Source: Deltaproteobacteria bacterium (GTDB taxonomy: Bacteria > Desulfobacterota > Desulfuromonadia > Desulfuromonadales > BM103). From it: a stretch of DNA of 64,000 nucleotides. Below the pieces are notes generated by a model. It saw nothing but the letters and a program-made list of their open reading frames with translations. It was not told where the DNA came from and did no database searches. Shown here piece after piece: positions 1 through 64,000 of this stretch. The translations under genes were made by a program, and so were the position numbers. Positions within the stretch are counted from its first letter, which is position 1. Every line of letters starts with the position of its first letter. Location: positions 11,489 through 75,488 of the forward strand of contig VAUL01000005.1 in NCBI GenBank assembly GCA_005774545.1, given 5' to 3'.

Positions 1-1923
1 CTGGCGGACGAAATTCAAGGTGCCGCCCGCGATCAGGTGTTGGCGCTCCCGTAGCGACACTTCCAGCACGGTGACGATCGGACGACCATTGATCTCGACC
101 GGAATCTCAACGGCGCCTTCTGCCAGCAGCCTGCGGAGGCCCGGCAGAACGATGTGATCGCCGACCCGGATGGAATCGTAGTCGGCAGGATCCCTGAACG
201 TCAGGGGCAGGATGCCGAAGTTGCACAGGTTGGCCTTGTGGATGCGGGCGAAACTCCTGGCCAGTTTGACGCGCACCCCGAGATAGCGCGGAGCCAGGGC
301 GGCGTGCTCACGGCTCGAACCCTGCCCATAGTTGTCACCGCCCACAACCACACCGCCGCCCATCGACCTGATGCGCGCAACAAAACCGGGATCAATCTGG
401 TTGAAGACAAATTCGCTGATCGCCTCGATGTTGGAGCGCAGCGGCAAGACCTTGCTGCCGGCGGGCATGATGCCGTCGGTGGAGATATTGTCGCCGACCT
501 TGATCGCCACCTGACCGGATACCGTATCGGGGAGGCGGTCCAGTTCGGGAAACGGCCTGATGTTGGGACCGCGGAACAACTCGGTGTGCCGCAGTTCCTC
601 GCCCGGAAAGATGAAGGAACCTTCGTCGACCAGATAGCGATCCGGGTCGGTGATCCGCGGATAGGGAATCTCCGCCGCGAGATCGCGTGGATCGGTGATG
701 ACGCCCTTCAGGGCCGCTGCCGCCCCCGTTTCCGGCGAGCAGAGATAGACCTGATCATCCTTGGTGCCGGAACGTCCGGGGAAGTTGCGCGGGAACGTCC
801 GCAGGCTGACCTGTCCCGTCCCCGGGGCCTGCCCCATGCCGATGCACCCCAGGCAGCCGCTCTGATGGATGCGGGCACCGGCCAGCAGCAGCGCCATCAC
901 GCCGCCGTGTTCGTTGACGTTCTCCAGCACCTGGCGGCTCCCCGGGTTGATGTGGAAGGAGACGTCAGGATGAACGTGCCGCCCCTCGACGATCCGGGCC
1001 GTAACCATCAGATCACGAAAAGACGAGTTGACGCTCGAGCCGATAATGACCTGATCGACCTTGATCCCGGCGACCTCCCGTACCGGCCTGACGTTGCCCG
1101 GCGAGGACGGACAGGCGATCAGCGGCTCGACCGTGCCGAGGTCAACTTCCGCCTGCTCGTCGTAGCTGCAGCCCTCATCCGCCTGCAGCCCGACCCAGGC
1201 TGCACCGCGCCCCTGTGCTTCCAGATACTGCCTGGTCCGCTCGTCTGACGGGAAGATCGAACTGGTGGCGCCCAGTTCGGCCCCCATATTGCCGATCGTC
1301 TCGCGATCGGTTGCCGACAGTGTCGCCACGCCGGGCCCGTAATACTCGATCACCTTGCCGATACAGCCCGAAACGCCGTAGCGACGCAACAATTCCAGGA
1401 TCACGTCCTTGGCGCTCACCCAGTCGCGAAGCCGGCCGCTCAGTCTTACCCCGAAAACCAGCGGACAGGGGAAATAGTAAGGATAACCGGCCATGGCCAG
1501 TGCCACGTCCATCCCCCCCGCCCCGATCGCCAGCATGGAAACCCCGGCAGCTCCCGGCGTATGGCTGTCGGCGCCGAGCATGGTCAGCCCCGGTCGGCCG
1601 AAACGCTCCATGTGCGCCTGGTGGGAGATGCCGTTGCCGGGGCGTGAGAAAATCAGGCCGAAACGGGCGCAGGCCGTTTGCAGATACCGATGATCGTCGG
1701 CGTTTCTGAAATCGGTCTGCAGCAGGTTGTGGTCGACATACTGCGCGGCCAGCCCGACTTTCACCCGGTCGATGCCGAGCGCCTCGAATTCGAGCATGGC
1801 CATCGTTCCGGTCGCATCCTGGAGCAGGGTCTGGTCGATCCGGATGCCGATCTCCTCGCCGGCGACCAACCGCCCCTCCACCAGATGAGACGCCAGAATC
1901 TTGCTCGTCAGATTTTGCGGCAT
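1..1923 (-). CDS. aconitate hydratase (aconitase family), partial: C-terminus lies beyond position 1
   Basis: Absent from the ORF track because it runs off the window edge. Hand translation of the reverse strand from ATG at 1921-1923 gives MPQNLTSKILASHLVEGRLVAGEEIGIRIDQTLLQDATGT...GADSHT...QSGCLGCIGMGQAPG...GGDNYGQGSSREHAALAPRYLG, typical aconitase-family blocks. Confidence 0.9.
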   Translation of the reverse strand, partial: MPQNLTSKILASHLVEGRLVAGEEIGIRIDQTLLQDATGTMAMLEFEALGIDRVKVGLAAQYVDHNLLQTDFRNADDHRYLQTACARFGLIFSRPGNGISHQAHMERFGRPGLTMLGADSHTPGAAGVSMLAIGAGGMDVALAMAGYPYYFPCPLVFGVRLSGRLRDWVSAKDVILELLRRYGVSGCIGKVIEYYGPGVATLSATDRETIGNMGAELGATSSIFPSDERTRQYLEAQGRGAAWVGLQADEGCSYDEQAEVDLGTVEPLIACPSSPGNVRPVREVAGIKVDQVIIGSSVNSSFRDLMVTARIVEGRHVHPDVSFHINPGSRQVLENVNEHGGVMALLLAGARIHQSGCLGCIGMGQAPGTGQVSLRTFPRNFPGRSGTKDDQVYLCSPETGAAAALKGVITDPRDLAAEIPYPRITDPDRYLVDEGSFIFPGEELRHTELFRGPNIRPFPELDRLPDTVSGQVAIKVGDNISTDGIMPAGSKVLPLRSNIEAISEFVFNQIDPGFVARIRSMGGGVVVGGDNYGQGSSREHAALAPRYLGVRVKLARSFARIHKANLCNFGILPLTFRDPADYDSIRVGDHIVLPGLRRLLAEGAVEIPVEINGRPIVTVLEVSLRERQHLIAGGTLNFVRQ

Positions 1924-1981
1924 GGGACACCTCCCTGCCTGCCTGCTTCCGCCGCCTTACCTCCCCAAGCTCATCCAATCA

Positions 1982-2188
1982 TCAACGCCACGGGAATTCC
2001 TCCTTGCCGCGAGTGATCTCTTCGCAGTCGCGGAAATCCCAGCAGCGGCTCTCGCCGCTCGAGGTCCTGACCAGCAGATGCTCGCCAGCACAATGATCGA
2101 CAAGGCCATGCTCCCTGCCGTGAACCACCAAAGCGTCACGGCCCTCTTCGCTTTCCATACAGATGAAGTCGAAACGTTTGCGTTCCAT
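1982..2188 (-). CDS. hypothetical small protein (68 aa, Cys/His-containing)
   Basis: ORF preceded by GGAGGGAGAAAGGA 6 nt upstream of the ATG. Lies 58 nt upstream of the aconitase start on the same strand. No family recognised. Confidence 0.55.
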   Translation of the reverse strand: MERKRFDFICMESEEGRDALVVHGREHGLVDHCAGEHLLVRTSSGESRCWDFRDCEEITRGKEEFPWR

Positions 2189-2212
2189 GACGGATGTCCT
2201 TTCTCCCTCCGC

Positions 2213-2419
2213 CTAGCGTTCTTCGGATATATCCCGGACATCCTCAGGCCACCAGGTGGTTACCTCTTCGCCGATCCGCACCAGCATCGCCTCGGGGGCT
2301 TCGAGCCACACACACTGCTGCAGGATGCCGATCTCACCGGTTTTTTCGTTGATGAGGCGCGCCGGCAAATCCTTGTGCTCGGTCCGCTGGCAGGCCTTGA
2401 CATATTCACTGTGGGTCAT
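2213..2419 (-). CDS. hypothetical small protein (68 aa)
   Basis: ORF with AAAGGAG SD 7 nt upstream of the ATG. Tandem with the next small ORF and aconitase. No family recognised. Confidence 0.55.
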   Translation of the reverse strand: MTHSEYVKACQRTEHKDLPARLINEKTGEIGILQQCVWLEAPEAMLVRIGEEVTTWWPEDVRDISEER

Positions 2420-2507
2420 GACTTGTCTCCTTTCAGTGAAATTTTACCACGGCGACCCAACCCCGGGCCACCAGCGGCAAGGGGCGACGGGTTGCCGTCA
2501 CTAGCAG

Positions 2508-2541
2508 CAAAAAAATCGGGCCTCCGTATGCCGGAGGCCCG
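2508..2541 (-). terminator. rho-independent terminator downstream of the DUF882 gene
   Basis: 10-bp stem CGGGCCTCCG/CGGAGGCCCG with a 5-nt loop, followed on the minus strand by TTTTTTTG. Confidence 0.75.
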
Positions 2542-2570
2542 ATGCGTCGCTTCATGATGCGTATTACCGC

Positions 2571-3167
2571 CTACCACTGCCTGACCGGTCCCGAATCGAT
2601 ATGAACAAAACCCTTCCTCGGGTAATAACCGACCCCGCCGTCACGCAGTGACAGGGCCGCGGTCCGCAATTGCCTGACGGGCACGCCGGGCAGGCGCAGA
2701 TCGATGGCTTTCCCCTCGACATGCAGGCTACGCCGGGCCACGCGTCGGCTGCGGTGGCGCAGCTCCTGGTTGGTCTCCACGCTGCGGTAGCCGGAGATGA
2801 CTTCAAAAGGCCGCAGCGCCTCGAAAACGATCCCGAGCGAGAAGATCTGATCGATAACCGTCGGATCGATCAACTTCACTTCGTCGGTACGATGGTCGCG
2901 CAACAGGTAGCTGATTTCATCAAGTGCGCCCTTGAGATAGTTGCCGTCCTGCCAGTAGACAAATCTGGAGAGCATCTCGCCGGTGTTGACGTTGTAGAGG
3001 TTGACGGACCGCTCCGGCAGTTCGGTGATGATTCTGCCGACTTTGGCCCAGGCGTTCCAAGGGGCGAGGAACAAAGCCGAGGCCGCCACCCCCAGCTGCA
3101 GGAAATGCCGTCGTGTCGGCATTGCCGACGTCAGAAAATCACGGGTCGATTTCAACGGGTCGTGCAT
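2571..3167 (-). CDS. YcbK/DUF882 family peptidase M15-like protein with twin-arginine signal
   Basis: Tat motif TRRHFLQLG plus AxA-like cleavage region. C-terminal GYRS...N...SLHVEGKAIDL...GGVGYY...FVHIDSGPVRQW is typical of DUF882. Confidence 0.8.
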   Translation of the reverse strand: MHDPLKSTRDFLTSAMPTRRHFLQLGVAASALFLAPWNAWAKVGRIITELPERSVNLYNVNTGEMLSRFVYWQDGNYLKGALDEISYLLRDHRTDEVKLIDPTVIDQIFSLGIVFEALRPFEVISGYRSVETNQELRHRSRRVARRSLHVEGKAIDLRLPGVPVRQLRTAALSLRDGGVGYYPRKGFVHIDSGPVRQW

Positions 3168-3401
3168 CAGGAAACACCTGTCGATGTGATGGTCTTACGG
3201 GTGCTAAAAGCAAGCAAGGGTCGTTCCAATCCAAGCGGAAAAGTTGAAGGAAAATGGGGGCAGCGGAGAATCGTCAATTATTACCGGCGGATAAAAATTG
3301 CTGGTCAGGAGGCGCAGGCAGGATGCCAGGAGGGGGACCGACAAGGGCTGGCAGGGGATCTGGCAGATCGCCGGATCCCCTGCCCCAAAAAACGCACCGG
3401 A

Positions 3402-3620
3402 CTAAAGCAGCTGGAAGGCGACCTTCAGAACCACCTGGTATTCGGCGATCTTGCCGTCGTCATTGACATGACCGCGAATCTCCTGAACCTCGAACCAGGA
3501 GATCTTTTCCAGAGACTCGTGAGCGCGGCTCACCGCCGCCTGGATGGCCCCCTCGACACTCGTCGCCGAAATGCCGATGACCTCGATCTTTTTGTATACG
3601 CGGTTTTCACCGTATGACAT
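3402..3620 (-). CDS. dodecin family flavin-binding protein
   Basis: MSYGENRVYKKIEVIGISATSVEGAIQAAVSRA...WFEVQEIRGHV..GKIAEYQVVLKVAF matches the dodecin pattern. Start trimmed to the ATG behind GGGAGG. Confidence 0.85.
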   Translation of the reverse strand: MSYGENRVYKKIEVIGISATSVEGAIQAAVSRAHESLEKISWFEVQEIRGHVNDDGKIAEYQVVLKVAFQLL

Positions 3621-3688
3621 AGGACACCTCCCGGGAAATTTCACCATGCCTACAGTTTAACAAACTTCGGGCCCCCCACCAGCCAAAG

Positions 3689-4243
3689 TCATGTCGGAAC
3701 GGCTGGCTTGCCGCCAAAGATTTCGCGATGCACCTTGGCGAATGGCAGGGATTTGTGTGCATGGCCGGCCTTTTTTTCCTGCGGATAGCCGAAGCCGATG
3801 ATGCAATCGACAGCCATGCGCTCCGGCAGGGCGACGATCTCGCGGACATAAGCCTCGGCGGAACCGCCGTCGCCGTGGGGCCGCAGACGAATCTGCGCCC
3901 AACAGCTGCCCAGCCCCAGTGACACTGCCGTCAACTGCATGACGATAGCGGCAATGGCGCAATCTTCGACCCAAACGTCGCAGCGTTCCGGATCGGCGGC
4001 GACAACGATGGCCAGCGGCGCCCGGGCCAGGAATTCCGCCCCGTGCGGTTTCGCCCGGCTCAGCGCCTTGAGCCGCTGCGGATCCGTGACAACCACGAAT
4101 TCCCATGGGCAGAGCCCACGGGAGCTCGGCGCGCGCAACGCCGCCTCGATCAGGAGTTCGATCGTTTCCTGCTCGACGGGCCGTGCTTCGAACTGGCGGA
4201 TGCTGCGGCGTTTTCTAAGGATATCCAGCATAAGTCCGCTCAC
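3689..4243 (-). CDS. nitroreductase family protein
   Basis: LRKRRSIRQF..., APSS.. and the C-terminal IIGFGYP pattern are typical of NADH/FMN nitroreductases. Start is ambiguous (GTG 4243 or ATG 4231). Confidence 0.8.
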   Translation of the reverse strand: MSGLMLDILRKRRSIRQFEARPVEQETIELLIEAALRAPSSRGLCPWEFVVVTDPQRLKALSRAKPHGAEFLARAPLAIVVAADPERCDVWVEDCAIAAIVMQLTAVSLGLGSCWAQIRLRPHGDGGSAEAYVREIVALPERMAVDCIIGFGYPQEKKAGHAHKSLPFAKVHREIFGGKPAVPT

Positions 4244-4953
4244 GCCTTTTCGAGAAAACGCTTGATCACTTCCACCGATTCCATGTCGATCGACTGGATT
4301 TCGACACCGAACCCCTGGGGCAGGCTCAGATTCTTGCGCGGGAACCCCTGATTGACCCAGGCAACCCGCCCCTTGGCGCGCACCCGATGCGGACTGATGA
4401 CCGGGAGGATAAAGCTGACGTCGATGATCTTCTGCGGCGGCACCTCGTCACGGTATTCGATGTAAAGCCCGTGCAGACTGAGATCGACGCCACGCCCCTG
4501 AAAATTCCGCCCGGAAATGGTGAAATCGACGGTCATCTGGCAGGGAACGCGCCGCTCCCGTCGTTCGATATGATACAGGTACCGATGCCCGAGATTGAGA
4601 AATTCCTCGCGGCCGAAGGGCTTCTTCAGGTAGCCGTCACAACCCGACGCCTTGACATCCTCCTCGCTGGCATCGCGATCCGGGGTGAAGATCAGCAGCA
4701 CCGGGATCTTGGCCAGCCGCGGCGTGGCCTTGAGCCGGCGACAGGCCTCGATGCCGTTCATCTCGGGCATCGCCACATCCATGTAGATCAGGTCCGGCCA
4801 TTCTCTGGCCGCCAGGTCAAGCGCCTCCCGCCCATTGGTGGCAAAGAGGATGTCGCCCGGCGTACGGCGAAAGTAGTCGCGCATGACGTCGCGGAAAAAA
4901 GCCACGTCGTCGACAAGCAGGATCTTCATCCGGTTGCTGCTCTCTTCGGTCAT
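4240..4953 (-). CDS. response-regulator receiver domain fused to a PilZ (c-di-GMP-binding) domain
   Basis: The REC domain reads MKILLVDD...DLIYMDVAMPEMNG...KP. PilZ motifs RRERR (RxxxR) and DLSLHG (DxSxxG) are present. Start placed at ATG 4951-4953 behind GGGAG. Confidence 0.85.
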   Translation of the reverse strand: MTEESSNRMKILLVDDVAFFRDVMRDYFRRTPGDILFATNGREALDLAAREWPDLIYMDVAMPEMNGIEACRRLKATPRLAKIPVLLIFTPDRDASEEDVKASGCDGYLKKPFGREEFLNLGHRYLYHIERRERRVPCQMTVDFTISGRNFQGRGVDLSLHGLYIEYRDEVPPQKIIDVSFILPVISPHRVRAKGRVAWVNQGFPRKNLSLPQGFGVEIQSIDMESVEVIKRFLEKA

Positions 4954-4991
4954 ACAGTGAACTCCCGTCAAAATCCGCTTGGACAATCGTG

Positions 4992-5270
4992 TCAGGGCAA
5001 GGCAAGAAGTTCGCGCAGGCGGGCGATCTTGCGTTCGACCGCCGCTGCAACCGTTTCTTCCCCGAGCATGTAGACCAGCTGACCGACCATCAGGTAGACG
5101 TCGGCCAACTCCTCGGCAACCGCCGTCCGGTCAACCCGGCCACGCCGGAGATGCTTGAGGGAAGCGATCAGTTCGGCACACTCTTCCACGGCCTGATCGT
5201 ACTGGGCCTCCTCCCCCCACTTTTGCAGGGTCGCCAGATAAAGTTCCCGGTAGGACATCAGCGGTTGCAT
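4992..5270 (-). CDS. small MazG-like nucleotide pyrophosphohydrolase domain protein
   Basis: About 92 aa, all-helical, EE...E..EL...L and ELADV pattern of MazG/HisE-type NTP-PPases. Start chosen at ATG 5268-5270 (TGGAG upstream). Confidence 0.6.
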   Translation of the reverse strand: MQPLMSYRELYLATLQKWGEEAQYDQAVEECAELIASLKHLRRGRVDRTAVAEELADVYLMVGQLVYMLGEETVAAAVERKIARLRELLALP

Positions 5271-5360
5271 CGAAACTCCAGGCAAGGGGATTGCATTGCG
5301 CACGGTGTGCGATGATGATGCAAAAAATGCATATCGGCAAGCACAAAAAGCGCCGCCGGC

Positions 5361-5525
5361 CTAACGGTCCGGATCGTCGCCCGGTTCCTGTTCCGGCAGG
5401 GTCGTACAAGGCTGCATCGTTTCCAGGCAGAGACCGCGCAACAGGTCGTAAGACAGGCACAACCCCTCACTGACCTGTTTGCGGGGATGCCGGCAGTGAC
5501 TTACATCGATGCCTTTCAGATCCAT
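5361..5525 (-). CDS. hypothetical 54-aa four-Cys protein
   Basis: ATG at 5523-5525 is preceded by GGAGGAGG with a 6-nt spacer. MDLKGIDVSHCRHPRKQVSEGLCLSYDLLRGLCLETMQPCTTLPEQEPGDDPDR. The longer track ORF (to 5666) would run through the hom terminator. Confidence 0.45.
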   Translation of the reverse strand: MDLKGIDVSHCRHPRKQVSEGLCLSYDLLRGLCLETMQPCTTLPEQEPGDDPDR

Positions 5526-5645
5526 CGCGGGCCTCCTCCGGGTGGGGAGAATCGGCTGAACAGCCATCCATAACAACCCGTTTGCAGCAAACCGCGTGCC
5601 ATCGAAATCGGCAAATGGTGCCTGCCCCGCCGCGACGGGATTTAC

Positions 5646-5682
5646 AGAAAAAATGAAGGGCGCCACGACAGGCGCCCTTCAT
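5646..5682 (-). terminator. rho-independent terminator after hom
   Basis: 12-bp stem ATGAAGGGCGCC/GGCGCCCTTCAT with a 6-nt loop, followed on the minus strand by TTTTTTC. Confidence 0.8.
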
Positions 5683-5708
5683 GAGATTGCAGCAGGCCCG
5701 CTCCCGGC

Positions 5709-7019
5709 TTATTCGAGCCCGTCCTCGATCCTGACGAACAGGCTGCTGCCGCGGATCGCCTCGAGCTGGTCGATTTCGCCGATGGCGGCCCGCACATCCC
5801 GTTCAAGCGCTTCATGCGTCATCAGCACAATGGGCACGGCATCCGCCTCGTGGCGCAGGGGCTGAATCATCGATTCGATGCTGATCCGGTAGCGGCCGAG
5901 AATTCCGGCAATCTGGGCGAGAACCCCCGGCTGGTCCTTGGCGAACACCCGCAGGTAGTAGGAACTGACCAGCGCCTCCATCGGCCTGACGGCAAGGCGC
6001 TCGACGGCATCCTGCGGACACCCCATGGCCGGGGTGCGGATGCCGCTTCCCGTCGTCAGGTTGCGGGCAATCGCCATCACGTCGCCCATGACCGCGCTGG
6101 CCGTGGCATCCATCCCGGCACCGTAGCCGTACAGCATGACCGGCCCGACAAAATCACCCTGCAGGCGGACGCCGTTGAAGACCCCGTCGACATTGGCCAG
6201 CGGATGATCGACGGGGAGCATCGTCGGGTGCACGCGCACCTCAATCTCTCCGTCGACCCGCTTGCCGATCGCCAGCAGCTTGAACTTGTAGCCGAACTCG
6301 CGGGCATACTGGATGTCCAGGGCGGTGATCCTGGTGATCCCCTCGGTGTAGATCGACTTGAAGTCGATGCGCGTCCCGAAGCAGAGGCTTGTCAACAGCG
6401 CCAGTTTGTGGGCGGTATCGATCCCTTCGACATCGAAGGTGGGATCGGCCTCGGCATACCCCTTGGCCTGCGCATCGGCCAGCACCCGAGCAAAGTCCTC
6501 CCCTTCATCGGTCATCCTGGTCAGGATGTAGTTGCAGGTCCCGTTCAGAATCCCGAAGACGCTCTGGAATGCATTTACGCCGAGGTTCTCCTTGACGGCG
6601 CTGATAACCGGAATGCCGCCGCCGACAGCCGCCTCGAACATCACGTCGACGCCGGCTTTTTCGGCGGCCCGGAAAATCTCCTCGCCATGCAGGGCAAGAA
6701 GCGCCTTGTTCGCGGTCACCACATGCTTGCCATTGGCAATCGCCCGCAGAACGAAGCTGCGCGCGGGTTCATAGCCGCCGATCAATTCGATGACGATGTC
6801 GATGTGCGGATCGTCGAGGACGGCCGCCGCATCGGTCGTAAGCAGGGAGGATTCCACCGCAACCGGCCGCGGCGTCACGATGTCGAGATCGGCAACGCGG
6901 ACCAGTTCGACCGGGCGGCCGAGGCGGCGGGCAAGCAATGCACCGTTCTGCTGAAAAGCCTTGACCACCCCGCAACCGACGGTACCGAATCCAAGCAACC
7001 CGACCTTGACGATGTCCAT
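5709..7019 (-). CDS. hom: homoserine dehydrogenase
   Basis: GLLGFGTVG NAD-binding N-terminus, a central homoserine dehydrogenase catalytic region and a C-terminal ACT-like domain; 436 aa. Confidence 0.95.
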   Translation of the reverse strand: MDIVKVGLLGFGTVGCGVVKAFQQNGALLARRLGRPVELVRVADLDIVTPRPVAVESSLLTTDAAAVLDDPHIDIVIELIGGYEPARSFVLRAIANGKHVVTANKALLALHGEEIFRAAEKAGVDVMFEAAVGGGIPVISAVKENLGVNAFQSVFGILNGTCNYILTRMTDEGEDFARVLADAQAKGYAEADPTFDVEGIDTAHKLALLTSLCFGTRIDFKSIYTEGITRITALDIQYAREFGYKFKLLAIGKRVDGEIEVRVHPTMLPVDHPLANVDGVFNGVRLQGDFVGPVMLYGYGAGMDATASAVMGDVMAIARNLTTGSGIRTPAMGCPQDAVERLAVRPMEALVSSYYLRVFAKDQPGVLAQIAGILGRYRISIESMIQPLRHEADAVPIVLMTHEALERDVRAAIGEIDQLEAIRGSSLFVRIEDGLE

Positions 7020-7068
7020 TCCTATCCTCGCTTGAATAGATTGAATAAAAACCCTCCCGCCGTGCCGT

Positions 7069-7524
7069 TCAGGCCAGGCGGGAAACCCTGGAGAGGCGAC
7101 AGACGGCGGGACGGCGAAGTCCCGTCAGAGCCTCACGAACAATCCGCTCCGCCTCGCCGGCAGGGATTGCCTCGCTGCAGGGGAGACACAAGCCCAGCAC
7201 ATCCGTGCAGGCCTTGCCGCCGCTTTTCACGATGCGCTCGACCGTCTCCACGTAGTCGTCGCGGTCATGTGCGCGCCAGCGCCCGCAGCCGACCACCAGG
7301 ATCCAGGGGGCACAAAACCGGTGATTCCCCTGGAGGGCCAGCTGCTCACCTTTCCGCCCGGAGAGTTCACCGGCCGTCATCATCCTCGTCAGCAGACCGT
7401 CGAGCCGCCAGTCGACCGCCGCCACCGGACCGTCAAGCGTGCGCACATCTTCATAAAGGGGCACGGCGAGAAGGTCGGCTGGCAGGCGATCCGCCGGCAG
7501 ATCGGCAATCTCCAGGGAGGTCAT
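7069..7524 (-). CDS. M17 leucyl-aminopeptidase N-terminal-domain-like protein (stand-alone)
   Basis: LLAVPLYEDVRTLDGPVAAVDWRLDGLLTRMM..GELSGRKGEQL resembles the Peptidase_M17_N stand-alone family. ATGA overlap with the nusB stop. Confidence 0.5.
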   Translation of the reverse strand: MTSLEIADLPADRLPADLLAVPLYEDVRTLDGPVAAVDWRLDGLLTRMMTAGELSGRKGEQLALQGNHRFCAPWILVVGCGRWRAHDRDDYVETVERIVKSGGKACTDVLGLCLPCSEAIPAGEAERIVREALTGLRRPAVCRLSRVSRLA

Positions 7525-7991
7525 AAGCGGGCGTGTCGTGCCACCTGATCGAGAATGCCGTTGATGAAGGCGGGAGTTTCCTTGGTGCCGAAACACTTGC
7601 CGATCTCGACGGCCTCGTTGATCACAACGTTGCATGGAACGTCGCGGGAGCAGAGCAACTCGTAGGTCGCCATGCGCAAAAGGGCCAGATCGACACGCGA
7701 CATGCGCTCGAGCGACCAGTTGTTCGAGTGGGCCTCGATCATCCGGTCGATGCGCTCGAGCTGCTCCGACACGCCGGCAACCAGATCCTCCGCGAAGCGC
7801 CGCGACTGGGGCGGCAACTCCTCCTGAGGCGAATCCTCCGCCTCACCGAGCAGATCGTTGCGGAAATGGAAGTTGCCCCAGAAATCCGCCAGGACATCTT
7901 CCAAGGTGCCGCCTTCGTGGTCCGGCAGGCTGTACAGGATCTTCAGAGCCAGTTCCCGCCCCTGACGGCGCATCCCCTTCCCTTTGGACAT
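7521..7991 (-). CDS. nusB: transcription antitermination factor NusB
   Basis: RRQGRELALKILYS...ERMSRVDLALLRMATYEL...VVINEAVEIGK.FG. Start trimmed to ATG 7989-7991. Confidence 0.92.
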   Translation of the reverse strand: MSKGKGMRRQGRELALKILYSLPDHEGGTLEDVLADFWGNFHFRNDLLGEAEDSPQEELPPQSRRFAEDLVAGVSEQLERIDRMIEAHSNNWSLERMSRVDLALLRMATYELLCSRDVPCNVVINEAVEIGKCFGTKETPAFINGILDQVARHARL

Positions 7992-7995
7992 TGTC

Positions 7996-8460
7996 TCAGA
8001 TTGCCTTGTAAAGGCTGGCCATCTCGATGGCCGCGACGGCAGCGTCGAACCCCTTGTTGCCGGCCTTGCTGCCGGCACGCTCGATCGCCTGCTCGAGGGT
8101 GTCGGTCGTCAGCACCCCGAAAGTGACCGGAATCCCCGACTCCATCGAAACGGCGGCGATCCCCTTCGAGACTTCGGCGCTGACATAATCGAAGTGCGGC
8201 GTGGCCCCGCGGATGACCGCGCCCAGGCAGACCAGGGCATCGTATCGTCCCGAGGCCGCCATCTTCTGGGCCACCGGGGGGATTTCAAAGGCACCGGGGA
8301 CCCTGACAACGGTCAGGTCGTCGCTGTCGGCGCCATGGCGCACCAACGCATCAAGCGCCCCCTCGACCAGGCGCTCACCGATGAAGCTGTTGAAGCGGCT
8401 CACCAGAATGCCGACCTTCAGCCCCTTGGCATCCAGACGTCCTTCGACGAATTTGGGCAT
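7996..8460 (-). CDS. ribH: 6,7-dimethyl-8-ribityllumazine synthase
   Basis: [10 protein letters not shown]...L..GA...L..HG......[11 protein letters not shown]...LGAVIRG.T.HFDYV. Confidence 0.95.
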
Positions 8461-8493
8461 AATCAGTTCTCCTTCGGCGGCAATCGGCCGGGA

Positions 8494-9696
8494 TCAGAGG
8501 TTCTCCAGCAGGTGGCCGAGCTTTTCCTGCTTGGCCTTGAGATAACGGATGTTGGCCTGGGTCGCCGGCATCTGGATCGGCACGCGCTCGACGATCTCCA
8601 GGCGATAGCCTTCAAGACCGATGATCTTGCGGGGATTGTTGGTCAGCAGACGGATCTTGTGAATGCCGAGCTCGCTCAGGATCTGGGCGCCGATGCCGTA
8701 ATCGCGCAGATCGGCCTTGAATCCCAGCGCTTCGTTGGCCTCCACCGTATCGTGTCCCTCGTCCTGCAGGGTGTAGGCCCGCAGCTTGTTGATCAGGCCG
8801 ATCCCCCGCCCCTCCTGGCGCATGTACAGGACCACCCCGCTGCCTTCCTCGGCAATCATCCGCATGGCGGCATGCAGCTGCTCGCCGCAGTCGCAGCGCC
8901 GGGAGCCGAACACGTCGCCGGTCAAACATTCGGAGTGAACCCTGACCAGCGTCGGCTGTGCGGGATCGATCTTTCCCATGACCAGGGCCATGTGCTGGGC
9001 CTGGTCGACATCGTTTTCGTAGACGATGGCGCGGAACTCGCCGAATTCGGTCGGCAAGCGGGTGTCGGCGGCCCGCCGGACGAGCGACTCGGTACGCATC
9101 CGGTAGGCAACCAGGTCGGCGATGGTCACGATCAGCAGCCCGTGCTTTTCGGCAAACTGCCGCAGTTCCGGCATGCGCGACATCGTCCCGTCGTCGTTCA
9201 TGATCTCGCAGATCACACCGGCCGGCTTGAGCCCGGCCAGGCGCGCCAGATCGACCGACCCTTCAGTCTGGCCGGCGCGTACGAGAACCCCGCCGTTGCG
9301 GGCACGCAGCGGAAAAACGTGCCCCGGGCGGGCCAGGTCGCGGGCCGTGGTCTCGTCGGCAATCGCCACCTTGATGGTGTGCGCCCGGTCGGCGGCGGAA
9401 ATGCCGGTGGTCACCCCGCGCCGCGCCTCGATCGACACCGTAAAGGCCGTTCCGAAGGAGGAACTGTTCTCGCGCACCATCAGGGGGAGATCGAGTTCCT
9501 CGGCGCGCTCTTCGGTCAGGGAGAGACAGATGAGACCGCGCCCTTCACGGGCCATGAAATTGATCGCTTCAGGGGTGACCATTTCGGCGGCGAGGCACAG
9601 ATCCCCCTCGTTCTCGCGATCCTCGTCATCGACAAGGATGACCATCCGACCCTGGCGAATCTGTTCGAGTGCCTCTTCGATACGCGTTAGCGGCAT
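8494..9696 (-). CDS. ribBA: bifunctional 3,4-dihydroxy-2-butanone-4-phosphate synthase / GTP cyclohydrolase II
   Basis: [11 protein letters not shown] (DHBP synthase) plus [19 protein letters not shown] (GCH II); 400 aa. Confidence 0.95.
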
Positions 9697-9730
9697 AACG
9701 TCTCCGAATAAGATAAGACTTTATAATTTC

Positions 9731-10375
9731 TCATAAAAAACCAGACTTGGCAAGCAGGTCAAGGGTCACGCCGGAGGGCTTGAGCGTACCGGGCGCCACC
9801 AGACGGGCCACGTATTTGCCGATCAGGTCGGTCTCGATATTGACAAGATCGCCTGTCTGCCGGGCAGCCAGGGTCGTCTGGCTGAGCGTATGGGGGATGA
9901 CCATCACCGTGAAACGCTCGTCGCCCACCTCGTTGACCGTGAGACTGATGCCGTCGATCGCCACGGACCCCTTTGCAACCAGCAACGCGGCCAGATCGGC
10001 CTCGACCTTGAAGCCGAACCGCCAGGCATTCCCCTGGCGGGTTTTTTCGACCACGCGGGCCTGTCCGTCGACATGCCCCGTCACCAGGTGACCGCCGAGA
10101 CGATCGGACAGGCGCAAAGCCCGCTCCAGATTGACCCGGGCTCCGCGGTGCAAGGTGGCAAGAGTCGATTTCGCCAGCGTTTCGGGGGAAACATCGGCCG
10201 TGAAGCGCCCCTCGCCGAACGCCGTTACGGTCAGACAGACCCCGTTGACGGCAATGCTTTCGCCAAGCCGCAATTCCGTCATCGGCAGGGCGGTCGCCAG
10301 GGTGATGCCGGCCGTGTCACCGTCGCGCCGCAACTCGACCAGGGTTCCGAGATCTTCGATCAGCCCGGTAAACAT
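9731..10375 (-). CDS. ribE: riboflavin synthase alpha subunit
   Basis: [11 protein letters not shown]...[11 protein letters not shown]...[11 protein letters not shown] duplicated lumazine-binding repeats. The track ORF is N-terminally over-extended into ribD. Confidence 0.92.
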
Positions 10376-11493
10376 GGCGCCACCTCTCCTTCGAGCAGCA
10401 GATCCTCGCCGATCCGGCTCAACTGCAGGTCGGCCAACCGCGTCGCGGCGCTCAGGCGGACTGCGCCACGCCCAGAAAACAGCGGGCGGCCATCGGCCCC
10501 GCCGAAGAGCAGCGGTGCCAGAAACAACCTGAGGCGATCGACCAATCCGGCCCTGAGCAGCGCCCCGTTGAGGGTCCCGCCGGCTTCGATCATCAGGCAC
10601 TGCATTCCGACTGCGCCAAGGCGCGTCATGACGACGTGCAGATCGGGAAGCCCGTCGTCACGACAGGGCACTTCCAGAATCTCGACGCCGCGCCCGGCAA
10701 ACGGTTCGAGTTGCTTGCGGCCGTGACCGGTCCTTGTCACCAGCAGCCGCCGGCCCGGCGCTTCAGCGGAATAGACGCGGGCGTCCGGGGAGGTACGCAA
10801 GCGCCCGTCGAGAACGATGCGGGCAGGATTGCGGCCGCCATCGGGCAACCGCACGGTCAGGCGCGGGTCATCCGCCAGGACGGTCCCGGAACCGGTGAGA
10901 ATGCCATCGACCCGATCGCGCCAGCGATGCACCAGCTCGCGGCTCTTTTCCCCGGTAATCCACTGCGATTCGCCGCTCGACGTGGCCAGTTGGCCGTCAA
11001 GCGTCACCGCCGCCTTGAGTATGACGTACGGGCGACCGGTCAGAACGTGTCTGGCAAACGGCGCGATCAGGCGGCGGCACTCGGCGGAGAGCGGCCCTGC
11101 GATCACGTCGATGCCGGCCGCCTGCAGGCGCCTGAGCCCCTCCCCTGCGACCTGCGGATTGGGATCGGTCGTACCGTACCAGACACGGCGCACACCGGCG
11201 GCGATCAGAGCCTCCGTGCAGGGCCCGGTGCGGCCGACGTGGCAACAGGGCTCGAGGGTGACGAAAAGCTCGGCGCCCCGGGCCTTGTCACCGGCAGCCC
11301 GCAAGGCGAAAATTTCGGCATGCGGTTCGCCGGCGCGGGGATGATAACCCTCGCCGACCACGTGCCCGTCGCGCACCAGCACGGCGCCAACCGGGGGGTT
11401 CGGTGCCGTGCGCCCCTCGCCCAGGCGGGCCAGTTCGAGGGCGCGGAGCATGTACTCCCCGGCGAGATCCGCCCCGAGACGATCAGCACTCAT
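10360..11493 (-). CDS. ribD: bifunctional diaminohydroxyphosphoribosylaminopyrimidine deaminase / 5-amino-6-(5-phosphoribosylamino)uracil reductase
   Basis: NPPVGAVLV...GYH.RAGEPHAEI.AL...TLEPC.H.GRTGPC deaminase motif plus a reductase C-terminal domain. Confidence 0.95.
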   Translation of the reverse strand: MSADRLGADLAGEYMLRALELARLGEGRTAPNPPVGAVLVRDGHVVGEGYHPRAGEPHAEIFALRAAGDKARGAELFVTLEPCCHVGRTGPCTEALIAAGVRRVWYGTTDPNPQVAGEGLRRLQAAGIDVIAGPLSAECRRLIAPFARHVLTGRPYVILKAAVTLDGQLATSSGESQWITGEKSRELVHRWRDRVDGILTGSGTVLADDPRLTVRLPDGGRNPARIVLDGRLRTSPDARVYSAEAPGRRLLVTRTGHGRKQLEPFAGRGVEILEVPCRDDGLPDLHVVMTRLGAVGMQCLMIEAGGTLNGALLRAGLVDRLRLFLAPLLFGGADGRPLFSGRGAVRLSAATRLADLQLSRIGEDLLLEGEVAPCLPG

Positions 11494-11516
11494 GACCGGA
11501 GGTACAATCCCGGGCC

Positions 11517-11987
11517 TTACGTCTTGCCCGGACCGCGCGCAAGGATCTCGGTCAGCTCGGCCATGAACTCGTTGATGTCGCGAAATTCGCGATAGACCGA
11601 GGCGAAGCGCACGTAAGCGACCTGGTCGATTTCGTGCAGCGCCGCCATGACCGCCTCGCCGATGCGATTGGACGGGATTTCCTTTTCGCCGCTCTCCTGG
11701 AGCGACTGCTCGAGACGATCGACGAACTGTTCGATCGCCGCAATCGACACGGGACGCTTTTCACAGGCCCGCTGCATGCCGGCAACGATCTTCTGGCGAT
11801 CGAAAGCCTCGCGCCGCCCGTCCTTCTTGACCACCAGCGGCAGCATCTCCTCGACGCGCTCGTAGGTGGTGAACCGCTTGTTGCACTTCTCGCACTCCCG
11901 GCGACGACGGATGTTGTTTCCCTCGCGTCCCAGGCGGGAGTCGACAACGCGCGTATCGGCATAACTGCAAAACGGACAGTTCATCAC
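11517..11987 (-). CDS. nrdR: transcriptional repressor NrdR
   Basis: CPFC....TRVVDSR.......IRRRREC..C..RFTTYE zinc ribbon plus ATP-cone. Confidence 0.95.
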
Positions 11988-12457
11988 TCACCTCCGTGAG
12001 GCGCATTGCCGGCAGGATTGAAAATCACGACCTCGATGCCGGCTTCGCCGAGCATGTCCATGGACAGCGTATCGGGGTAGCCGTCGAGATAGACGACCCG
12101 GCGAATCCCGGCGTTGATCAGCATCTTCGTGCAGATGATGCAGGGCGAATTGGTGCAGTAGAGCGTCGCACCGGAAATATTCACGCCGTGCCGGGCGGCC
12201 TGGATGATGGCGTTCTGCTCGGCATGCAACCCCCGGCAGAGTTCATGACGCTCCCCGGAGGGGACCTTGAGCTGCTCCCGCAGGCAGCCGGTTTCCGCAC
12301 AATGGGTAATGCCGCTGGGGGTGCCGTTATAGCCCGTGGCCAGGATATTCTTGTCCTTGACCAGAACCGCCCCGACCTGGCGGCGCAGACAGGTCGACCG
12401 CCGCGCCACCAGTCGGGCGATATCCATGAAATATTCTTCCCAGCTCGGGCGGCTCAT
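11984..12457 (-). CDS. deoxycytidylate (dCMP) deaminase / ComEB-type cytidine-deoxycytidylate deaminase
   Basis: SWEEYFM.IA..VA.RSTC.RR.VGAV...GYNG...HAEQNAI...PC..C zinc motifs. Start at ATG 12455-12457 behind GGGAG. Confidence 0.88.
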
Positions 12458-12504
12458 CTGCACTCCCGTTACCGGGTCTGCCGGCGGCGCACCGCTCGCG
12501 CCGG

Positions 12505-13755
12505 TCATACCAGGCGATGCGCGTAGAGCGGGAATTGCCGGCACAGATCGCGGACCTCGCCGCGAATCCTGGCCAGTTCGTCGGGGTTGCCGACATTTTT
12601 GAGGGCGCGGTCGACCCACTCGGCCACCTGCTTCATCTCCGGCTCCTTGAGACCGCGGGTGGTTGCTGCCGGGGTGCCGATGCGGATGCCGCTGGTGACA
12701 AAGGGGGAACGCGTGTCGAAAGGCACGGCATTCTTGTTGACCGTGATGCCGGCATGCTCCAGGGTTTCCTCGGCAACCTTCCCGGTGAGGTCAAGGCCGG
12801 TGAAGTCGACCAGCATCAGGTGATTGTCGGTCCCCCCGGAAACCAGCCGGTAGCCGCGCTCCACCAGGGCCTCGGCAAGGGTCCGGGCATTGTTCACCAC
12901 CTGCTGCGCGTAAGCCTTGAATTCGGGCTGCAGCGCCTCCTTGAAGGCCACGGCCTTGGCCGCGATCACATGCATCAGCGGTCCGCCCTGAATCCCGGGG
13001 AAGATGTTGCTGTTCAGCGTCTTGGCGAATTCCTCGCGGCACAGGATCATGCCGCCACGCGGGCCGCGCAGCGTCTTGTGCGTCGTAGTCGTGACAAATT
13101 CGGCGTGCGGCACCGGCGACGGATGGACGCCGGCCGCAACCAGCCCGGCGAAGTGAGCCATGTCAACCATGACCGGAGCCCCGACCTTGTCGGCCACCCG
13201 GCGGAAGGCCTCAAAATCGATGATGCGCGGATACGCACTGGCCCCGACAACGATCAGCTTCGGCTTGTGCTCGACGGCCAGGCGCTCGACCTCGGCGTAG
13301 TCGATGCGGCCGGTTTCGCGGTCGACACCGTACGGGACGATGTTGAACAGTTTGCCGGAGAAGTTGACAGGCGAGCCGTGGGTGAGATGGCCGCCATGGG
13401 CCAGATTCATGCCGAGGATGGTGTCGCCGGGCTTGCAGACGGAGAAGTACACCGCCATGTTTGCCTGGGACCCGGAGTGCGGCTGAACGTTGGCATGCTC
13501 TGCACCGAACAGCATCTTGGCGCGGTCGATGGCATGCTGCTCGGCGACATCGACAAACTCGCAGCCCCCGTAGTAGCGCTTGCCGGGGTAACCTTCGGCA
13601 TACTTGTTGGTCAGGACCGACCCTTGCGCCTCGAGAACCCGTTCGCTGACGAAATTTTCGGAAGCGATGAATTCGAGGCTGTACTCCTGGCGTTCGGTTT
13701 CACAGCGGATGGCATCCCTGATTTCGGGATCGAACTGGGCCAGCGACTGGCTCAT
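12505..13755 (-). CDS. glyA: serine hydroxymethyltransferase
   Basis: [35 protein letters not shown]...[14 protein letters not shown]. Start at the ATG behind AAGGAG. Confidence 0.95.
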
Positions 13756-13794
13756 GGCTACACTCCTTGATGACTTGTCGTTGAACATGGTGCG

Positions 13795-13829
13795 GTCGAA
13801 ACAAAACGGGCAGACCTGCGGTCTGCCCG
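13795..13829 (-). terminator. hairpin plus T-run downstream of rpiB (terminator or attenuator ahead of glyA)
   Basis: Stem CGGGCAGACC/GGTCTGCCCG with a 3-nt loop, followed on the minus strand by TTTTGTTTCG. Confidence 0.6.
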
Positions 13830-13842
13830 TTTTCAGTGCCGG

Positions 13843-14298
13843 TCAGATCCGGCCGGCTCGAACATCAGCCTCAAGCTGGGAAATCTTGTCAAGGCGCCGC
13901 TGATGGCGGCCCCCCTCGTAAACAGCGTCGAGCCATACGCCGACGATGCGGCAGGCCGTCATCGCCTCCAGCACACGTCCGCCCAGAACCAGGACATTGG
14001 CGTTGTTGTGCTCCTTGGCCATGCGCGCCATATACTCATCCGTGACCAGAGCGGCACGGACACCGGGGAACTTGTTGGCAACAATCGACATGCCGATGCC
14101 GGTGCCGCAGATCAAAATCCCCTGTGCGGCCTCGCCGCGGGAAACGGCGCCCGCGACTTTTTCCGCAAAATCAGGATAATCGACCGAATCGCCGTTGTCG
14201 GTGCCGAGGTCGCCAATCTCCAGGCCCCGCTGACGCAGGGCTTCACAGAGAACCGACTTGAGTTCCAGACCACCGTGGTCGCTGCCGATGACAATCAT
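13843..14298 (-). CDS. rpiB: ribose-5-phosphate isomerase B
   Basis: IGSDHGG.ELK......L......DLG......VDYPD....V.......G.GILICGTGIGMSI.ANK..G.RAA. Confidence 0.93.
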   Translation of the reverse strand: MIVIGSDHGGLELKSVLCEALRQRGLEIGDLGTDNGDSVDYPDFAEKVAGAVSRGEAAQGILICGTGIGMSIVANKFPGVRAALVTDEYMARMAKEHNNANVLVLGGRVLEAMTACRIVGVWLDAVYEGGRHQRRLDKISQLEADVRAGRI

Positions 14299-14300
14299 GC

Positions 14301-15533
14301 TCAGACCTTGCGGAATAGCAGCGTTGCGTTGGTGCCGCCGAAACCGAACGAGTTTGAAATGGCAATCCGGGCTGTCGCCTGGCGTGCCTGGTTCGGCACA
14401 TAGTCAAGATCGCACTCGGGATCGGGCTCCGTGTAATTGATGGTCGGCGGCACGGCCCCGTTGGACAGGGTCAGCAGGCTGTAAACCGCCTCGACACCAC
14501 CGGCGGCGCCGAGCAGATGGCCGGTCATGCTCTTGGTCGAACTGACCATAAGCTTGCGGGCATGATCACCGAACACCTTCTTGATCGCCATCGTCTCATA
14601 CAGATCGTTGAAGGGGGTCGATGTCCCGTGCGCGTTGACGTAATCAACCTGGTCGGCGGCAACTCCGGCAGTATCGAGCGCCATCTGCATGCAACGCGCA
14701 GCCCCCTCGCCGCCCGGGGCGGGGGTGGTCAGATGATAGGCATCACCGGTCAGACCATAGCCGGCGACCTCGCCGTAGATCCTTGCGCCGCGCTTTTTGG
14801 CGCTCTCGTATTCTTCGAGAACGACAATCCCGGCGCCCTCGGACAGGACGAAGCCGTCACGATTCCTGTCGAAGGGGCGGCTGGCCGTCTGCGGGCTGTC
14901 ATTGCGGTCAGACAGGGCTTTCATGACCGCAAAGCCGCCGATCCCCAGGGGGCAAACCGTCGACTCGCAACCGCCGGCGATAACCGCATCGGCATCGCCA
15001 CGCTGGATCATGCGAAAGGCATCGCCAATGGCGTGGGTGCCGGTGGCACAGGCCGATACCGGAGAAAGATTCGGGCCTTTGGCGCCGGTCTTGATCGAAA
15101 TCTGCCCCGGTGCCAGATTGATGATCGACATCGGAATGAAGAAGGGGCCGATCTTGCGATAGCTCCCCTCCATCAGTGCCGTGTGATAACGCTCGATCGC
15201 CGGCAGCCCCCCCATGCCGGAGCCGACCACCACGCCGACACGCTCGGCATTGTCTTCCGTGATCTGCAGCCCGGAATCAGCAAGGGCCATGTCGGCAGCC
15301 GCAAGGGCAAAATGGATGAAGAGGTCCATCTTCTTGGCCTCTTTCTTGTCGACGTACTGCTCGACATCGAAGCCCTTGACCTCGCCGGCGAATTTCACGG
15401 GGAAATCGGAGGCATCAAAGCGGGTGATCGGACCGATGCCCGACTGCCCGTTCATCAAAGCCGTCCAGTTCTGCTCCACCCCGATACCGAGCGGTGACAC
15501 CACACCAAGCCCGGTCGCAACGACTCTGCGCAT
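14301..15533 (-). CDS. fabF: beta-ketoacyl-ACP synthase II
   Basis: RRVV.TGLG..SPLG....ACATG..AIG...NAHGTST..ND..E...SNSFGFGG.N; 410 aa. Confidence 0.95.
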
Positions 15534-15634
15534 GAGGCTAGCGTCCTCCTTCCGGTCTTTGCCGCGGGCTGAGCCATGCGACAGAACCGGATGATTGTGC
15601 CTCAGGAGGAGTCGCCTCCTCCCGTGACAATAAG

Positions 15635-15868
15635 TTAGGAATTTTCGGTGATATAGTCGATCGCGTCCTGAACGGTCTGGATCTTTTCGGCATCTTCGTC
15701 AGGAATCTCGATGTCGAATTCCTCTTCAAGAGCCATAACCAGTTCGACGGTATCGAGCGAATCGGCGCCCAGGTCATCCATGAAGGACGCTTCGGCAGTA
15801 ACCTGATCCTCGTCGACGCCAAGCTGCTCCGCCACAATTTGTTTCACGCGTTCTGCAATCGAAGCCAT
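15635..15868 (-). CDS. acpP: acyl carrier protein
   Basis: [45 protein letters not shown]; DSL phosphopantetheine attachment site. Start trimmed to the internal ATG. Confidence 0.95.
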
Positions 15869-15957
15869 TTGAATACCTCCTTGCGGTGTTTGACCCGAAC
15901 ATTGGCGGGCCATAGTTGGTTAATGGACACTGCTCCCACCCCGGGGGAAACAGCCTG

Positions 15958-16695
15958 CTACATGTACATGCCGCCGTTGACCGCCAGAACCTGACCGGTA
16001 ATGTAGGCAGATGCATCAGCCGCCAGGAAAACCACGGCGTTGGCGATATCGTCGGCGGTGCCAAAGCGCTCGAGCGGAATCTGCGCCGCCATTTCCTGCT
16101 TCACCTTGTCGGGAAGCGCTTCCGTCATGTCCGAAACGATGAAACCCGGAGCAACGGCATTAACGGTGATGTTGCGCTTCGCCAGTTCACGGGCGTTGGA
16201 GCGGGTCAGGCCCATCAGCCCGGCCTTGCTGGCGCAGTAGTTGGCCTGCCCGGCATTCCCCATCTGGCCGACGACCGAGGCGATGTTGATAATCCTTCCG
16301 GAACGCTGCTTGGTCATCACCTTGGAGACGGCACGCGTACAGAGGAAGGCCCCCTTCAGGTTGACGGTCAGAACGGCATCCCAGTCCTCGTCCTTCATGC
16401 GCATGAGCAGACCGTCGCGGGTAATGCCGGCATTGTTGACCAGGATGTCGATGCGGCCATAGGCCTCGACAGCCTTATCCATCATCTTTTCGGTATCTGC
16501 GGTTACCGTGACGTTCCCCTCGACGGCGATCCCTTCGCTGCCAAGCGCCTTGATCTCGGCGAGGAGTTCATCCATGCCGTTAAGGGTAATATCAACCGCA
16601 ACGATCTTGGCTCCCTGGCGGGCAAGGGCCAGCGAAATGCTCTTGCCGATCCCCCTGGACGCTCCCGTGACGACAGCCACCTTGTCCTTGAGCAT
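15958..16695 (-). CDS. fabG: 3-oxoacyl-ACP reductase
   Basis: SDR signature TGASRGIG...NNAGI...YCASKAG..G.T...A.E.A.R.ITVNAVAPGFI in a fab-cluster context. Confidence 0.93.
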   Translation of the reverse strand: MLKDKVAVVTGASRGIGKSISLALARQGAKIVAVDITLNGMDELLAEIKALGSEGIAVEGNVTVTADTEKMMDKAVEAYGRIDILVNNAGITRDGLLMRMKDEDWDAVLTVNLKGAFLCTRAVSKVMTKQRSGRIINIASVVGQMGNAGQANYCASKAGLMGLTRSNARELAKRNITVNAVAPGFIVSDMTEALPDKVKQEMAAQIPLERFGTADDIANAVVFLAADASAYITGQVLAVNGGMYM

Positions 16696-16748
16696 ACCTG
16701 AAATCTCCTTATGTCAGATAGCGCCGCGGACGGCGCAGCCATGCAATG

Positions 16749-17666
16749 TCAGCACAACCCGTCGAGACCGGCGGGAAGCTCGATATTGGCTATGTCGGCA
16801 TCCTTGACGATGCGCTTGACCAGCCCCGACAGGACCTTCCCCGGGCCGATCTCAATATAACGCACGACCCCGAGTTTGGCCATGGTCTGCACCGACTCCT
16901 CCCAGCGCACCGGGGCACACACCTGGCTCACCAGCAGTTCCCGCACGCGCCCGGCATCCCGGTTCGGTCGGGCCTCAACATTGCTGACCACCGGCAGGGA
17001 CATCTCCCCGGTCTGTACCCCGGCGAGAACCGCCTGCAGCCGCTCGGCGGCCGGCTGCATCAGGGCGCAATGGAACGGGGCGCTGACCGGCAACGGCATG
17101 GTCTTGCGGAATCCGCGGCCCTTGGCGATTTCGATGGCCCGCGCAACGGCACCGGCGTGGCCGGCAATGACGATCTGCCCGGGGGAATTGAAATTCGCGG
17201 GGGCCACCACTTCGCCCTGAGCCGCTTCGCTGCAGATCGACTCCAGTTCCTCGCGCTCGATGCCGAGCATGGCCGCCATCGCCCCGGTCCCGACCGGGAC
17301 CGCCTCCTGCATGAAGGTGCCGCGCTGGCGAACCGTACGGACGGCATCGGCAAACGCCAGGGCACCGGAGCAGACCAGCGCCGAATATTCACCCAGCGAG
17401 TGACCGGCGGCGAAATCCGGCTGCAGCCCGGTTTCCGTGCGGACCACCTGCAGAGCGGCGATGCTGGTGGTCAGGATTGCCGGCTGCGTGTTGGCCGTCA
17501 ACTTCAGTTCGTCCTCCGGACCCTCAAAACAGAGCCGGGCGAGATCGAAGCCGAGAGCCTCATTGGCTTCGGCAAAAACCTGGCGGGCGGCCGCGAAGTT
17601 GTCGCACAACTCCTTGCCCATGCCGGCATACTGGGAACCCTGTCCCGGGAAGATGAAGGCTAGCAT
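16749..17666 (-). CDS. fabD: malonyl-CoA:ACP transacylase
   Basis: FIFPGQGSQY.GMG....GHSLGEYSAL......FH.. Confidence 0.93.
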   Translation of the reverse strand: MLAFIFPGQGSQYAGMGKELCDNFAAARQVFAEANEALGFDLARLCFEGPEDELKLTANTQPAILTTSIAALQVVRTETGLQPDFAAGHSLGEYSALVCSGALAFADAVRTVRQRGTFMQEAVPVGTGAMAAMLGIEREELESICSEAAQGEVVAPANFNSPGQIVIAGHAGAVARAIEIAKGRGFRKTMPLPVSAPFHCALMQPAAERLQAVLAGVQTGEMSLPVVSNVEARPNRDAGRVRELLVSQVCAPVRWEESVQTMAKLGVVRYIEIGPGKVLSGLVKRIVKDADIANIELPAGLDGLC

Positions 17667-17678
17667 CCCGCCCTCTCC

Positions 17679-18659
17679 TTACCAGCGCACCAGCGCCGAA
17701 GCCCAGGTGAAACCGCCACCGAAGGCATCCAGCAGCAGGATGTCGCCACGCTTGAGGCGCCCGGCACGATTCACCTCGTCGAGAGCAATCGGGATCGTCG
17801 CCCCCGAGGTGTTGCCGAAGCGGTCGACATTGACATAAACCTGGTCGTCACGCAGCCCGATCCGCTTGGCGGTGGCATCGAGAATGCGGATGTTGGCCTG
17901 GTGCGGAATGAACAGGTTGACATCTTCAGTGGTCATGCCGTTGGCATCGAGGGCGATCTTGGCCACCTCGGCCATGGAGCGCACGGCAACCTTGAAAACC
18001 TCGTTCCCCTGCATCTTGAGGTAGTGGTCACCACGGGCGATCGCCTCGGCCGACGGCGTGATCCGCGTGCCGAAGCCGGGCTGGTACAGGAGTTCCAGCT
18101 GGGAACCGTCGGCATAGAGGTGCGACGACAGAATCCCCTGATCGCCCTCGCATGCTTCGAGAACCACCGCCCCTGCCCCGTCGCCGAACAGGACGCAGGT
18201 GTTGCGGTCGCTCCAGTCAAGAATCCGGGAAAGAACCTCGGCGCCGATGACCAGCACCTTGCGGGCATTGCCGGCGGCGATACGATCGGCACCGGCAGCC
18301 AGCGCATAGAGGAAGCCGCTGCAGGCCGCGGACACGTCGTAGGCGCCGGCATTGACCGCACCGAGATTGCTCTGCACGATACAGGCGGTCGCCGGCCACG
18401 GGTAGTCGCCGGTGATCGTGCCGACAATGATCAGATCGATTTCGGTCGGTGCAACCCCGGCCATTTCCAGCGCGCGCTGCGCTGCCCTGGTCGCCAGATC
18501 GGAAGTGTTTTCCCCCTCGACGACCAGGTGCCGCTCGACGATACCGGTACGGGTGCGAATCCACTCGTCGCTGGTATCGATGAACTTCTCGAGGTCGAAG
18601 TTGGTCGCCACCTTGTCCGGAACGTAGGACCCGGTCCCAGTAATTCTTGCGCGTATCAC
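17679..18659 (-). CDS. fabH: beta-ketoacyl-ACP synthase III
   Basis: I.GTGSYVP...V.N.D......[11 protein letters not shown]......AACSGF.YAL....HQAN.RI....GNTS.A.IP; 4-nt overlap with plsX. Confidence 0.95.
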
Positions 18660-19732
18660 GATAGAGCTCCTTGCTGCGGGGCCTCGCCGGCACCAGCGGC
18701 ATCACCGCGCAGGGCGGCGTTCAAAGAGTCGGAAACCTCAACCAGGCGTTTGAGCAACTGCTCGTTGACCCGCCGGGCCTCAAAGTCGTGAGCAAAGCGA
18801 ATGGCGTTCATGACGGCACGGGCGCTTGACTTGCCGTGACAGATCATGCCGGTCCCCTGAATGCCGAGCAGCGGCGCACCGCCGTATTCGGCATAATCGA
18901 CTTTCTTGCGGAAACCGGCAAACGCCGGTTTTGCCAGCAGATAGCCGATCCTCGAGAGAAACCGGCTGCCGAATTCGGCCTTGAGCATCTTCCCCATCGC
19001 ATCGGCCAACCCTTCCGACACCTTGAGGACCACGTTGCCGACAAAGCCGTCGCAGACCACCACGTCGACCGAGCCGTTGAAGATGTCGCGACCTTCGATA
19101 TAGCCGATGTAGTTGAGCGGGGAGCGGGAGAGGACCTTGTGGGTCTCGCGGGTCAGGTCATTGCCCTTGCTCTCCTCTTCGCCGTTGGAGAGCACGCCGA
19201 CACGCGGCCGCGCCTTGCCGAGCATCTGCTGCATGTAGACACTGCCCATCAGGGCGAACTGGGCAAGGTGCAGCGCCCGGCAGTCGACGTTGCCGCCGAT
19301 GTCGAGAACCAGCGTCTGATCCTTGAGATTGGGTACGATTGTGGCGATGGCCGGTCGATCGATCCCGGGGATACGCTTGAGGACGAACATCCCGGCCGCC
19401 ATCGTCGCCCCCGAATTGCCGGTACTGACGACCGCCGAAGCTTGCCCGCCCCTGACCAGTTCGAAGGCGACGCGGATTGACGAATCCTTCTTCTTGCGCA
19501 CCGCATCGGAGGCCGAGTCATGCATGCCGACCACTTCGCTGGCATGACGAATGGAGATATCCAGCCCGTCACAGCGGTGCGCGGCGAGTTCGGACTCGAT
19601 GCGCTCCTGCTGGCCGACAAGAATGACAGGGATGCGCCACTCGCGCGCCGCCATGACGGCACCGGCGACTTCCGGGCCCGGGGCGTTGTCGCCCCCCATG
19701 GCGTCGACGGCAACGACGATGCGACTGTTCAA
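18656..19732 (-). CDS. plsX: phosphate acyltransferase PlsX
   Basis: [11 protein letters not shown].....G.......ILVG...PRVG.L.NGEE..KG...CDGF.GNV.LK. Confidence 0.93.
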
Positions 19733-19744
19733 TCGACGTATCCC

Positions 19745-19924
19745 TTACTTGTCGGCAGGGCGGACTTCCTTGCCCTTGTAGGTCCCGCAGGAAGGGCAGG
19801 CGCGATGCGATTGCTTGGGTTCCTTGCACTGCGGGCAGATCGACACGCCCGGAGCCTGCAGAGCATCGTGAGCACGACGCATGTCACGTTTCGATTTCGA
19901 TGTTTTCTTCTTCGGAACTGCCAT
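19745..19924 (-). CDS. rpmF: 50S ribosomal protein L32
   Basis: Absent from the ORF track (59 aa). Hand translation gives [59 protein letters not shown]. Canonical position between yceD and plsX. Confidence 0.93.
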
Positions 19925-20020
19925 GACTGTTCATTCTCCCTGGCCGGCGCGGAACCGGCCGACTGTTATTGACTTGCTACTTACTATGTTGACTGCCGAG
20001 CGGGTGTCCCCGCTCCGGAC

Positions 20021-20566
20021 CTAATCCTTTTCCACCCGAAAGTTCCGCAGCGCGGCCAAACCGCCGTGGAATACCGGCCGGACACATTGACACGGGTCGC
20101 GATTGAGATCGGCACCGCAGACCGGGCAAAGCCCCGCGCATTCCTCGGCGCAAAGCGGATGCTGCGGAAGCGCCATCAAAAGCTCCTGCTCGAGAGCCGG
20201 GCGCAGGTCGATGACATCACCATCGAACGGAATCAGCCCGACCTCGTCTTCGGTCAGTTCCACGTCACCGCCGCTACTCGGTTGAAGCGGGCTCTGCCGA
20301 CTGAACGAAAGGGTCACCTGCAGATCGATCTTCTGCTCGACGGGCTGGAGGCACCGGCTGCACGGGGTGACCACGACGCAGGCCAGCCGCCCCTCGACCT
20401 CGACCAGAGAACCCGCCAACGCCGCGACCAACTCGGCGGAAACGGCGCTGCGGAAAACCACCTCGCCCTGCTCCTGCAGCTCGCAAAGCATCGGAAATCC
20501 ATCAACCGGCTCGTCGAAGACCAATCTGAGCGGACGAACCTTGAGGCTTTCTACCCGGATTTCCAT
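20021..20566 (-). CDS. yceD: YceD/DUF177 family protein (large ribosomal RNA accumulation protein)
   Basis: 181 aa, C-terminal C..C.........CP.CG..L cluster, located immediately upstream of rpmF. Confidence 0.85.
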   Translation of the reverse strand: MEIRVESLKVRPLRLVFDEPVDGFPMLCELQEQGEVVFRSAVSAELVAALAGSLVEVEGRLACVVVTPCSRCLQPVEQKIDLQVTLSFSRQSPLQPSSGGDVELTEDEVGLIPFDGDVIDLRPALEQELLMALPQHPLCAEECAGLCPVCGADLNRDPCQCVRPVFHGGLAALRNFRVEKD

Positions 20567-20604
20567 AGCGTAGCAGGCGCTCCCGAATCCATTTCAGGCT
20601 TGCG

Positions 20605-20634
20605 GTAATATCCACTCCTGACGGGCGCTGTCAA
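20605..20634 (-). promoter_or_regulatory. candidate sigma-70 promoter for yceD-rpmF-plsX-fab operon
   Basis: The minus strand reads TTGACA - 18 nt - TATTAC, about 40 nt upstream of the yceD ATG. Confidence 0.45.
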
Positions 20635-20788
20635 GGGAAATCAGCAACCCGCGGGACGCACCGAGAAACTTGTATTAGCCTATCGGCTGTAAATTTGCAA
20701 GATCATAATCCACGCGGAATTTGGTCGATTGCATTCGCCTTTCAGCTGCGGTAGAAGTGCGCATATTCTTCTTAAGGAGCAGCTGCCG

Positions 20789-21463
20789 ATGCCCGGTCGC
20801 GACCCCTGCCAGGCCCTGCGCGAACTGCTGGAAACGATGCGCGTGCTGCGCGGCCCCGGCGGGTGCCCGTGGGATGCCGAACAGACCCCCGAAACGCTGG
20901 TTCCCTACATCCGCGAGGAGGCCTGCGAAGTCATCGAGGCCATCGAATCAGGCGTGCCGGCAGCAGTTGCCGATGAACTGGGCGACCTGTTGCTGCAGAT
21001 CGTTTTCCAGGCACAAATCTTTTCGGAGCGGGGAGATTTCGATTTCGCCGATGTTGCCGGGGTGATCAACGCAAAACTCGTGCGCCGCCACCCGCATGTC
21101 TTTGCCGACCCCGGGACGCATCTGGACCGCGACCAACTCGCCGAACAGTGGGACCGCATCAAGCGGGAGGAACGGGCGACGCAGACGTCCGCCCTGCCGC
21201 ATCGCCCCCGCCGGCCGTCCAGCCACCTTCCGGCGCTGCAGCAAGCCCAGAAGATCATGGCCTCGAACCTGCGCGCAGAGCCCGGCGCGACATTGATTGA
21301 CCGAGCCGTAATCCTCACGGGCCCCCTTGACGAGGAGAAGCTGGGGATGGCCCTGCTGACCCTGGCGACAGAGGCCACACGCAACGGTCTGGACGCCGAG
21401 CAGTGTCTGCGGCGCACAATCAGCAGGCTTCAGGATCAGCACAACGACAAGGGCGATGACTGA
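20789..21463 (+). CDS. mazG: nucleoside triphosphate pyrophosphohydrolase MazG
   Basis: L.E.M..LRGPGGCPWD.EQT...L.PY..EE..EV.EAI......ELGDLLLQ..F.AQ; AAGGAG SD before ATG 20789. Confidence 0.9.
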   Translation: MPGRDPCQALRELLETMRVLRGPGGCPWDAEQTPETLVPYIREEACEVIEAIESGVPAAVADELGDLLLQIVFQAQIFSERGDFDFADVAGVINAKLVRRHPHVFADPGTHLDRDQLAEQWDRIKREERATQTSALPHRPRRPSSHLPALQQAQKIMASNLRAEPGATLIDRAVILTGPLDEEKLGMALLTLATEATRNGLDAEQCLRRTISRLQDQHNDKGDD

Positions 21464-21535
21464 CAAATCTAATGAGAATACCGCCTGCCTTGAGGTCGAA
21501 AACAAAAAAGCGCGACGTTTCAACGACCTTCCCGG

Positions 21536-21560
21536 CTTGTCCACAAATTTTGTGGACAAG
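21536..21560. promoter_or_regulatory. perfect 12-1-12 palindrome CTTGTCCACAAA-T-TTTGTGGACAAG (two head-to-head DnaA-box-like 9-mers TTGTCCACA)
   Basis: Read directly from the sequence. Lies in an AT-rich 285-nt mazG-fxsA spacer. Confidence 0.5.
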
Positions 21561-21749
21561 CTGTTGAAAAGCATGTTCACAACTTTCTCGCCCAACCCGC
21601 ATTCGACACCTTCTGCAGACTGCCTAAATTATGAGCACACATCATTCATAGTTTTTTCAATAGGTTAGCAAAAGAAGCCGCCTTGACCGCAGCAACAATC
21701 ACTTTCTACATCGATCTGACAAACTTCTCACAACGTGACACGGGGAACC

Positions 21750-22142
21750 ATGTTCATAAAGCTGCTTGTCCTCATTACCTTGCTGCCGATCATCGAGATC
21801 TACGTCCTCATTGAAAGCGGCCGGATGATCGGGGTTCTGCCGACAGTCCTGCTCGTCATCCTGACCGGCATAGCGGGCAGTTGGCTGATGCGACAACAGG
21901 GATTCGTCCTGCTGACAAGGGTTCAACGCGAACTGGCCAACGGCCAGCTGCCGGCCGGAGCCTTGCTCGACGGGGCATTGATCATCGCCGGAGGCATCCT
22001 GCTTCTCACCCCGGGCTTCTGCACCGACCTGCTGGGCGTCACCATGCTGCTCCCGCTACCGCGCCGACTGTGGCGCGGCTGGCTCCAGCGCTGGCTGACC
22101 AACCAGCTTGCATCGGGACGGATGGTCGTCCGCCGGTTCTGA
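21750..22142 (+). CDS. fxsA: FxsA family membrane protein
   Basis: MFIKLLVLITLLPIIEIYVLIE.G...G...T...V..TG..G..L.R.QG......LLL.PGF.TD..G..LL.P..R. Confidence 0.88.
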   Translation: MFIKLLVLITLLPIIEIYVLIESGRMIGVLPTVLLVILTGIAGSWLMRQQGFVLLTRVQRELANGQLPAGALLDGALIIAGGILLLTPGFCTDLLGVTMLLPLPRRLWRGWLQRWLTNQLASGRMVVRRF

Positions 22143-22207
22143 CAACCAAGGAGTTCACTTTAGGCGCGGCAAATAGTCTCGAGAGGGTTGACACGACAAA
22201 AAACCCT

Positions 22208-23257
22208 ATGTTACGGTCCGCCGCGATGTTGCAGCAAACCTGTCGCACCAAATGGCGCCCCCTCGCGGGTTTACCTCTCTGGCTGACCGGAATCGTCATG
22301 ATCTCCGCGGTCTTTTCGGCCGGTTGCCGCCAGTCGTCCCCCCTCTCCCAGTCACAACCGCCTGCGACCCCGTCCACGGCAACGGTCAAGATCGTTGAAC
22401 CGGACGACCTGGAAACCCTGCAGAAGAGCTTCAAAGCGCACGCCTACAGCTGGGAGAGCCTCGATACCGGGGTGCCGCCACTCATCGTGACGCGCTTCCC
22501 CGACGACCTCGACCACAGACTCGATCCTGAAGAGAAAAAACGGACTTTTCTGCTCAGCCTGCTGCCGATGGTGCTGCTGGCCAATCAGGCAATCGAGGCA
22601 GAGCGCCAGGAGATCGAAGCGCTCTTTGCGCGCCATGATCGCACCGGACTGCTGACCGAAGATGAACGCAAGCGCCTCCAGGAGATGGCTGACTACTACC
22701 GACTGGAGAGCGACCCGCTGCAAGATCGCCGTACCCGGGCCCTCCTCCTGCACCGGGTCGATATCCTTCCGCCCTCTCTGGTCCTTGCCCAGGCGGCGGC
22801 AGAATCCGGGTGGGGGACATCGCGATTTGCCAAGGAGGGGAACAACCTCTTCGGGCAGAGAACCTATCGGACCGGCAACGGCATCGTCCCGGCCAATCGC
22901 CCGGCGGGAGAGACTCACGAAGTCAAGCGCTTCGGCAGCCTGTTCGAATCGGTACGCAGTTACATGCGCAACCTCAACACGCACCAGGCGTACCGGGAAT
23001 TCCGGGAATTGCGCGCCAAACTGCGCCGCAGCGACCATCCCCTCAACGGCGCGGCGCTGGCCTCCGGGCTGGATTCCTATTCGGTGCGCAACGATGATTA
23101 TATCGCCGATGTGCGAACCATCATCCACAGCAACGACCTGGCGAGAACCAATCAGGCGTTTCTGCGGGCCGACACCCCGTATTCGACTCCCTCCTTCATT
23201 CCGACCATGGCGGAACTGCTGGCCAGCAAGGCCGAAGCCGCCGACCTGCCGCGCTAA
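22208..23257 (+). CDS. Bax-like protein with glucosaminidase (mannosyl-glycoprotein endo-beta-N-acetylglucosaminidase) domain, probable lipoprotein
   Basis: LAQAAAESGWGTSRFAKEGNNLFGQRTY motif. N-terminal hydrophobic segment ends in a VFSAGC lipobox. Start uncertain (22208, 22226 or later). Confidence 0.7.
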   Translation: MLRSAAMLQQTCRTKWRPLAGLPLWLTGIVMISAVFSAGCRQSSPLSQSQPPATPSTATVKIVEPDDLETLQKSFKAHAYSWESLDTGVPPLIVTRFPDDLDHRLDPEEKKRTFLLSLLPMVLLANQAIEAERQEIEALFARHDRTGLLTEDERKRLQEMADYYRLESDPLQDRRTRALLLHRVDILPPSLVLAQAAAESGWGTSRFAKEGNNLFGQRTYRTGNGIVPANRPAGETHEVKRFGSLFESVRSYMRNLNTHQAYREFRELRAKLRRSDHPLNGAALASGLDSYSVRNDDYIADVRTIIHSNDLARTNQAFLRADTPYSTPSFIPTMAELLASKAEAADLPR

Positions 23258-23354
23258 CACTCCCCCGGCATACGACCGCCCCTCGCGCCCCTCGCCTTCC
23301 GGCGATCGGGGCCGACATATCGCAGCCTCTAATTATCGGGAAACGTACGAAACG

Positions 23355-24398
23355 TCAGAAACGCGGGCGGACCCAGAGCTGGCTGTACCACATCCAGTTC
23401 CCCTGACGGTCCGTTGCCGTCAGCGTGTATTTGCTGCGTCGGCCATCCAGCGGCGCAACCGCCCGGACTTCATAGATGCCGGCGACCGCATCGATGGCCG
23501 TCACCCTGGCAGGCGACTGACCGGGGACGTAACAGCGCAGGGTGCGCGGATTCGTTGTGTCGCCCACCTTGATCCGCCAGACCGGCGGGTTGACCGTATC
23601 GACGATAGTATCCCCGGGAGAAAGCACTTGCAGGGGGAGGGCCCGGAAGCGCAGCCGGTCGCGGAATTCCTTGACGGGGCCATAACCGCCGGCAGCCGGG
23701 AAGCGCGGCAGGGCGAAAAGATCCTGACCGCGGCCGATCACCCCGGACTGCTGCCCGAAAGCAGCCACAAAGCCAAGCTCGCGCACGACACCCATCAGGT
23801 CGCTGCTGAATTCCCCGTAAGGATAGGCAAACAGACGCGGAGTGACGCCGAGCCGCGCGGTCAGTTCCTCCTGGGCACGGCGGATGCCGGCCTTGGCCCG
23901 CTCGCGCCATGCCGCGCGGGTCTCTCCCGGCAACCGGTCGAGCAGGTAGTCGTGAGCCGCCGAGTGGTTGCCGATGTCGATCCCCTGTTGAGCCAGCCGG
24001 CGCAACTCATCCCAGGTCAGGTAATCCGGACCGTCCATTTCCCCGGAATTGACGAACACCGTGGCCGGGTAGCCGTATTCGCGCAGCAGCGGCACCGCCC
24101 CGCGCAGAAACGAGCGAAAGGCATCATCGACGGTGATGGCAACGCAGCGTTCCGGCAGCGGCAGACCGTTGCGCAGTCGCTCGGCGATATCGGCGGCGGG
24201 GAGGACAGTGTACCCCCCGGTCCTGAGCGTCTCAAGGTGCGCGCGGAAATCCGCCAGTGACGTATTGGTGCTGGGATAGCGAGCGTCACCGAAACGGTGA
24301 TAGATGAAGACCGTCGCATGATCGGCACCGACGGCGGTCAACGGCAGAGTCAGGGAAAAGGCCGCAAAAAGAAGAATCGACAGGAAGCAAATTCGCAT
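23355..24398 (-). CDS. polysaccharide deacetylase (NodB homology) family protein, secreted
   Basis: Signal peptide MRICFLSILLFAAFSLTLPLTAVGA. The NodB-type block is VAITVDDAFRSF...TVFVN......LTW.ELR.L...G..IGNHS..H. Start trimmed to ATG 24396-24398. Confidence 0.8.
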   Translation of the reverse strand: MRICFLSILLFAAFSLTLPLTAVGADHATVFIYHRFGDARYPSTNTSLADFRAHLETLRTGGYTVLPAADIAERLRNGLPLPERCVAITVDDAFRSFLRGAVPLLREYGYPATVFVNSGEMDGPDYLTWDELRRLAQQGIDIGNHSAAHDYLLDRLPGETRAAWRERAKAGIRRAQEELTARLGVTPRLFAYPYGEFSSDLMGVVRELGFVAAFGQQSGVIGRGQDLFALPRFPAAGGYGPVKEFRDRLRFRALPLQVLSPGDTIVDTVNPPVWRIKVGDTTNPRTLRCYVPGQSPARVTAIDAVAGIYEVRAVAPLDGRRSKYTLTATDRQGNWMWYSQLWVRPRF

Positions 24399-24399
24399 T

Positions 24400-25899
24400 C
24401 TAGGGCTGATCCGAAGGTTTTCGCCCGGGCGTCTGGCGGACCTTGCTGCGCAGGTATCGGCGGATGTTGTTGCGCGCCCGGGGGGTGATCGCCCACTCCA
24501 TCCACTTGGGGAGAACCGCCGGTTGCTCGACGGTTTCGATCGCCACCTGGTCGCCATCCATCAGGCGGGCCTTGAGTTGGCGGATCTTGCCGTTGATCCG
24601 GGCCCGCGAGGCATGCAGGCCGAGCTGTTCGTGAATGGTGAAGGCGAAGTCGAGGGCGCTGCTCCCTTCCGGCAGGGTGCGCACCTCCCCTTTGGGGGTG
24701 TAGACCTGGATCGAGGCCGAGGCCAGGCGGAGGCTCTCCATATCGAAGGCTGATTCGCCCTCGACCAGAGAACGCATCAGTTCCTCGAAGCTTGCCCGCC
24801 GGAATTCGAAGCCCGGCGCCAGCACGCCGGCCTCGTTGAAACGGGCCAGCTTGCGCGTGGTGATCTCGACCCGCAGGCGCAGTTCCCGGGCCTGCACCGT
24901 CGTCTTCAACGCCTGGTAGCCGAACTGCGAAGGAGCATGGATGTGATCACGCAGTTTTCCGGGAATCGGGGCGTAGAGGCGATGCAGCAACCCCAGCGCC
25001 AGGTAGGCATCCATGGTGCGATCGACCAGGATATCGAGCGTATAGAGCGACGAGAGCCCGCGCGCCGTGGTGCGCGCGGCAGCGATGGAAAACGGCCGCC
25101 AGCGGTCGAGTACGGTGGCATTCAACTTGTGGTGCTCGAGAATGTTGTGAATCTCGGAGCGAACCCGGCCGAGTGTCGCCTCGTGGCGAGTCCGGACCTC
25201 GTTGACGATGGCCCGGTAACGCCGGGCCCGGGTCGGGTAAAGGATGTTGAGGGACAAGGCGTCGAGATCGACGGACACCCTCCCCATCCCCAGATGCTGC
25301 GCCAGCGGGACATAGATCGTCCGGGTCTCTTCGGCGATCAGCGATTGCTTGCGCGGGTTCAGCGCGCCGATCGTCTGGAGGTTGTCGATGCGGTCCCAGA
25401 ATTTCAGGCAGAGGACGCGGACATCCCTGACCGCCAGCAGCAGCTGCTTGCGATAGGTCTGCTCCTTGATGGCCTCGCGGCTGAGCAGTTTGTCGTCAAC
25501 CTTGGTCAGACCGTCAACCAGCAGGCTCACCTCGGCGCCGAACTGGGCCCGGATCTCCTCGAGGGTGGTCGGCGTATCCTCGACCACATCATGCAGCAGG
25601 GCAGCCAGCACCGAAGCGAAATCCATCCAGTGACGGGCGGCCAGATGGGCCACCCGGAGGGGGTGGAAGAAATACGGCTCGCCGGATTTGCGCTTCTGGT
25701 GACGGTGTGCTTCCCGCGCCGCGACGATCGCCCGCTGCAGATCGTCAATCGAGCGATCGAGCGCGTCCTCGCTGAGACTGCCGCCGTGATGAGTGACGAG
25801 CAGCTCCATGATCTCGCTGATCAGGCGCTGCTCGAGTCGCTCGTCGAACGGTTCGGCGGCGGACGTTTTAGAGCTGGCGGTTCCGGGCGGGGAGTCCAT
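24400..25899 (-). CDS. RelA/SpoT-homolog: HD (p)ppGpp hydrolase domain, degenerate synthetase-like domain, TGS domain
   Basis: The HD domain reads HRHQKRKSGEPYFFHPLRVA...LLHDVVEDT. The synthetase-like block GKLRDHIHAPSQFGYQALKT...RVEITT replaces the canonical YQSLHT...EVQIRT. The TGS domain is IQVYTPKGEVRTLPEGSSALDFAFTIH. No ACT/RRM tail; 499 aa. Confidence 0.8.
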   Translation of the reverse strand: MDSPPGTASSKTSAAEPFDERLEQRLISEIMELLVTHHGGSLSEDALDRSIDDLQRAIVAAREAHRHQKRKSGEPYFFHPLRVAHLAARHWMDFASVLAALLHDVVEDTPTTLEEIRAQFGAEVSLLVDGLTKVDDKLLSREAIKEQTYRKQLLLAVRDVRVLCLKFWDRIDNLQTIGALNPRKQSLIAEETRTIYVPLAQHLGMGRVSVDLDALSLNILYPTRARRYRAIVNEVRTRHEATLGRVRSEIHNILEHHKLNATVLDRWRPFSIAAARTTARGLSSLYTLDILVDRTMDAYLALGLLHRLYAPIPGKLRDHIHAPSQFGYQALKTTVQARELRLRVEITTRKLARFNEAGVLAPGFEFRRASFEELMRSLVEGESAFDMESLRLASASIQVYTPKGEVRTLPEGSSALDFAFTIHEQLGLHASRARINGKIRQLKARLMDGDQVAIETVEQPAVLPKWMEWAITPRARNNIRRYLRSKVRQTPGRKPSDQP

Positions 25900-25931
25900 G
25901 CTCGATTCCTGAGAGTCAGCCCACAGCCAGG

Positions 25932-26279
25932 TCAGCCCGGCGGCCAGCCGAGATCGCGACCACCCAACAGGTGGAAATGAATGTGCCAGACGGTCTGTCC
26001 GGCGGCGGCATTACAGTTGTTGACCACCCTGAAGCCGTCCTCGGCGATGCCGAGGTCGCGGGCGATGCGACCGGCAACCTGATAAACATGGCCGACCAGC
26101 TGATTGTCCGCGGTCGTCAGATCGACCGTCGTACGGATATGCTTGCGCGGGACGATGAGCAGGTGATACGGCGCCTGGGGGTTGATATCCTCCAGCACGA
26201 CGACCTGTTCGTCCCGATAGACGAACTTGCCGGGAATCTCCCCGGCAATGATCTTACAAAAGATGCAGCTGTCCGGCAT
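25932..26279 (-). CDS. HIT (histidine triad) family protein
   Basis: CIFCKII.GEIP...VY.D......DI.P.AP.H.L..P..H......GQTV.H.HFHLLGG. Confidence 0.92.
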   Translation of the reverse strand: MPDSCIFCKIIAGEIPGKFVYRDEQVVVLEDINPQAPYHLLIVPRKHIRTTVDLTTADNQLVGHVYQVAGRIARDLGIAEDGFRVVNNCNAAAGQTVWHIHFHLLGGRDLGWPPG

Positions 26280-28152
26280 CGCTGTCCTCCTCCGTGGTTG
26301 CAGGCCGTTGATTCGGCGCCTGTTTCAGGCTGATCACATGCCAGCGCTCACGCCCGCCCCGTCGTGCCAGATCCTCGTCGCAACTCGCGAACAGCAGCTG
26401 ATGCTCGACGGCAAATCGCTCGAGTTCACGCAGGACGGCCTGCTGGCGCCTGGCGTCATGTGCCGACAGATCGTCGACCGTCAGGGGGAGAAGACCGCCA
26501 CTCAAGCGGGCGCACGCCAGGCGGATCGCCAGCACCAGGGCGTCGCGCGTGCCGCGGCTGCACGAGGACGGGGCCGCCCAGCGGCCGGGGGCCACTTCAA
26601 GCCGCAAGCCGCCCTCTTCCACGCGGATGTCGCGATGACGGCCGGCGGTCAGCCGCTCCAGGTGCTGGCAGATCGACTGCAGCAGCTGCTTCTCGGTCCA
26701 GACCGGCCAGGGCGTCGATGACGTATCGGCGCCGGCTGCGGTCGCCGTCCCGTTGCGCAGGGCGTTGAGACGGGCTTCGCGCCGGCGCAGGCTCTCGCCA
26801 AGCTCGGCCAGACGCGCTTCCGCCTCGGGGAGCTCCTCGGGGCGAAGATGCCGGTCGCCGGCCGGCGTCTCGCCGGAGCCCGGAACGGAGGTTCCATCGG
26901 CCCCCAGGCGGGCACAGACGTCGTGGTACTGCCTGATCAGAGCTTCGTTGCGGCGGTACAACTGCTCGAGCTTGACCATTTCGACCGGCGCCGACGGCAG
27001 ACCGCAGAACTCGAACTGCTCTGCCAGTTCGCTTTGCCGGGCCAGGGCGTCGGCCCGCCGGATCTCGACGCCCTGCAATTGCTGGTCGAGCAGATCCCGC
27101 TCCCCCCTGGCGCGGTTCAAGCGCACCAGGAAGACCCCCCAGATGATCAGCAGGGCGATACTGCAGCCACCGGCCAGCGGCAGCCACCACGGTTGTTTCA
27201 GCCAGTAGGCGGCACCGGGTCCGGCAGCACCGATGACGGTCGTCAACAGGGGCCAGAGGAGCCCGGGCATGACGACGCCCGACCGGCGGCGCTGCAGCGG
27301 GGTCAGTTCAAGCTGAAGGGCCGCCAGTTCCTGTCGAAGCCCCTCCGCCGTTTCGAACATTGCCGGCAGATCGGCAGGCAGCTTGGCCGGAAGCCCCTGC
27401 TCTTTCAGCCTGGCCAGCAACTCGGCGCGCTGCCGCTCGAGATCCGCGTCCTTTTTTGCAGTCTTGCCGGCATTCTTGCCGGATGCGGGCGCAGTTTTCG
27501 CCTCTCGCTCCCAGCGCTTGCGAATCCAGGCGAGATAGTCCTGCCCCTTGCGGTAATCCTCGCGATCAACGGCCAGTTCGGCCTCAAGCGCCTGAATCTC
27601 CTGTTCCCGCTGTGCCGGATCGGCAGAAGCGGCGGCCATGGGCCGAGAGCGCTCATCATCCGCGGCGCCGGCGGCCACCAGGCCATCGGCCAGCCGCCCG
27701 TCTGCCGTCAGAACCGCCTCGGGGTTGGCAGCATCGAGCAATGCACGCATCAGGGCTTCGCCGCGAATGGAAAAAAGCCGCTCCAACTCGCAAAGGTAGT
27801 CGCCGTAATCGGCATTTTCCGTTCCCGGCGGGAGCTTGCCGGCGAAGCATTCGCGCCAGGAACCGGTCCGGTTCTCCTCAAGCCGCACCAGGTTGCTCTC
27901 CAGATCCCGCGACAGGCGCACGCCGCCCTCACCGCCCTCGAAGAGCAGGGTGACCCGGCAGTTGAGGGTGTCGCCCCAACTGCGCAGGCGCGAACCGTGT
28001 TCGACCCCGAGGACTGCCGCCGGCAGCGCCGCCAGCAACAGGCTCTTACCGGAATCGTTTTCTCCGGAAAGCAGATTGAAACCGCGCCGAAACTCGAATT
28101 CGGCGGTCCCGAAACATCCGAAACGTTCGAAAGAAATGCGCCGCAGGATCAT
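26254..28152 (-). CDS. SMC/YhaN-like AAA ATPase with central coiled-coil and two predicted transmembrane helices
   Basis: Walker A GENDSGKS. The middle is Q/E/L/R-rich with hydrophobic helices LLWPLLTTVIGAAGPGAAYWL and WWLPLAGGCSIALLIIWGVFLV. The C-terminus has a signature-like SRGTRDAL and Walker B LLPLTVDD. Start ambiguous (ATG 28152 or GTG 28164). Confidence 0.7.
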   Translation of the reverse strand: MILRRISFERFGCFGTAEFEFRRGFNLLSGENDSGKSLLLAALPAAVLGVEHGSRLRSWGDTLNCRVTLLFEGGEGGVRLSRDLESNLVRLEENRTGSWRECFAGKLPPGTENADYGDYLCELERLFSIRGEALMRALLDAANPEAVLTADGRLADGLVAAGAADDERSRPMAAASADPAQREQEIQALEAELAVDREDYRKGQDYLAWIRKRWEREAKTAPASGKNAGKTAKKDADLERQRAELLARLKEQGLPAKLPADLPAMFETAEGLRQELAALQLELTPLQRRRSGVVMPGLLWPLLTTVIGAAGPGAAYWLKQPWWLPLAGGCSIALLIIWGVFLVRLNRARGERDLLDQQLQGVEIRRADALARQSELAEQFEFCGLPSAPVEMVKLEQLYRRNEALIRQYHDVCARLGADGTSVPGSGETPAGDRHLRPEELPEAEARLAELGESLRRREARLNALRNGTATAAGADTSSTPWPVWTEKQLLQSICQHLERLTAGRHRDIRVEEGGLRLEVAPGRWAAPSSCSRGTRDALVLAIRLACARLSGGLLPLTVDDLSAHDARRQQAVLRELERFAVEHQLLFASCDEDLARRGGRERWHVISLKQAPNQRPATTEEDSDAGQLHLL

Positions 28153-28203
28153 GAGCGGCCCCACGCGGAGAACTGGGTCGAATAATGCACGGTCCTCTCC
28201 CTG

Positions 28204-29166
28204 TCAGGACTCATCGGACAATAACTCTGGATAATAACAGATATTCGCGTGACAGGCAGCCCCGAAACGACGGCGATGCGCGATTATCGCCCGACGCCGG
28301 TAGGCTGCGAAATCCGGCTCGGTATCGGCAAGCTCGATGAATTCTCGGGCGAGCCGGATGTTGCTGACCTTTTGCGCGGTCGGCGCACCGCGACCGACCA
28401 GCTTGAGGCCGTCGATCCCGCTGCGCCGGAGCAGCGGGATGGCACAGAGGCCGCACCCGTGACGGCGGTCGGTAGCGGACCAGCTGGCCTGATTGGCCAT
28501 TGCCGCAGCCAGCGCGGCAGACCCGTTACCATCAACCGGCGAAATCTCGTAGGAGATCTCGCACGGCCAGATCCGCTCGGGGTTGACGTGATGGAAGGTA
28601 CACAGGCCTTCCGTGTTGGGGCATTTACCGACGAGCAAGAAGGCGTCGCAACGGACTTCCGGCACAGCGGCGGCAATCGCGGCCATCTCCGCAACCGTCA
28701 TGTGCCGCGGCAGAATTGCGCGACGCACCCCCTGGGCGGCATAGAAGCGCAGTGCCCCGCTGTTGCTGATATGGGCCATGGTGCTGGCATGCAGCTCCAG
28801 TTGCGGATAGCGTTCGCGCACCAGGCGCAATACGCCGAGATCGGCGAGTATCAGCCCGTCGATGCCGAGCGCCGTCATGCGATCGAGATAATCGAGCAGC
28901 AGCGGCAACTGGGCGTCGCTGTAAAACGGCGCGTTGAGCGTCAGGGCGAAGTGCCGGCCGGCACCGTGAACCAGCCGGATGATCGCGGCCAGTTCCGCCT
29001 CGTTCGCAATCTGGGCCGCCGCGAAGGTCCGCTGGTTGAGCGAAGCGAGCAGGCTGTAGTTTTCCCGCCACTCCGGGGGGACGAACCCGCCGTAAAGTTC
29101 CGCGGCGCCCGCCTCCAGAAGGCGTTCGGTCTCGGCCAGATGATCGACGGGGGAAATGATCCTCAT
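28204..29166 (-). CDS. peptidase U32 family protein (short form, Cys-rich C-terminal half)
   Basis: ISPV..L...E.L.EAGA.ELYGG...LTLNAP......L...L..L...GIDGLILADLG.L.L.RE.YP.L.LHAST......N...RAILPR..T..E. Cysteines occur at GKCPNTEGLC, WPC and HGCGLC. Confidence 0.7.
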   Translation of the reverse strand: MRIISPVDHLAETERLLEAGAAELYGGFVPPEWRENYSLLASLNQRTFAAAQIANEAELAAIIRLVHGAGRHFALTLNAPFYSDAQLPLLLDYLDRMTALGIDGLILADLGVLRLVRERYPQLELHASTMAHISNSGALRFYAAQGVRRAILPRHMTVAEMAAIAAAVPEVRCDAFLLVGKCPNTEGLCTFHHVNPERIWPCEISYEISPVDGNGSAALAAAMANQASWSATDRRHGCGLCAIPLLRRSGIDGLKLVGRGAPTAQKVSNIRLAREFIELADTEPDFAAYRRRAIIAHRRRFGAACHANICYYPELLSDES

Positions 29167-29179
29167 GCTCTCTATCGTA

Positions 29180-29947
29180 CTACTCCGCGCCGCGCAGTTT
29201 CCAGATGTGCTCCCGGCGGTGGTCCCACCAGCGGCCGTCGGTCACGGCGGCAAGGCTTTCGCCGACGAGCACCAGGGTCAGGGCCGGTCGGCGGTCGGGG
29301 CCGGCGAGGTTGAAAAAATCCCGGTCGCCGACCTTGCCGACGATATCGTCGAGGGTCCCCTGCACAACCTCCTCGCCGGGGAGCCCCAAGCGGTGCAGGA
29401 TGGCGATCGGCACGCTGCGCCCGTAACCCGTGCGCAGCTGAGCCGCCAGTTCGGGGAGCGGGATGTTGTTCATGTAGATCAGCAGGGTCACGCCCGGGGC
29501 CGCCAGTTCCCCCATCGTCGGCGCGCCGGGCGTGTCGCCGAGAGTCCGCGGCGAAGCCAGGATGGCACGGTTGCACACCGCCGGCAGATCGAGGGTCTTT
29601 TTCAGGTGTGCCGCGGCGGCATTGGCCGTACCGACCCCCGGCACCACCACGGCGCGGTCACCGAGGGCGTCCACCAGGGATTGAAACGGCGAATAAAAGG
29701 TCAGATCGCCGGGAACCAGAAAAGCAACCGAACCAGATTCCAGTTGCAGATCGACAAGATCGAGCAGTTCCCTGAAGTAATAGTTGAACGGTACGAGCAC
29801 CGTCTTGTGCTCCAGGTGGGCCGCGAAGGTCTCCTCGAAAGGCGTTGGCGCGTAGACCACCGCACAGTCGGCCAGCAACCGGGCCGCCCGCAGCGTGAGC
29901 AGGTCCGGATCGCCGGGGCCGGCGCCGAGAAAATAGGCGCGATTCAA
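29180..29947 (-). CDS. tetrapyrrole-methylase-superfamily SAM-dependent methyltransferase (CbiF/CobM-like fold)
   Basis: AYFLGAGPGDPDLLTLRAARLLADCAVVY...GDLTFYSPF......VVPGV....AAAA......GVTLLIYM. TTG start at 29945-29947 sits 8 nt after AAGGAG and overlaps the tlyA stop. The track ORF is over-extended. Confidence 0.7.
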   Translation of the reverse strand: MNRAYFLGAGPGDPDLLTLRAARLLADCAVVYAPTPFEETFAAHLEHKTVLVPFNYYFRELLDLVDLQLESGSVAFLVPGDLTFYSPFQSLVDALGDRAVVVPGVGTANAAAAHLKKTLDLPAVCNRAILASPRTLGDTPGAPTMGELAAPGVTLLIYMNNIPLPELAAQLRTGYGRSVPIAILHRLGLPGEEVVQGTLDDIVGKVGDRDFFNLAGPDRRPALTLVLVGESLAAVTDGRWWDHRREHIWKLRGAE

Positions 29948-30690
29948 GGGGTCCGCTCCTTGCGCAGGTGGATGAGAAACTCGCGGTTCCCCTTCTGGCC
30001 GAGCACCGGGCTGTCGGTCACGCCGAGAACCGTGCACCCGAGCCGGGCGGCTTCGCCGCGAACCCGTTCGATGACCGCCGCATGCTGCTCCGGGTCGCGG
30101 ACGATGCCGCCCTTCCCCACCTGCCCCCGGCCGACTTCGAACTGCGGCTTGATCAGAGCCACCACCTCGGCCTCCGGCGCCAGCAGCGCCAGGGTGGGCG
30201 GCAGAACCTTGTCGAGGGAGATGAATGAGGCATCGATTACGGCGAGATCGGGGACGGCATCGAGGGCCTCCGGGGACAGCTGCCGGATATTGGTTCGCTC
30301 CATGCACACCACGCGCGGATCCTCGCGCAGCTTCCAGGCCAGCTGGCCATAGCCGACATCGACCGCGAAGACCCTGGCGGCCCCGCGCTGCAGCAGGCAG
30401 TCGGTGAACCCGCCGGTGGAGGCGCCGACATCGAGCGCCGTGCGGCCGGCGACAGCGACGGCAAAGGCTTCCAGCGCGTGGTCCAGCTTGACGCCGCCGC
30501 GCGACACGAAGGGGATGTCGTCGCCCTTGAGGCGGATGGCGACGCTGACGTCAACCTTTATGCCGGCCTTGTCAACGGCATGTTCGCCGACCACCACCTG
30601 GCCGGCAAGGATCAGGGCGCGGGCCCGCTCGCGGGACGAAGTCAGGCCGCGATCGACCAGCAGCTTGTCGAGACGCTCCCTGGCGGGCAT
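29944..30690 (-). CDS. tlyA: TlyA family rRNA (cytidine-2'-O)-methyltransferase
   Basis: RLDKLLVDRGL..SRE.A...I..G.V.V.......G......I.......FVSRGG.KL..AL..F.......LD.GASTGGFTD.LLQ.GA..V.AVDVGYGQL..K. Confidence 0.9.
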   Translation of the reverse strand: MPARERLDKLLVDRGLTSSRERARALILAGQVVVGEHAVDKAGIKVDVSVAIRLKGDDIPFVSRGGVKLDHALEAFAVAVAGRTALDVGASTGGFTDCLLQRGAARVFAVDVGYGQLAWKLREDPRVVCMERTNIRQLSPEALDAVPDLAVIDASFISLDKVLPPTLALLAPEAEVVALIKPQFEVGRGQVGKGGIVRDPEQHAAVIERVRGEAARLGCTVLGVTDSPVLGQKGNREFLIHLRKERTP

Positions 30691-30693
30691 GGG

Positions 30694-31242
30694 CTAAAAG
30701 GCGGCCACCAGCCCGCGCGGCGGGACCGCCGGACGGGCCTTGTGGAGGCAGTCGCCGAGGAAGTCGCTGAACAGGCGTTCGATGCGATCGAGCTGGTCAT
30801 GCAGGAGATGGCCGTCGGGGAGCAGGTGCAGGACGGCGCGATGGGCGGCAGCGAACTGCTGGACGTTGGCCGGCGGCACGATCTCGTCGTCCCAGCCGTG
30901 GACGATGGTCAGACGGCAGGCCTGCGGGGCCGGCGCCGAAACGGCGTAGCCGGGGAGCCCTACGGCCGGGGCCAGCAGAAAGAGACCGAGTGGCTGCAGG
31001 CGGGCGGCGGCAGCCGCGGCGACATAGCCGCCCATGCTCGAACCGACCAGCACGAGCGGCCCGGCGAGGCCGGCGGCGAGGTCGAGCAGGCGCCCGACCC
31101 GCTCCTCCGGATCCTGGGTGTCGCGATCATCGGTGCTGATCACCCGGCAGCCGTACTGCTCGGCAACCCGTGCCAGACGGCGGATTTTCGTACCCCACGG
31201 ACCGCTTTCGCGGCCGTGGCAGAAGCAGACGGTGGCGCGCAT
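30694..31242 (-). CDS. small alpha/beta hydrolase (YqiA/UPF0227-like esterase)
   Basis: 182 aa; CFCHGRESGPWG, nucleophile elbow GSSMGG, and a C-terminal HGWDDEIVP...DGH. Start at ATG 31240-31242 behind GGGGGAA. The upstream track extension is Arg/Pro-rich junk. Confidence 0.65.
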   Translation of the reverse strand: MRATVCFCHGRESGPWGTKIRRLARVAEQYGCRVISTDDRDTQDPEERVGRLLDLAAGLAGPLVLVGSSMGGYVAAAAAARLQPLGLFLLAPAVGLPGYAVSAPAPQACRLTIVHGWDDEIVPPANVQQFAAAHRAVLHLLPDGHLLHDQLDRIERLFSDFLGDCLHKARPAVPPRGLVAAF

Positions 31243-31342
31243 CGTTCCCCCACGGAATGGATGGCGCACCATAGCATGAAAAGCCGGCGAGGGGAATGCC
31301 GTCGACTGGCTCCGCCCCGGCCGCAGACGCTTCCCGGGAATT

Positions 31343-32089
31343 TCACGCCGCCTGCATCTCGACCAGGTATTCCCAGTATTTGAGCGGCATGAACCGGCGC
31401 TGCCGGCGTGGGCTGACGCGCTCCGGCACGGCGATGCTGCGATGGAAGCCCCGCCACAGTTGCTGGTAACCGGCCTCCTCCGGAGACCACGCGATCTCCT
31501 CCGGAACGTCGAGGCGGCCGAGCAGATAGCGACGGCCGTCGCCGATGGCGCCCAGATTCCGGCGCACGTCGTGCAGCACCCAGGGGCGGTCGAGGCGCCG
31601 GGCAAAGTGGGGCGCAAGCAGCGGCAGCACGTTGGCGTCAGCCTGCAGCGGGGCGTACAGGATCCCGTCAACGGTCTCCCGGAAGCGCGCCAGCCCCTGC
31701 AGGCGGTGCCCCTCCCGGGCGGTACGGCCGGCCCAGCAGTGGACGGCATGGACATCGGGATGAGCCAGACAGGCATCCAAACCACGGCCAAGCTTCCGGC
31801 CGAGAGCGAGGTAGCGCCAGATCATCATCTCGATCCCGGCGTGTTCCGAGAGGAACGCCAGCCGGACATTGTCGACGGCCCGCGACGAATAGGCGGTGGC
31901 GATGAACCGGCGCTGCTCGGCAGCCGCCTGCACATCGGTAGCAATCTCCTCGACCATGTCGAACAGCCCGGGAGGCTCGTAGGGAGGACGTCTGATATCG
32001 GCCGGTTCCACTCCGCGTTCGGAGCACCGCCGACAGAGCGTCAGGAGCCCGGCAAGGGTTCCGTCGTAATGCACGATCATCCTATCCCT
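31343..32089 (-). CDS. DUF4130 / TIGR03915-type putative DNA metabolism protein (partner of radical SAM TIGR03916)
   Basis: MIVHYDGTLAGLLT......RF.........L.....W...L...F..R.......I.D.R.........W...F....I..R.N.R......P...W.YL.E pattern. 8-nt overlap with the upstream radical SAM gene. Confidence 0.7.
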   Translation of the reverse strand, partial: RDRMIVHYDGTLAGLLTLCRRCSERGVEPADIRRPPYEPPGLFDMVEEIATDVQAAAEQRRFIATAYSSRAVDNVRLAFLSEHAGIEMMIWRYLALGRKLGRGLDACLAHPDVHAVHCWAGRTAREGHRLQGLARFRETVDGILYAPLQADANVLPLLAPHFARRLDRPWVLHDVRRNLGAIGDGRRYLLGRLDVPEEIAWSPEEAGYQQLWRGFHRSIAVPERVSPRRQRRFMPLKYWEYLVEMQAA

Positions 32090-33356
32090 CCCCGGGCGGC
32101 GCCGCCGGCACGCCGGCGAACAGCGGCAGCTGCCGGGCGGTTCGGCTGACAGCCGGTGCGGTCGCAAGCAGGTGCGACGCGGCAGCCTCGCCACGCTCGC
32201 CGAGGTAGCGCCCGGCGGCGGTGAGAAACCAGCGGGCCCGCTTCATCACCACGCCGAGGCGCGGCAGATCGTCGCCGTGCAGCGGGCCGGCTCGGCGGGC
32301 ACTCACGATGCGGCGGGCCGAACGGACGCCGATACCGGGAACGCGCAGCAGCATCTCGTAATCGGCCCGGTTGATTTCGACAGGAAAAAGTTCAGGGTGC
32401 CGCACGGCCCAGGCGGCCTTCGGGTCGAGACGCTCGTCAAGATTCGGGCTGGCGGCATCGAACAGTTCTTCGACGGAAAAACCGTAGAAACGCAGCAGCC
32501 AGTCGGCCTGATAGAGTCGATGTTCACGAAGCAGCGGCGGTCCGGTCAGCGCCGGCAGGCGATTGTCGGCCACGGCCGGCACGTACGCCGAATAATAGAC
32601 GCGCCGCAGGTTCATTCGCCGGTAAAGGGCTTCACTCAGCGTCAGGATCTCGCGGTCAGGTTCCGGCGTCGCACCGACGATCAGCTGGGTGCTCTGCCCG
32701 GCCGGGGCGAAGTCCGGCGCATGCCGCGACCGGCGACGCTCCCCGGCGGCCGCCTCGAGCAGGGTGCCGGCCGTGCGCATCGGAGCAAGCACCGCCTCGC
32801 GATCCTTGTCCGGCGCCAGACGGTGCAGGCTGGCAGAGGTCGGCAGTTCGATGTTGACGCTGAGCCGGTCGGCAAGGCGCCCGGCCCGCTCGACCAGACG
32901 CGGATCGGCGCCGGGAATCAGCTTGAGATGGATGTAGCCGTGAAAGCGATACTCCTCCCGCAGCAGCCTGACCGTCTCGACCAACGCCTCCATGGTTTCA
33001 TCGGGCGTGGCAAAGACGCCGCTGCTCAGGAACAGCCCCTCGATGTAGTTGCGGCGATAGAAGGCAACCGTCAGTTCGGCGACTTCGCGGGGAGTGAACG
33101 ACGCCCTCCGGCCGTCGTTGCTGCGCCGGTTGACGCAGTAGGCGCAGTCGTACCGGCAGCGGTTGGAAAACAGCAGCTTGAGGAGGGAGATGCAGCGGCC
33201 GTCCGCCGACCAGCTGTGACAGACCCCTGCCGGACGGCCGCTGCCAAGCCCGGCGCCGCGGGGTCGCGCGCTGCCGCTCGAGGCGCAGGAGGCATCGTAG
33301 CGGGCGGCCGCAGCAAGGATGTCGATCTTGTCGAGAAGCGAGCAGGTCTCTTCCAT
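32082..33356 (-). CDS. putative DNA modification/repair radical SAM protein (TIGR03916-like)
   Basis: KIDILAAAARYDASC...LLKLLFSN.C.YDC.YC.NR radical-SAM CxxxCxxC, plus a C-terminal helix-hairpin-helix-like LLRVPGIGVRSARRIV. Confidence 0.8.
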   Translation of the reverse strand: MEETCSLLDKIDILAAAARYDASCASSGSARPRGAGLGSGRPAGVCHSWSADGRCISLLKLLFSNRCRYDCAYCVNRRSNDGRRASFTPREVAELTVAFYRRNYIEGLFLSSGVFATPDETMEALVETVRLLREEYRFHGYIHLKLIPGADPRLVERAGRLADRLSVNIELPTSASLHRLAPDKDREAVLAPMRTAGTLLEAAAGERRRSRHAPDFAPAGQSTQLIVGATPEPDREILTLSEALYRRMNLRRVYYSAYVPAVADNRLPALTGPPLLREHRLYQADWLLRFYGFSVEELFDAASPNLDERLDPKAAWAVRHPELFPVEINRADYEMLLRVPGIGVRSARRIVSARRAGPLHGDDLPRLGVVMKRARWFLTAAGRYLGERGEAAASHLLATAPAVSRTARQLPLFAGVPAAPPGEG

Positions 33357-33424
33357 GGGATCCTCATCGAAGGCTTCACCACGGATGATCCTGCAGTCGC
33401 GTGACAGCTTAAGTCACATCGCTG

Positions 33425-35833
33425 TCATTTGCCCAGCACCCGCTTCAGCGAGTCCTCAAGCAGACGTTGCGTCGGGCCCGGCGGCGCCTGTTCTGCCGGG
33501 GCGGGGGCACCATCCGCCGGCGCCTGCCCGGCCGGTCTGCCGGTATTCTCCTTCTTCAGCAGCCTGTCGATCCCCCGCTGCAGTTCGTGCTGCAGCACCC
33601 TGCCGGCCTGCCCCTGCACCCCCGCCGGATCAAGGCCGTAGCGGGGCGAACGCATGCTGCCGGACACCAGCAGCGGCAACTGGCTCCACCCCTCGGCGTC
33701 GACCAGGTAGCGGGTCACCTTGCCGCCCCGGTCGAGTCGGGCGGTCAACTCCGGGCTGAGCCGGGTGTCCATGGCCACGCGCATGCTGCCGTCGAGACCG
33801 AGCACGCCGCGCGGGAAGAGCTTGATCCGGTCGCTGACAATGAGGCTGTCAATATCGGCCCGGCCACCGCCGAAGCGGGCCTTGCCGCGGAACTCCCGGA
33901 AGGGGATCTCGTCCATCGGCCCCAGTTGCAGGAATGCGGCGAACTCCCTGACCAGCGCCGAGCTGTGCATTTTGCCGTCGGCCAGGTTCATGGCGGCATC
34001 GCCCGTCAGGTTCCGGCTGATCTCGACCCAGCGGGTGCCGCGCCCGCCCAGGTCCGCCTGCAGGTCGAGCCGCCCGGTCAGGGTGCCGGCGGCGCCCGGC
34101 GCCAGGGCCGGCAGCAGGGACTGCACCTCGATCCCGCGCAGCGCAATCAGCGCTTCATAGGCAAGCCCCGCCACACGCAGGTCGACCCGGGCGGAGTTGC
34201 TGAACGAGCCGCCGGCGACGTCGCCGGTCATCCGGCTGATCGTCAACCGGTTGTCCTGCAGCACATAGTCGGCGACGAAATTCCTGACCGACAGCCCCCG
34301 CCAGGCGCCCTCGCCGATACGCACGGTGCCGGCGGCACGCACCGGCAGATCGAACGGACCGATCTCCCGGGCGGGTGCCACCGGCCCGGCCGGACCGGTG
34401 GCCGGCGCCCCACCGGAACCGGCTGCCGCCGGCCTCCCGGTCAGGGCCTCGATCGGAAAGCGCGGCGCGGTCAGGTCGGCGGCAACCTCCAGGGGGCGGG
34501 AGAAGAGATCCTGCACCCGCACCTTGAGCCGGGCCGAATCGTCGCCGAGACGGACGTCCAGGGCATCGGCCTGCAGGCGACCGCCATCGAGATGCAGGCT
34601 CCCGTCGATGCGCGGCCGGACGTCGCCGAAGGTCGCCTGGACCTGAGACAGGGTCGCGGTCCCGCGCTGCAGCATCTTCGCCGGCCGCTCCAGGGGGCCG
34701 TTCAGCTTCAGTTCGGCGCTGACGCTGCCGGCCAGGTCGAGGGGGGCGACCCGGTCGAGCAACCCGGACGGCAGGGCGGTCTTGAGCCGGGCCAGATCGA
34801 GAGAGGGGATCGTGATCCTGAGGTCGCCCTGCGGTCTGTCCTTGAAGCCGCCGAGTTCACCGTCAACCTTTGCCGTCAGCCCGTTGAAGATCAGCTCGAG
34901 CGCCTTGAGCGTCAACCGGTCGCGCTCCGGGTCGAAGAAAAAATCGAAGGCGGCCTCGCCGTTGCCCCCCTTCAACGGCGCCGTCGGCAGGGTAAGGAGA
35001 AAGAGGTCGAGTTCGCGCGCCGCCAGGGTGCCGCGTCCGGCGACCGTCCGCCCCTGCAGGTCGAATTCCCCCTTCAGGTCGAGCAGCAGCCGGCTGAGCT
35101 TGCCCGGCACCTTGCCGCGGAAATACGGCTCGAAGGCCGGCACGTCGAGCCCCTGCAGATCGACGGCGAGCCGGCCGCTCTTCTGCCGGGGGCGGACCAC
35201 GCCCTCCGCACTCAGTTGCGCGCCCTGCAGGCGCGCCGCAAGCCTGACCGGAATCTCCCCCTCGCGGCTGATCCCGGCGGCGTCGAGTTCCACGGCCTGC
35301 AAATCGATGGTGGCGCCAACCTGGCGGTCAACCAGCGTCAGGCTCCCGTCCCGGATGCGCGCCGCGCTGACCAGCAGATCGAGCGAGGCCTTCCCGGCAG
35401 CGGTCGCGTCCTGTTCGGGCGCAGCCGCCGGCACGGCCTCGGGCGGCGACAGGAGATCGCTGACGTTGAAGGTGCCGTCGGGCTGCCGAATCACGCGGAT
35501 GCGCGGGCGCTCGAGCGACACCTCGTCGACGACCACTCGCTTCGACAGCAGCGGCAGCCACTGGAAGCGGAGGTGGACCCGGTCGGCGGCCACGAACGGC
35601 TCGCTTGCCCCGGGATCGCCGATCGTCAGGCCGTGCAATTCGATGCCGGAGAAGAGACCCACCCTGATCTCCCCCAGGTCGATGCGGCGATGCAGGGATT
35701 TCTCGGCCAGCGGCAGAACCACGGCCTTGACCCGTTCGGGCGTTACATAAGCCTTCACCAGTGCCGCCAGCACGGCCAGCGCCACAACGGCTACGGCAGC
35801 GATTCCACCGGCAACTTTCAGAACCTTGCGCAT
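33425..35833 (-). CDS. AsmA family outer-membrane biogenesis protein
   Basis: An N-terminal TM anchor, then I.LGEIRVGLFSGIELHGLTIGD, followed by a long beta-rich body and a C-terminal AsmA_2-like region. Start at ATG 35831-35833 behind GGAGGGG. Confidence 0.8.
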   Translation of the reverse strand: MRKVLKVAGGIAAVAVVALAVLAALVKAYVTPERVKAVVLPLAEKSLHRRIDLGEIRVGLFSGIELHGLTIGDPGASEPFVAADRVHLRFQWLPLLSKRVVVDEVSLERPRIRVIRQPDGTFNVSDLLSPPEAVPAAAPEQDATAAGKASLDLLVSAARIRDGSLTLVDRQVGATIDLQAVELDAAGISREGEIPVRLAARLQGAQLSAEGVVRPRQKSGRLAVDLQGLDVPAFEPYFRGKVPGKLSRLLLDLKGEFDLQGRTVAGRGTLAARELDLFLLTLPTAPLKGGNGEAAFDFFFDPERDRLTLKALELIFNGLTAKVDGELGGFKDRPQGDLRITIPSLDLARLKTALPSGLLDRVAPLDLAGSVSAELKLNGPLERPAKMLQRGTATLSQVQATFGDVRPRIDGSLHLDGGRLQADALDVRLGDDSARLKVRVQDLFSRPLEVAADLTAPRFPIEALTGRPAAAGSGGAPATGPAGPVAPAREIGPFDLPVRAAGTVRIGEGAWRGLSVRNFVADYVLQDNRLTISRMTGDVAGGSFSNSARVDLRVAGLAYEALIALRGIEVQSLLPALAPGAAGTLTGRLDLQADLGGRGTRWVEISRNLTGDAAMNLADGKMHSSALVREFAAFLQLGPMDEIPFREFRGKARFGGGRADIDSLIVSDRIKLFPRGVLGLDGSMRVAMDTRLSPELTARLDRGGKVTRYLVDAEGWSQLPLLVSGSMRSPRYGLDPAGVQGQAGRVLQHELQRGIDRLLKKENTGRPAGQAPADGAPAPAEQAPPGPTQRLLEDSLKRVLGK

Positions 35834-35834
35834 G

Positions 35835-36329
35835 TCACCCCTCCGAAGCATTTAGCGGATCATCGCATCCGGCCACGGCGAGCACCGCCCGCCACTCGTC
35901 CGCCGTCACCGGCTGGACCGAAAGGCGGCAGCCGCGCCGCAGCACCATCATCCCGGCCAGCAGCGGATGCGCGGCGAGCTCGGCACGCGTCACCGGTCGG
36001 GGGAGGCGCCTCCGGAAGGCGACATCGACCATGTACCAGATCGGGTTGGCCGGGGACGCCTTCGGATCGTAATGGTCGCTGCGGGGATCCCGGGCGGTGT
36101 GATCGGGGTAGCCGTTGCGAACGACCTCGGCCAGACCGACGATTCCCGGCTCGGCACAGCTGCTGTGGTAGAACAGCACCCCGTCGCCGGCGTGGATTTC
36201 GTCGCGCAGCAGGTTGCGCGCCTGGAAGTTGCGCACGCCGTCCCACGGGGCGCCCCCTTGCGGCGCCCGCGCCAGATCATCCAGGGAGAAGCAGGTCGGC
36301 TCGGATTTCATCAGCCAGTAGCGCGGCAT
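35835..36329 (-). CDS. EVE domain-containing protein
   Basis: YWLMKSEP..FS.DDL......WDGVRN.QARN.LR.....GD.VLFYHS......IVG.AEV.....PD. AGGAG SD before ATG 36327-36329. Confidence 0.88.
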   Translation of the reverse strand: MPRYWLMKSEPTCFSLDDLARAPQGGAPWDGVRNFQARNLLRDEIHAGDGVLFYHSSCAEPGIVGLAEVVRNGYPDHTARDPRSDHYDPKASPANPIWYMVDVAFRRRLPRPVTRAELAAHPLLAGMMVLRRGCRLSVQPVTADEWRAVLAVAGCDDPLNASEG

Positions 36330-36525
36330 GGCAAAAAACTCCTGAAACTTGATCTCTGTCAAAGCGCCCGGGCGGGCAAACGATTAGCTTGACGTCAACG
36401 CAAGGCTCGCCCTTTGAAAATTATAGCAAAGACCGGTCCGCAACCGGATGCAAAATGGCAAGTATCTGTTAAGATTGCAAACCTGAACACCAACCAGCCA
36501 CACAACCACGCAAGGAGGAAACGCA

Positions 36526-38154
36526 ATGTCCATGTTCTGTTACCAGTGCGAGCAGGCCGCCAAAGGGACCGGCTGCACCGTCATCGGCGTCTGCGGCAAG
36601 CAGCCCGACGTCGCCGCCCTGCAGGATCTTCTGGTCTACACCCTCAAGGGGGTGGCTTTCTGGGCCGACAAGGCCCGCGCCCAGGGGAAGAAGGACCAGG
36701 AGATCGACCGCTTCATGATCGACGGCCTGTTCACCACCGTCACCAACGTCGACTTCGACGCTGCGGCGGTCAGCAGGTTCGTCGCCGAGGGGGTGCGCCT
36801 GCGCGAGAAGGCCCGCCAGCTGGCCGGCCCCTGCGACTGCGCCTGCACCATCCCCGCCGCCGCCCAGAACTGGGCGCTGCCGGCCTCCATCGAGGAGCAG
36901 GTCAAACTCGGCGAACTGCACGGCGTCAGGGATTACGCCGTCGATGCCGACGTCCACTCGGTGCGCGAGATCATCACCTACGGCATGAAGGGTTACGCCG
37001 CCTACGCCGACCACGCCCGCATCCTCGGCCAGGAGTCCGACGAGATCTACGCCTTCACCCACAAGGCGCTCGCCGCCCTGTTGGACGACAGCCTCGGGCT
37101 GATGGACTATGTCGGCCTGGCGATGGAGACCGGGCGGATCAACTACGTGACGATGGAACTGCTCAACCAGGCCCACGTCGCCGCCTACGGGCACCCGGTG
37201 CCGACCAAGGTCCAGCTCGGTACCAGGGCGGGAAAAGCCATTCTGGTTTCGGGACATGACCTCAAGTTCCTCGAGGAACTTCTCAAGCAGACCGAGGGGA
37301 CCGGCATCAATATCTACACCCACGGCGAGATGCTCCCGGCCCACGGTTATCCCGGGCTGAAGAAGTACGGCCACCTGGCCGGCAACTTCGGCGGTGCCTG
37401 GCAGGACCAGCACAAGGAGTTCCAGGAGTTCCCCGGCGCCATCATCTTCAACACCAACTGCATCCAGAAGCCGGCCGACAGCTACAAGGACCGCCTCTTC
37501 ACCTGGGGGCTGGTGCAGTGGCCCGGCGTCAAGCACGTCGACGGCTGGGACTTCTCGGCGGTGATCGCGAAGGCCAAGGAGTGCCCGGGCTTCGAGGAGA
37601 ATCCGGGGCAGGAGATCATGGTCGGCTTCGGCCACAACGCCATTCTCGGCGTGGCCGACAAGGTCATCGCGGCCGTCCAGGCCGGGGCCATCAAGCACTT
37701 CTTCCTGGTCGGCGGCTGCGACGGCGCCAAGAGCGGGCGCAACTACTACACCGAGTTCGCCGAGCAGGCGCCCAAGGACACGGTGATCCTCACCCTGGCC
37801 TGCGGCAAGTTCCGCTTCAACAAGCTGGAACTGGGCGACATCGGCGGCATCCCGCGTCTGCTCGACGTCGGCCAGTGCAACGACGCCTACAGCGCCATCC
37901 AGGTGGCGGTGGCCCTGTCCAAGGCGTTCAACTGCGGGGTCAACGACCTCCCCTTGAGCCTGGTCCTCTCCTGGTACGAGCAGAAGGCGGTGGCGATCCT
38001 GCTGACGCTGCTGCACCTGGGGATCAAAAACATCAAGATCGGCCCCAGCCTGCCGGCCTTCGTCACCCCGAACGTGCTCAACTTCCTGGTCGCGAACTTC
38101 AACATCGGTCCGATCACCACGGCCGAAGAGGACCTCAAGCAGATTCTCGGCTGA
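36526..38154 (+). CDS. hcp: hydroxylamine reductase / hybrid-cluster protein
   Basis: MFCYQCEQ...GTGC...GVCGK N-terminal cluster motif; 542 aa; AAGGAGG SD. Confidence 0.95.
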   Translation: MSMFCYQCEQAAKGTGCTVIGVCGKQPDVAALQDLLVYTLKGVAFWADKARAQGKKDQEIDRFMIDGLFTTVTNVDFDAAAVSRFVAEGVRLREKARQLAGPCDCACTIPAAAQNWALPASIEEQVKLGELHGVRDYAVDADVHSVREIITYGMKGYAAYADHARILGQESDEIYAFTHKALAALLDDSLGLMDYVGLAMETGRINYVTMELLNQAHVAAYGHPVPTKVQLGTRAGKAILVSGHDLKFLEELLKQTEGTGINIYTHGEMLPAHGYPGLKKYGHLAGNFGGAWQDQHKEFQEFPGAIIFNTNCIQKPADSYKDRLFTWGLVQWPGVKHVDGWDFSAVIAKAKECPGFEENPGQEIMVGFGHNAILGVADKVIAAVQAGAIKHFFLVGGCDGAKSGRNYYTEFAEQAPKDTVILTLACGKFRFNKLELGDIGGIPRLLDVGQCNDAYSAIQVAVALSKAFNCGVNDLPLSLVLSWYEQKAVAILLTLLHLGIKNIKIGPSLPAFVTPNVLNFLVANFNIGPITTAEEDLKQILG

Positions 38155-38180
38155 TCATCGGCAACCCTGCATAAACGAAA

Positions 38181-38206
38181 GGGCGGCGGAATTTCTTCCG
38201 CCGCCC
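38181..38206. terminator. bidirectional rho-independent terminator between hcp and the phosphohexomutase gene
   Basis: Stem GGGCGGCGGA/TCCGCCGCCC, flanked by a T-rich run on the plus strand (ATTTTCATTTC) and on the minus strand (TTTCGTTT). Confidence 0.75.
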
Positions 38207-38232
38207 ATTTTCATTTCGCGTGCACTGCCCGC

Positions 38233-39654
38233 CTAGCCCTTGACCATCGCCACCGCCGCCTCGGTCAGCTCCCCGAGCGCGGCGGCGCTGCGCGCTTCGG
38301 CATAGACCCGGACCACCGGCTCGGTGCCGCTCTTGCGGAACAGCACCCAGCCGTCGCCTTCCAGCACCAGCTTGATCCCGTCGACGGTGATGACTTCCAG
38401 CACCTTGCGCCCGGCCAGGGTGGACGGCAGGTTCTGCATGCGCAGGGCGTAGCCGGCTTCCAGCGCCGGCGACAGGTGCAGGTTCTGGCGCCCGGTGTGA
38501 TACTCGCCGACCCGCCGGTAGAGATCGGCGAGCAGTTCGCGGAGGCTCTTCCCCTCCACCGCCACCATCTCCGCCACCAGCAGGCAGGCCAGGATGCCGT
38601 CCTTGTCGGGGACGTGGCCGCGCACGGTCAGCCCGGAACTCTCCTCGCCGCCGACGACGATCTGGTCGTCGCGAATGAATTCGCCGATGTACTTGAAGCC
38701 GACCGGCGTCTCGCGTACCCGGTAGCCGTGGTGCGCAGCCACGGCATCGACGAAGTGCGAGGTGGCCACCGAACGGGCCGCGTCACCCTTCTCCCCCTTG
38801 CGCCGCAGCAGGTAGTCGTAGAGCAGGGCCAGGATGTAGTTCGGTTCGATGTAGCTGCCGTCAAAGTCGACGATCCCGTAGCGGTCGGCGTCGCCGTCGG
38901 TGGCCAGGCCGAGTTTCACGGTCGGGTCGTTCTTGACGCGGACGATCAGGTCGTTGAGATGGGTCTTCGACGGATCGGGCGGCAGCCCGCCGAAATAGGG
39001 GTCGCGGTGGGCGTTCATGGTCTGCACCATCAGCCCGGATTCGACCAGCAGGGTGTCGAGGTAGCCGCGCCCGGCGCCGTACATCGGATCGACGATCATC
39101 GTCAGCCCGGAGCGGCCGATCGCCTCCAGGTCGATCCGCCGGCGCAACGCCTCGAGGTAGGCCGGCATCGGGTCGATCTCCGCGACCAGCCCGTTGCGCA
39201 CCGCCTGGTCGAGAGGGAGGTCGCGGTAGCAGATCTCGCCGAGCATGGCGTTGGCCCGGCGCTCGATGTCGGCGGTGACCTCCGGCAGGGCCGGACCGCC
39301 CCAGCTCGGGGAAAACTTGATACCGTTGTACTCGTGCGGGTTGTGGCTGGCCGTGAAGTTGATCGCCCCCCCTGCCCCGCGGCGCAGCAATTCGAAAGCG
39401 ATGACCGGCGTCGGCGTATCGCGGTTGCAGAGAAACACGGGGATCCCCGCCCCCGCCAGCACCCGGGCCGTCTCGCGGGCAAACCGCTCGCCGAAGAAGC
39501 GGCTGTCGTGTCCGACCACCACCCCTTTTTGCGCATCGCCGGCCGCCCGCAGATGATCGGCGATCGCCTGGGTGACGACGCGGACGTTGGCCAGCGTGAA
39601 GTCCTCGGCCAGAATGCCGCGCCAGCCGGATGTTCCGAACTTGATTTCAGGCAT
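38233..39654 (-). CDS. alpha-D-phosphohexomutase (phosphoglucomutase/phosphomannomutase family)
   Basis: FGTSGWRG...TASHNP..YNG.K...DGDADR motifs. Start at ATG 39652-39654 behind GGAGGAGG; the track ORF is over-extended. Confidence 0.9.
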   Translation of the reverse strand: MPEIKFGTSGWRGILAEDFTLANVRVVTQAIADHLRAAGDAQKGVVVGHDSRFFGERFARETARVLAGAGIPVFLCNRDTPTPVIAFELLRRGAGGAINFTASHNPHEYNGIKFSPSWGGPALPEVTADIERRANAMLGEICYRDLPLDQAVRNGLVAEIDPMPAYLEALRRRIDLEAIGRSGLTMIVDPMYGAGRGYLDTLLVESGLMVQTMNAHRDPYFGGLPPDPSKTHLNDLIVRVKNDPTVKLGLATDGDADRYGIVDFDGSYIEPNYILALLYDYLLRRKGEKGDAARSVATSHFVDAVAAHHGYRVRETPVGFKYIGEFIRDDQIVVGGEESSGLTVRGHVPDKDGILACLLVAEMVAVEGKSLRELLADLYRRVGEYHTGRQNLHLSPALEAGYALRMQNLPSTLAGRKVLEVITVDGIKLVLEGDGWVLFRKSGTEPVVRVYAEARSAAALGELTEAAVAMVKG

Positions 39655-39795
39655 CGATTCCTCCTCCGGATCGGTTGCACCGGTTGACATGCATCGAGTG
39701 ATCGGGGTAACAAAAGAGAAGTTAACCAATCGGCGGCGACTCGTCAATCGTTGCCGGCACGCCGACACAAACAGCACTATTCCGCACGTTTGTCC

Positions 39796-39825
39796 TTGAC
39801 AGCCACCCAGGGAACGGCGTATAAA
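39796..39825 (+). promoter_or_regulatory. near-consensus sigma-70 promoter for the PxxKW gene
   Basis: TTGACA (39796-39801) - 18 nt - TATAAA (39820-39825), about 55 nt upstream of ATG 39881. Confidence 0.55.
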
Positions 39826-39880
39826 GATTTGTTCAATCAGAACCTTAAGCCAGACAGCAGATATCAAAGGAGTCAGAGAG

Positions 39881-40171
39881 ATGCAGTGTCAAACGGTTCT
39901 CCCCGGTACCGAGTGTACTTTCTGGAGCAAGAGCGGCTGCGGCTACACCGGCGGCAGCTGCGAAAACATCGTCGCCGATTGCGAGGGATGTGAGCGCGTC
40001 GTCGAAGGGACCATCGGCAAGGTCTGCTCGCTGGCCCCCTCCCCGACCCACAAGTGGTCCGGCGGGATGTGCAACTTCGCCACCCACCGCCGCATCGAGA
40101 TCAAGGTCGAGGAACTCAAGATCAACCCCCTCAAGGCGTCCAAGAAGGCGGCCGGCGGCAAGAAGAAGTAA
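39881..40171 (+). CDS. PxxKW family cysteine-rich protein with Lys-rich tail
   Basis: 8 Cys (C..C....C......C......C..C...........C); PTHKW matches the PxxKW signature; C-terminal KINPLKASKKAAGGKKK; AAAGGAG SD. Confidence 0.75.
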   Translation: MQCQTVLPGTECTFWSKSGCGYTGGSCENIVADCEGCERVVEGTIGKVCSLAPSPTHKWSGGMCNFATHRRIEIKVEELKINPLKASKKAAGGKKK

Positions 40172-40197
40172 GCCCCGCCCGCATTGCCGTTTCGGTC

Positions 40198-40236
40198 GAA
40201 AGGCCGGTGTCGCAAGACACCGGCCTTTCCCTTTTC
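40198..40236 (+). terminator. terminator hairpin between convergent PxxKW and giant genes
   Basis: 14-bp stem GAAAGGCCGGTGTC/GACACCGGCCTTTC with a GCAA loop, followed by CCTTTTC. Confidence 0.65.
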
Positions 40237-40250
40237 GCCGCCGTGGCCGT

Positions 40251-43200
40251 CTATCGTATCACCGTCGTCGTCACCGGTCCCTTGACGGCGCTGTCTACGT
40301 AGTTGTCCTTGACCGCCCTGACCGTGTAGCTGTAGCTGCCGGTCCCCTTCCCCGTGAAGTTGACGTACCGGTTCGCGCCGCGATACACCTCCGCGCCGTT
40401 CTCGTACAAGACGTAGGTCGGACTCGCCGTCCCGAAACTCGCCTCCCAGTAGATCCGGTAGCTCCCCGTCGTGTTGGCGGCCGGCCCGTAAAGTCCGGCG
40501 ATCGCTCCGCAGGTCAGCGTCACGCTGGTCGTCATCGCCGTCGCGGCGCTGTCCACATATCCGTCCTTGATCGCCTTCACGGCATAGACATAACTGCCGC
40601 TCTGGGTCTGAACAATGTCCTTGTAGTAACCGGCTCCGCGGTAGATCTCGCGGCCGTTCTCGGTGAGCACGTAGGTTACCCCGGGGGTGCTGCTGATCTT
40701 CCAGTTGATCCGGTATGTCGCTGCCGTGCTGCCCGCCGGACCGTAGATCACCGGAGCGACGCAGGTCTTGTTCACCGTCACCGCCAGGCCATCCTTCACC
40801 GGGCCGTCGGCAAAACCTGCCTTGACCGCCCTGACCGCGTAGGCATAGCTGCCGTTGGGCCGGTCGGCAAGGTTCACGTAACGATTCGGCCCCCGGTAGA
40901 CCTCGACGCCGTTCTCGGTCAGCACATAAGTCGCGTCCGGGGTATTGGCACTGGCCTCCCAGTAGACCCTGTAGGTGCCGTTGGCCACCGCGGCGGCGGA
41001 CGTGCCGTAGATGTAAAGACCACTGATCGAGCCACACGGCGTGGTCGGCACGGAGAGCAGGCCGAACAGGCTGAAGTGCGGCGCCTTCCCCGCCAGCGTA
41101 TGATTCTGCTTGTCATGGGTCACGTTCTGCAGCGGTTCCCAAAGTCTCGTCACCGGATCGTATACCACCAGCTGCAGGGTGTCGGCCTTCACGTTGAGCC
41201 CATCGACATAGCCGTCATCGTCCTGGTCCTCGTACGGCAGGATGATCACCGGCTCCTTCCCCTGGGTGAAGGTCGTCTGCCCCGACAGCAGCGTCACATC
41301 GACGAAGGTGCCGGCGTGGGCCTTGCCGTTGAGTTTGTCACCGAGCAGTTCCAGCGGCGGCTGGGCCACCAGCAGCACGTCATCGGTCTGCAAGGCCTCC
41401 CCCTGAATCACGATCATGATCGGTTCGGTGTCACCGTCGGTGCCGACCTCGATCCGGTTCTCGCGGGTCTGGGCCAGTTGTCCCTGGCCGTTCTCGTTCC
41501 CGCCAGGATCGCGATTCTCCACCACCTCCGGCTGGTGATGATCGATAGTCAGGGTGATGGCCTGCGGGTTGCCGTCGGTCGCGGCCCCCGCGCTCGCCAC
41601 GGCCCGCAGGTCGTAGAGCCCTTCGGCCAGCTGGCTGACGTCCCACTTGGTGAAGTACGGCGCGTCGCCGTCGGGGTTGGGGTGCTCCACCAACGCCGCC
41701 GGGATGTCGACCCAGGCAGCGCCGCCAGCCGGCTTGTACTGGAAGAGCATGCTGTCGACGGAGTTGCCGCCGCAGAAGGAGACTTCGGCCTGCACGTGCA
41801 GATTGTTGCCGCTCACCCGCTTGCCGGCCCCGGGGATCTTGATGCTCGCCAGCGGCGCCCCGAAATTGGCGGGGATGTAGAGTTTGACCTGGGTGGTCCC
41901 ATCGTCCTCGCCGGTCGGGTTCTTCGCCTTCAGCACGAAGGCGTACCAGGCGTCGGCGTTCAACGGGCCGGAGGTCCAGCTGAAGGTGCGGGCATCCGTC
42001 GCCGCCCAGGTCGAGGCCGGCGGAGCAGCCGTATACAGCAGATAGTTCGTTACGTCCCGGGTACTCGATGCCGTCCAGGTCACCGTCACCGTGCGGTCGC
42101 AGTTCAAGGTTGCCCGAAGATCCGTCGGCGGCAGCGGCAGCATGCCGACCGGGGTGACGGATACCTCATTGCTGAGGGCGCTCTCCGTTCCGGCCTGGTT
42201 CACTGCGCTGACACGGTAGCTGTAGGCGGTGCCGTTGGCGAGGTTGGTATCAAGGTAGCCGGCGGTCAACACCGCGTACGGAGTGATCTTCACGCCATCG
42301 CGGTAGACATGGTAACCGGCGAGATCCACGGCGCTCACCGCACCCCAGGTCAAAAGCGCCTTGCCGTTATCCGCCGTGCCGGCCAGATTTTGCGGCGCAG
42401 CCGGCGGCAGCGTCGCCTGACGGTTGAGCGTGATGTTCTGGGTCGAAACGGCATTGGCGATGGTAACCCCGTAGCTGCCGGCGACGAACAGCACGCTCCC
42501 CCCCGCCTCCCCGGCGGTCAGGGTATAGCTGCCGGGGGCGATCCCGGTGAGCACATACCATCCGTTCAGGTCGGTGGTCACGCTCCGGCCGGCCATCGTC
42601 ACCTCGATGCCGGAGAGGGGCTTGCCGGTCCCGGCTTCCGTCACGGTCCCCGCGACACCTCGGCGGGTCGGAGTCACGGCGGAACCGGTCGCTGCGGCGC
42701 TGAACTGGTTGCCCGCGGAAACCGGAACAATGGCGACATAGGCCGGAACGTTGTCCGGCAACCCTTCGAGCGCGAGGGAGAACGTCGAACCGCTCAGCAC
42801 CCGGAAAGGTGACAGTCCGGCAACGGTGACGAACGGCGCAGCACTGACGTAAACGGCGAAGCGGTCGACCGGATCGGCATAGGTGCTCCAATCGGCCACA
42901 ACCGTACCGCCCTGCCGGGTGTCGATCAGAACCAGCCCCGTCACCACCGGCGGGATGTACCCGTTCAGCGGGTCGGTGCCGTTGGCAATCTCGTCGTCGT
43001 TGGAGATTCCGTCGCCGTCCATGTCGGGATCGCAGGCATTGCCGAGGCCGTCGTCGTCGAGGTCGGCCTGGTCGGGGTTGGCGGCAGCCGGGCAGTTGTC
43101 GCGGTTGTCGGTCAGGACGTCGCCGTCCGTGTCGGCAAGGAGTCCCCCCTTGACCGACCAGACGTGGTAATGGTTCCCCTTGGCCTCGATCTCGACCATG

Positions 43201-46200
43201 CCGAAATCCATGCCGACGGTCCAGGCGGAGGCACCCGGATCGGGGGCGTAGCTGGTCGATGACCAGTAGTTGTAATCGACCACGTTGTCGAAGGGATGGC
43301 CGGCGGGGAGCGCCGTCCCGAACTCCGAGTGGTCAACCAGGGACGAAAGCTCGCGCCGGTTGGGGAGCCGCCAGTCACCGGCAACGGAGCCATCCGCCAG
43401 GCCGCAGATGCCGGCGGCAAGGGCATTGTTCCAGGCGAGCGCATCGCCCCACGACAGGTACCCGTTGGGGCGGGAGATCCCGCCGGCGGTCTCGGTGCAG
43501 TTGGCATTCTTGAGCCAGATCAGGCCGGTCAAAAGGTCGGTCACCGTGCCGTCGCCGTTGACGGCAAAGCGCGGGGCAGGATTGGCGACACCCTTTTCGA
43601 GGGCGCCGTCGTCACCGGCGGCGTAACTGGTCGTCTGGCCGGACTTCATCGGCCGCGCAGGCGCTAACGGCGAGGCCCCGTCGCGTACCGGCCAGGCCAG
43701 CATGGTGTCGGTCCTGTAAAAGGCGCCGACATAGCCGTCGGCCAGATCGACGTACCACGAGAAGGAAGTGAAGGCGCTGGCGTCGGTCGTCGCGGTCCAG
43801 TACAGGTCGGGGCCGGCGTTGGCAAACGGGTGCCCGGACGGAAGCGCCGGAGCGATTCCATCCGGATCGCCCTGCCCGGCATCGATCAGGCTCTCCATTT
43901 CCTTCACGTTCGGCAGTCGCCACTGCCCGGCGACCGAACCGTCGGCAAGGCCGCAGGCTCCCTCGGCCAGATTATTGGCGGCGGCCAGGGCTCCGGCCCA
44001 GTTCTGTGCAGCGAAACAGCCGGCGTCCCTCAACCAGACCAGGCCGGTCAGATTGTCGCTTACCGTGCCATCGCCGTTGTCGGTAAAGCGCGGCGCCGGA
44101 GAAGTGACCCCGGCCTTGATGGCGCCGTCCTGCCCGGTGCCCTGGCACGGGATCCCCCCCCCTGCCGGATTCCAGCAGACGGCCTGACCGGTACGTGGCA
44201 GACTGAGGTTGGGGCTCAGCGGGTCGGTGGCGTTGGCGATCTCGTCGTCGTTGGGGATCCCGTCGCCGTCCATGTCGGGATCGCAGGCATTGCCGAGGCC
44301 GTCGCCGTCGAGGTCGGCCTGGTCGGGGTTGGCGACAGCCGGGCAGTTGTCGAGTGGATCACCGATGCCATCGGCGTCCGGGTCGACAAGTGTCGTAATC
44401 ACGACCTGGCCGGTGTTTTCCGACTCGTTGCCGGAGGTGTCGACGGCTCGTACCGTATAGTAATAGGTTTCCCCTTGAGCAACGGGCGCATCGACAGTCG
44501 ACTGCCCGGTCACATTGTCGGCGAGCAGAACCCCCAATTCTCCCGGCACCACTGATCGATAAATGCGGATGTGAGAGAAATCGATGTCAGCGGGATTCGT
44601 CCAGCCGATGCTTACGGAGCCGACCCCGCTGTTGGCAACAACAGGATTGGCGGGTGCCGAAGGCGGGGTGCAATCCCGGCCGGCATTGACGATGCCGGAG
44701 ACAATCTCCACCAGCGCACCGGAGATCGAACCCGTATCAAACGCGTTTCGGAACAGGCCGCCGCCTGCTGCCGCCGCGTTGCGCAGCATCGCGTCCTCCG
44801 ACTGGAAGGCCAGAAGCAGATGAGTGGTGATATCGCCGGTTCTGGCGTCGCCGTTGACATCCGCCTCCTTGTGCAGGAAAGCAGCGACATCATCGAGGAG
44901 ATGGGTGCCAAGACCGTACACGGTCGACGACGAATCGCCCAGCACCTCGCGACCGTCACCATCCCAGTCACCGAGATTGGGGGTGCCGGTGTCCTGGTTC
45001 GGCAACCCGTTCGTCAGGAAGATGATGTGGTTGTTGCCGCACGGATTGGGGGATGGCACCCGGCTGAGCAGATTGATTTGCTGCTTGACCGGCAGCGTGC
45101 CGTCAATATTTCGGTACGTCGCCCCCAAATAGTAGCCGGCATCGTAGAGCGCCTCGGATTGAGGACGGTTCGGCCCCGAAACGATCGTATCCGGACAAGA
45201 CCAGTTGCCGAAGCCATCCTGTACACAGGAAGACATCCGGGGAAGAGCATCGATGAGCGCCTGCACCTCGGCGGCGGTAGCCGTGGGGGCAAGGATGTCA
45301 TGGCCGACAACAGCGCCCTGATTCATCGGGTTGTAGGTCAGGAAACCGTAGTTGACTGACGCGCTGGTCCCCTGGATGACCGGCACCAGGGCATTGTAGA
45401 TGGCCTGGCGCTGGGTGACGGGATTTTGCTGGGCATAGAAATCCCAGGAGTAATATCCTACGGCCTTCTGCCGGGATTCCCCCTGACAGGATACCGTATC
45501 CCCCGGCACCGCACTCAAGCTCTGCAACCCGGTCTTCCAACCGTCCCTGCCGGTGTAGCCGGCCACGAGATTGCCTCCGGCATCGATCTCGTGGGTAATG
45601 GCCGTTGGATCGGTTTTAGCGAGCAGGGTCCAGTAAATCTGCCAACTGGCGCCGATCCCGGGTTCCATGGCAGACGTGGACGACGGAGCGATGTTGGCAA
45701 TCAGCCTGTATTTTTTAGGTACGCCACCGGACCAGACACCGTGCGCTATAACCACGGTCCGCCCGTCGCAACTGGCTGGCTGCTGGCCGGATGTTTCAAG
45801 GTAATTAAGATAGTGCCCGGTCGCATAAACCGCGCCGTTTGGCGCGCTAGCGCATCCCCCATCAGGGCTCAGGTTCGGATTCGTTGCCGTCCCCGCCCCC
45901 GAGTAGACCCCGTAACTACCCAGAACAGACCCGACATCGAGCACATCCCCGCCACTGGACGTCACCTGGCAAACCACGTTGGCCAGCGTTACCGGAGTTG
46001 CGCCGCCGAGAACGCGACTGGGCGAGAAATCTCCCAGTTGATCGACATAGTAAATCAGGTTGGAAACGTAGCTCCCCGTCAGGTAGGCCGGATCACCGGG
46101 ACTGTAGGCCTCTCCGGAAGCAGCGTTCAATGTCGCGCGACTGGTATCGATGATAAAGAGCACGTTCGGCTTGGGGGGCTGAGGACCGGAACAGACATCG

Positions 46201-47513
46201 CAAAGGTCGGCAACCGACGGGTTGCCGCCGCCGGCAAACTCCTGTCCGTTCGTCATGCCGTCGCCGTCGTTGTCCTGGGCGGCATCGGCAGCGTTCAGCG
46301 GATCGAGGCCATAGGTCACTTCCCAGACATCCGGCATCCCGTCGTTGTCGTCATCCGCATCACAGGCATCACCCTGCCCGTCGGTATCGGTATCCTGTTG
46401 ATCGATGTTGGCAATTGAGGGGCAGTTGTCATCGATGTTCGCGACCCCATCCGCGTCCGTGTCAACCAGGTTTACGTCGGTGGCGGAGTTGATTGCGCCA
46501 GCCACAACCACCGTGGCCAGGGTGGTGATCGTGTCTGTATGTGCAGGCACCAACGGATCGGCTACAACGGCATTGACCGTGAACGTCACGCTGCCGTTTG
46601 CCGGCATGACGGGAATGGTTGCTCCGGCGTTCTGCATCTCTGCCACGGTGATGCCCGGACAGGTCGCCCCTCCCGAAGCGCTGCAGGTGACGCTGGCGAC
46701 GGCAAGATTATTCGCCAGGGGACTGGTGAATACCGCATTGCTCAGCGGAGCACCGGTGGTATTGGTGACGGTGACTGAATAGGCAAGCGAGGCCCCGGGG
46801 CTGACGACCTCAACTCCATCGGTGATGGTGATGGCCGGAAGCACGATGACATTGACGGTACCGTACTGGACCTCGGTGGCGACCGTAACGTCCGGTGCGT
46901 TGCACTTTGAGCTGGTATTGGGGACCGGATCGGCGATCGAGGTGCAATCGGCGCCGGTCGGGCTCGCCTGGTTGTCCCAACTGACAACGAAGGGAATGAA
47001 CAGGTTGCCGTTGCTGAGGGGGATCGCGCGGCAGGCCACCGGAACGGAAGCATAGCGCACCACACCCGAGCCGGTGTCGCCGTTGATGGTGCCGCTGCCG
47101 TCGCCGCAGGTGTCGAGGCCGCCGTTGGGGTCAAGATCGGAAAACGGACCGGTGTTTGGCAGAATCCCGACCATGCAGCCGGTGGCACCGCCGTTCTCTG
47201 AAAGAAGCTGGGGATCCTTGCCGTCGTTGGCAAGGAAGATGCCGACATCCCAGCGGTCCGGGGTGGCAAAGTTGACCGTGATGTCAAAATCGGCCGTGAA
47301 CGTGGTGCCGCCGACACAGGACGTCGGGTTGCCCGGGGCGACGGCGATGCCGGTGATGGAGACGTCGTTGGCCGTACAGAGCAGATCACTGCCAAAGCGC
47401 GAGCCGACACATTCATTGACGCCATAGGCATGAGCCGAAGCTGCAAACGAGACCATGCAGACCGAAACAGCCAATGCTCCCCACAACCGTGCCCAGATGT
47501 TCGTGATCTTCAT
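40251..47513 (-). CDS. 2420-aa secreted mosaic adhesin-like protein (signal peptide; DUF11-like repeat; 3 thrombospondin type-3 Ca-binding blocks; vWA/PilY1-N-like region; Fn3 domains; 2 DUF1566/Lcl-C domains; CarboxypepD_reg-like domain; 3 C-terminal tandem repeats)
   Basis: Signal peptide [32 protein letters not shown]3 blocks such as DTDADGV.N.DDNCP..AN.DQ.D.D.DG.GDACD. Fn3 such as [25 protein letters not shown]1566 as [20 protein letters not shown]...[13 protein letters not shown]...W.V....G.......WPVRDG, twice. CarboxypepD_reg-like [44 protein letters not shown]. Confidence 0.85.
40254..41036 (-). repeat. three tandem ~85-91-aa C-terminal protein repeats, each beginning with Cys
   Basis: The three repeats are [20 protein letters not shown]...[20 protein letters not shown]......[30 protein letters not shown]...[15 protein letters not shown]......[13 protein letters not shown] and [19 protein letters not shown]...[20 protein letters not shown]...[13 protein letters not shown]. 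Confidence 0.8.
42966..43101 (-). repeat. intragenic direct repeat copy A (TSP3 block), 130/136 identical to copy B
   Basis: Hand alignment with 44217-44352 shows 6 mismatches. The offset is exactly 1251 nt (417 codons). Confidence 0.9.
44217..44352 (-). repeat. intragenic direct repeat copy B (TSP3 block)
   Basis: See copy A. Both copies encode [41 protein letters not shown]. Confidence 0.9.
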
Positions 47514-47540
47514 GGTGCCCCCAATCGGTTACTGGACCCT

Positions 47541-47578
47541 GAATACAAAACGCCCCTCTCCTCACTGAAGACGGGCGC
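47541..47578 (-). terminator. intrinsic terminator/attenuator in the 5' leader of the giant gene (riboswitch expression platform candidate)
   Basis: The minus strand reads CGCCCGUCUUCAGUGAGGAGAGGGGCG followed by UUUUGUAUU, 25-60 nt upstream of the ATG at 47513. Confidence 0.6.
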
Positions 47579-47619
47579 CCAAGGGTGTAAACCCTGCCTG
47601 CAACTTCCCCCTGAATATC

Positions 47620-47712
47620 ACGCTCTCTTCGGCGGCCCGGCCGGCCCGCGAGTCAGGGCCCCGAGGCTTTGCGACACCGGCTCTCACCGGTTGTGCCTTT
47701 ATCGGAGAACAA
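47620..47712 (-). promoter_or_regulatory. GEMM-I (c-di-GMP-I class) riboswitch aptamer candidate
   Basis: The minus strand reads GAUAAAGGCACAACC-GGUGAGAGCCGG-UGUCGCAAAGCC-UCGGGGCCCUGACUCGCGGGCCGGCCGGGCCGCCGAAGAGAG. It has a GGCA.A.CC start, a 6-bp hairpin capped by the GNRA loop GAGA, the near-invariant CGCAAAGCC linker, a GC-rich second hairpin and a GCCGAA close. It aligns by eye to V. cholerae Vc2. Confidence 0.72.
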
Positions 47713-47842
47713 ACAACAGCAGGGGACGCAAGAATCACGCCTAACAAGCTGATTTGAATACATTTCTTGTCGACGGTCTCACATTTGTCTCACCACGCGT
47801 TCTAAGTCGCTGGAAACACAACATCAGACTGAGAACGCCTGC

Positions 47843-47880
47843 AAAAAACCAGTGGGGACAGGCCAAAACCTGTCCCCACT
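47843..47880 (-). terminator. strong rho-independent terminator after lrgB
   Basis: 12-bp stem AGTGGGGACAGG/CCTGTCCCCACT with a 6-nt loop, followed on the minus strand by GGTTTTTTGC. Confidence 0.85.
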
Positions 47881-47947
47881 GTCGGACGGCACACATCCCG
47901 TCCTTTAACGACGAGGACGTGAAAAAGCGATCTCCGGCGAACCGTCC

Positions 47948-48649
47948 TCACCCCCCCGCCAGCACCATCAGCAACGGCAGCAGAATGGTCGTCGCCAGGC
48001 CGTTGAGCCCGATGGCCAGACCGGCGGCGGTGCCGGCTAGGCGGTCGATCTCCAGCATGCGCGCCGTACCGATGCCGTGAGCCGCGGTGCCGACCGCCAA
48101 CCCCGCCGCCAACGGGGTGCGGATGCCGACGAGCCTGCAGAATTCCGCGCCGCACAGCGCACCGAGACAGCCGGTCATCACCACCACCGGCGCGGTCAGG
48201 GCCGGGATGGCGCTGATCCGCTCCGCGATCCCGATGGCAATCGGCGCGGTCACCGACTTGGGCGCCACCGAAACGATCACGTCACGACTCCCGCCGAGCA
48301 ACCAGGCAATGCCGCAGGCCGAGACGATCGATGCCAGCGAACCGGCAGCAATGCCGCAGAGGATGGCAGCCTTGCGCCGCCACAGTTCGAGGCGCCGCTG
48401 GTAGAGCGGCACGGCCAGGGCCACCACCGCCGGACCGAGAAGGAACGTGATCAGGTCGCCGCCGCGGGCATAGGATCGGTAGGGGATGCCGGTTACCAGA
48501 AGGAACGCGATGATGCTCAGGATCGCCACCAGCACGGGGTTCAGCCAGACGCTGCCGGTGCGGCGGTAGAGTGCGTGGGCGAGGGCGAAAGCCGCCAGGG
48601 TCAGGGCAACCCCGAACAGCGGCAGGGCCGTCAGCTCATTCACCGGCAT
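47948..48649 (-). CDS. lrgB: LrgB/CidB family membrane protein
   Basis: 233 aa polytopic protein; PKSVT.PIA..I.......P.L.A.....G..GA and TA.HG.GTAR motifs. Confidence 0.88.
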   Translation of the reverse strand: MPVNELTALPLFGVALTLAAFALAHALYRRTGSVWLNPVLVAILSIIAFLLVTGIPYRSYARGGDLITFLLGPAVVALAVPLYQRRLELWRRKAAILCGIAAGSLASIVSACGIAWLLGGSRDVIVSVAPKSVTAPIAIGIAERISAIPALTAPVVVMTGCLGALCGAEFCRLVGIRTPLAAGLAVGTAAHGIGTARMLEIDRLAGTAAGLAIGLNGLATTILLPLLMVLAGG

Positions 48650-48998
48650 CCTCCGCGGCCGGCTTCGCCCCGGCCAGCGCCTGCGTCACATGGCCGGTGA
48701 CGGCGATGACTACGAAGGTGCTCAGCACGGTCGCCGCGACGATGGGCAGCCATTCGCGGGCAAGCAGGTCGAAGTAGAGCATCACGCCGACCCCGACCGG
48801 CACGAACAGCAGCGCCATGTGCGACAGCACCAGCTCGGCAGCCTCCGTCACCCACTCCAGCCGGACCAGGCCGAGCATCAGCGCAACCAGCAGCAGGGCC
48901 ATGCCGAGGACATTCCCCGGGATCGGCCAGGCCGCGGCGCGAACGCTCAGTTCACCGGCCAGCTGAAACGACAGCAGCACCGCGAAGCCGCGGATCAT
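48636..48998 (-). CDS. lrgA: CidA/LrgA holin-like protein
   Basis: About 120 aa with 4 TM helices; F.VLL.FQ..GE.......PIPG.V.GM.LL...L; overlaps lrgB by 14 nt. Start ATG 48996-48998 shares an ATGA overlap with the upstream TPR gene stop. Confidence 0.85.
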   Translation of the reverse strand: MIRGFAVLLSFQLAGELSVRAAAWPIPGNVLGMALLLVALMLGLVRLEWVTEAAELVLSHMALLFVPVGVGVMLYFDLLAREWLPIVAATVLSTFVVIAVTGHVTQALAGAKPAAEDAGE

Positions 48999-49780
48999 AG
49001 CTCCTCGCGCAACCCCTCGATCAGCGCCGCCACCTCGTCGCGAATCTCCTTGGACGACGGCCCCTGCTCCAGGCTGAGGAACTTCTGGAAGCACTGCACC
49101 GCCTCCTGCACCTGCTCCTGGTCGAGGCAGATGTTGCCGAGGGTCAGCCAGGCGAAACCGAAGCGCGGATCGCGGCGGATCGCCTCGCGACAGCGCGACT
49201 CGGCGGCCATGAGATCACCGTTGTCGTAGAGGAACTCGGCCAGGTTGAAGTGGCCCTGGGGATCGTCCGGATCGAGTTCCAGGGCTTTTTCGAAGCACTT
49301 GCGCGCCTCGTCGACCTCCCCCTTGGCAAAGCAGGCGTCCCCGAGGGAGTGCCAGGCGAAGACCGAGTCCGGCTCGAGCGTCAGCGCCTTTCGATAGCAC
49401 TGCTCGGCCTGGTCGATCCGCTCCTGGTGAAAGTGCACCAGGCCGAGGCTGACGAGGGCGTCGGCATCTTCCGGGTCGCGCTCGACGATCGTCTGGTAGG
49501 CGGCCCGGGCCCGCTCCGGAAAGCCCGCCTCGAAACAGGCATCGCCGAGGGCGCTGAGCACATCCAGATCCTCGGGGAGCCGGCGGCTGGCCTCCTCCAG
49601 CACCTTCAGCCCATCGGGGAGCCGCCCGGCATCGACCAGCGCCTCGCCGTACAGGGCCTGCACCTCGCCGTGATCCGGGTGCTTCGCCGCCAGGGACCGC
49701 AGCAGCTTGACCGCCTCGCCGGGATCGCCGTTCTCCAGCGCCTCACGCGCCAGGCCAAGCATGACTTCAAGATTGTGCAT
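48995..49780 (-). CDS. tetratricopeptide repeat protein
   Basis: 261 aa of successive TPR units (A...Y......P....A...LG..Y...G....A...F.KAL.L.P). Confidence 0.8.
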   Translation of the reverse strand: MHNLEVMLGLAREALENGDPGEAVKLLRSLAAKHPDHGEVQALYGEALVDAGRLPDGLKVLEEASRRLPEDLDVLSALGDACFEAGFPERARAAYQTIVERDPEDADALVSLGLVHFHQERIDQAEQCYRKALTLEPDSVFAWHSLGDACFAKGEVDEARKCFEKALELDPDDPQGHFNLAEFLYDNGDLMAAESRCREAIRRDPRFGFAWLTLGNICLDQEQVQEAVQCFQKFLSLEQGPSSKEIRDEVAALIEGLREEL

Positions 49781-49782
49781 GT

Positions 49783-51090
49783 TCACTCTCCTTCGCCCCG
49801 TTCCAGGGCCAGCGTCTCCAGCATGTCCCACAGTCCCCAGGGCTCGGCCGGGACGATCTCCACCCGGACACCGAGCTGCCGTTCCAGCTCGTCGACGGTC
49901 ATGTCGTCGAGCAGCATCTCCGTCCCCTCGCGCAAAAGCACATCAGGGAGCAGCACCGCGGCGCCCAACGGGCGGGCAGCGAGGGCCGCGACGATGTCGC
50001 GCCCGGTAAGCAGCCCGGTGACGGTGACATGCCCGCCGAAAAAATGGTTGGGGACGGCCGCCACGTCGAGCGGCACGCCGCATTTTGCCGCCAGGGCCGC
50101 GCAGAAGTCGCGCAGCTCGCCGGCAGCCGACTCGCCGGTCACCACGGTGAGCGGAGGCAGAGCGAGGGGGGAGACCTGCGCCAGAACCTCGGCGGCCCTG
50201 GCACGGAACTGCGCCACGAGGCCGACGCCGTTCTCCAGCTGCGGCAGATCCTCATACTCTTGCAGCGGCGGGAAATCCCGCCCGGCGGCGAGGTAAATTT
50301 CGTCGGCCGCATAGAGGAAGCGGCGGCCGAGGCGTTCCAGGCAGTCGCGCTGGCGGGCATGCACCCAGTCGACCAGCGTCCGCGCCTCTTCCGGCGAAAG
50401 GGGGCGCAGCTCGGGCAGCCGCTGCCGATAGCCGGTCAGGCCGACGGGAACGATGGCCAGCGACGCGAGCCCCGGCGCCAGCGCCGTCAGGTCGCGGCAG
50501 GTGGCCTCCAGCGCCGCACCGTCGTTGATGCCGGGGCAGACGACGATCTGGGCGTGCAGTTCGATTCCGCCGCCGACCAGCCGGCGCATGATCTCGAGAA
50601 TTGACGGTCCCCGGCGGCCGAGCAGCCGTTCGCGCAGCTGTTCGTCGGTCGCATGCACCGACACGTAGAGCGGTGAAAGCCGCTGTGCCAGGATGCGCTG
50701 CAGGGCCGCTTCGTCGATGTTGCTCAGCGTCACGTAGGCGCCGTAGAGGTAGGAGAAGCGGTAGTCCTCGTCCTTGACGTAAAGCGACCGGCGCATTCCC
50801 GGCGGCAGCTGATGGACGAAGCAGAAGATGCAGTTGTTGCCGCACTGGTCGGGCTCCGGGTGCGGCAGGACGATACCGAGCGGTTCCTCGGCGTCCTTTT
50901 CGATCTCCACCTCCCACAGCTCGCCATCGCTGCGCTCGACTTCGATCAACAGCTCCTCGACATTGCCGAGCAACTGGTAATCGAGGAGGTCACGGACCGG
51001 TTCGCCGTTAAGCGCCAGCAGCCGGTCACCGGACTTCAGGCCGAGTTCTTCGGCGATGCTCCCCGGTTCGATATCAACGATTTCCAGCAT
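49783..51090 (-). CDS. DUF512 protein (N-terminal PDZ plus radical-SAM-like core)
   Basis: PDZ-like I..IEPGSIAEELGLKSGDRLLALNGEPV, then CGNNCIFCFVHQLP......LY.KDEDYR.S.L.G..VTL. Confidence 0.8.
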   Translation of the reverse strand: MLEIVDIEPGSIAEELGLKSGDRLLALNGEPVRDLLDYQLLGNVEELLIEVERSDGELWEVEIEKDAEEPLGIVLPHPEPDQCGNNCIFCFVHQLPPGMRRSLYVKDEDYRFSYLYGAYVTLSNIDEAALQRILAQRLSPLYVSVHATDEQLRERLLGRRGPSILEIMRRLVGGGIELHAQIVVCPGINDGAALEATCRDLTALAPGLASLAIVPVGLTGYRQRLPELRPLSPEEARTLVDWVHARQRDCLERLGRRFLYAADEIYLAAGRDFPPLQEYEDLPQLENGVGLVAQFRARAAEVLAQVSPLALPPLTVVTGESAAGELRDFCAALAAKCGVPLDVAAVPNHFFGGHVTVTGLLTGRDIVAALAARPLGAAVLLPDVLLREGTEMLLDDMTVDELERQLGVRVEIVPAEPWGLWDMLETLALERGEGE

Positions 51091-51193
51091 GTCGCGTTCT
51101 TGGTTGCCGCGTTAAAACGCGAAGGCCCCTCGCAGGGCGGCAGCCGCCGGCGAGGGACCTCCATGGCATGGCGATGGGTTGTTCCGCGGGCGC

Positions 51194-51427
51194 TCAGTCA
51201 CGTCCGCCGTGCAGGCGGAAATTGCCATCCGTCGAGGTAATCGAGGCAATGGCGTGCTTGTAGAGGAGCAGGTCGCCGCTGCTGTCGACCAGCACGCAGA
51301 AGCTGTCGAACGACTTGACATACCCCTGGAGCTTGTCGCCGGACATCATGAGGATCGTGACATGCACCCGTTCCTTGCGCGCCTGGTTCAGATACTGATC
51401 CTGAATGTTGAATGGGGATTTGGCCAT
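51194..51427 (-). CDS. hfq: RNA chaperone Hfq
   Basis: IQD.YLN.ARKE...V.I.......L.G.V..FD.F.VL........LLYKHAIS.I. Confidence 0.95.
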   Translation of the reverse strand: MAKSPFNIQDQYLNQARKERVHVTILMMSGDKLQGYVKSFDSFCVLVDSSGDLLLYKHAIASITSTDGNFRLHGGRD

Positions 51428-51444
51428 GATACCGCTCCTTTAGG

Positions 51445-52374
51445 TCATGCATCATAAAATTCGGCAATCAACGCCTGAATTCTATCAGAGTCTGTTGCGG
51501 GGTCAACCCAAATCATTTCCGCATCGCCGCGGAACCATGTCAGCTGACGCTTGGCATAGCGGCGGGTCGCCTGCTGCAAGCGGACAAGGGACTCCTCGCG
51601 GGCGAGCCTCCCGGCGAGGCACTCGATCGCTTCGCGGTAACCGATGGTCTGCAGCGTCTTCAGCTGCGGATCGTAACCGGCTGCCAGCAAAGCCTGCGTC
51701 TCCTCGACCAGGCCGCCGGCGAACATGGCCGCGGCACGGGCATCGATCCGGCGGTAGAGTTCGTCGCGCGGCGGGGCCAGGGCGATCTTCAGGAGGCGGT
51801 AGCGCCGGGCGCGAAAGCCGTGGTCGCGCTGCCAGGCGGAGAGTGGTCGTCCGGTCAGTTCAAAGACTTCCAGCGCGCGGATGATCCGCACCCGGTCGCG
51901 CACCGCCAGCCGAGCCGCCGATTCGGGATCGATCTCGCCCAGTCGCCGATGCAGAACGGCGACACCCTCCTGATGCGCCAGTGCCTCGAAATGCCGGCGC
52001 ACCCCGGGGTCCGCTGCGGGGGCCGCGACGAGCCCCTCGGTCAGGGCCCGGATGTACAGCCCGGTGCCGCCGACCAGCAACGGCAGGCGGCCGCGGGAGC
52101 GGATGCCGTCGATGGAAGCGGTGGCCATATCAACGAAGCGTGCCGCGTCGAACGGCTCGTCGGGCCAGGCGACATCGATCAGGTGGTGCGGAATACAGCC
52201 GCGTTCAGCGGCCGTCGGCTTGGCCGTCCCAATGTCCATCAGCCGGTAAACCTGGCGGGAATCCGCCGAGACCACCTCCAGGGGGAAGCGCGACGCCAGC
52301 GCCAGTGCCGCGGCGGTTTTGCCGGAGGCCGTCGGCCCGCACAGCGCCGCCAGACGCGGAAGAGCCCCGTTCAT
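51445..52374 (-). CDS. miaA: tRNA dimethylallyltransferase
   Basis: GPTASGKT..A..LA.......VS.DS.QVYR.MDIGTAKP......PHHLID; mutL-miaA-hfq synteny. Confidence 0.93.
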   Translation of the reverse strand: MNGALPRLAALCGPTASGKTAAALALASRFPLEVVSADSRQVYRLMDIGTAKPTAAERGCIPHHLIDVAWPDEPFDAARFVDMATASIDGIRSRGRLPLLVGGTGLYIRALTEGLVAAPAADPGVRRHFEALAHQEGVAVLHRRLGEIDPESAARLAVRDRVRIIRALEVFELTGRPLSAWQRDHGFRARRYRLLKIALAPPRDELYRRIDARAAAMFAGGLVEETQALLAAGYDPQLKTLQTIGYREAIECLAGRLAREESLVRLQQATRRYAKRQLTWFRGDAEMIWVDPATDSDRIQALIAEFYDA

Positions 52375-52375
52375 C

Positions 52376-54169
52376 TCAGCCCCGGTGGAAGAAACGTTCG
52401 ATCTCGCTGCGCCCCAGGCGCCGGATCACCGGCCGGCCATGCGGGCAGTGACTGCCGAAATCGATGGCCGCCAGTTCGCCGAGCAGCGCCTCCATTTCGG
52501 GTCGGGCGAGAGGCTGATGGGCGCGGATCATGGCATGGCAGGCCAGGCGCATGAGGACCTGGTCGACAGCCGCATCCAGGGTGGTCCCCCTCCCGATCTG
52601 CGCCAGCTCTTCGGCCATGTCCAGGACCAGTTGCCCGGCATCGGCACCGGCCAGCAGCTGGGGAATGGCCAGCAGGCTGAAGGAGCGGCCGCCGAACGCT
52701 TCGAGTTCGAAGCCGAGCCGGGCAAAATCGTCGAGGCGCTCGGCGACGACGGCAGCCTGGCGGTGGTCGCATTCGATGACCAGCGGGAAGAGCAGGCGCT
52801 GGCGCTCGATCCCCGCCGCCTGCAGCTGGCGGCGCAGCTTCTCGAAACCGATCCGTTCGTGGGCGGCATGCTGATCGACCAGCAGCAGATCCTCGCCGGC
52901 CTGGCAGACGAGATAGCTGTTGAGGTACTGACCGATGACCCGCCATCCGTCCGGCAGGCGCGGCACTGTCGGCGCCGATGCCGGCTCCGGAAAGACCAGG
53001 GCCTCCCCCTTCCCGCCCGGGCGCACCGCCGGCGGCACGACCGCGTCCTTGCGGCTGCCGTAGGCGGCCAGCGCTTCCTGAACGCCGGTTCGGGCGGCAA
53101 AGGCCGGGTCAGGGGGTGCGGCAACCGGCACCCCGAGGGGCACGGATACCGGCGGCGGCGCGGCGGCGGCCAGGTTCTCGCCCAGCAGGCGGGTACGCAC
53201 CGCATTGGCGACGAAGTCGTGGATCTTCTGCTGCTCGCGGAAGCGCACCTCATGCTTGGTGGGATGAACGTTCACATCGACCATCTCCGGAGGGAGGTCG
53301 AGGAAGAGCACCGCCACCGGGTAGCGCCGCTTCTCCAGCAGCGTGCGGTAGGCCTCGAGGATGGCATGCTGCACCACGCGGTCGCGTACGAAGCGACCGT
53401 TGACATAGGCATAGAGGTGACTGGAGCTGGAACGGTTGACGCGGGGCGAGCCGATCAGGCCGGTCAGCATCTCGCCGCTGCCGGATTCGGCATCGACGGT
53501 CAGCATGTCGGCGGTCAGCGAGCGGCCGAGCAGGGCGTCGGCGCGCTCCTCCAGGCGCTGGTGGCGGTAGGCTTCCAGGTGAGTGCGGCCGTTGTGGGTC
53601 AGGCGGACATGGATGTCGGGACGGGCCAGGGCCAGCCGCACGACGACATCAGCCAGATGGCCGAATTCGGTCTCCTCGCTGCGGAGGAACTTGCGGCGGC
53701 CCGGAGTGTTGAAAAAGAGGTCGCGCACTTCGACCACCGTCCCCGCCGGTGCGCCGACCGCCTCGGCACGGCGCACCGTACCGCCCTCGGCGTAGATCTG
53801 CCAGCCGAGTTCCTGGTCCGGCGTCCGGCTGGTCAGTCGCAGGCGCGCTACCGAAGCGATCGACGGCAGTGCTTCGCCGCGAAAACCGAGGGTATGCAGG
53901 GCGAACAGATCGGCAGAGGAGCCGATCTTGCTGGTGGCATGGCGCTCGAGGGCCAGGAACAGGTCGTCCTTGGCCATGCCGCAGCCGTTGTCGGTAACCC
54001 GGACCAACTGGCGCCCGCCCTGCTCGATCTCGATCAGCAGCTCGCTGGCCCCGGCGTCGATGGCGTTTTCCAGGAGCTCCTTGACGACCGAAGCCGGGCG
54101 TTCGACGACTTCGCCGGCGGCGATCTGGTTGGCCAGCTGCTCGGGGAGGATGCGGATCTTCGGGCTCAT
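52376..54169 (-). CDS. mutL: DNA mismatch repair protein MutL
   Basis: I..LP..LANQIAAGEVVERPASVVKELLENAIDAGA...I.I..GG...I.V.DNG.GM. The C-terminal dimerisation domain has QHAAHERI. Confidence 0.95.
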   Translation of the reverse strand: MSPKIRILPEQLANQIAAGEVVERPASVVKELLENAIDAGASELLIEIEQGGRQLVRVTDNGCGMAKDDLFLALERHATSKIGSSADLFALHTLGFRGEALPSIASVARLRLTSRTPDQELGWQIYAEGGTVRRAEAVGAPAGTVVEVRDLFFNTPGRRKFLRSEETEFGHLADVVVRLALARPDIHVRLTHNGRTHLEAYRHQRLEERADALLGRSLTADMLTVDAESGSGEMLTGLIGSPRVNRSSSSHLYAYVNGRFVRDRVVQHAILEAYRTLLEKRRYPVAVLFLDLPPEMVDVNVHPTKHEVRFREQQKIHDFVANAVRTRLLGENLAAAAPPPVSVPLGVPVAAPPDPAFAARTGVQEALAAYGSRKDAVVPPAVRPGGKGEALVFPEPASAPTVPRLPDGWRVIGQYLNSYLVCQAGEDLLLVDQHAAHERIGFEKLRRQLQAAGIERQRLLFPLVIECDHRQAAVVAERLDDFARLGFELEAFGGRSFSLLAIPQLLAGADAGQLVLDMAEELAQIGRGTTLDAAVDQVLMRLACHAMIRAHQPLARPEMEALLGELAAIDFGSHCPHGRPVIRRLGRSEIERFFHRG

Positions 54170-54204
54170 CGGCTGTCGTTCCGGATCAGGGGGGACAAAG
54201 AGTG

Positions 54205-54235
54205 CAAACAGAAACGGCCGGGCAACCCGGCCGTT
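54205..54235 (-). terminator. terminator hairpin after the ExeA-like gene
   Basis: Stem AACGGCCGGG/CCCGGCCGTT with a 3-nt loop, followed on the minus strand by TCTGTTTG. Confidence 0.5.
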
Positions 54236-54255
54236 GCGTTTCGGACTACTGCCGG

Positions 54256-55158
54256 CTACTGGCGCTGCTCCAGGCGGTCGAGCATGTTCTCGATTTCGCC
54301 GAGGTCATCACGCACCTGGCGCTGCGGCGCCTCAACCAGCGGCCGCTGCAGCAGGCCGAGATCACCGGCCACGCTGTGTACGATGGTCGGATCGACTTCG
54401 GACTGCTTGCGCAGGAACGCCTCGAACAGGCAGTTGTCGCAGACCGTGTTGATCAGGCGCGGCACCCCGCCGGCATAGCGGTGGATCAGCGGGATCGAGT
54501 CGGGGGTGAAGAGCATGCGCTTGGCTCCCGCGACCTGCAGCCGGTGCTTGATGTAGGAGGTGGTGGTCTCGACGGTCATCGACTTGAGGTGATATTTGAC
54601 CGCGACCCGCTGCGCCAGGGGCTCGTCGAGAGCCAGGCAGTCCTCGACTTCGGGAAGCCCGAAAAACACGATGTTGAGAAGTTTCTTTCCCGGAATTTCG
54701 AGATTGAGCAACCCGCGGAACTCTTCCATGAGTTCACGGCTGTGCAGCATCTGCGCCTCGTCGATCAGCACCACGGCCCGACGCCCTTCCTGTTCGATCT
54801 CCAGCAGGCGGGTATAAAGCTGCTTGAGCAGCTTGAGACGATCGCCGGCCGGCTCGGGAACCCGCAGCTGCAGGGCGATCCGGGTCAGGATCCATTCGGT
54901 GGTGATGGTCGAGTGAATGATGACCAGCAGGGACGACTCGTAGCGCTCCTCGGGGAGGCTGTCGAGCATCCGCCGGGCCAGCGTGGTCTTGCCGGTGCCG
55001 ACGCCGCCGACGAGCACGGCCAGCCCCTTGTTGGAATCAACCGCATACATCAGGCGGATCAGTGCTTCGCTGTGCTGGGCGGTATTGAAGTAGAAGCGCG
55101 CATCCGGGGCATTGGAAAACGGCTCCCGGTCCATGCCGTAATGTTCGACGTAGCTCAT
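54256..55158 (-). CDS. ExeA/MshM-like AAA ATPase
   Basis: Y..H.G....PF...PD..F.F....H.EAL..L......G...L.G..GTGKTTL.R..L......LIDEAQ.L....LE..R.L.N......L..V..G.PEL. Confidence 0.85.
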   Translation of the reverse strand: MSYVEHYGMDREPFSNAPDARFYFNTAQHSEALIRLMYAVDSNKGLAVLVGGVGTGKTTLARRMLDSLPEERYESSLLVIIHSTITTEWILTRIALQLRVPEPAGDRLKLLKQLYTRLLEIEQEGRRAVVLIDEAQMLHSRELMEEFRGLLNLEIPGKKLLNIVFFGLPEVEDCLALDEPLAQRVAVKYHLKSMTVETTTSYIKHRLQVAGAKRMLFTPDSIPLIHRYAGGVPRLINTVCDNCLFEAFLRKQSEVDPTIVHSVAGDLGLLQRPLVEAPQRQVRDDLGEIENMLDRLEQRQ

Positions 55159-55191
55159 TGCGCTCCTTCTCCGCCAGAAGATGACAGCATG

Positions 55192-58101
55192 TCAGACAAA
55201 CGAAATCCGGTCGCGGTTGCTGCGCGGCGCGATCGACTCTTCAAGATCCTCGTCGAGCCCGAGCGTCTGGCGCAACGACTTGAGCTTGTCGGTCACGTCA
55301 CGGAAGAACAGATCGAGATCGGCGACGATCTGGAACTTTTCCAGGGCTTCCGGCAAGCGGCCCGCCGCCTCGTAAAGTAACCCAAGCTCATATTGCAGGG
55401 CAACCCGAACTTCCTCCGTGATGCTCATCTGGTCGAGGGCGGCCTTGAAAGCTTCCTCGGCGCGGTCGAAGTCGTTGGTTTCGGCGTGGCACTGCCCTTT
55501 CATGATCAGGCAGTCGAGGCGCCGCGAAGGGTCGCGGGCCGCCTTGCCGAACTCGGCGATGGCATCGTCGAACAGCCCCATCTCCTTGTAGGCGATGCCG
55601 AGGTCGAAGTGCGACTGCGCATCTTCGCCCTCTTCGCCGGGCTCCGCGCGGGAAAAGTCGTCGGTCTCGACCGGCGGCTCCTCTTCGAGAAAATCGGCGG
55701 CTCCGAGCAGTTCGCCATCCTTGATGTCGGCCATCAGGCTGAAGGGCTGCTCCGCTGCGCCCGCCGCAGCGGCCGCCTGCCTCCCGGCTTCGACTTCAGC
55801 CAGACTGGCAGTCAGTTCGGGCAATTCACCGTGACGGTGGACAAGTTCGCGCACTACGCGTTCGGCGTCATCGAACAGCCCCTGGCGTAGATAAAATTCA
55901 GCATCCTCGAGTTCGTTGCGCAACTGCTGCGGGGAGAGTGCCGCGGCGGCAAAAGGCGCCGCTTCCTCCACCTCCGCGTCGGCCTCGAGTTCCTCAAGCT
56001 CTTCGAGATCTTCGAGTTCCTCGAGCTCTTCAAGGGGTTCGACCTCTTCTTCCTCGGCCGCGTCTACCTCGGCAATCTCGTCAAGCTCTTCGAGTTCATC
56101 GAGCAGCTCGGTCTCGTCGAAATCCTCGACCGGTGCGGCCTCCACCGCGGCGACGATCTCTTCGGCACCCCCGATTTCCTCGATCTCTTCGGCGACCTCC
56201 AGTTCCTCGATGCATTCATCAGACCAGTCACCGGCCACGCCAAGATCGCTGGCCGACGCTTCTGCGACCGGGGGAGGCACCTCTTGGTGAGCAAACGTCT
56301 CAACCGGCGGCTCGATCTCGAAGGACGGCAATGAAAAGTCGGCCGTTTCCGCAGCCGTGGATTCGGCCGGCACCGGGGTCGACCCTTCGAGACCGGGCAC
56401 CGACTCGACATCAACGGCAAATCCGGCCGGCAGGATTTCATCCGGTTCGGGCGCTTCTGCGGCGACATCCGTGAATGCGAAAGACGGTACCGCTTCTCCC
56501 TCGAGGTCCGGTACGAACTCCGCGGCGGGTTCCGGCGCCACCGACTCCGGTTCAATGTCGTCGGCGGCGGAAACCATCTCCAGCTCCAGGTCGCCCAGGC
56601 CGCCGAGATCCAGCTCCAGATCGCCCGCCGGGGCGGATTCGCCTGTCTCCGGCGCGACCGCCCCGACAATCCCGGCTTCATCGGTGGCTGCTTCGGCCGG
56701 CGGAGGCTCCAGCTCGAGCCCGTCGAGGCTGCCGAGGTCGAACTCGACTTCGAGAGCCGGTTCGGCAGAAGCGGTCCCGGCGGCAAGCCCGCCCTCCACT
56801 GCCCCGGGGACATCCTGGACAACGGGCTCCTCAGGGGTGGCGGGAGGCGGTTCGGCGGCCGGAACGTCGAGGTCGAGGTCGAGATCGAGCTCCAGCTCCA
56901 ACCCGCCGGCCGGCGGGGCCGCAGCCGGTGCCCCCAGCGGCGGAATGACAACCGGCGGGGCCTGGACATCGCCGACCAGGTCAAGCTGCTCGACATCACC
57001 GATGGCCGCATCGAGAACGGCGGCATCAGCCGTCTCTTCCACGGCCTCGGCCGCAACGGCCGACGAGAAAGCCGGTCGCCCCCCGTCCCCACCGGTCGTA
57101 TCGTAAATGGCGGCCAGGGTCGCCTCGAGGCGCGGATTACCGGGCAGGGACGGCTGCAGGAGTTCGTACAGTTCGCGAAGGGCATCGACGCGATTGCCCC
57201 GGGAGAACAGCTCCTTGGATTCTTCGAGATTCTCGAGCGCCCGCTCGTAGTCTCCCCCCTCGATGCAGATTCGGCTGTAGCGTTCGCGCAGTTGCAGATC
57301 CTGCGGCTGCTCCTTGAGGAGATGCTGGCAGGTGAGACGGGCATCGGCATGGTTGCCGAGGGTCAGGTGACAATCGGTCAGCGTCGTCAGCAATACCGGA
57401 TGATCGGGGGCCTGTTTAAGCAGGGTCTTCAGAAGCGTCAGGGCTTTTTCCGGCTGGCCGGCGGCGACCAGCGCCTCTGCCAGCGGGAGCCGGGTATCGA
57501 CATCCTCCGGACAAAGGTCGATGAATTTCTCGTAAAGCTTGACGATCTTCGCAGCTTCCCCGCGGGCGGCAAGAAACCTGACCAGCGCCTTCAACTGGTC
57601 GAGCGCCTCCGGATCCTCGCCGATCGCGACCAGGGTTTCGATCAGCTTGCTGCGAAAACCCAGGCTTTCCGGGTCGAGGGCGATCATCTTCTGCAGCACC
57701 CCGACCGTCTCCCGCCCCATGCGGTTCTTGTCGTAGAAGGCGATCAGGCTGCGATACTCGTTGAGGGCGTTGCCGATCAACCCCTGCTTTTCGTTGAGTT
57801 CCGCCAGGCGCAGATAGATGTCGACCCGCCCGGGCTCGATCTTCTGCATCTGCTTGTAGATGGCAATGGCCTTGAGATAGAAGCCGGTCTCCGCGAAGTT
57901 CTTGGCTACCGCTTCGTAGTGGGGCTGGGCCTCGTCGTTGCGCTTTTCACGACTGAGCAGTTCGGCAAGCTTCTGCCGGTTGCGGTAATCCTTCGGAAAA
58001 GCCTCGATCAGCTTCTGATATTCGCTGATCGCCTTGGCGAGCTGCCCCTTCGCCAAAAACTTTTGCGCGCTTTCGAGGAGTTTGTCTTTATTGGTTGCCA
58101 A
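55192..58101 (-). CDS. 969-aa TPR protein with ~450-aa hyper-acidic low-complexity core and FimV-like C-terminal TPR module
   Basis: N-terminal TPRs cover aa 1 to about 330. The core is rich in E, D, A, P and V, with runs such as LEELEELEDLEELEELE. The C-terminus reads HFDLGIAYKEMGLFDDAIAEFGKAA. TTG is the only start available, because a TAA lies two codons upstream. Confidence 0.75.
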   Translation of the reverse strand: MATNKDKLLESAQKFLAKGQLAKAISEYQKLIEAFPKDYRNRQKLAELLSREKRNDEAQPHYEAVAKNFAETGFYLKAIAIYKQMQKIEPGRVDIYLRLAELNEKQGLIGNALNEYRSLIAFYDKNRMGRETVGVLQKMIALDPESLGFRSKLIETLVAIGEDPEALDQLKALVRFLAARGEAAKIVKLYEKFIDLCPEDVDTRLPLAEALVAAGQPEKALTLLKTLLKQAPDHPVLLTTLTDCHLTLGNHADARLTCQHLLKEQPQDLQLRERYSRICIEGGDYERALENLEESKELFSRGNRVDALRELYELLQPSLPGNPRLEATLAAIYDTTGGDGGRPAFSSAVAAEAVEETADAAVLDAAIGDVEQLDLVGDVQAPPVVIPPLGAPAAAPPAGGLELELDLDLDLDVPAAEPPPATPEEPVVQDVPGAVEGGLAAGTASAEPALEVEFDLGSLDGLELEPPPAEAATDEAGIVGAVAPETGESAPAGDLELDLGGLGDLELEMVSAADDIEPESVAPEPAAEFVPDLEGEAVPSFAFTDVAAEAPEPDEILPAGFAVDVESVPGLEGSTPVPAESTAAETADFSLPSFEIEPPVETFAHQEVPPPVAEASASDLGVAGDWSDECIEELEVAEEIEEIGGAEEIVAAVEAAPVEDFDETELLDELEELDEIAEVDAAEEEEVEPLEELEELEDLEELEELEADAEVEEAAPFAAAALSPQQLRNELEDAEFYLRQGLFDDAERVVRELVHRHGELPELTASLAEVEAGRQAAAAAGAAEQPFSLMADIKDGELLGAADFLEEEPPVETDDFSRAEPGEEGEDAQSHFDLGIAYKEMGLFDDAIAEFGKAARDPSRRLDCLIMKGQCHAETNDFDRAEEAFKAALDQMSITEEVRVALQYELGLLYEAAGRLPEALEKFQIVADLDLFFRDVTDKLKSLRQTLGLDEDLEESIAPRSNRDRISFV

Positions 58102-58156
58102 GTGAGGTTACCCGACCCGGAAAGAGGACTGATGAATGCATCTTTACAGAGTAGAT

Positions 58157-58192
58157 GAAAAAGCGCGAACCTGTCAAGCCGAAGGCGTTCGC
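58157..58192 (-). terminator. terminator hairpin after rluB
   Basis: The minus strand reads GCGAAC-16 nt-GTTCGC followed by GCTTTTTC. Confidence 0.45.
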
Positions 58193-58271
58193 AGGGGAAG
58201 GAACTTTCTTTTGAATTTCAGCGGAATAGCCAAACCGGATGCGGCCGGCAGATGAGCCGGCGCCACGCCGT

Positions 58272-59003
58272 TCAAAGCTGCTTGAGACGTGCGACTTCGG
58301 CGGCCGTCAGATGCCGGTATTGCCCCGGCGCCAGACCGTCCAGTGTCAGAAACGCATAGCGGATGCGCATGAGGCGGCTGACCGGCAGGCCGAGCGCTTC
58401 GCACATGCGGCGGACCTGTCGGTTGCGCCCCTCGTGAATCGTCAGTTCGAACCAGGCGTGTCCCCCGCTGCCGCGCACCCGCGAGACTCTGGCAGGAGCC
58501 GTCGGGCCGTCGGCGAGATCGACGCCCTGCTCGAGACGACGGACGGCCTCGGGGGTGAGTGCTCCCCGCACTCTCACCAGGTAGGTTTTTTCCACTTCAT
58601 GCGAGGGGTGGGCGAGACGATTGGCCAGGGCGCCGTCGTTGGTCAGGAGCAGCAGGCCGGAGGTGGTCAGATCGAGGCGTCCGACCGGATAGACCCGGAC
58701 CGGCAGATCGCGCAGCAGGTCGGTCACCACCGGTCGGCCGGCCGGGTCGCTCAGGGTCGTGACCATGCCGACCGGCTTGTGCATCAGCAGATAGCAAAAC
58801 GCCTCATGGCGGCCGAGCGGCCGGCCGTCGACCAGGACCGTGTCGTGCCGCGGATCGGCCTGGTCGCCCAAGGCGGCCACCGCTCCGTTGACCGTAACGC
58901 GACCGGCCGAGATCAGCGCTTCAGCCTGCCGGCGCGAACAGAGCCCGGCCGCCGCCATCAATTTCTGCAGCCGCTGCGGGCCGGATGACAGCCGCTCAGT
59001 CAC
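58272..59003 (-). CDS. rluB: RsuA/RluB family pseudouridine synthase
   Basis: S4 domain RLQKLMAAAGLCSRRQAE.LI..GRV.VNG, then YLL.HKP.G.V.T..D...R..V.DL......YPVGRLD..TSGLLLLTNDG. GTG start 59001-59003 overlaps the scpB stop. Confidence 0.85.
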   Translation of the reverse strand: MTERLSSGPQRLQKLMAAAGLCSRRQAEALISAGRVTVNGAVAALGDQADPRHDTVLVDGRPLGRHEAFCYLLMHKPVGMVTTLSDPAGRPVVTDLLRDLPVRVYPVGRLDLTTSGLLLLTNDGALANRLAHPSHEVEKTYLVRVRGALTPEAVRRLEQGVDLADGPTAPARVSRVRGSGGHAWFELTIHEGRNRQVRRMCEALGLPVSRLMRIRYAFLTLDGLAPGQYRHLTAAEVARLKQL

Positions 59004-59568
59004 CGACGGAAACCTCGGGGAGCACGGCGGCCGACTCATCGAGATCGTCGCCCTCCGCCAGTTCGCTGAACTCCTTGAGCGTCGGCAGCGCCGCCAGGTC
59101 GGCCAGGCCGAACAGCTCGAGGAACTCGCGCGTGGTCCCATAGATCGCCGGCTTTCCCGGCACATCCTTCTTGCCGAGAATCCGCACCAGGTGCTTGTCG
59201 AGAAGGGTCTTCAGCACGCTCCCCGAATCGACGCCGCGCAGGTACTCGATCTCGGCACGGGTGATCGGCTGGCGATAGGCGACGATCGCCAGCGTTTCGA
59301 GGGCCGGGCGGGAGAAGCGGAAAGGCCGGGTGCGCCCCAGCCGGCGCAGGTAATCGGCAAACTCGGGGCGCGTGCGCAACTGGTAACCGCCGGCCACCTC
59401 CTGCAGGAAGATGCCGCGGGGCTGCGCCGCGTAATCCGCCTCCAGAGCCCGCAACGCCTCGATCACGACACTGCGTTCCACCTCGAGCACTTCGGCCAGC
59501 CGTTCGCAGCGCAGCGGGCCGTCGGCACCGAACAACAGGGCTTCCACCACCGGCTTGAGATCAGACAT
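58996..59568 (-). CDS. scpB: segregation and condensation protein B
   Basis: VEALLF....PL....L..........I...L..L...Y.....G..L.EVAGGYQL.T.........SRPALETLAIVAYRQPITRAEIE..RGV. Confidence 0.9.
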   Translation of the reverse strand: MSDLKPVVEALLFGADGPLRCERLAEVLEVERSVVIEALRALEADYAAQPRGIFLQEVAGGYQLRTRPEFADYLRRLGRTRPFRFSRPALETLAIVAYRQPITRAEIEYLRGVDSGSVLKTLLDKHLVRILGKKDVPGKPAIYGTTREFLELFGLADLAALPTLKEFSELAEGDDLDESAAVLPEVSVGD

Positions 59569-60334
59569 AACCGCTTGCCTCCTCGTCGAAACCGGTATCG
59601 ACCCCCGCCGCGTCGGCAACCGCCGGGGTCAGCCAGATGGCGCCGAAGCGCTGGCTCTGCAGCAGGCGCACCAGCTTCAGCCGGACCAGTTCGAGCATGG
59701 CCAGGAAGGTCACCACGACTTCATGCCGGCTTACCTGCGCGGTGAACAGCTCGGTGAACGCCAGGCTCTGCTGTCCGTGCAGCGCCGCCAGGATCTGGTT
59801 GATCCGGTCGGACACCGACAACTGCTCGGCGCTGACCTCGTGCACCAGCGGCGCCGGGCGCTCCTTGAGCAGCTGCTGCAAGGCCTGCAGCAGATCGTAG
59901 AGACCGACGGCGGCGAACTCCCCCTCCCCTTCCTCGACGACTTCCGGGGCCGGCGCACTGCGCGCATAAAGATCGCGGTTCAGCTGCGGCAGGTCATCGA
60001 GCCGCACGGCCGCATCCCGGTATTTCTGGTACTCAAGGAGGCGCCGGACCAGTTCGGCGCGCGGGTCGTCCTCCTCCTCTTCCTCGCCGCCGTCTTCGAC
60101 GATCTGCGGCAGGAGCATGCGCGACTTGATGTGCAGCAGCGTGGCCGCCATCAGAAGGAATTCCCCGGCCACGTCGAGGTTGAGCGTCTGCATGGCGTCG
60201 ATGACCGCCAGGTACTGGGCGGTGATCTCGGCGATGGGGATGTCGGTGATCTCCACCTCGTTTTTCCTGATGAGATGGAGCAGCAGGTCGAGAGGCCCGG
60301 TGAAGTTGTCGAGGTGAACGGAAATCGTATCCAC
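59561..60334 (-). CDS. scpA: segregation and condensation protein A
   Basis: V.L..F.GPLDLLLHLI.KNE..I.DIPIA.IT.QYL; 257 aa. Confidence 0.9.
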   Translation of the reverse strand: MDTISVHLDNFTGPLDLLLHLIRKNEVEITDIPIAEITAQYLAVIDAMQTLNLDVAGEFLLMAATLLHIKSRMLLPQIVEDGGEEEEEDDPRAELVRRLLEYQKYRDAAVRLDDLPQLNRDLYARSAPAPEVVEEGEGEFAAVGLYDLLQALQQLLKERPAPLVHEVSAEQLSVSDRINQILAALHGQQSLAFTELFTAQVSRHEVVVTFLAMLELVRLKLVRLLQSQRFGAIWLTPAVADAAGVDTGFDEEASGYV

Positions 60335-60346
60335 GCAGCGCTCCGC

Positions 60347-61033
60347 CTAATGCCCGAACAGCAGCTGCACCGTCCGCAGCACCACGTCGAAGTGTTCCCC
60401 GGCCAGCAAGGCGACGATGCGGAAGACCAGCGGCGAGAAGAAGCTCTGCCAGAGCGACGTGCCGAAAACCAGGAAAACCAGCAGCAGCAAACCGAACGGT
60501 TCGATGCGCCGCAGCTTGTCGGCCAGCCGCAGCGGCAGCAGGTTCAGCAGGACCCGCCCGCCGTCCAGCGGCGGGATCGGCAGCAGATTGAAGAGGGTCA
60601 GGATGACGTTGATGTACAGCCCGAAAGCCGCCATGAGGCTGATCGGTTCGCTGAACGCCAGGGTCTGGCCGCCATCGGCGGCAGGGGGCGCACCCAGCGC
60701 CACTCCCCAGCGCAGGCAGAGAGCGCAGAATATGGCAAGCATCAGATTCGCCCCCGGACCGGCCAGAGCAACGAGAATCATATCCTGGCGGGTGCGCCGC
60801 AGGTTGCCGGGATTGACCGGCACGGCGCGCGCCCAGCCGAAGCCGAGCAGCAGCAGAGCCAGAGTACCGATCGGGTCGAGATGCCGCAACGGATTGATGG
60901 TCAGCCGCCCCAGGAGACGGGCCGTCGGGTCGCCGCACCGGTCGGCAACGTAACCGTGGGCCACCTCGTGAAAGGTAACCGCCAGCAGAGCCGGCACCAG
61001 CATGATGGAGAGCTTAAGGAGAAAATCGTGCAT
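60347..61033 (-). CDS. site-2 protease family (M50) zinc metalloprotease
   Basis: HExxH as FHEVAHGY, polytopic, and INP..H.DP.GT and NL.P..PLDGG motifs. Confidence 0.88.
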   Translation of the reverse strand: MHDFLLKLSIMLVPALLAVTFHEVAHGYVADRCGDPTARLLGRLTINPLRHLDPIGTLALLLLGFGWARAVPVNPGNLRRTRQDMILVALAGPGANLMLAIFCALCLRWGVALGAPPAADGGQTLAFSEPISLMAAFGLYINVILTLFNLLPIPPLDGGRVLLNLLPLRLADKLRRIEPFGLLLLVFLVFGTSLWQSFFSPLVFRIVALLAGEHFDVVLRTVQLLFGH

Positions 61034-61133
61034 TGAATAGGAACCGGACGTCGCGACCGGTGGAGCCCTTGTAGCAGAACGACGTCGTCAAGTCAATCTG
61101 ATAGCAGGGATAAACCATGTATTTTCAAGAACT

Positions 61134-63803
61134 TTATTCTCCGGCCGGCGCCCCGCCGCGGTCACCCTGCAGATACCTGCGCATGACCAGGCGGCGTTCG
61201 TCGTCGGCGGTCGTCACTTCACCGCTGAGCCGCGCCTGCAGCAGATCCTGCAGGATCGCCCGGTAACCCGGCCCGGGAGGCACCCCCAGCCGGCGCAGGT
61301 CGTTGCCGTTGAGCAGCGGCCGCACGTCGCGCAACTGGCTGACATAGTGGGAGAGCCACTGCCTGACCCGTTCCTGGGCGGTGACGGCCATCATGAACAG
61401 GAGTATCTCCGTGTCCAGGGGCGACAGCCAGCGATGGAGGTCGACCGCCCGGGGCGGGCGGGCCCTCCCCGGGCGACCCTCCAGGCGCCGCAGGAGGCGC
61501 ACCCCGGCACTGCGCTGCTCGACGAGAACCACGGTATCCCGCTGCGGCAGATCGAGACGGCGGCAGAAGCCACGCATCCCTTCGCCCGTAAGGAGCGCGG
61601 TCAGGACCAGCAGGTAGCACAAAGACCGGCGGCACGGCCGCCCCGTGTAAAGCAGGTCGTACCAGTCCATGACCCGGCGCGCTTCGCCGAAGGCCGCGTG
61701 CAGCTCGGGCCGGAGGGCCAGAGCGGGGTGCAGTTCCTTGAGCAGATCGAAGGACGCCAGCCGGTCAAGGGCGGGGAGCGGTTCGCGCTCGGCGAGAATC
61801 AGCAGCAGTTCGTTGGCCAGGCGCTTGCCGCTGACCCTCGACATCACGCCGAGCCGCACGGCGCTGCGCAGGAGTTGTCCGGTCTGCATGCCGATATGAA
61901 AACCGAGCCGCTGCTCGAAGCGCACCGCCCGGAACATGCGGGTCGGATCCTCGATGAAGCTGAGGTTGTGCAGCACCCGGACCGCGCGCTCCTCGAGATC
62001 GCGCACGCCGCCGTAATGGTCGACAAGCTCGCCGAACTGCCCGGGGTTCAGGGCGATGGCCAGGGTGTTGATGGTGAAGTCGCGCCGGTAGAGATCGAGT
62101 TTCAGCGAGGCATGCTCGACGGCGGGGAGCGCCCCCGGGTGCAGGTAGTACTCGAGGCGGGCCGAGGCGATGTCGAGCTTGAAGCCGTCGGGAAACACCA
62201 CCACCGCCGTGCCGAACTTCTGGTGACAGCGCACCCGGCAGCCGTGTTCGGCGGCAAAGGCCTCGGCGAAGGCGATGCCGTCCCCTTCGATGACCACGTC
62301 CACATCGAAATTCGGCTTGTTGATCAGCAGGTCGCGGACGAAGCCGCCGACGACGAAAGCCGTCACGCCGAGCCGGTCGGCAACCTGTCCCAGGTTGGCG
62401 AGCAGCACCTGGATGGGCTGCGGGAGCCGGCCGCGCAGGAGGCGCTGCACCTGGGCACGGCGCAGCAGCTTCCCCGGCGGCTTGCCCACGCCGACGCTGC
62501 GTGGCGCGCCGCCGCGGCTCGATGCCAGGTGCCGCAGCAGGTCGGTGCGCGTCACCGCCCCGACCAGCCGGCCGGCGCTCAGGACCGGCACGAAGCGCTG
62601 GCTGCCGGCAACGATCAGCTCCTTGAGCTCCTCGATCGGCGTCTCCGGGGACACGCTGCGGAATTCGCCGGTCATCAGCTCGCTGACCGGCTGGTCGGCC
62701 AGCCCGTGGTAGATCGCCTTGTCGGCGACCTGCCGCGTGAAGAGGCCGCAGACCCGCCCGCCGTCGACCACCGGCACGGCATTGATGTTGAAGCGGCTGA
62801 ACAGTTGGTGCGCCAGCTTCACCGGATCGCCGGGAGCGACGCTCTTGACCGGCGCCGACATCAGGTGCCGGACCTGCCATTGCGGATGAACGTGACGCTG
62901 CAGCACGCCGGGAAGGCGTTCGAGGACCTGCAGAAGAGTCAGATCCCGCACGCTGGCTGCCGCCGCGGCGGCGTGACCGCCGCCGCCGAATTCGGCCAGG
63001 ATTTCCCCGGCCGCGACTTCCGGACAGCGCGACCTGGCCACCAGGAAAACCCGGCTTTCCATGCGCACCGCGACGATCAGGGCATCCAGGTTCTCGATGT
63101 CGCGCAGCTTGTGGGCGAGCGCGGCGATGTCGCCGACGAAATAGTCGACGGAGGCGTGGGCGATGCTGATGTCGATGCCGTGGACGTTGATGACGCTGCG
63201 GTTGGCGAGCAGGTCGTTGAGCAGGCGGATCTGGTCGGGGGTCAACTCCTGGGCCAGCATCGAGGCGACAGTGTTGAGGCTGGCGCCATGCTCGAGGAGA
63301 AAGGCCGCCGCCCGGTAGTCGGCCACCGTGGTGGTGGCAAAGGTCAGGCTGCCGGTATCTTCGTAGAGGCCGAGCATCATCATGGTGGCCTCTTCGCCGC
63401 TCGGAACCAGACCGCGCTCCATGAACAGGTGCGTCAGGACGGTTACGGTCGAACCGACGGCGCGGACATGTTCGACTTCGCCGCGCAGATCGGCATCGCT
63501 GTCGGGGTGGTGGTCGTAAATGTGCAGGGAGAGCCCGGGGCGCCGCGCCAGCTTGTCGAGGGGCCCGATGCGGGTCGACTGGCGCACGTCGACGAGAATC
63601 AACCGGTCGACGCGCTCGAGATCGACATCGCGCAACTTCTTGAAATCGAAGAGATATTGAGCGCTTTTCAGGAAGAATTCGCGCAGCGTCCGTTCCTGGC
63701 CGCCGGGAAAGACCATCGCCGCGCCGGGGTAGAGCCGTTGCGCGGCGATCATCGAGCCGAGACAGTCGAAGTCGGCGTTGATGTGGGTGGCGATGAGATC
63801 CAT
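61134..63803 (-). CDS. DHH/DHHA1 - CBS pair - CCA-adding tRNA nucleotidyltransferase (poly(A) polymerase family) fusion protein
   Basis: The N-terminus has H.N.DFD..GS...DHH. DHHA1 reads FGGGGHAAAA. Two CBS units follow (M..PV..V......NA.PV.D). The PolyA_pol head is VGG.VRDLL.......D.D..IEG, then RRDFTIN. Confidence 0.85.
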   Translation of the reverse strand: MDLIATHINADFDCLGSMIAAQRLYPGAAMVFPGGQERTLREFFLKSAQYLFDFKKLRDVDLERVDRLILVDVRQSTRIGPLDKLARRPGLSLHIYDHHPDSDADLRGEVEHVRAVGSTVTVLTHLFMERGLVPSGEEATMMMLGLYEDTGSLTFATTTVADYRAAAFLLEHGASLNTVASMLAQELTPDQIRLLNDLLANRSVINVHGIDISIAHASVDYFVGDIAALAHKLRDIENLDALIVAVRMESRVFLVARSRCPEVAAGEILAEFGGGGHAAAAAASVRDLTLLQVLERLPGVLQRHVHPQWQVRHLMSAPVKSVAPGDPVKLAHQLFSRFNINAVPVVDGGRVCGLFTRQVADKAIYHGLADQPVSELMTGEFRSVSPETPIEELKELIVAGSQRFVPVLSAGRLVGAVTRTDLLRHLASSRGGAPRSVGVGKPPGKLLRRAQVQRLLRGRLPQPIQVLLANLGQVADRLGVTAFVVGGFVRDLLINKPNFDVDVVIEGDGIAFAEAFAAEHGCRVRCHQKFGTAVVVFPDGFKLDIASARLEYYLHPGALPAVEHASLKLDLYRRDFTINTLAIALNPGQFGELVDHYGGVRDLEERAVRVLHNLSFIEDPTRMFRAVRFEQRLGFHIGMQTGQLLRSAVRLGVMSRVSGKRLANELLLILAEREPLPALDRLASFDLLKELHPALALRPELHAAFGEARRVMDWYDLLYTGRPCRRSLCYLLVLTALLTGEGMRGFCRRLDLPQRDTVVLVEQRSAGVRLLRRLEGRPGRARPPRAVDLHRWLSPLDTEILLFMMAVTAQERVRQWLSHYVSQLRDVRPLLNGNDLRRLGVPPGPGYRAILQDLLQARLSGEVTTADDERRLVMRRYLQGDRGGAPAGE

Positions 63804-63888
63804 AGCACCGTGGCGGCTGACGTCATCCGTTCAGCTGCGGTCTTGCCCCGTGCCCCGCTGCTGCTATCCGAGAAACATTATACAGTCA

Positions 63889-64000
63889 TTATACCTGCAG
63901 ACTCCCGATGAGCTGATTGATGTCGTCCAGCCCCTCCTCCGCCAGGAAGGCCTCGATGCCGTCGATGATGGCCAGCATCGCCGCCGGGTCGATGAAGTTG
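63889..64000 (-). CDS. pyrD: dihydroorotate dehydrogenase-like C-terminus (partial; N-terminus beyond window end)
   Basis: Hand translation gives NFIDPAAMLAIIDGIEAFLAEEGLDDINQLIGSLQV*. This resembles the C-terminal helix of class-1 DHODH catalytic subunits. Confidence 0.5.
   Translation of the reverse strand, partial: NFIDPAAMLAIIDGIEAFLAEEGLDDINQLIGSLQV

Follow-up and report, generated by a model that had tools for sequence, protein, structure and literature searches.

A predicted class-I c-di-GMP riboswitch, probably of OFF type, in the leader of a giant secreted-protein gene of an uncultured deltaproteobacterium

The minus-strand leader at 47710-47542 of the window (the whole stretch of 64,000 nucleotides analysed here) is, on balance, probably a transcription-attenuating class-I c-di-GMP riboswitch of OFF type, which would control the gene of a 2420-aa protein. 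Judged by covariance models, it carries a genuine class-I c-di-GMP riboswitch, an ordinary addition to a very well known RNA family. The features of the leader and its surroundings are collected in Table 1.

Table 1. Predicted elements of the riboswitch leader and neighbouring features, in window coordinates
Feature	Position	Strand	Basis or remark
Intrinsic terminator ending the upstream lrgAB unit	47840..47881	-	Terminator scan, folding; 14-bp stem 47881-47850, then GUUUUUUGCA
Spacer in which the promoter of the riboswitch unit must lie	47711..47839	-	Between lrgAB terminator and aptamer
GEMM-I (c-di-GMP-I) aptamer	47628..47707	-	RF01051 57.7 bits; R1 92.7 bits
P1 5' strand GUUCUCCG	47703..47710	-	Pairs with 47631-47622 (CG, AA bulge, GAGAGC)
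GGCACAACC	47697-47689	-	Direct sequence reading
G, ligand-selectivity position (Vc2 G20 / Cd1 G11 / Gs1761 A14 equivalent)	47697	-	Model alignment, Cd1 numbering, 27-nt spacing
P2 hairpin ACCGGU-GAGA-GCCGGU, GNRA tetraloop	47676..47691	-	Model alignment
Junction CGCAAAGCC	3' of P2 hairpin	-	Holds the A47 equivalent, first A after CGC
A47 equivalent (in Vc2 intercalates between the two ligand bases)	47670	-	Model alignment; Cd1 A38 at the same place
P3 hairpin, GC-rich	47635..47667	-	3+3+5 bp, U bulge, GG bulge 47642-41, 8-nt loop
3' aptamer segment GCCGAAGAGAG	3' of P3	-	Direct sequence reading
C92 equivalent (47632) and P1 3' strand CGAAGAGAGC (A strand)	47622..47632	-	Contested between P1 and terminator 5' arm
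B segment GCGU	47620..47623	-	Can pair with B' GCGC 47578-47575; candidate antiterminator
Small linker hairpin AGGGU-UUAC-ACCCU	47582..47595	-	Predicted in all folds
Terminator hairpin: 5' arm CGCCCGUCUUC (47577-67), loop AGUGA, 3' arm GGAGAGGGGCG (47561-51)	47551..47577	-	One G.G mismatch
U-rich tract UUUUGUAUU	47542..47550	-	Direct sequence reading
CCGAUUGGGGGCACC with Shine-Dalgarno-like GGGGG run (47522-18), then ATG (47513-11)	47511..47528	-	Sequence
2420-aa secreted multidomain protein gene	40251..47513	-	Domain search, identical-protein record

The aptamer and its relatives

The Rfam model RF01051 (c-di-GMP-I, that is GEMM-I) matches 47707-47628 of the minus strand over its full length (model positions 1-87, not truncated). 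The score of 57.7 bits clears the gathering score of 35, and with 4227 families and both strands of 64 kb taken into account E is 1.1e-8. This is the sole Rfam match across the window. The original prediction had placed a GEMM-I aptamer in the leader of the 2420-aa gene; the match, above the gathering threshold and on the same strand as the reading frame, bears it out, and the leader letters then quoted agree with our direct reading. A covariance model of our own, R1, built besides the Rfam model, scores the aptamer at 92.7 bits over 47713-47619. The 3' end of the aptamer lies 109 nt before the ATG at 47513, with the terminator hairpin and U-tract in between. Another GEMM-like match of R1, at 3835-3927 (16 bits, E = 0.11), was rejected, as it is without the conserved core and absent from the Rfam scan.

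P2 is capped by the tetraloop GAGA and flanked by G-C/C-G pairs (47696-95 with 47672-71). P3 is about 10 nt shorter than that of the relatives. It had been suggested that P3 might hold a tetraloop receptor, and this is not supported for the canonical 11-nt GAAA receptor, whose columns (CUAA/AUG) are deleted in the window aptamer and in all relatives; a receptor of the helix type is beyond assessment at the level of sequence. The absent canonical receptor and the shortened P3 are features that count against the main explanation.

The same aptamer recurs in six related leaders, each before a homologous gene, with RF01051 scores of 50-60 bits, and a seventh homologous aptamer reaches 96 bits with R1. 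In the alignment of the 6 homologous leaders, 95.5% of aptamer cells pair and double-sided changes occur in 10 of the 30 pairs; none of 500 shuffles reaches this level, and in slid controls the share of paired cells is 28-51%. For P1 the figure on alignment A1 is 93.8%, with pair 5-103 seen as C-G, G-C and U-A, while double-sided changes among the relatives affect 3 of the 6 pairs of P2 and six pairs of P3. The predicted three-helix architecture of P1, P2 and P3 is thus supported by compensatory changes in homologous leaders. These predicted aptamers place the window leader in a small clade upstream of homologous genes in Geobacter/Desulfuromonas-like bacteria. No GEMM aptamer was found upstream of the homologue in a Desulfuromonas MAG (L001, 61% identity), nor upstream of at least 25 further homologous loci in Gallionella, Nitrospirae, Burkholderiales and others.

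Might the resemblance to GEMM-I have arisen by chance in GC-rich DNA, where there is no RNA element at all? The minimum free energy of the aptamer would agree with this, since shuffled sequence folds just as stably (z = 0.08). However, the structure-aware model gives E = 1e-8 for a single match in 64 kb, and homologous aptamers stand at the same position before homologous genes with compensatory changes. The probability of a chance resemblance is negligible, and the Rfam match, the homologous aptamers and the covariation together effectively refute it.

The downstream protein has a signal peptide, a DUF11/CLIPPER-type N-terminal module, TSP3 repeats, two Lcl_C domains, CarboxypepD_reg and fn3, and three repeats at its C-terminus. 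Exactly the same protein is encoded on contig SRXA01000001.1 of GCA_009724995.1. The label 'adhesin' is a plausible guess from the domains (Lcl_C, TSP3, fn3 and the DUF11-type N-terminus), all NCBIfam matches being below cut-off.

Ligand-contacting positions and choice of ligand

Which cyclic dinucleotide would this aptamer sense? According to the model alignment, the ligand-contacting positions are all canonical, with G20 at 47697, A47 at 47670 and C92, the Watson-Crick partner of G-beta, at 47632. The mapping was cross-checked against Cd1 (G11/A38/C87; G11 opens GGCAAA, and C87 follows the G of GCCAAA) and Gs1761 (A14/A41/C75), and the spacing of 27 nt between G20 and A47 is the same in the window, in Cd1 and in Gs1761 (A14/A41). 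The original prediction regarded an extra C in CACAACC as making the alignment ambiguous. This C is a substitution and not an insertion, since the model aligns with no indel and the 27-nt spacing is kept. As to the G20 equivalent, the base had been correctly named as G, while its exact position has to be moved to 47697, one base 5' of the G directly preceding the C. The correction leaves the conclusion on the ligand unchanged because both bases are G.

The G20 selectivity rule has been described in several reports (PMC6140456, PMC5888326, PMC6456294, PMC9262584). For wild-type Vc2, in which G20 is the base that recognises G-alpha, binding of cGAMP takes about 10 uM (vs pM) (PMC6140456). The change A20G turns Gmet_0970, a GEMM-Ib riboswitch of Geobacter, from cGAMP-selective to c-di-GMP-selective (PMC6456294). 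Since the selectivity position in the window is G, we infer fairly strongly that c-di-GMP is the ligand and 3',3'-cGAMP is not, and the earlier preference for c-di-GMP stands. Among the six relatives, position 20 is A in L002/L084, L082, L109, L110 and L115 and G in L113; because five of the six have A20, the scaffold is of the Geobacter GEMM-Ib type. This raises the alternative that the window aptamer responds to 3',3'-cGAMP, either alone or together with c-di-GMP, in the manner of the GEMM-Ib of its closest relatives, the more so as many natural members are reportedly bispecific and the stability of P1 affects selectivity (PMC6140456). Such sensing is improbable, for the GEMM-Ib signature (A at position 20, A14 of Gs1761) is replaced by G at 47697; Vc2 with G20 discriminates strongly against cGAMP, and the lone A20G change gives c-di-GMP selectivity in Geobacter GEMM-Ib.

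Candidates for nearby cyclic-dinucleotide enzymes were discarded: the matches to GSDEF and EALxR motifs are antisense to SHMT or within AAA ATPases, and they provide no ligand context.

Terminator and direction of control

The riboswitch unit is bounded upstream by the lrgAB terminator (14-bp stem and T-run, -29.2 kcal/mol, z = -6.43), beyond which Pfam LrgB/LrgA matches are found. The insulation from lrgAB that had been proposed on the basis of this terminator is upheld. A promoter scan of the spacer 47711..47839 found no sigma-70-like promoter, a negative result that counts against the main explanation. A sigma-54-like GG-N10-GC at 47742-47727 was dropped as evidence, having 4 mismatches to the consensus; looser matches of this kind number 45 in the window versus 69 expected, at or below chance.

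The predicted intrinsic terminator of the leader begins about 45 nt downstream of the aptamer, where the original prediction had placed it, and lies 29 nt 5' of the ATG. Its stem of 10 bp with one G.G mismatch, its 5-nt loop and the following UUUUGUAUU fit the pattern of an intrinsic terminator, and the hairpin is stable (-20.4 kcal/mol, z = -4.56; 0 of 200 shuffles as stable). The G.G mismatch kept a strict terminator pattern scan from calling the hairpin 47577-47551. Its 5' arm has homologues in the terminators of the relatives (GCGCCCGxCUUCxG). With an aptamer in the leader and a terminator-like hairpin before the ATG, ligand-controlled transcription attenuation, as suggested earlier, is predicted. 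Further downstream, CCGAUUGGGGGCACC resembles the start of a second conserved hairpin found in the relatives.

In which direction would the switch work? The original prediction left this unstated; the architecture and the relatives point to OFF. In the ligand-free state, the aptamer 3' strand CCGAAGAGAGCGU (47632-47620) would leave P1 and pair with the terminator 5' half (GCGC...UCUUCAG, 47578-47565), and this antiterminator pairing would impede the terminator so that RNA polymerase reads into the gene. When c-di-GMP is bound, C47632 would pair with the ligand and P1 (47710-03 with 47631-22) would be locked, whereupon the freed terminator 5' arm would pair with 47561-51 and transcription would stop at about 47545. 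High c-di-GMP would then mean less of the giant surface protein.

The pairings that this scheme would use are conserved. In all six relatives the terminator stands apart from the aptamer, with a 5' arm complementary to the aptamer 3' strand, as in the proven OFF switch Cd1 and unlike the ON switches of Geobacter. Across seven leaders, the pairing between these two segments (A:T) is found in 41 of 42 cells and the B:B' helix in 34 of 35, the latter with two double-sided changes, while slid controls for both pair in 24-62%. The B:B' pairing is also present in the best non-terminator structure of the window leader.

For a quantitative description, we calculated how much energy it costs to keep the terminator from forming, once when the aptamer may pair with downstream sequence (free) and once when it is sealed off, taking Cd1 (OFF), pilM (ON) and permuted terminator stems (60 variants each) as controls. 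In the window the cost is 8.5 kcal/mol with the aptamer free and 14.1 kcal/mol with it sealed, that is 5.6 lower when free. The reduction is 5.1-16.2 kcal/mol in five relatives and 6.1 in Cd1, while it is -8.9 in pilM; sealing the aptamer abolishes the terminator in pilM and keeps it in the window. The effect is equalled by 2 of 60 permuted stems for Cd1, 1-4 of 60 for the relatives, where the antiterminator pairing is significant, and 7 of 60 for L002. For the window the number is 12 of 60, so that its own switching energetics are indistinguishable from chance. The window antiterminator is also weak: it has a C.A mismatch (47631/47566), its B:B' helix has only 4 bp, and it is 8.5 kcal/mol less stable than the terminator. 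For this reason, that the riboswitch is an OFF switch in which c-di-GMP promotes termination is only moderately supported.

Folding with and without an aptamer constraint, which had been proposed as a check, forms the terminator at a probability of about 1, and the difference between the two states does not appear. With 45 nt separating the P1 3' strand from the terminator, enforcing the aptamer gives a terminator probability of 0.997, and the two structures are thus predicted to be compatible with each other. Since equilibrium folding predicts the terminator in both states, it is uninformative on ON versus OFF, and any switching must be kinetic.

The same aptamer and terminator may also be wired as an ON switch. 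The ligand would then free the G-rich linker GGGGGAAGUUGC (47611-47600) from the P1 5' strand, the freed linker would pair with the terminator 5' arm to give read-through, and c-di-GMP would induce the surface protein. In unconstrained folds the G-run takes the place of the P1 3' strand as partner of the P1 5' strand, and as long as the transcript stops short of the terminator 3' arm, the linker GAAG..GC..GGC pairs with the terminator 5' arm. That c-di-GMP commonly induces adhesins also counts for ON wiring. Moreover, the known GEMM-I/Ib switches of Geobacter are ON (PMC6456294). However, the avoidance cost changes in the direction opposite to what an ON switch requires, and what the six relatives have kept is the A:T and B:B' complementarity, not the linker G-run. 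Nor does the terminator overlap the aptamer 3' strand, as it does in the ON platform of the pilM/GSU1761 type. We therefore regard ON wiring as unlikely.

Another explanation would see in the aptamer a relic that is decaying or does not switch, and in the hairpin a constitutive attenuator or no more than a stabilising element, so that expression would be independent of any cyclic dinucleotide. The shorter P3, the weakened antiterminator, the second leader hairpin of which only a remnant is left in the window, the switching energetics no better than permuted controls and the terminator predicted in both states would all fit such a relic. Yet all helices, the GNRA loop and all nucleotides that contact the ligand are intact, the score is as high as that of the relatives, and what P1 shows is covariation rather than decay, with G-C in the window where the relatives have C-G or U-A. 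A relic is thus quite an unlikely reading, and an OFF switch responding to c-di-GMP is the one that we prefer.

Meaning and comparison with known riboswitches

In itself, the window riboswitch is one more GEMM-I, from a class that ranks among the most abundant and most thoroughly studied, and it is detected by a standard Rfam scan. It would connect a specific giant secreted protein of an uncultured deltaproteobacterium with c-di-GMP signalling, and the testable and somewhat counter-intuitive prediction is that the 2420-aa gene is repressed at high c-di-GMP. Repression of a putative adhesin by c-di-GMP runs contrary to the usual biofilm logic, a point against the OFF reading. The orthologous leaders, differing at the nucleotide that decides between c-di-GMP and cGAMP, offer a natural series for the evolution of ligand specificity and regulatory sign. 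Tentatively, and with some doubt, it may be that this leader family joins one conserved OFF-type platform to either G20 or A20 aptamers before the same surface-protein gene family, the window being the c-di-GMP version. If this is true, the family shows natural rewiring between c-di-GMP and 3',3'-cGAMP control and includes the first cGAMP riboswitches that turn genes off. To our knowledge, every characterised GEMM-Ib of Geobacter is an ON switch, and an OFF-type platform has not yet been described for the Geobacter cGAMP class.

How does the leader compare with known systems? Vc2, from the V. cholerae tfoY leader, is the structural reference of GEMM-I. It shares with the window the three-helix junction, G20/A47/C92 with the 27-nt spacing from G20 to A47, a P2 closed by a GNRA loop and a 3' segment with GCCGA. 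In the window, this loop is GAGA and not GAAA, and the 11-nt receptor is absent; the P2 linker reads ACA where Vc2 has AAA, and A.C replaces the A-U pair at the base of P3.

The closest parallel in wiring is Cd1, from the leader of the Clostridioides difficile flagellar operon. Cd1 is an OFF switch whose separate downstream terminator coexists with the folded aptamer, and its antiterminator combines terminator sequence with the 3' strand of the aptamer, the ligand-pairing C included (PMC9262584). Both have a GEMM-I aptamer, G at the selectivity position and a separate terminator, and the energy measure has the same sign and size (+6.1 against +5.6 in the window). However, Cd1 comes from another phylum, is AT-rich and has a canonical GAAA tetraloop and receptor; its antiterminator beats the permuted controls while that of the window does not, and its downstream genes are flagellar, whereas the window has a giant secreted protein.

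The GEMM-Ib riboswitches of Geobacter (GSU1761/pgcA, Gmet_0970 and pilM) belong to the same or a neighbouring lineage (Desulfuromonadales/Geobacterales-like MAGs). The genes under GEMM-Ib control in G. sulfurreducens all behave as ON (PMC6456294), an observation that does not sit well with OFF. The Geobacter riboswitches share with the window the scaffold, with GNRA loops other than GAAA, and their A20 signature recurs in five of the six homologous leaders. The window differs by G20, the change shown to give c-di-GMP selectivity, and by a separate terminator with OFF-like wiring, in contrast to the characterised ON switches where the terminator overlaps the aptamer 3' strand.

With respect to the controlled gene, there are further parallels. 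Vc1, in the V. cholerae gbpA leader, is a c-di-GMP riboswitch on the gene of a secreted/surface protein and is reportedly ligand-induced. The c-di-GMP riboswitches upstream of adhesin and pilin genes in C. difficile, several of which are class II, are reported to be ligand-induced as well. Like these, the window riboswitch would control the gene of a secreted or surface protein, but the direction to which its leader points is repression.

Aptamer identity and anatomy

The original prediction of a riboswitch is confirmed overall, and its interpretation is supported with refinements in the direction of control, the mapping of G20, the receptor and the gene label. The leader sequence on which it was built agrees exactly with the minus strand of 47950-47350. 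When the entire 64-kb window was scanned at gathering thresholds with all 4227 Rfam families, the sole match was to RF01051 (c-di-GMP-I, or GEMM-I), at 47707-47628 on the minus strand. It scores 57.7 bits, where the gathering score is 35 (E = 1.1e-8), which bears out the proposed assignment, and the alignment spans model positions 1-87 with no truncation. This resemblance is far above chance. Folding energy does not set the aptamer apart, as its minimum free energy does not improve on shuffled sequence (z = 0.08). The case for the aptamer comes from the structure-aware model and comparative data.

Predicted elements of the leader and its gene
Feature	Position	Strand	Details
P1	47710-47703 with 47631-47622	minus	GUUCUC+CG with CG-AA-GAGAGC
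P2	47691-47676	minus	ACCGGU-GAGA-GCCGGU; closing G-C/C-G pairs 47696-95 with 47672-71
P3	47667-47635	minus	
Predicted ligand-contacting nucleotides	47697, 47670, 47632	minus	G47697 = Vc2 G20; A47670 = A47; C47632 = C92
Terminator hairpin	47577-47567, 47561-47551	minus	CGCCCGUCUUC, loop AGUGA, GGAGAGGGGCG; from folding
Tract directly 3' of terminator hairpin	47550-47542	minus	UUUUGUAUU
ORF	47513-40251	minus	2420 aa, signal peptide

Are the ligand-contacting nucleotides correctly placed? The mapping was checked independently in two ways. In Cd1, the C. difficile c-di-GMP-I OFF switch, GGCAAA begins with G11 ("key nucleotide for c-di-GMP recognition"; PMC9262584, text and supplement), A38 is the first A past CGC and C87 the first C in GCCAAA (PMC9262584). 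Furthermore, the selectivity position lies 27 nt from the A47 equivalent, the same spacing as in the numbering of the Geobacter GEMM-Ib aptamer Gs1761 (A14, A41, C75; PMC5888326). The extra C said to make G20 ambiguous is a substitution (ACA for AAA), with no indel in the model alignment. Reading the P3 bulge as a tetraloop receptor, though possible, is unsupported, since the columns of the canonical 11-nt GAAA-tetraloop receptor are deleted in the window aptamer in that alignment. The window has A.C as the P3-closing pair beside the binding pocket (47634 with 47668), as do most relatives (L002, L082, L110 and L113 columns); the Rfam consensus and L109 have A-U. In every feature that sequence can address save the tetraloop receptor, RF01051 membership is established; ligand binding is a prediction. 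The riboswitch is of an already known class, and any standard annotation pipeline would flag its aptamer.

The downstream gene and its family

The gene lies on the same strand as lrgA and lrgB, which are upstream of it, in a window of 64.7% G+C; a phosphoglucomutase gene lies downstream. GCA_009724995.1 (contig SRXA01000001.1) codes for an identical 2420-aa protein. The product (40251-47513, minus) is recorded from the NCBI assembly without accession or name, while its neighbours have TLM67894.1 and TLM67896.1; in the deposited record the gene may lack annotation or carry a flag. Its Pfam matches are two Lcl_C domains, TSP3 repeats, CarboxypepD_reg and fn3. NCBIfam similarity to cohesion/adhesin proteins (MtsC, Lsa25) stays below threshold, so the predicted label "adhesin" is a reasonable guess and not a result. 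The N-terminal 350 aa (46464-47513, minus) belong to a widespread family of about 500 aa, with 45-66% identity to secreted DUF11/CLIPPER-type ('TIGR01451 repeat') proteins (P0001-P0120) found in Gallionella, Nitrospirae, Rhodoferax, Polaromonas and Ramlibacter. By its sequence, the 2420-aa protein joins a long extension to this module. This family tends to form arrays: L111:130-2343 holds two tandem 365-aa paralogs of the module, with no GEMM aptamer in the sequence examined there, and in L117 several CLIPPER-type genes follow one another. The C-terminus (40251-41000, minus) carries three tandem repeats of about 80 aa (..G.Y.I/VYWE.S....YVL.ENG.EVYRG..RYV......GSY.Y.VRAVK..Y.DS..) with no Pfam match, and no C-terminal sorting signal is recognisable.

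Related leaders and the ligand

Loci of the closest homologs were drawn from genomes, metagenomes and the protein collection. A GEMM-I aptamer precedes the homologous gene at L002/L084 (a Geobacteraceae MAG), L082, L109, L110 and L113, all scoring 50-60 bits in Rfam, and L115 has one scoring 96 bits with our own covariance model. None was found in remoter homologs, including the Gallionella, Nitrospirae and Burkholderiales loci and a Desulfuromonas MAG (L001); among homologs of the N-terminal module, the riboswitch is confined to the closest clade. When six aptamers were aligned, 95.5% of the cells were paired and both sides had changed in 10 of the 30 pairs; none of 500 shuffles matched this result, and slid controls paired 28-51% of cells. 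Between terminator and gene the relatives also share a second hairpin (GACCAAAUUUGGCAC..GGUGU..UUGGUC; three double-sided covariations, no Rfam family match) and a conserved start region (AACAGGGGAA..UUGUUCAUG), at L082:1350-1490, L109:1383-1505, L110:236-365 and L113:1006-1130. The window keeps only CCGAUUGGGGGCACC (47528-47514), immediately before ATG.

Nucleotide 20 is G in the window (47697) and L113 (~844), and A in L002/L084 (~353 in L002), L082 (~1187), L109 (~1228), L110 (~70) and L115 (~300). The window aptamer carries G20 on a scaffold that has A20 in its close relatives, and it falls outside the cGAMP subclass, whose defining nucleotide is replaced by G. G20 contacts one guanine of c-di-GMP, and the cGAMP class has A there; wild-type Vc2, the V. 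cholerae reference, binds cGAMP at ~10 uM versus picomolar c-di-GMP (PMC6140456). In the Geobacter GEMM-Ib aptamer Gmet_0970, an A-to-G change at this nucleotide turns selectivity from cGAMP to c-di-GMP, according to a figure legend (PMC6456294, Fig. 2). On these published data and the A20 relatives, c-di-GMP is very probably the ligand if the aptamer is functional. An aptamer responding to both cyclic dinucleotides is possible. The homologous leaders suggest a single regulatory unit that exists in a c-di-GMP and a cGAMP form.

Direction of control

The leader terminator hairpin (-20.4 kcal/mol, z = -4.56; 0 of 200 shuffles equally stable) is not listed by the strict pattern scan because of one G.G stem mismatch. 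The scan does list the strong terminator predicted past lrgB, at 47881-47850 plus a T-run (-29.2 kcal/mol, z = -6.43). No promoter for the riboswitch unit was identified in the scan, and one sigma-54-like string picked out by eye matches too poorly to serve as evidence. The best sigma-54 match in the window is a near-consensus promoter string elsewhere, TGGCACGCGGTTTGCT (5586-5601, minus; one mismatch to TGGCACG-N4-TTGCA).

Does the ligand turn the gene on or off? In the Geobacter ON switch pilM, the 3' strand of the aptamer itself serves as the terminator 5' arm, which makes the two structures mutually exclusive; in Cd1 a separate terminator coexists with the bound aptamer, and without ligand the aptamer 3' strand pairs terminator sequence as an antiterminator (PMC9262584). 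A separate terminator is present in the window and 6/6 relatives, whose 5' arms read GCGCCCGxCUUCxG. On a curated alignment of the window and six relatives, 41/42 cells pair between CCGAAG, the aptamer 3' strand, and CUUC(G/A)G in this arm. A second helix, B:B' (in the window 47620-47623 with 47578-47575, just upstream of the arm), pairs in 34/35 cells, and in two cases both partners have changed (U-A to C-G, once in L109 and once in the window). For both pairings, slid controls gave 24-62%. Without ligand, the aptamer 3' strand and B would thus pair the terminator arm and B' as antiterminator; with ligand bound, the separate terminator would coexist with the aptamer and the gene would be OFF.

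The cost of avoiding the terminator was computed once allowing the aptamer to pair downstream and once sealing it off. When the aptamer is free, the cost drops by 5.6 kcal/mol in the window and by 6.1 in Cd1, and five relatives give drops of 5.1-16.2. The value is -8.9 in pilM, where the terminator disappears once the aptamer is sealed; on this measure the window resembles the OFF control, not the ON control. Could c-di-GMP instead raise expression? All GEMM-Ib-controlled genes of G. sulfurreducens fall on deletion of cGAMP synthase (PMC6456294), which makes those riboswitches ON switches, and the P1 5' strand in the window can alternatively pair a linker G-run. The relatives do not share this run, the energy measure favours the reverse, and we regard an ON switch as unlikely. 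When the base pairs of the terminator stem were permuted, keeping stability and changing sequence, 1-4 of 60 variants did as well in the relatives and Cd1, 7 in L002 and 12 in the window, whose antiterminator has a C.A mismatch and a B:B' helix of only 4 bp. That the window leader is a relic that no longer switches seems unlikely. The modelling leans towards an OFF switch, mainly by platform homology to the relatives, since the window's own energetics are not unusual.

The leader clade as a whole is a more interesting outcome than the window riboswitch itself. It suggests one gene family and one OFF-type platform, combined with aptamers that have either G or A where specificity is set; if true, it would be a natural c-di-GMP/cGAMP rewiring and would hold the first OFF-acting cGAMP riboswitches. 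By analogy, the window platform would operate in the manner of Cd1, with an antiterminator that is itself weak. At equilibrium the terminator is predicted to form with the aptamer folded or not (P ~1), so switching would have to be kinetic; kinetic switching is reported for Cd1, and the window leader would likewise need it.
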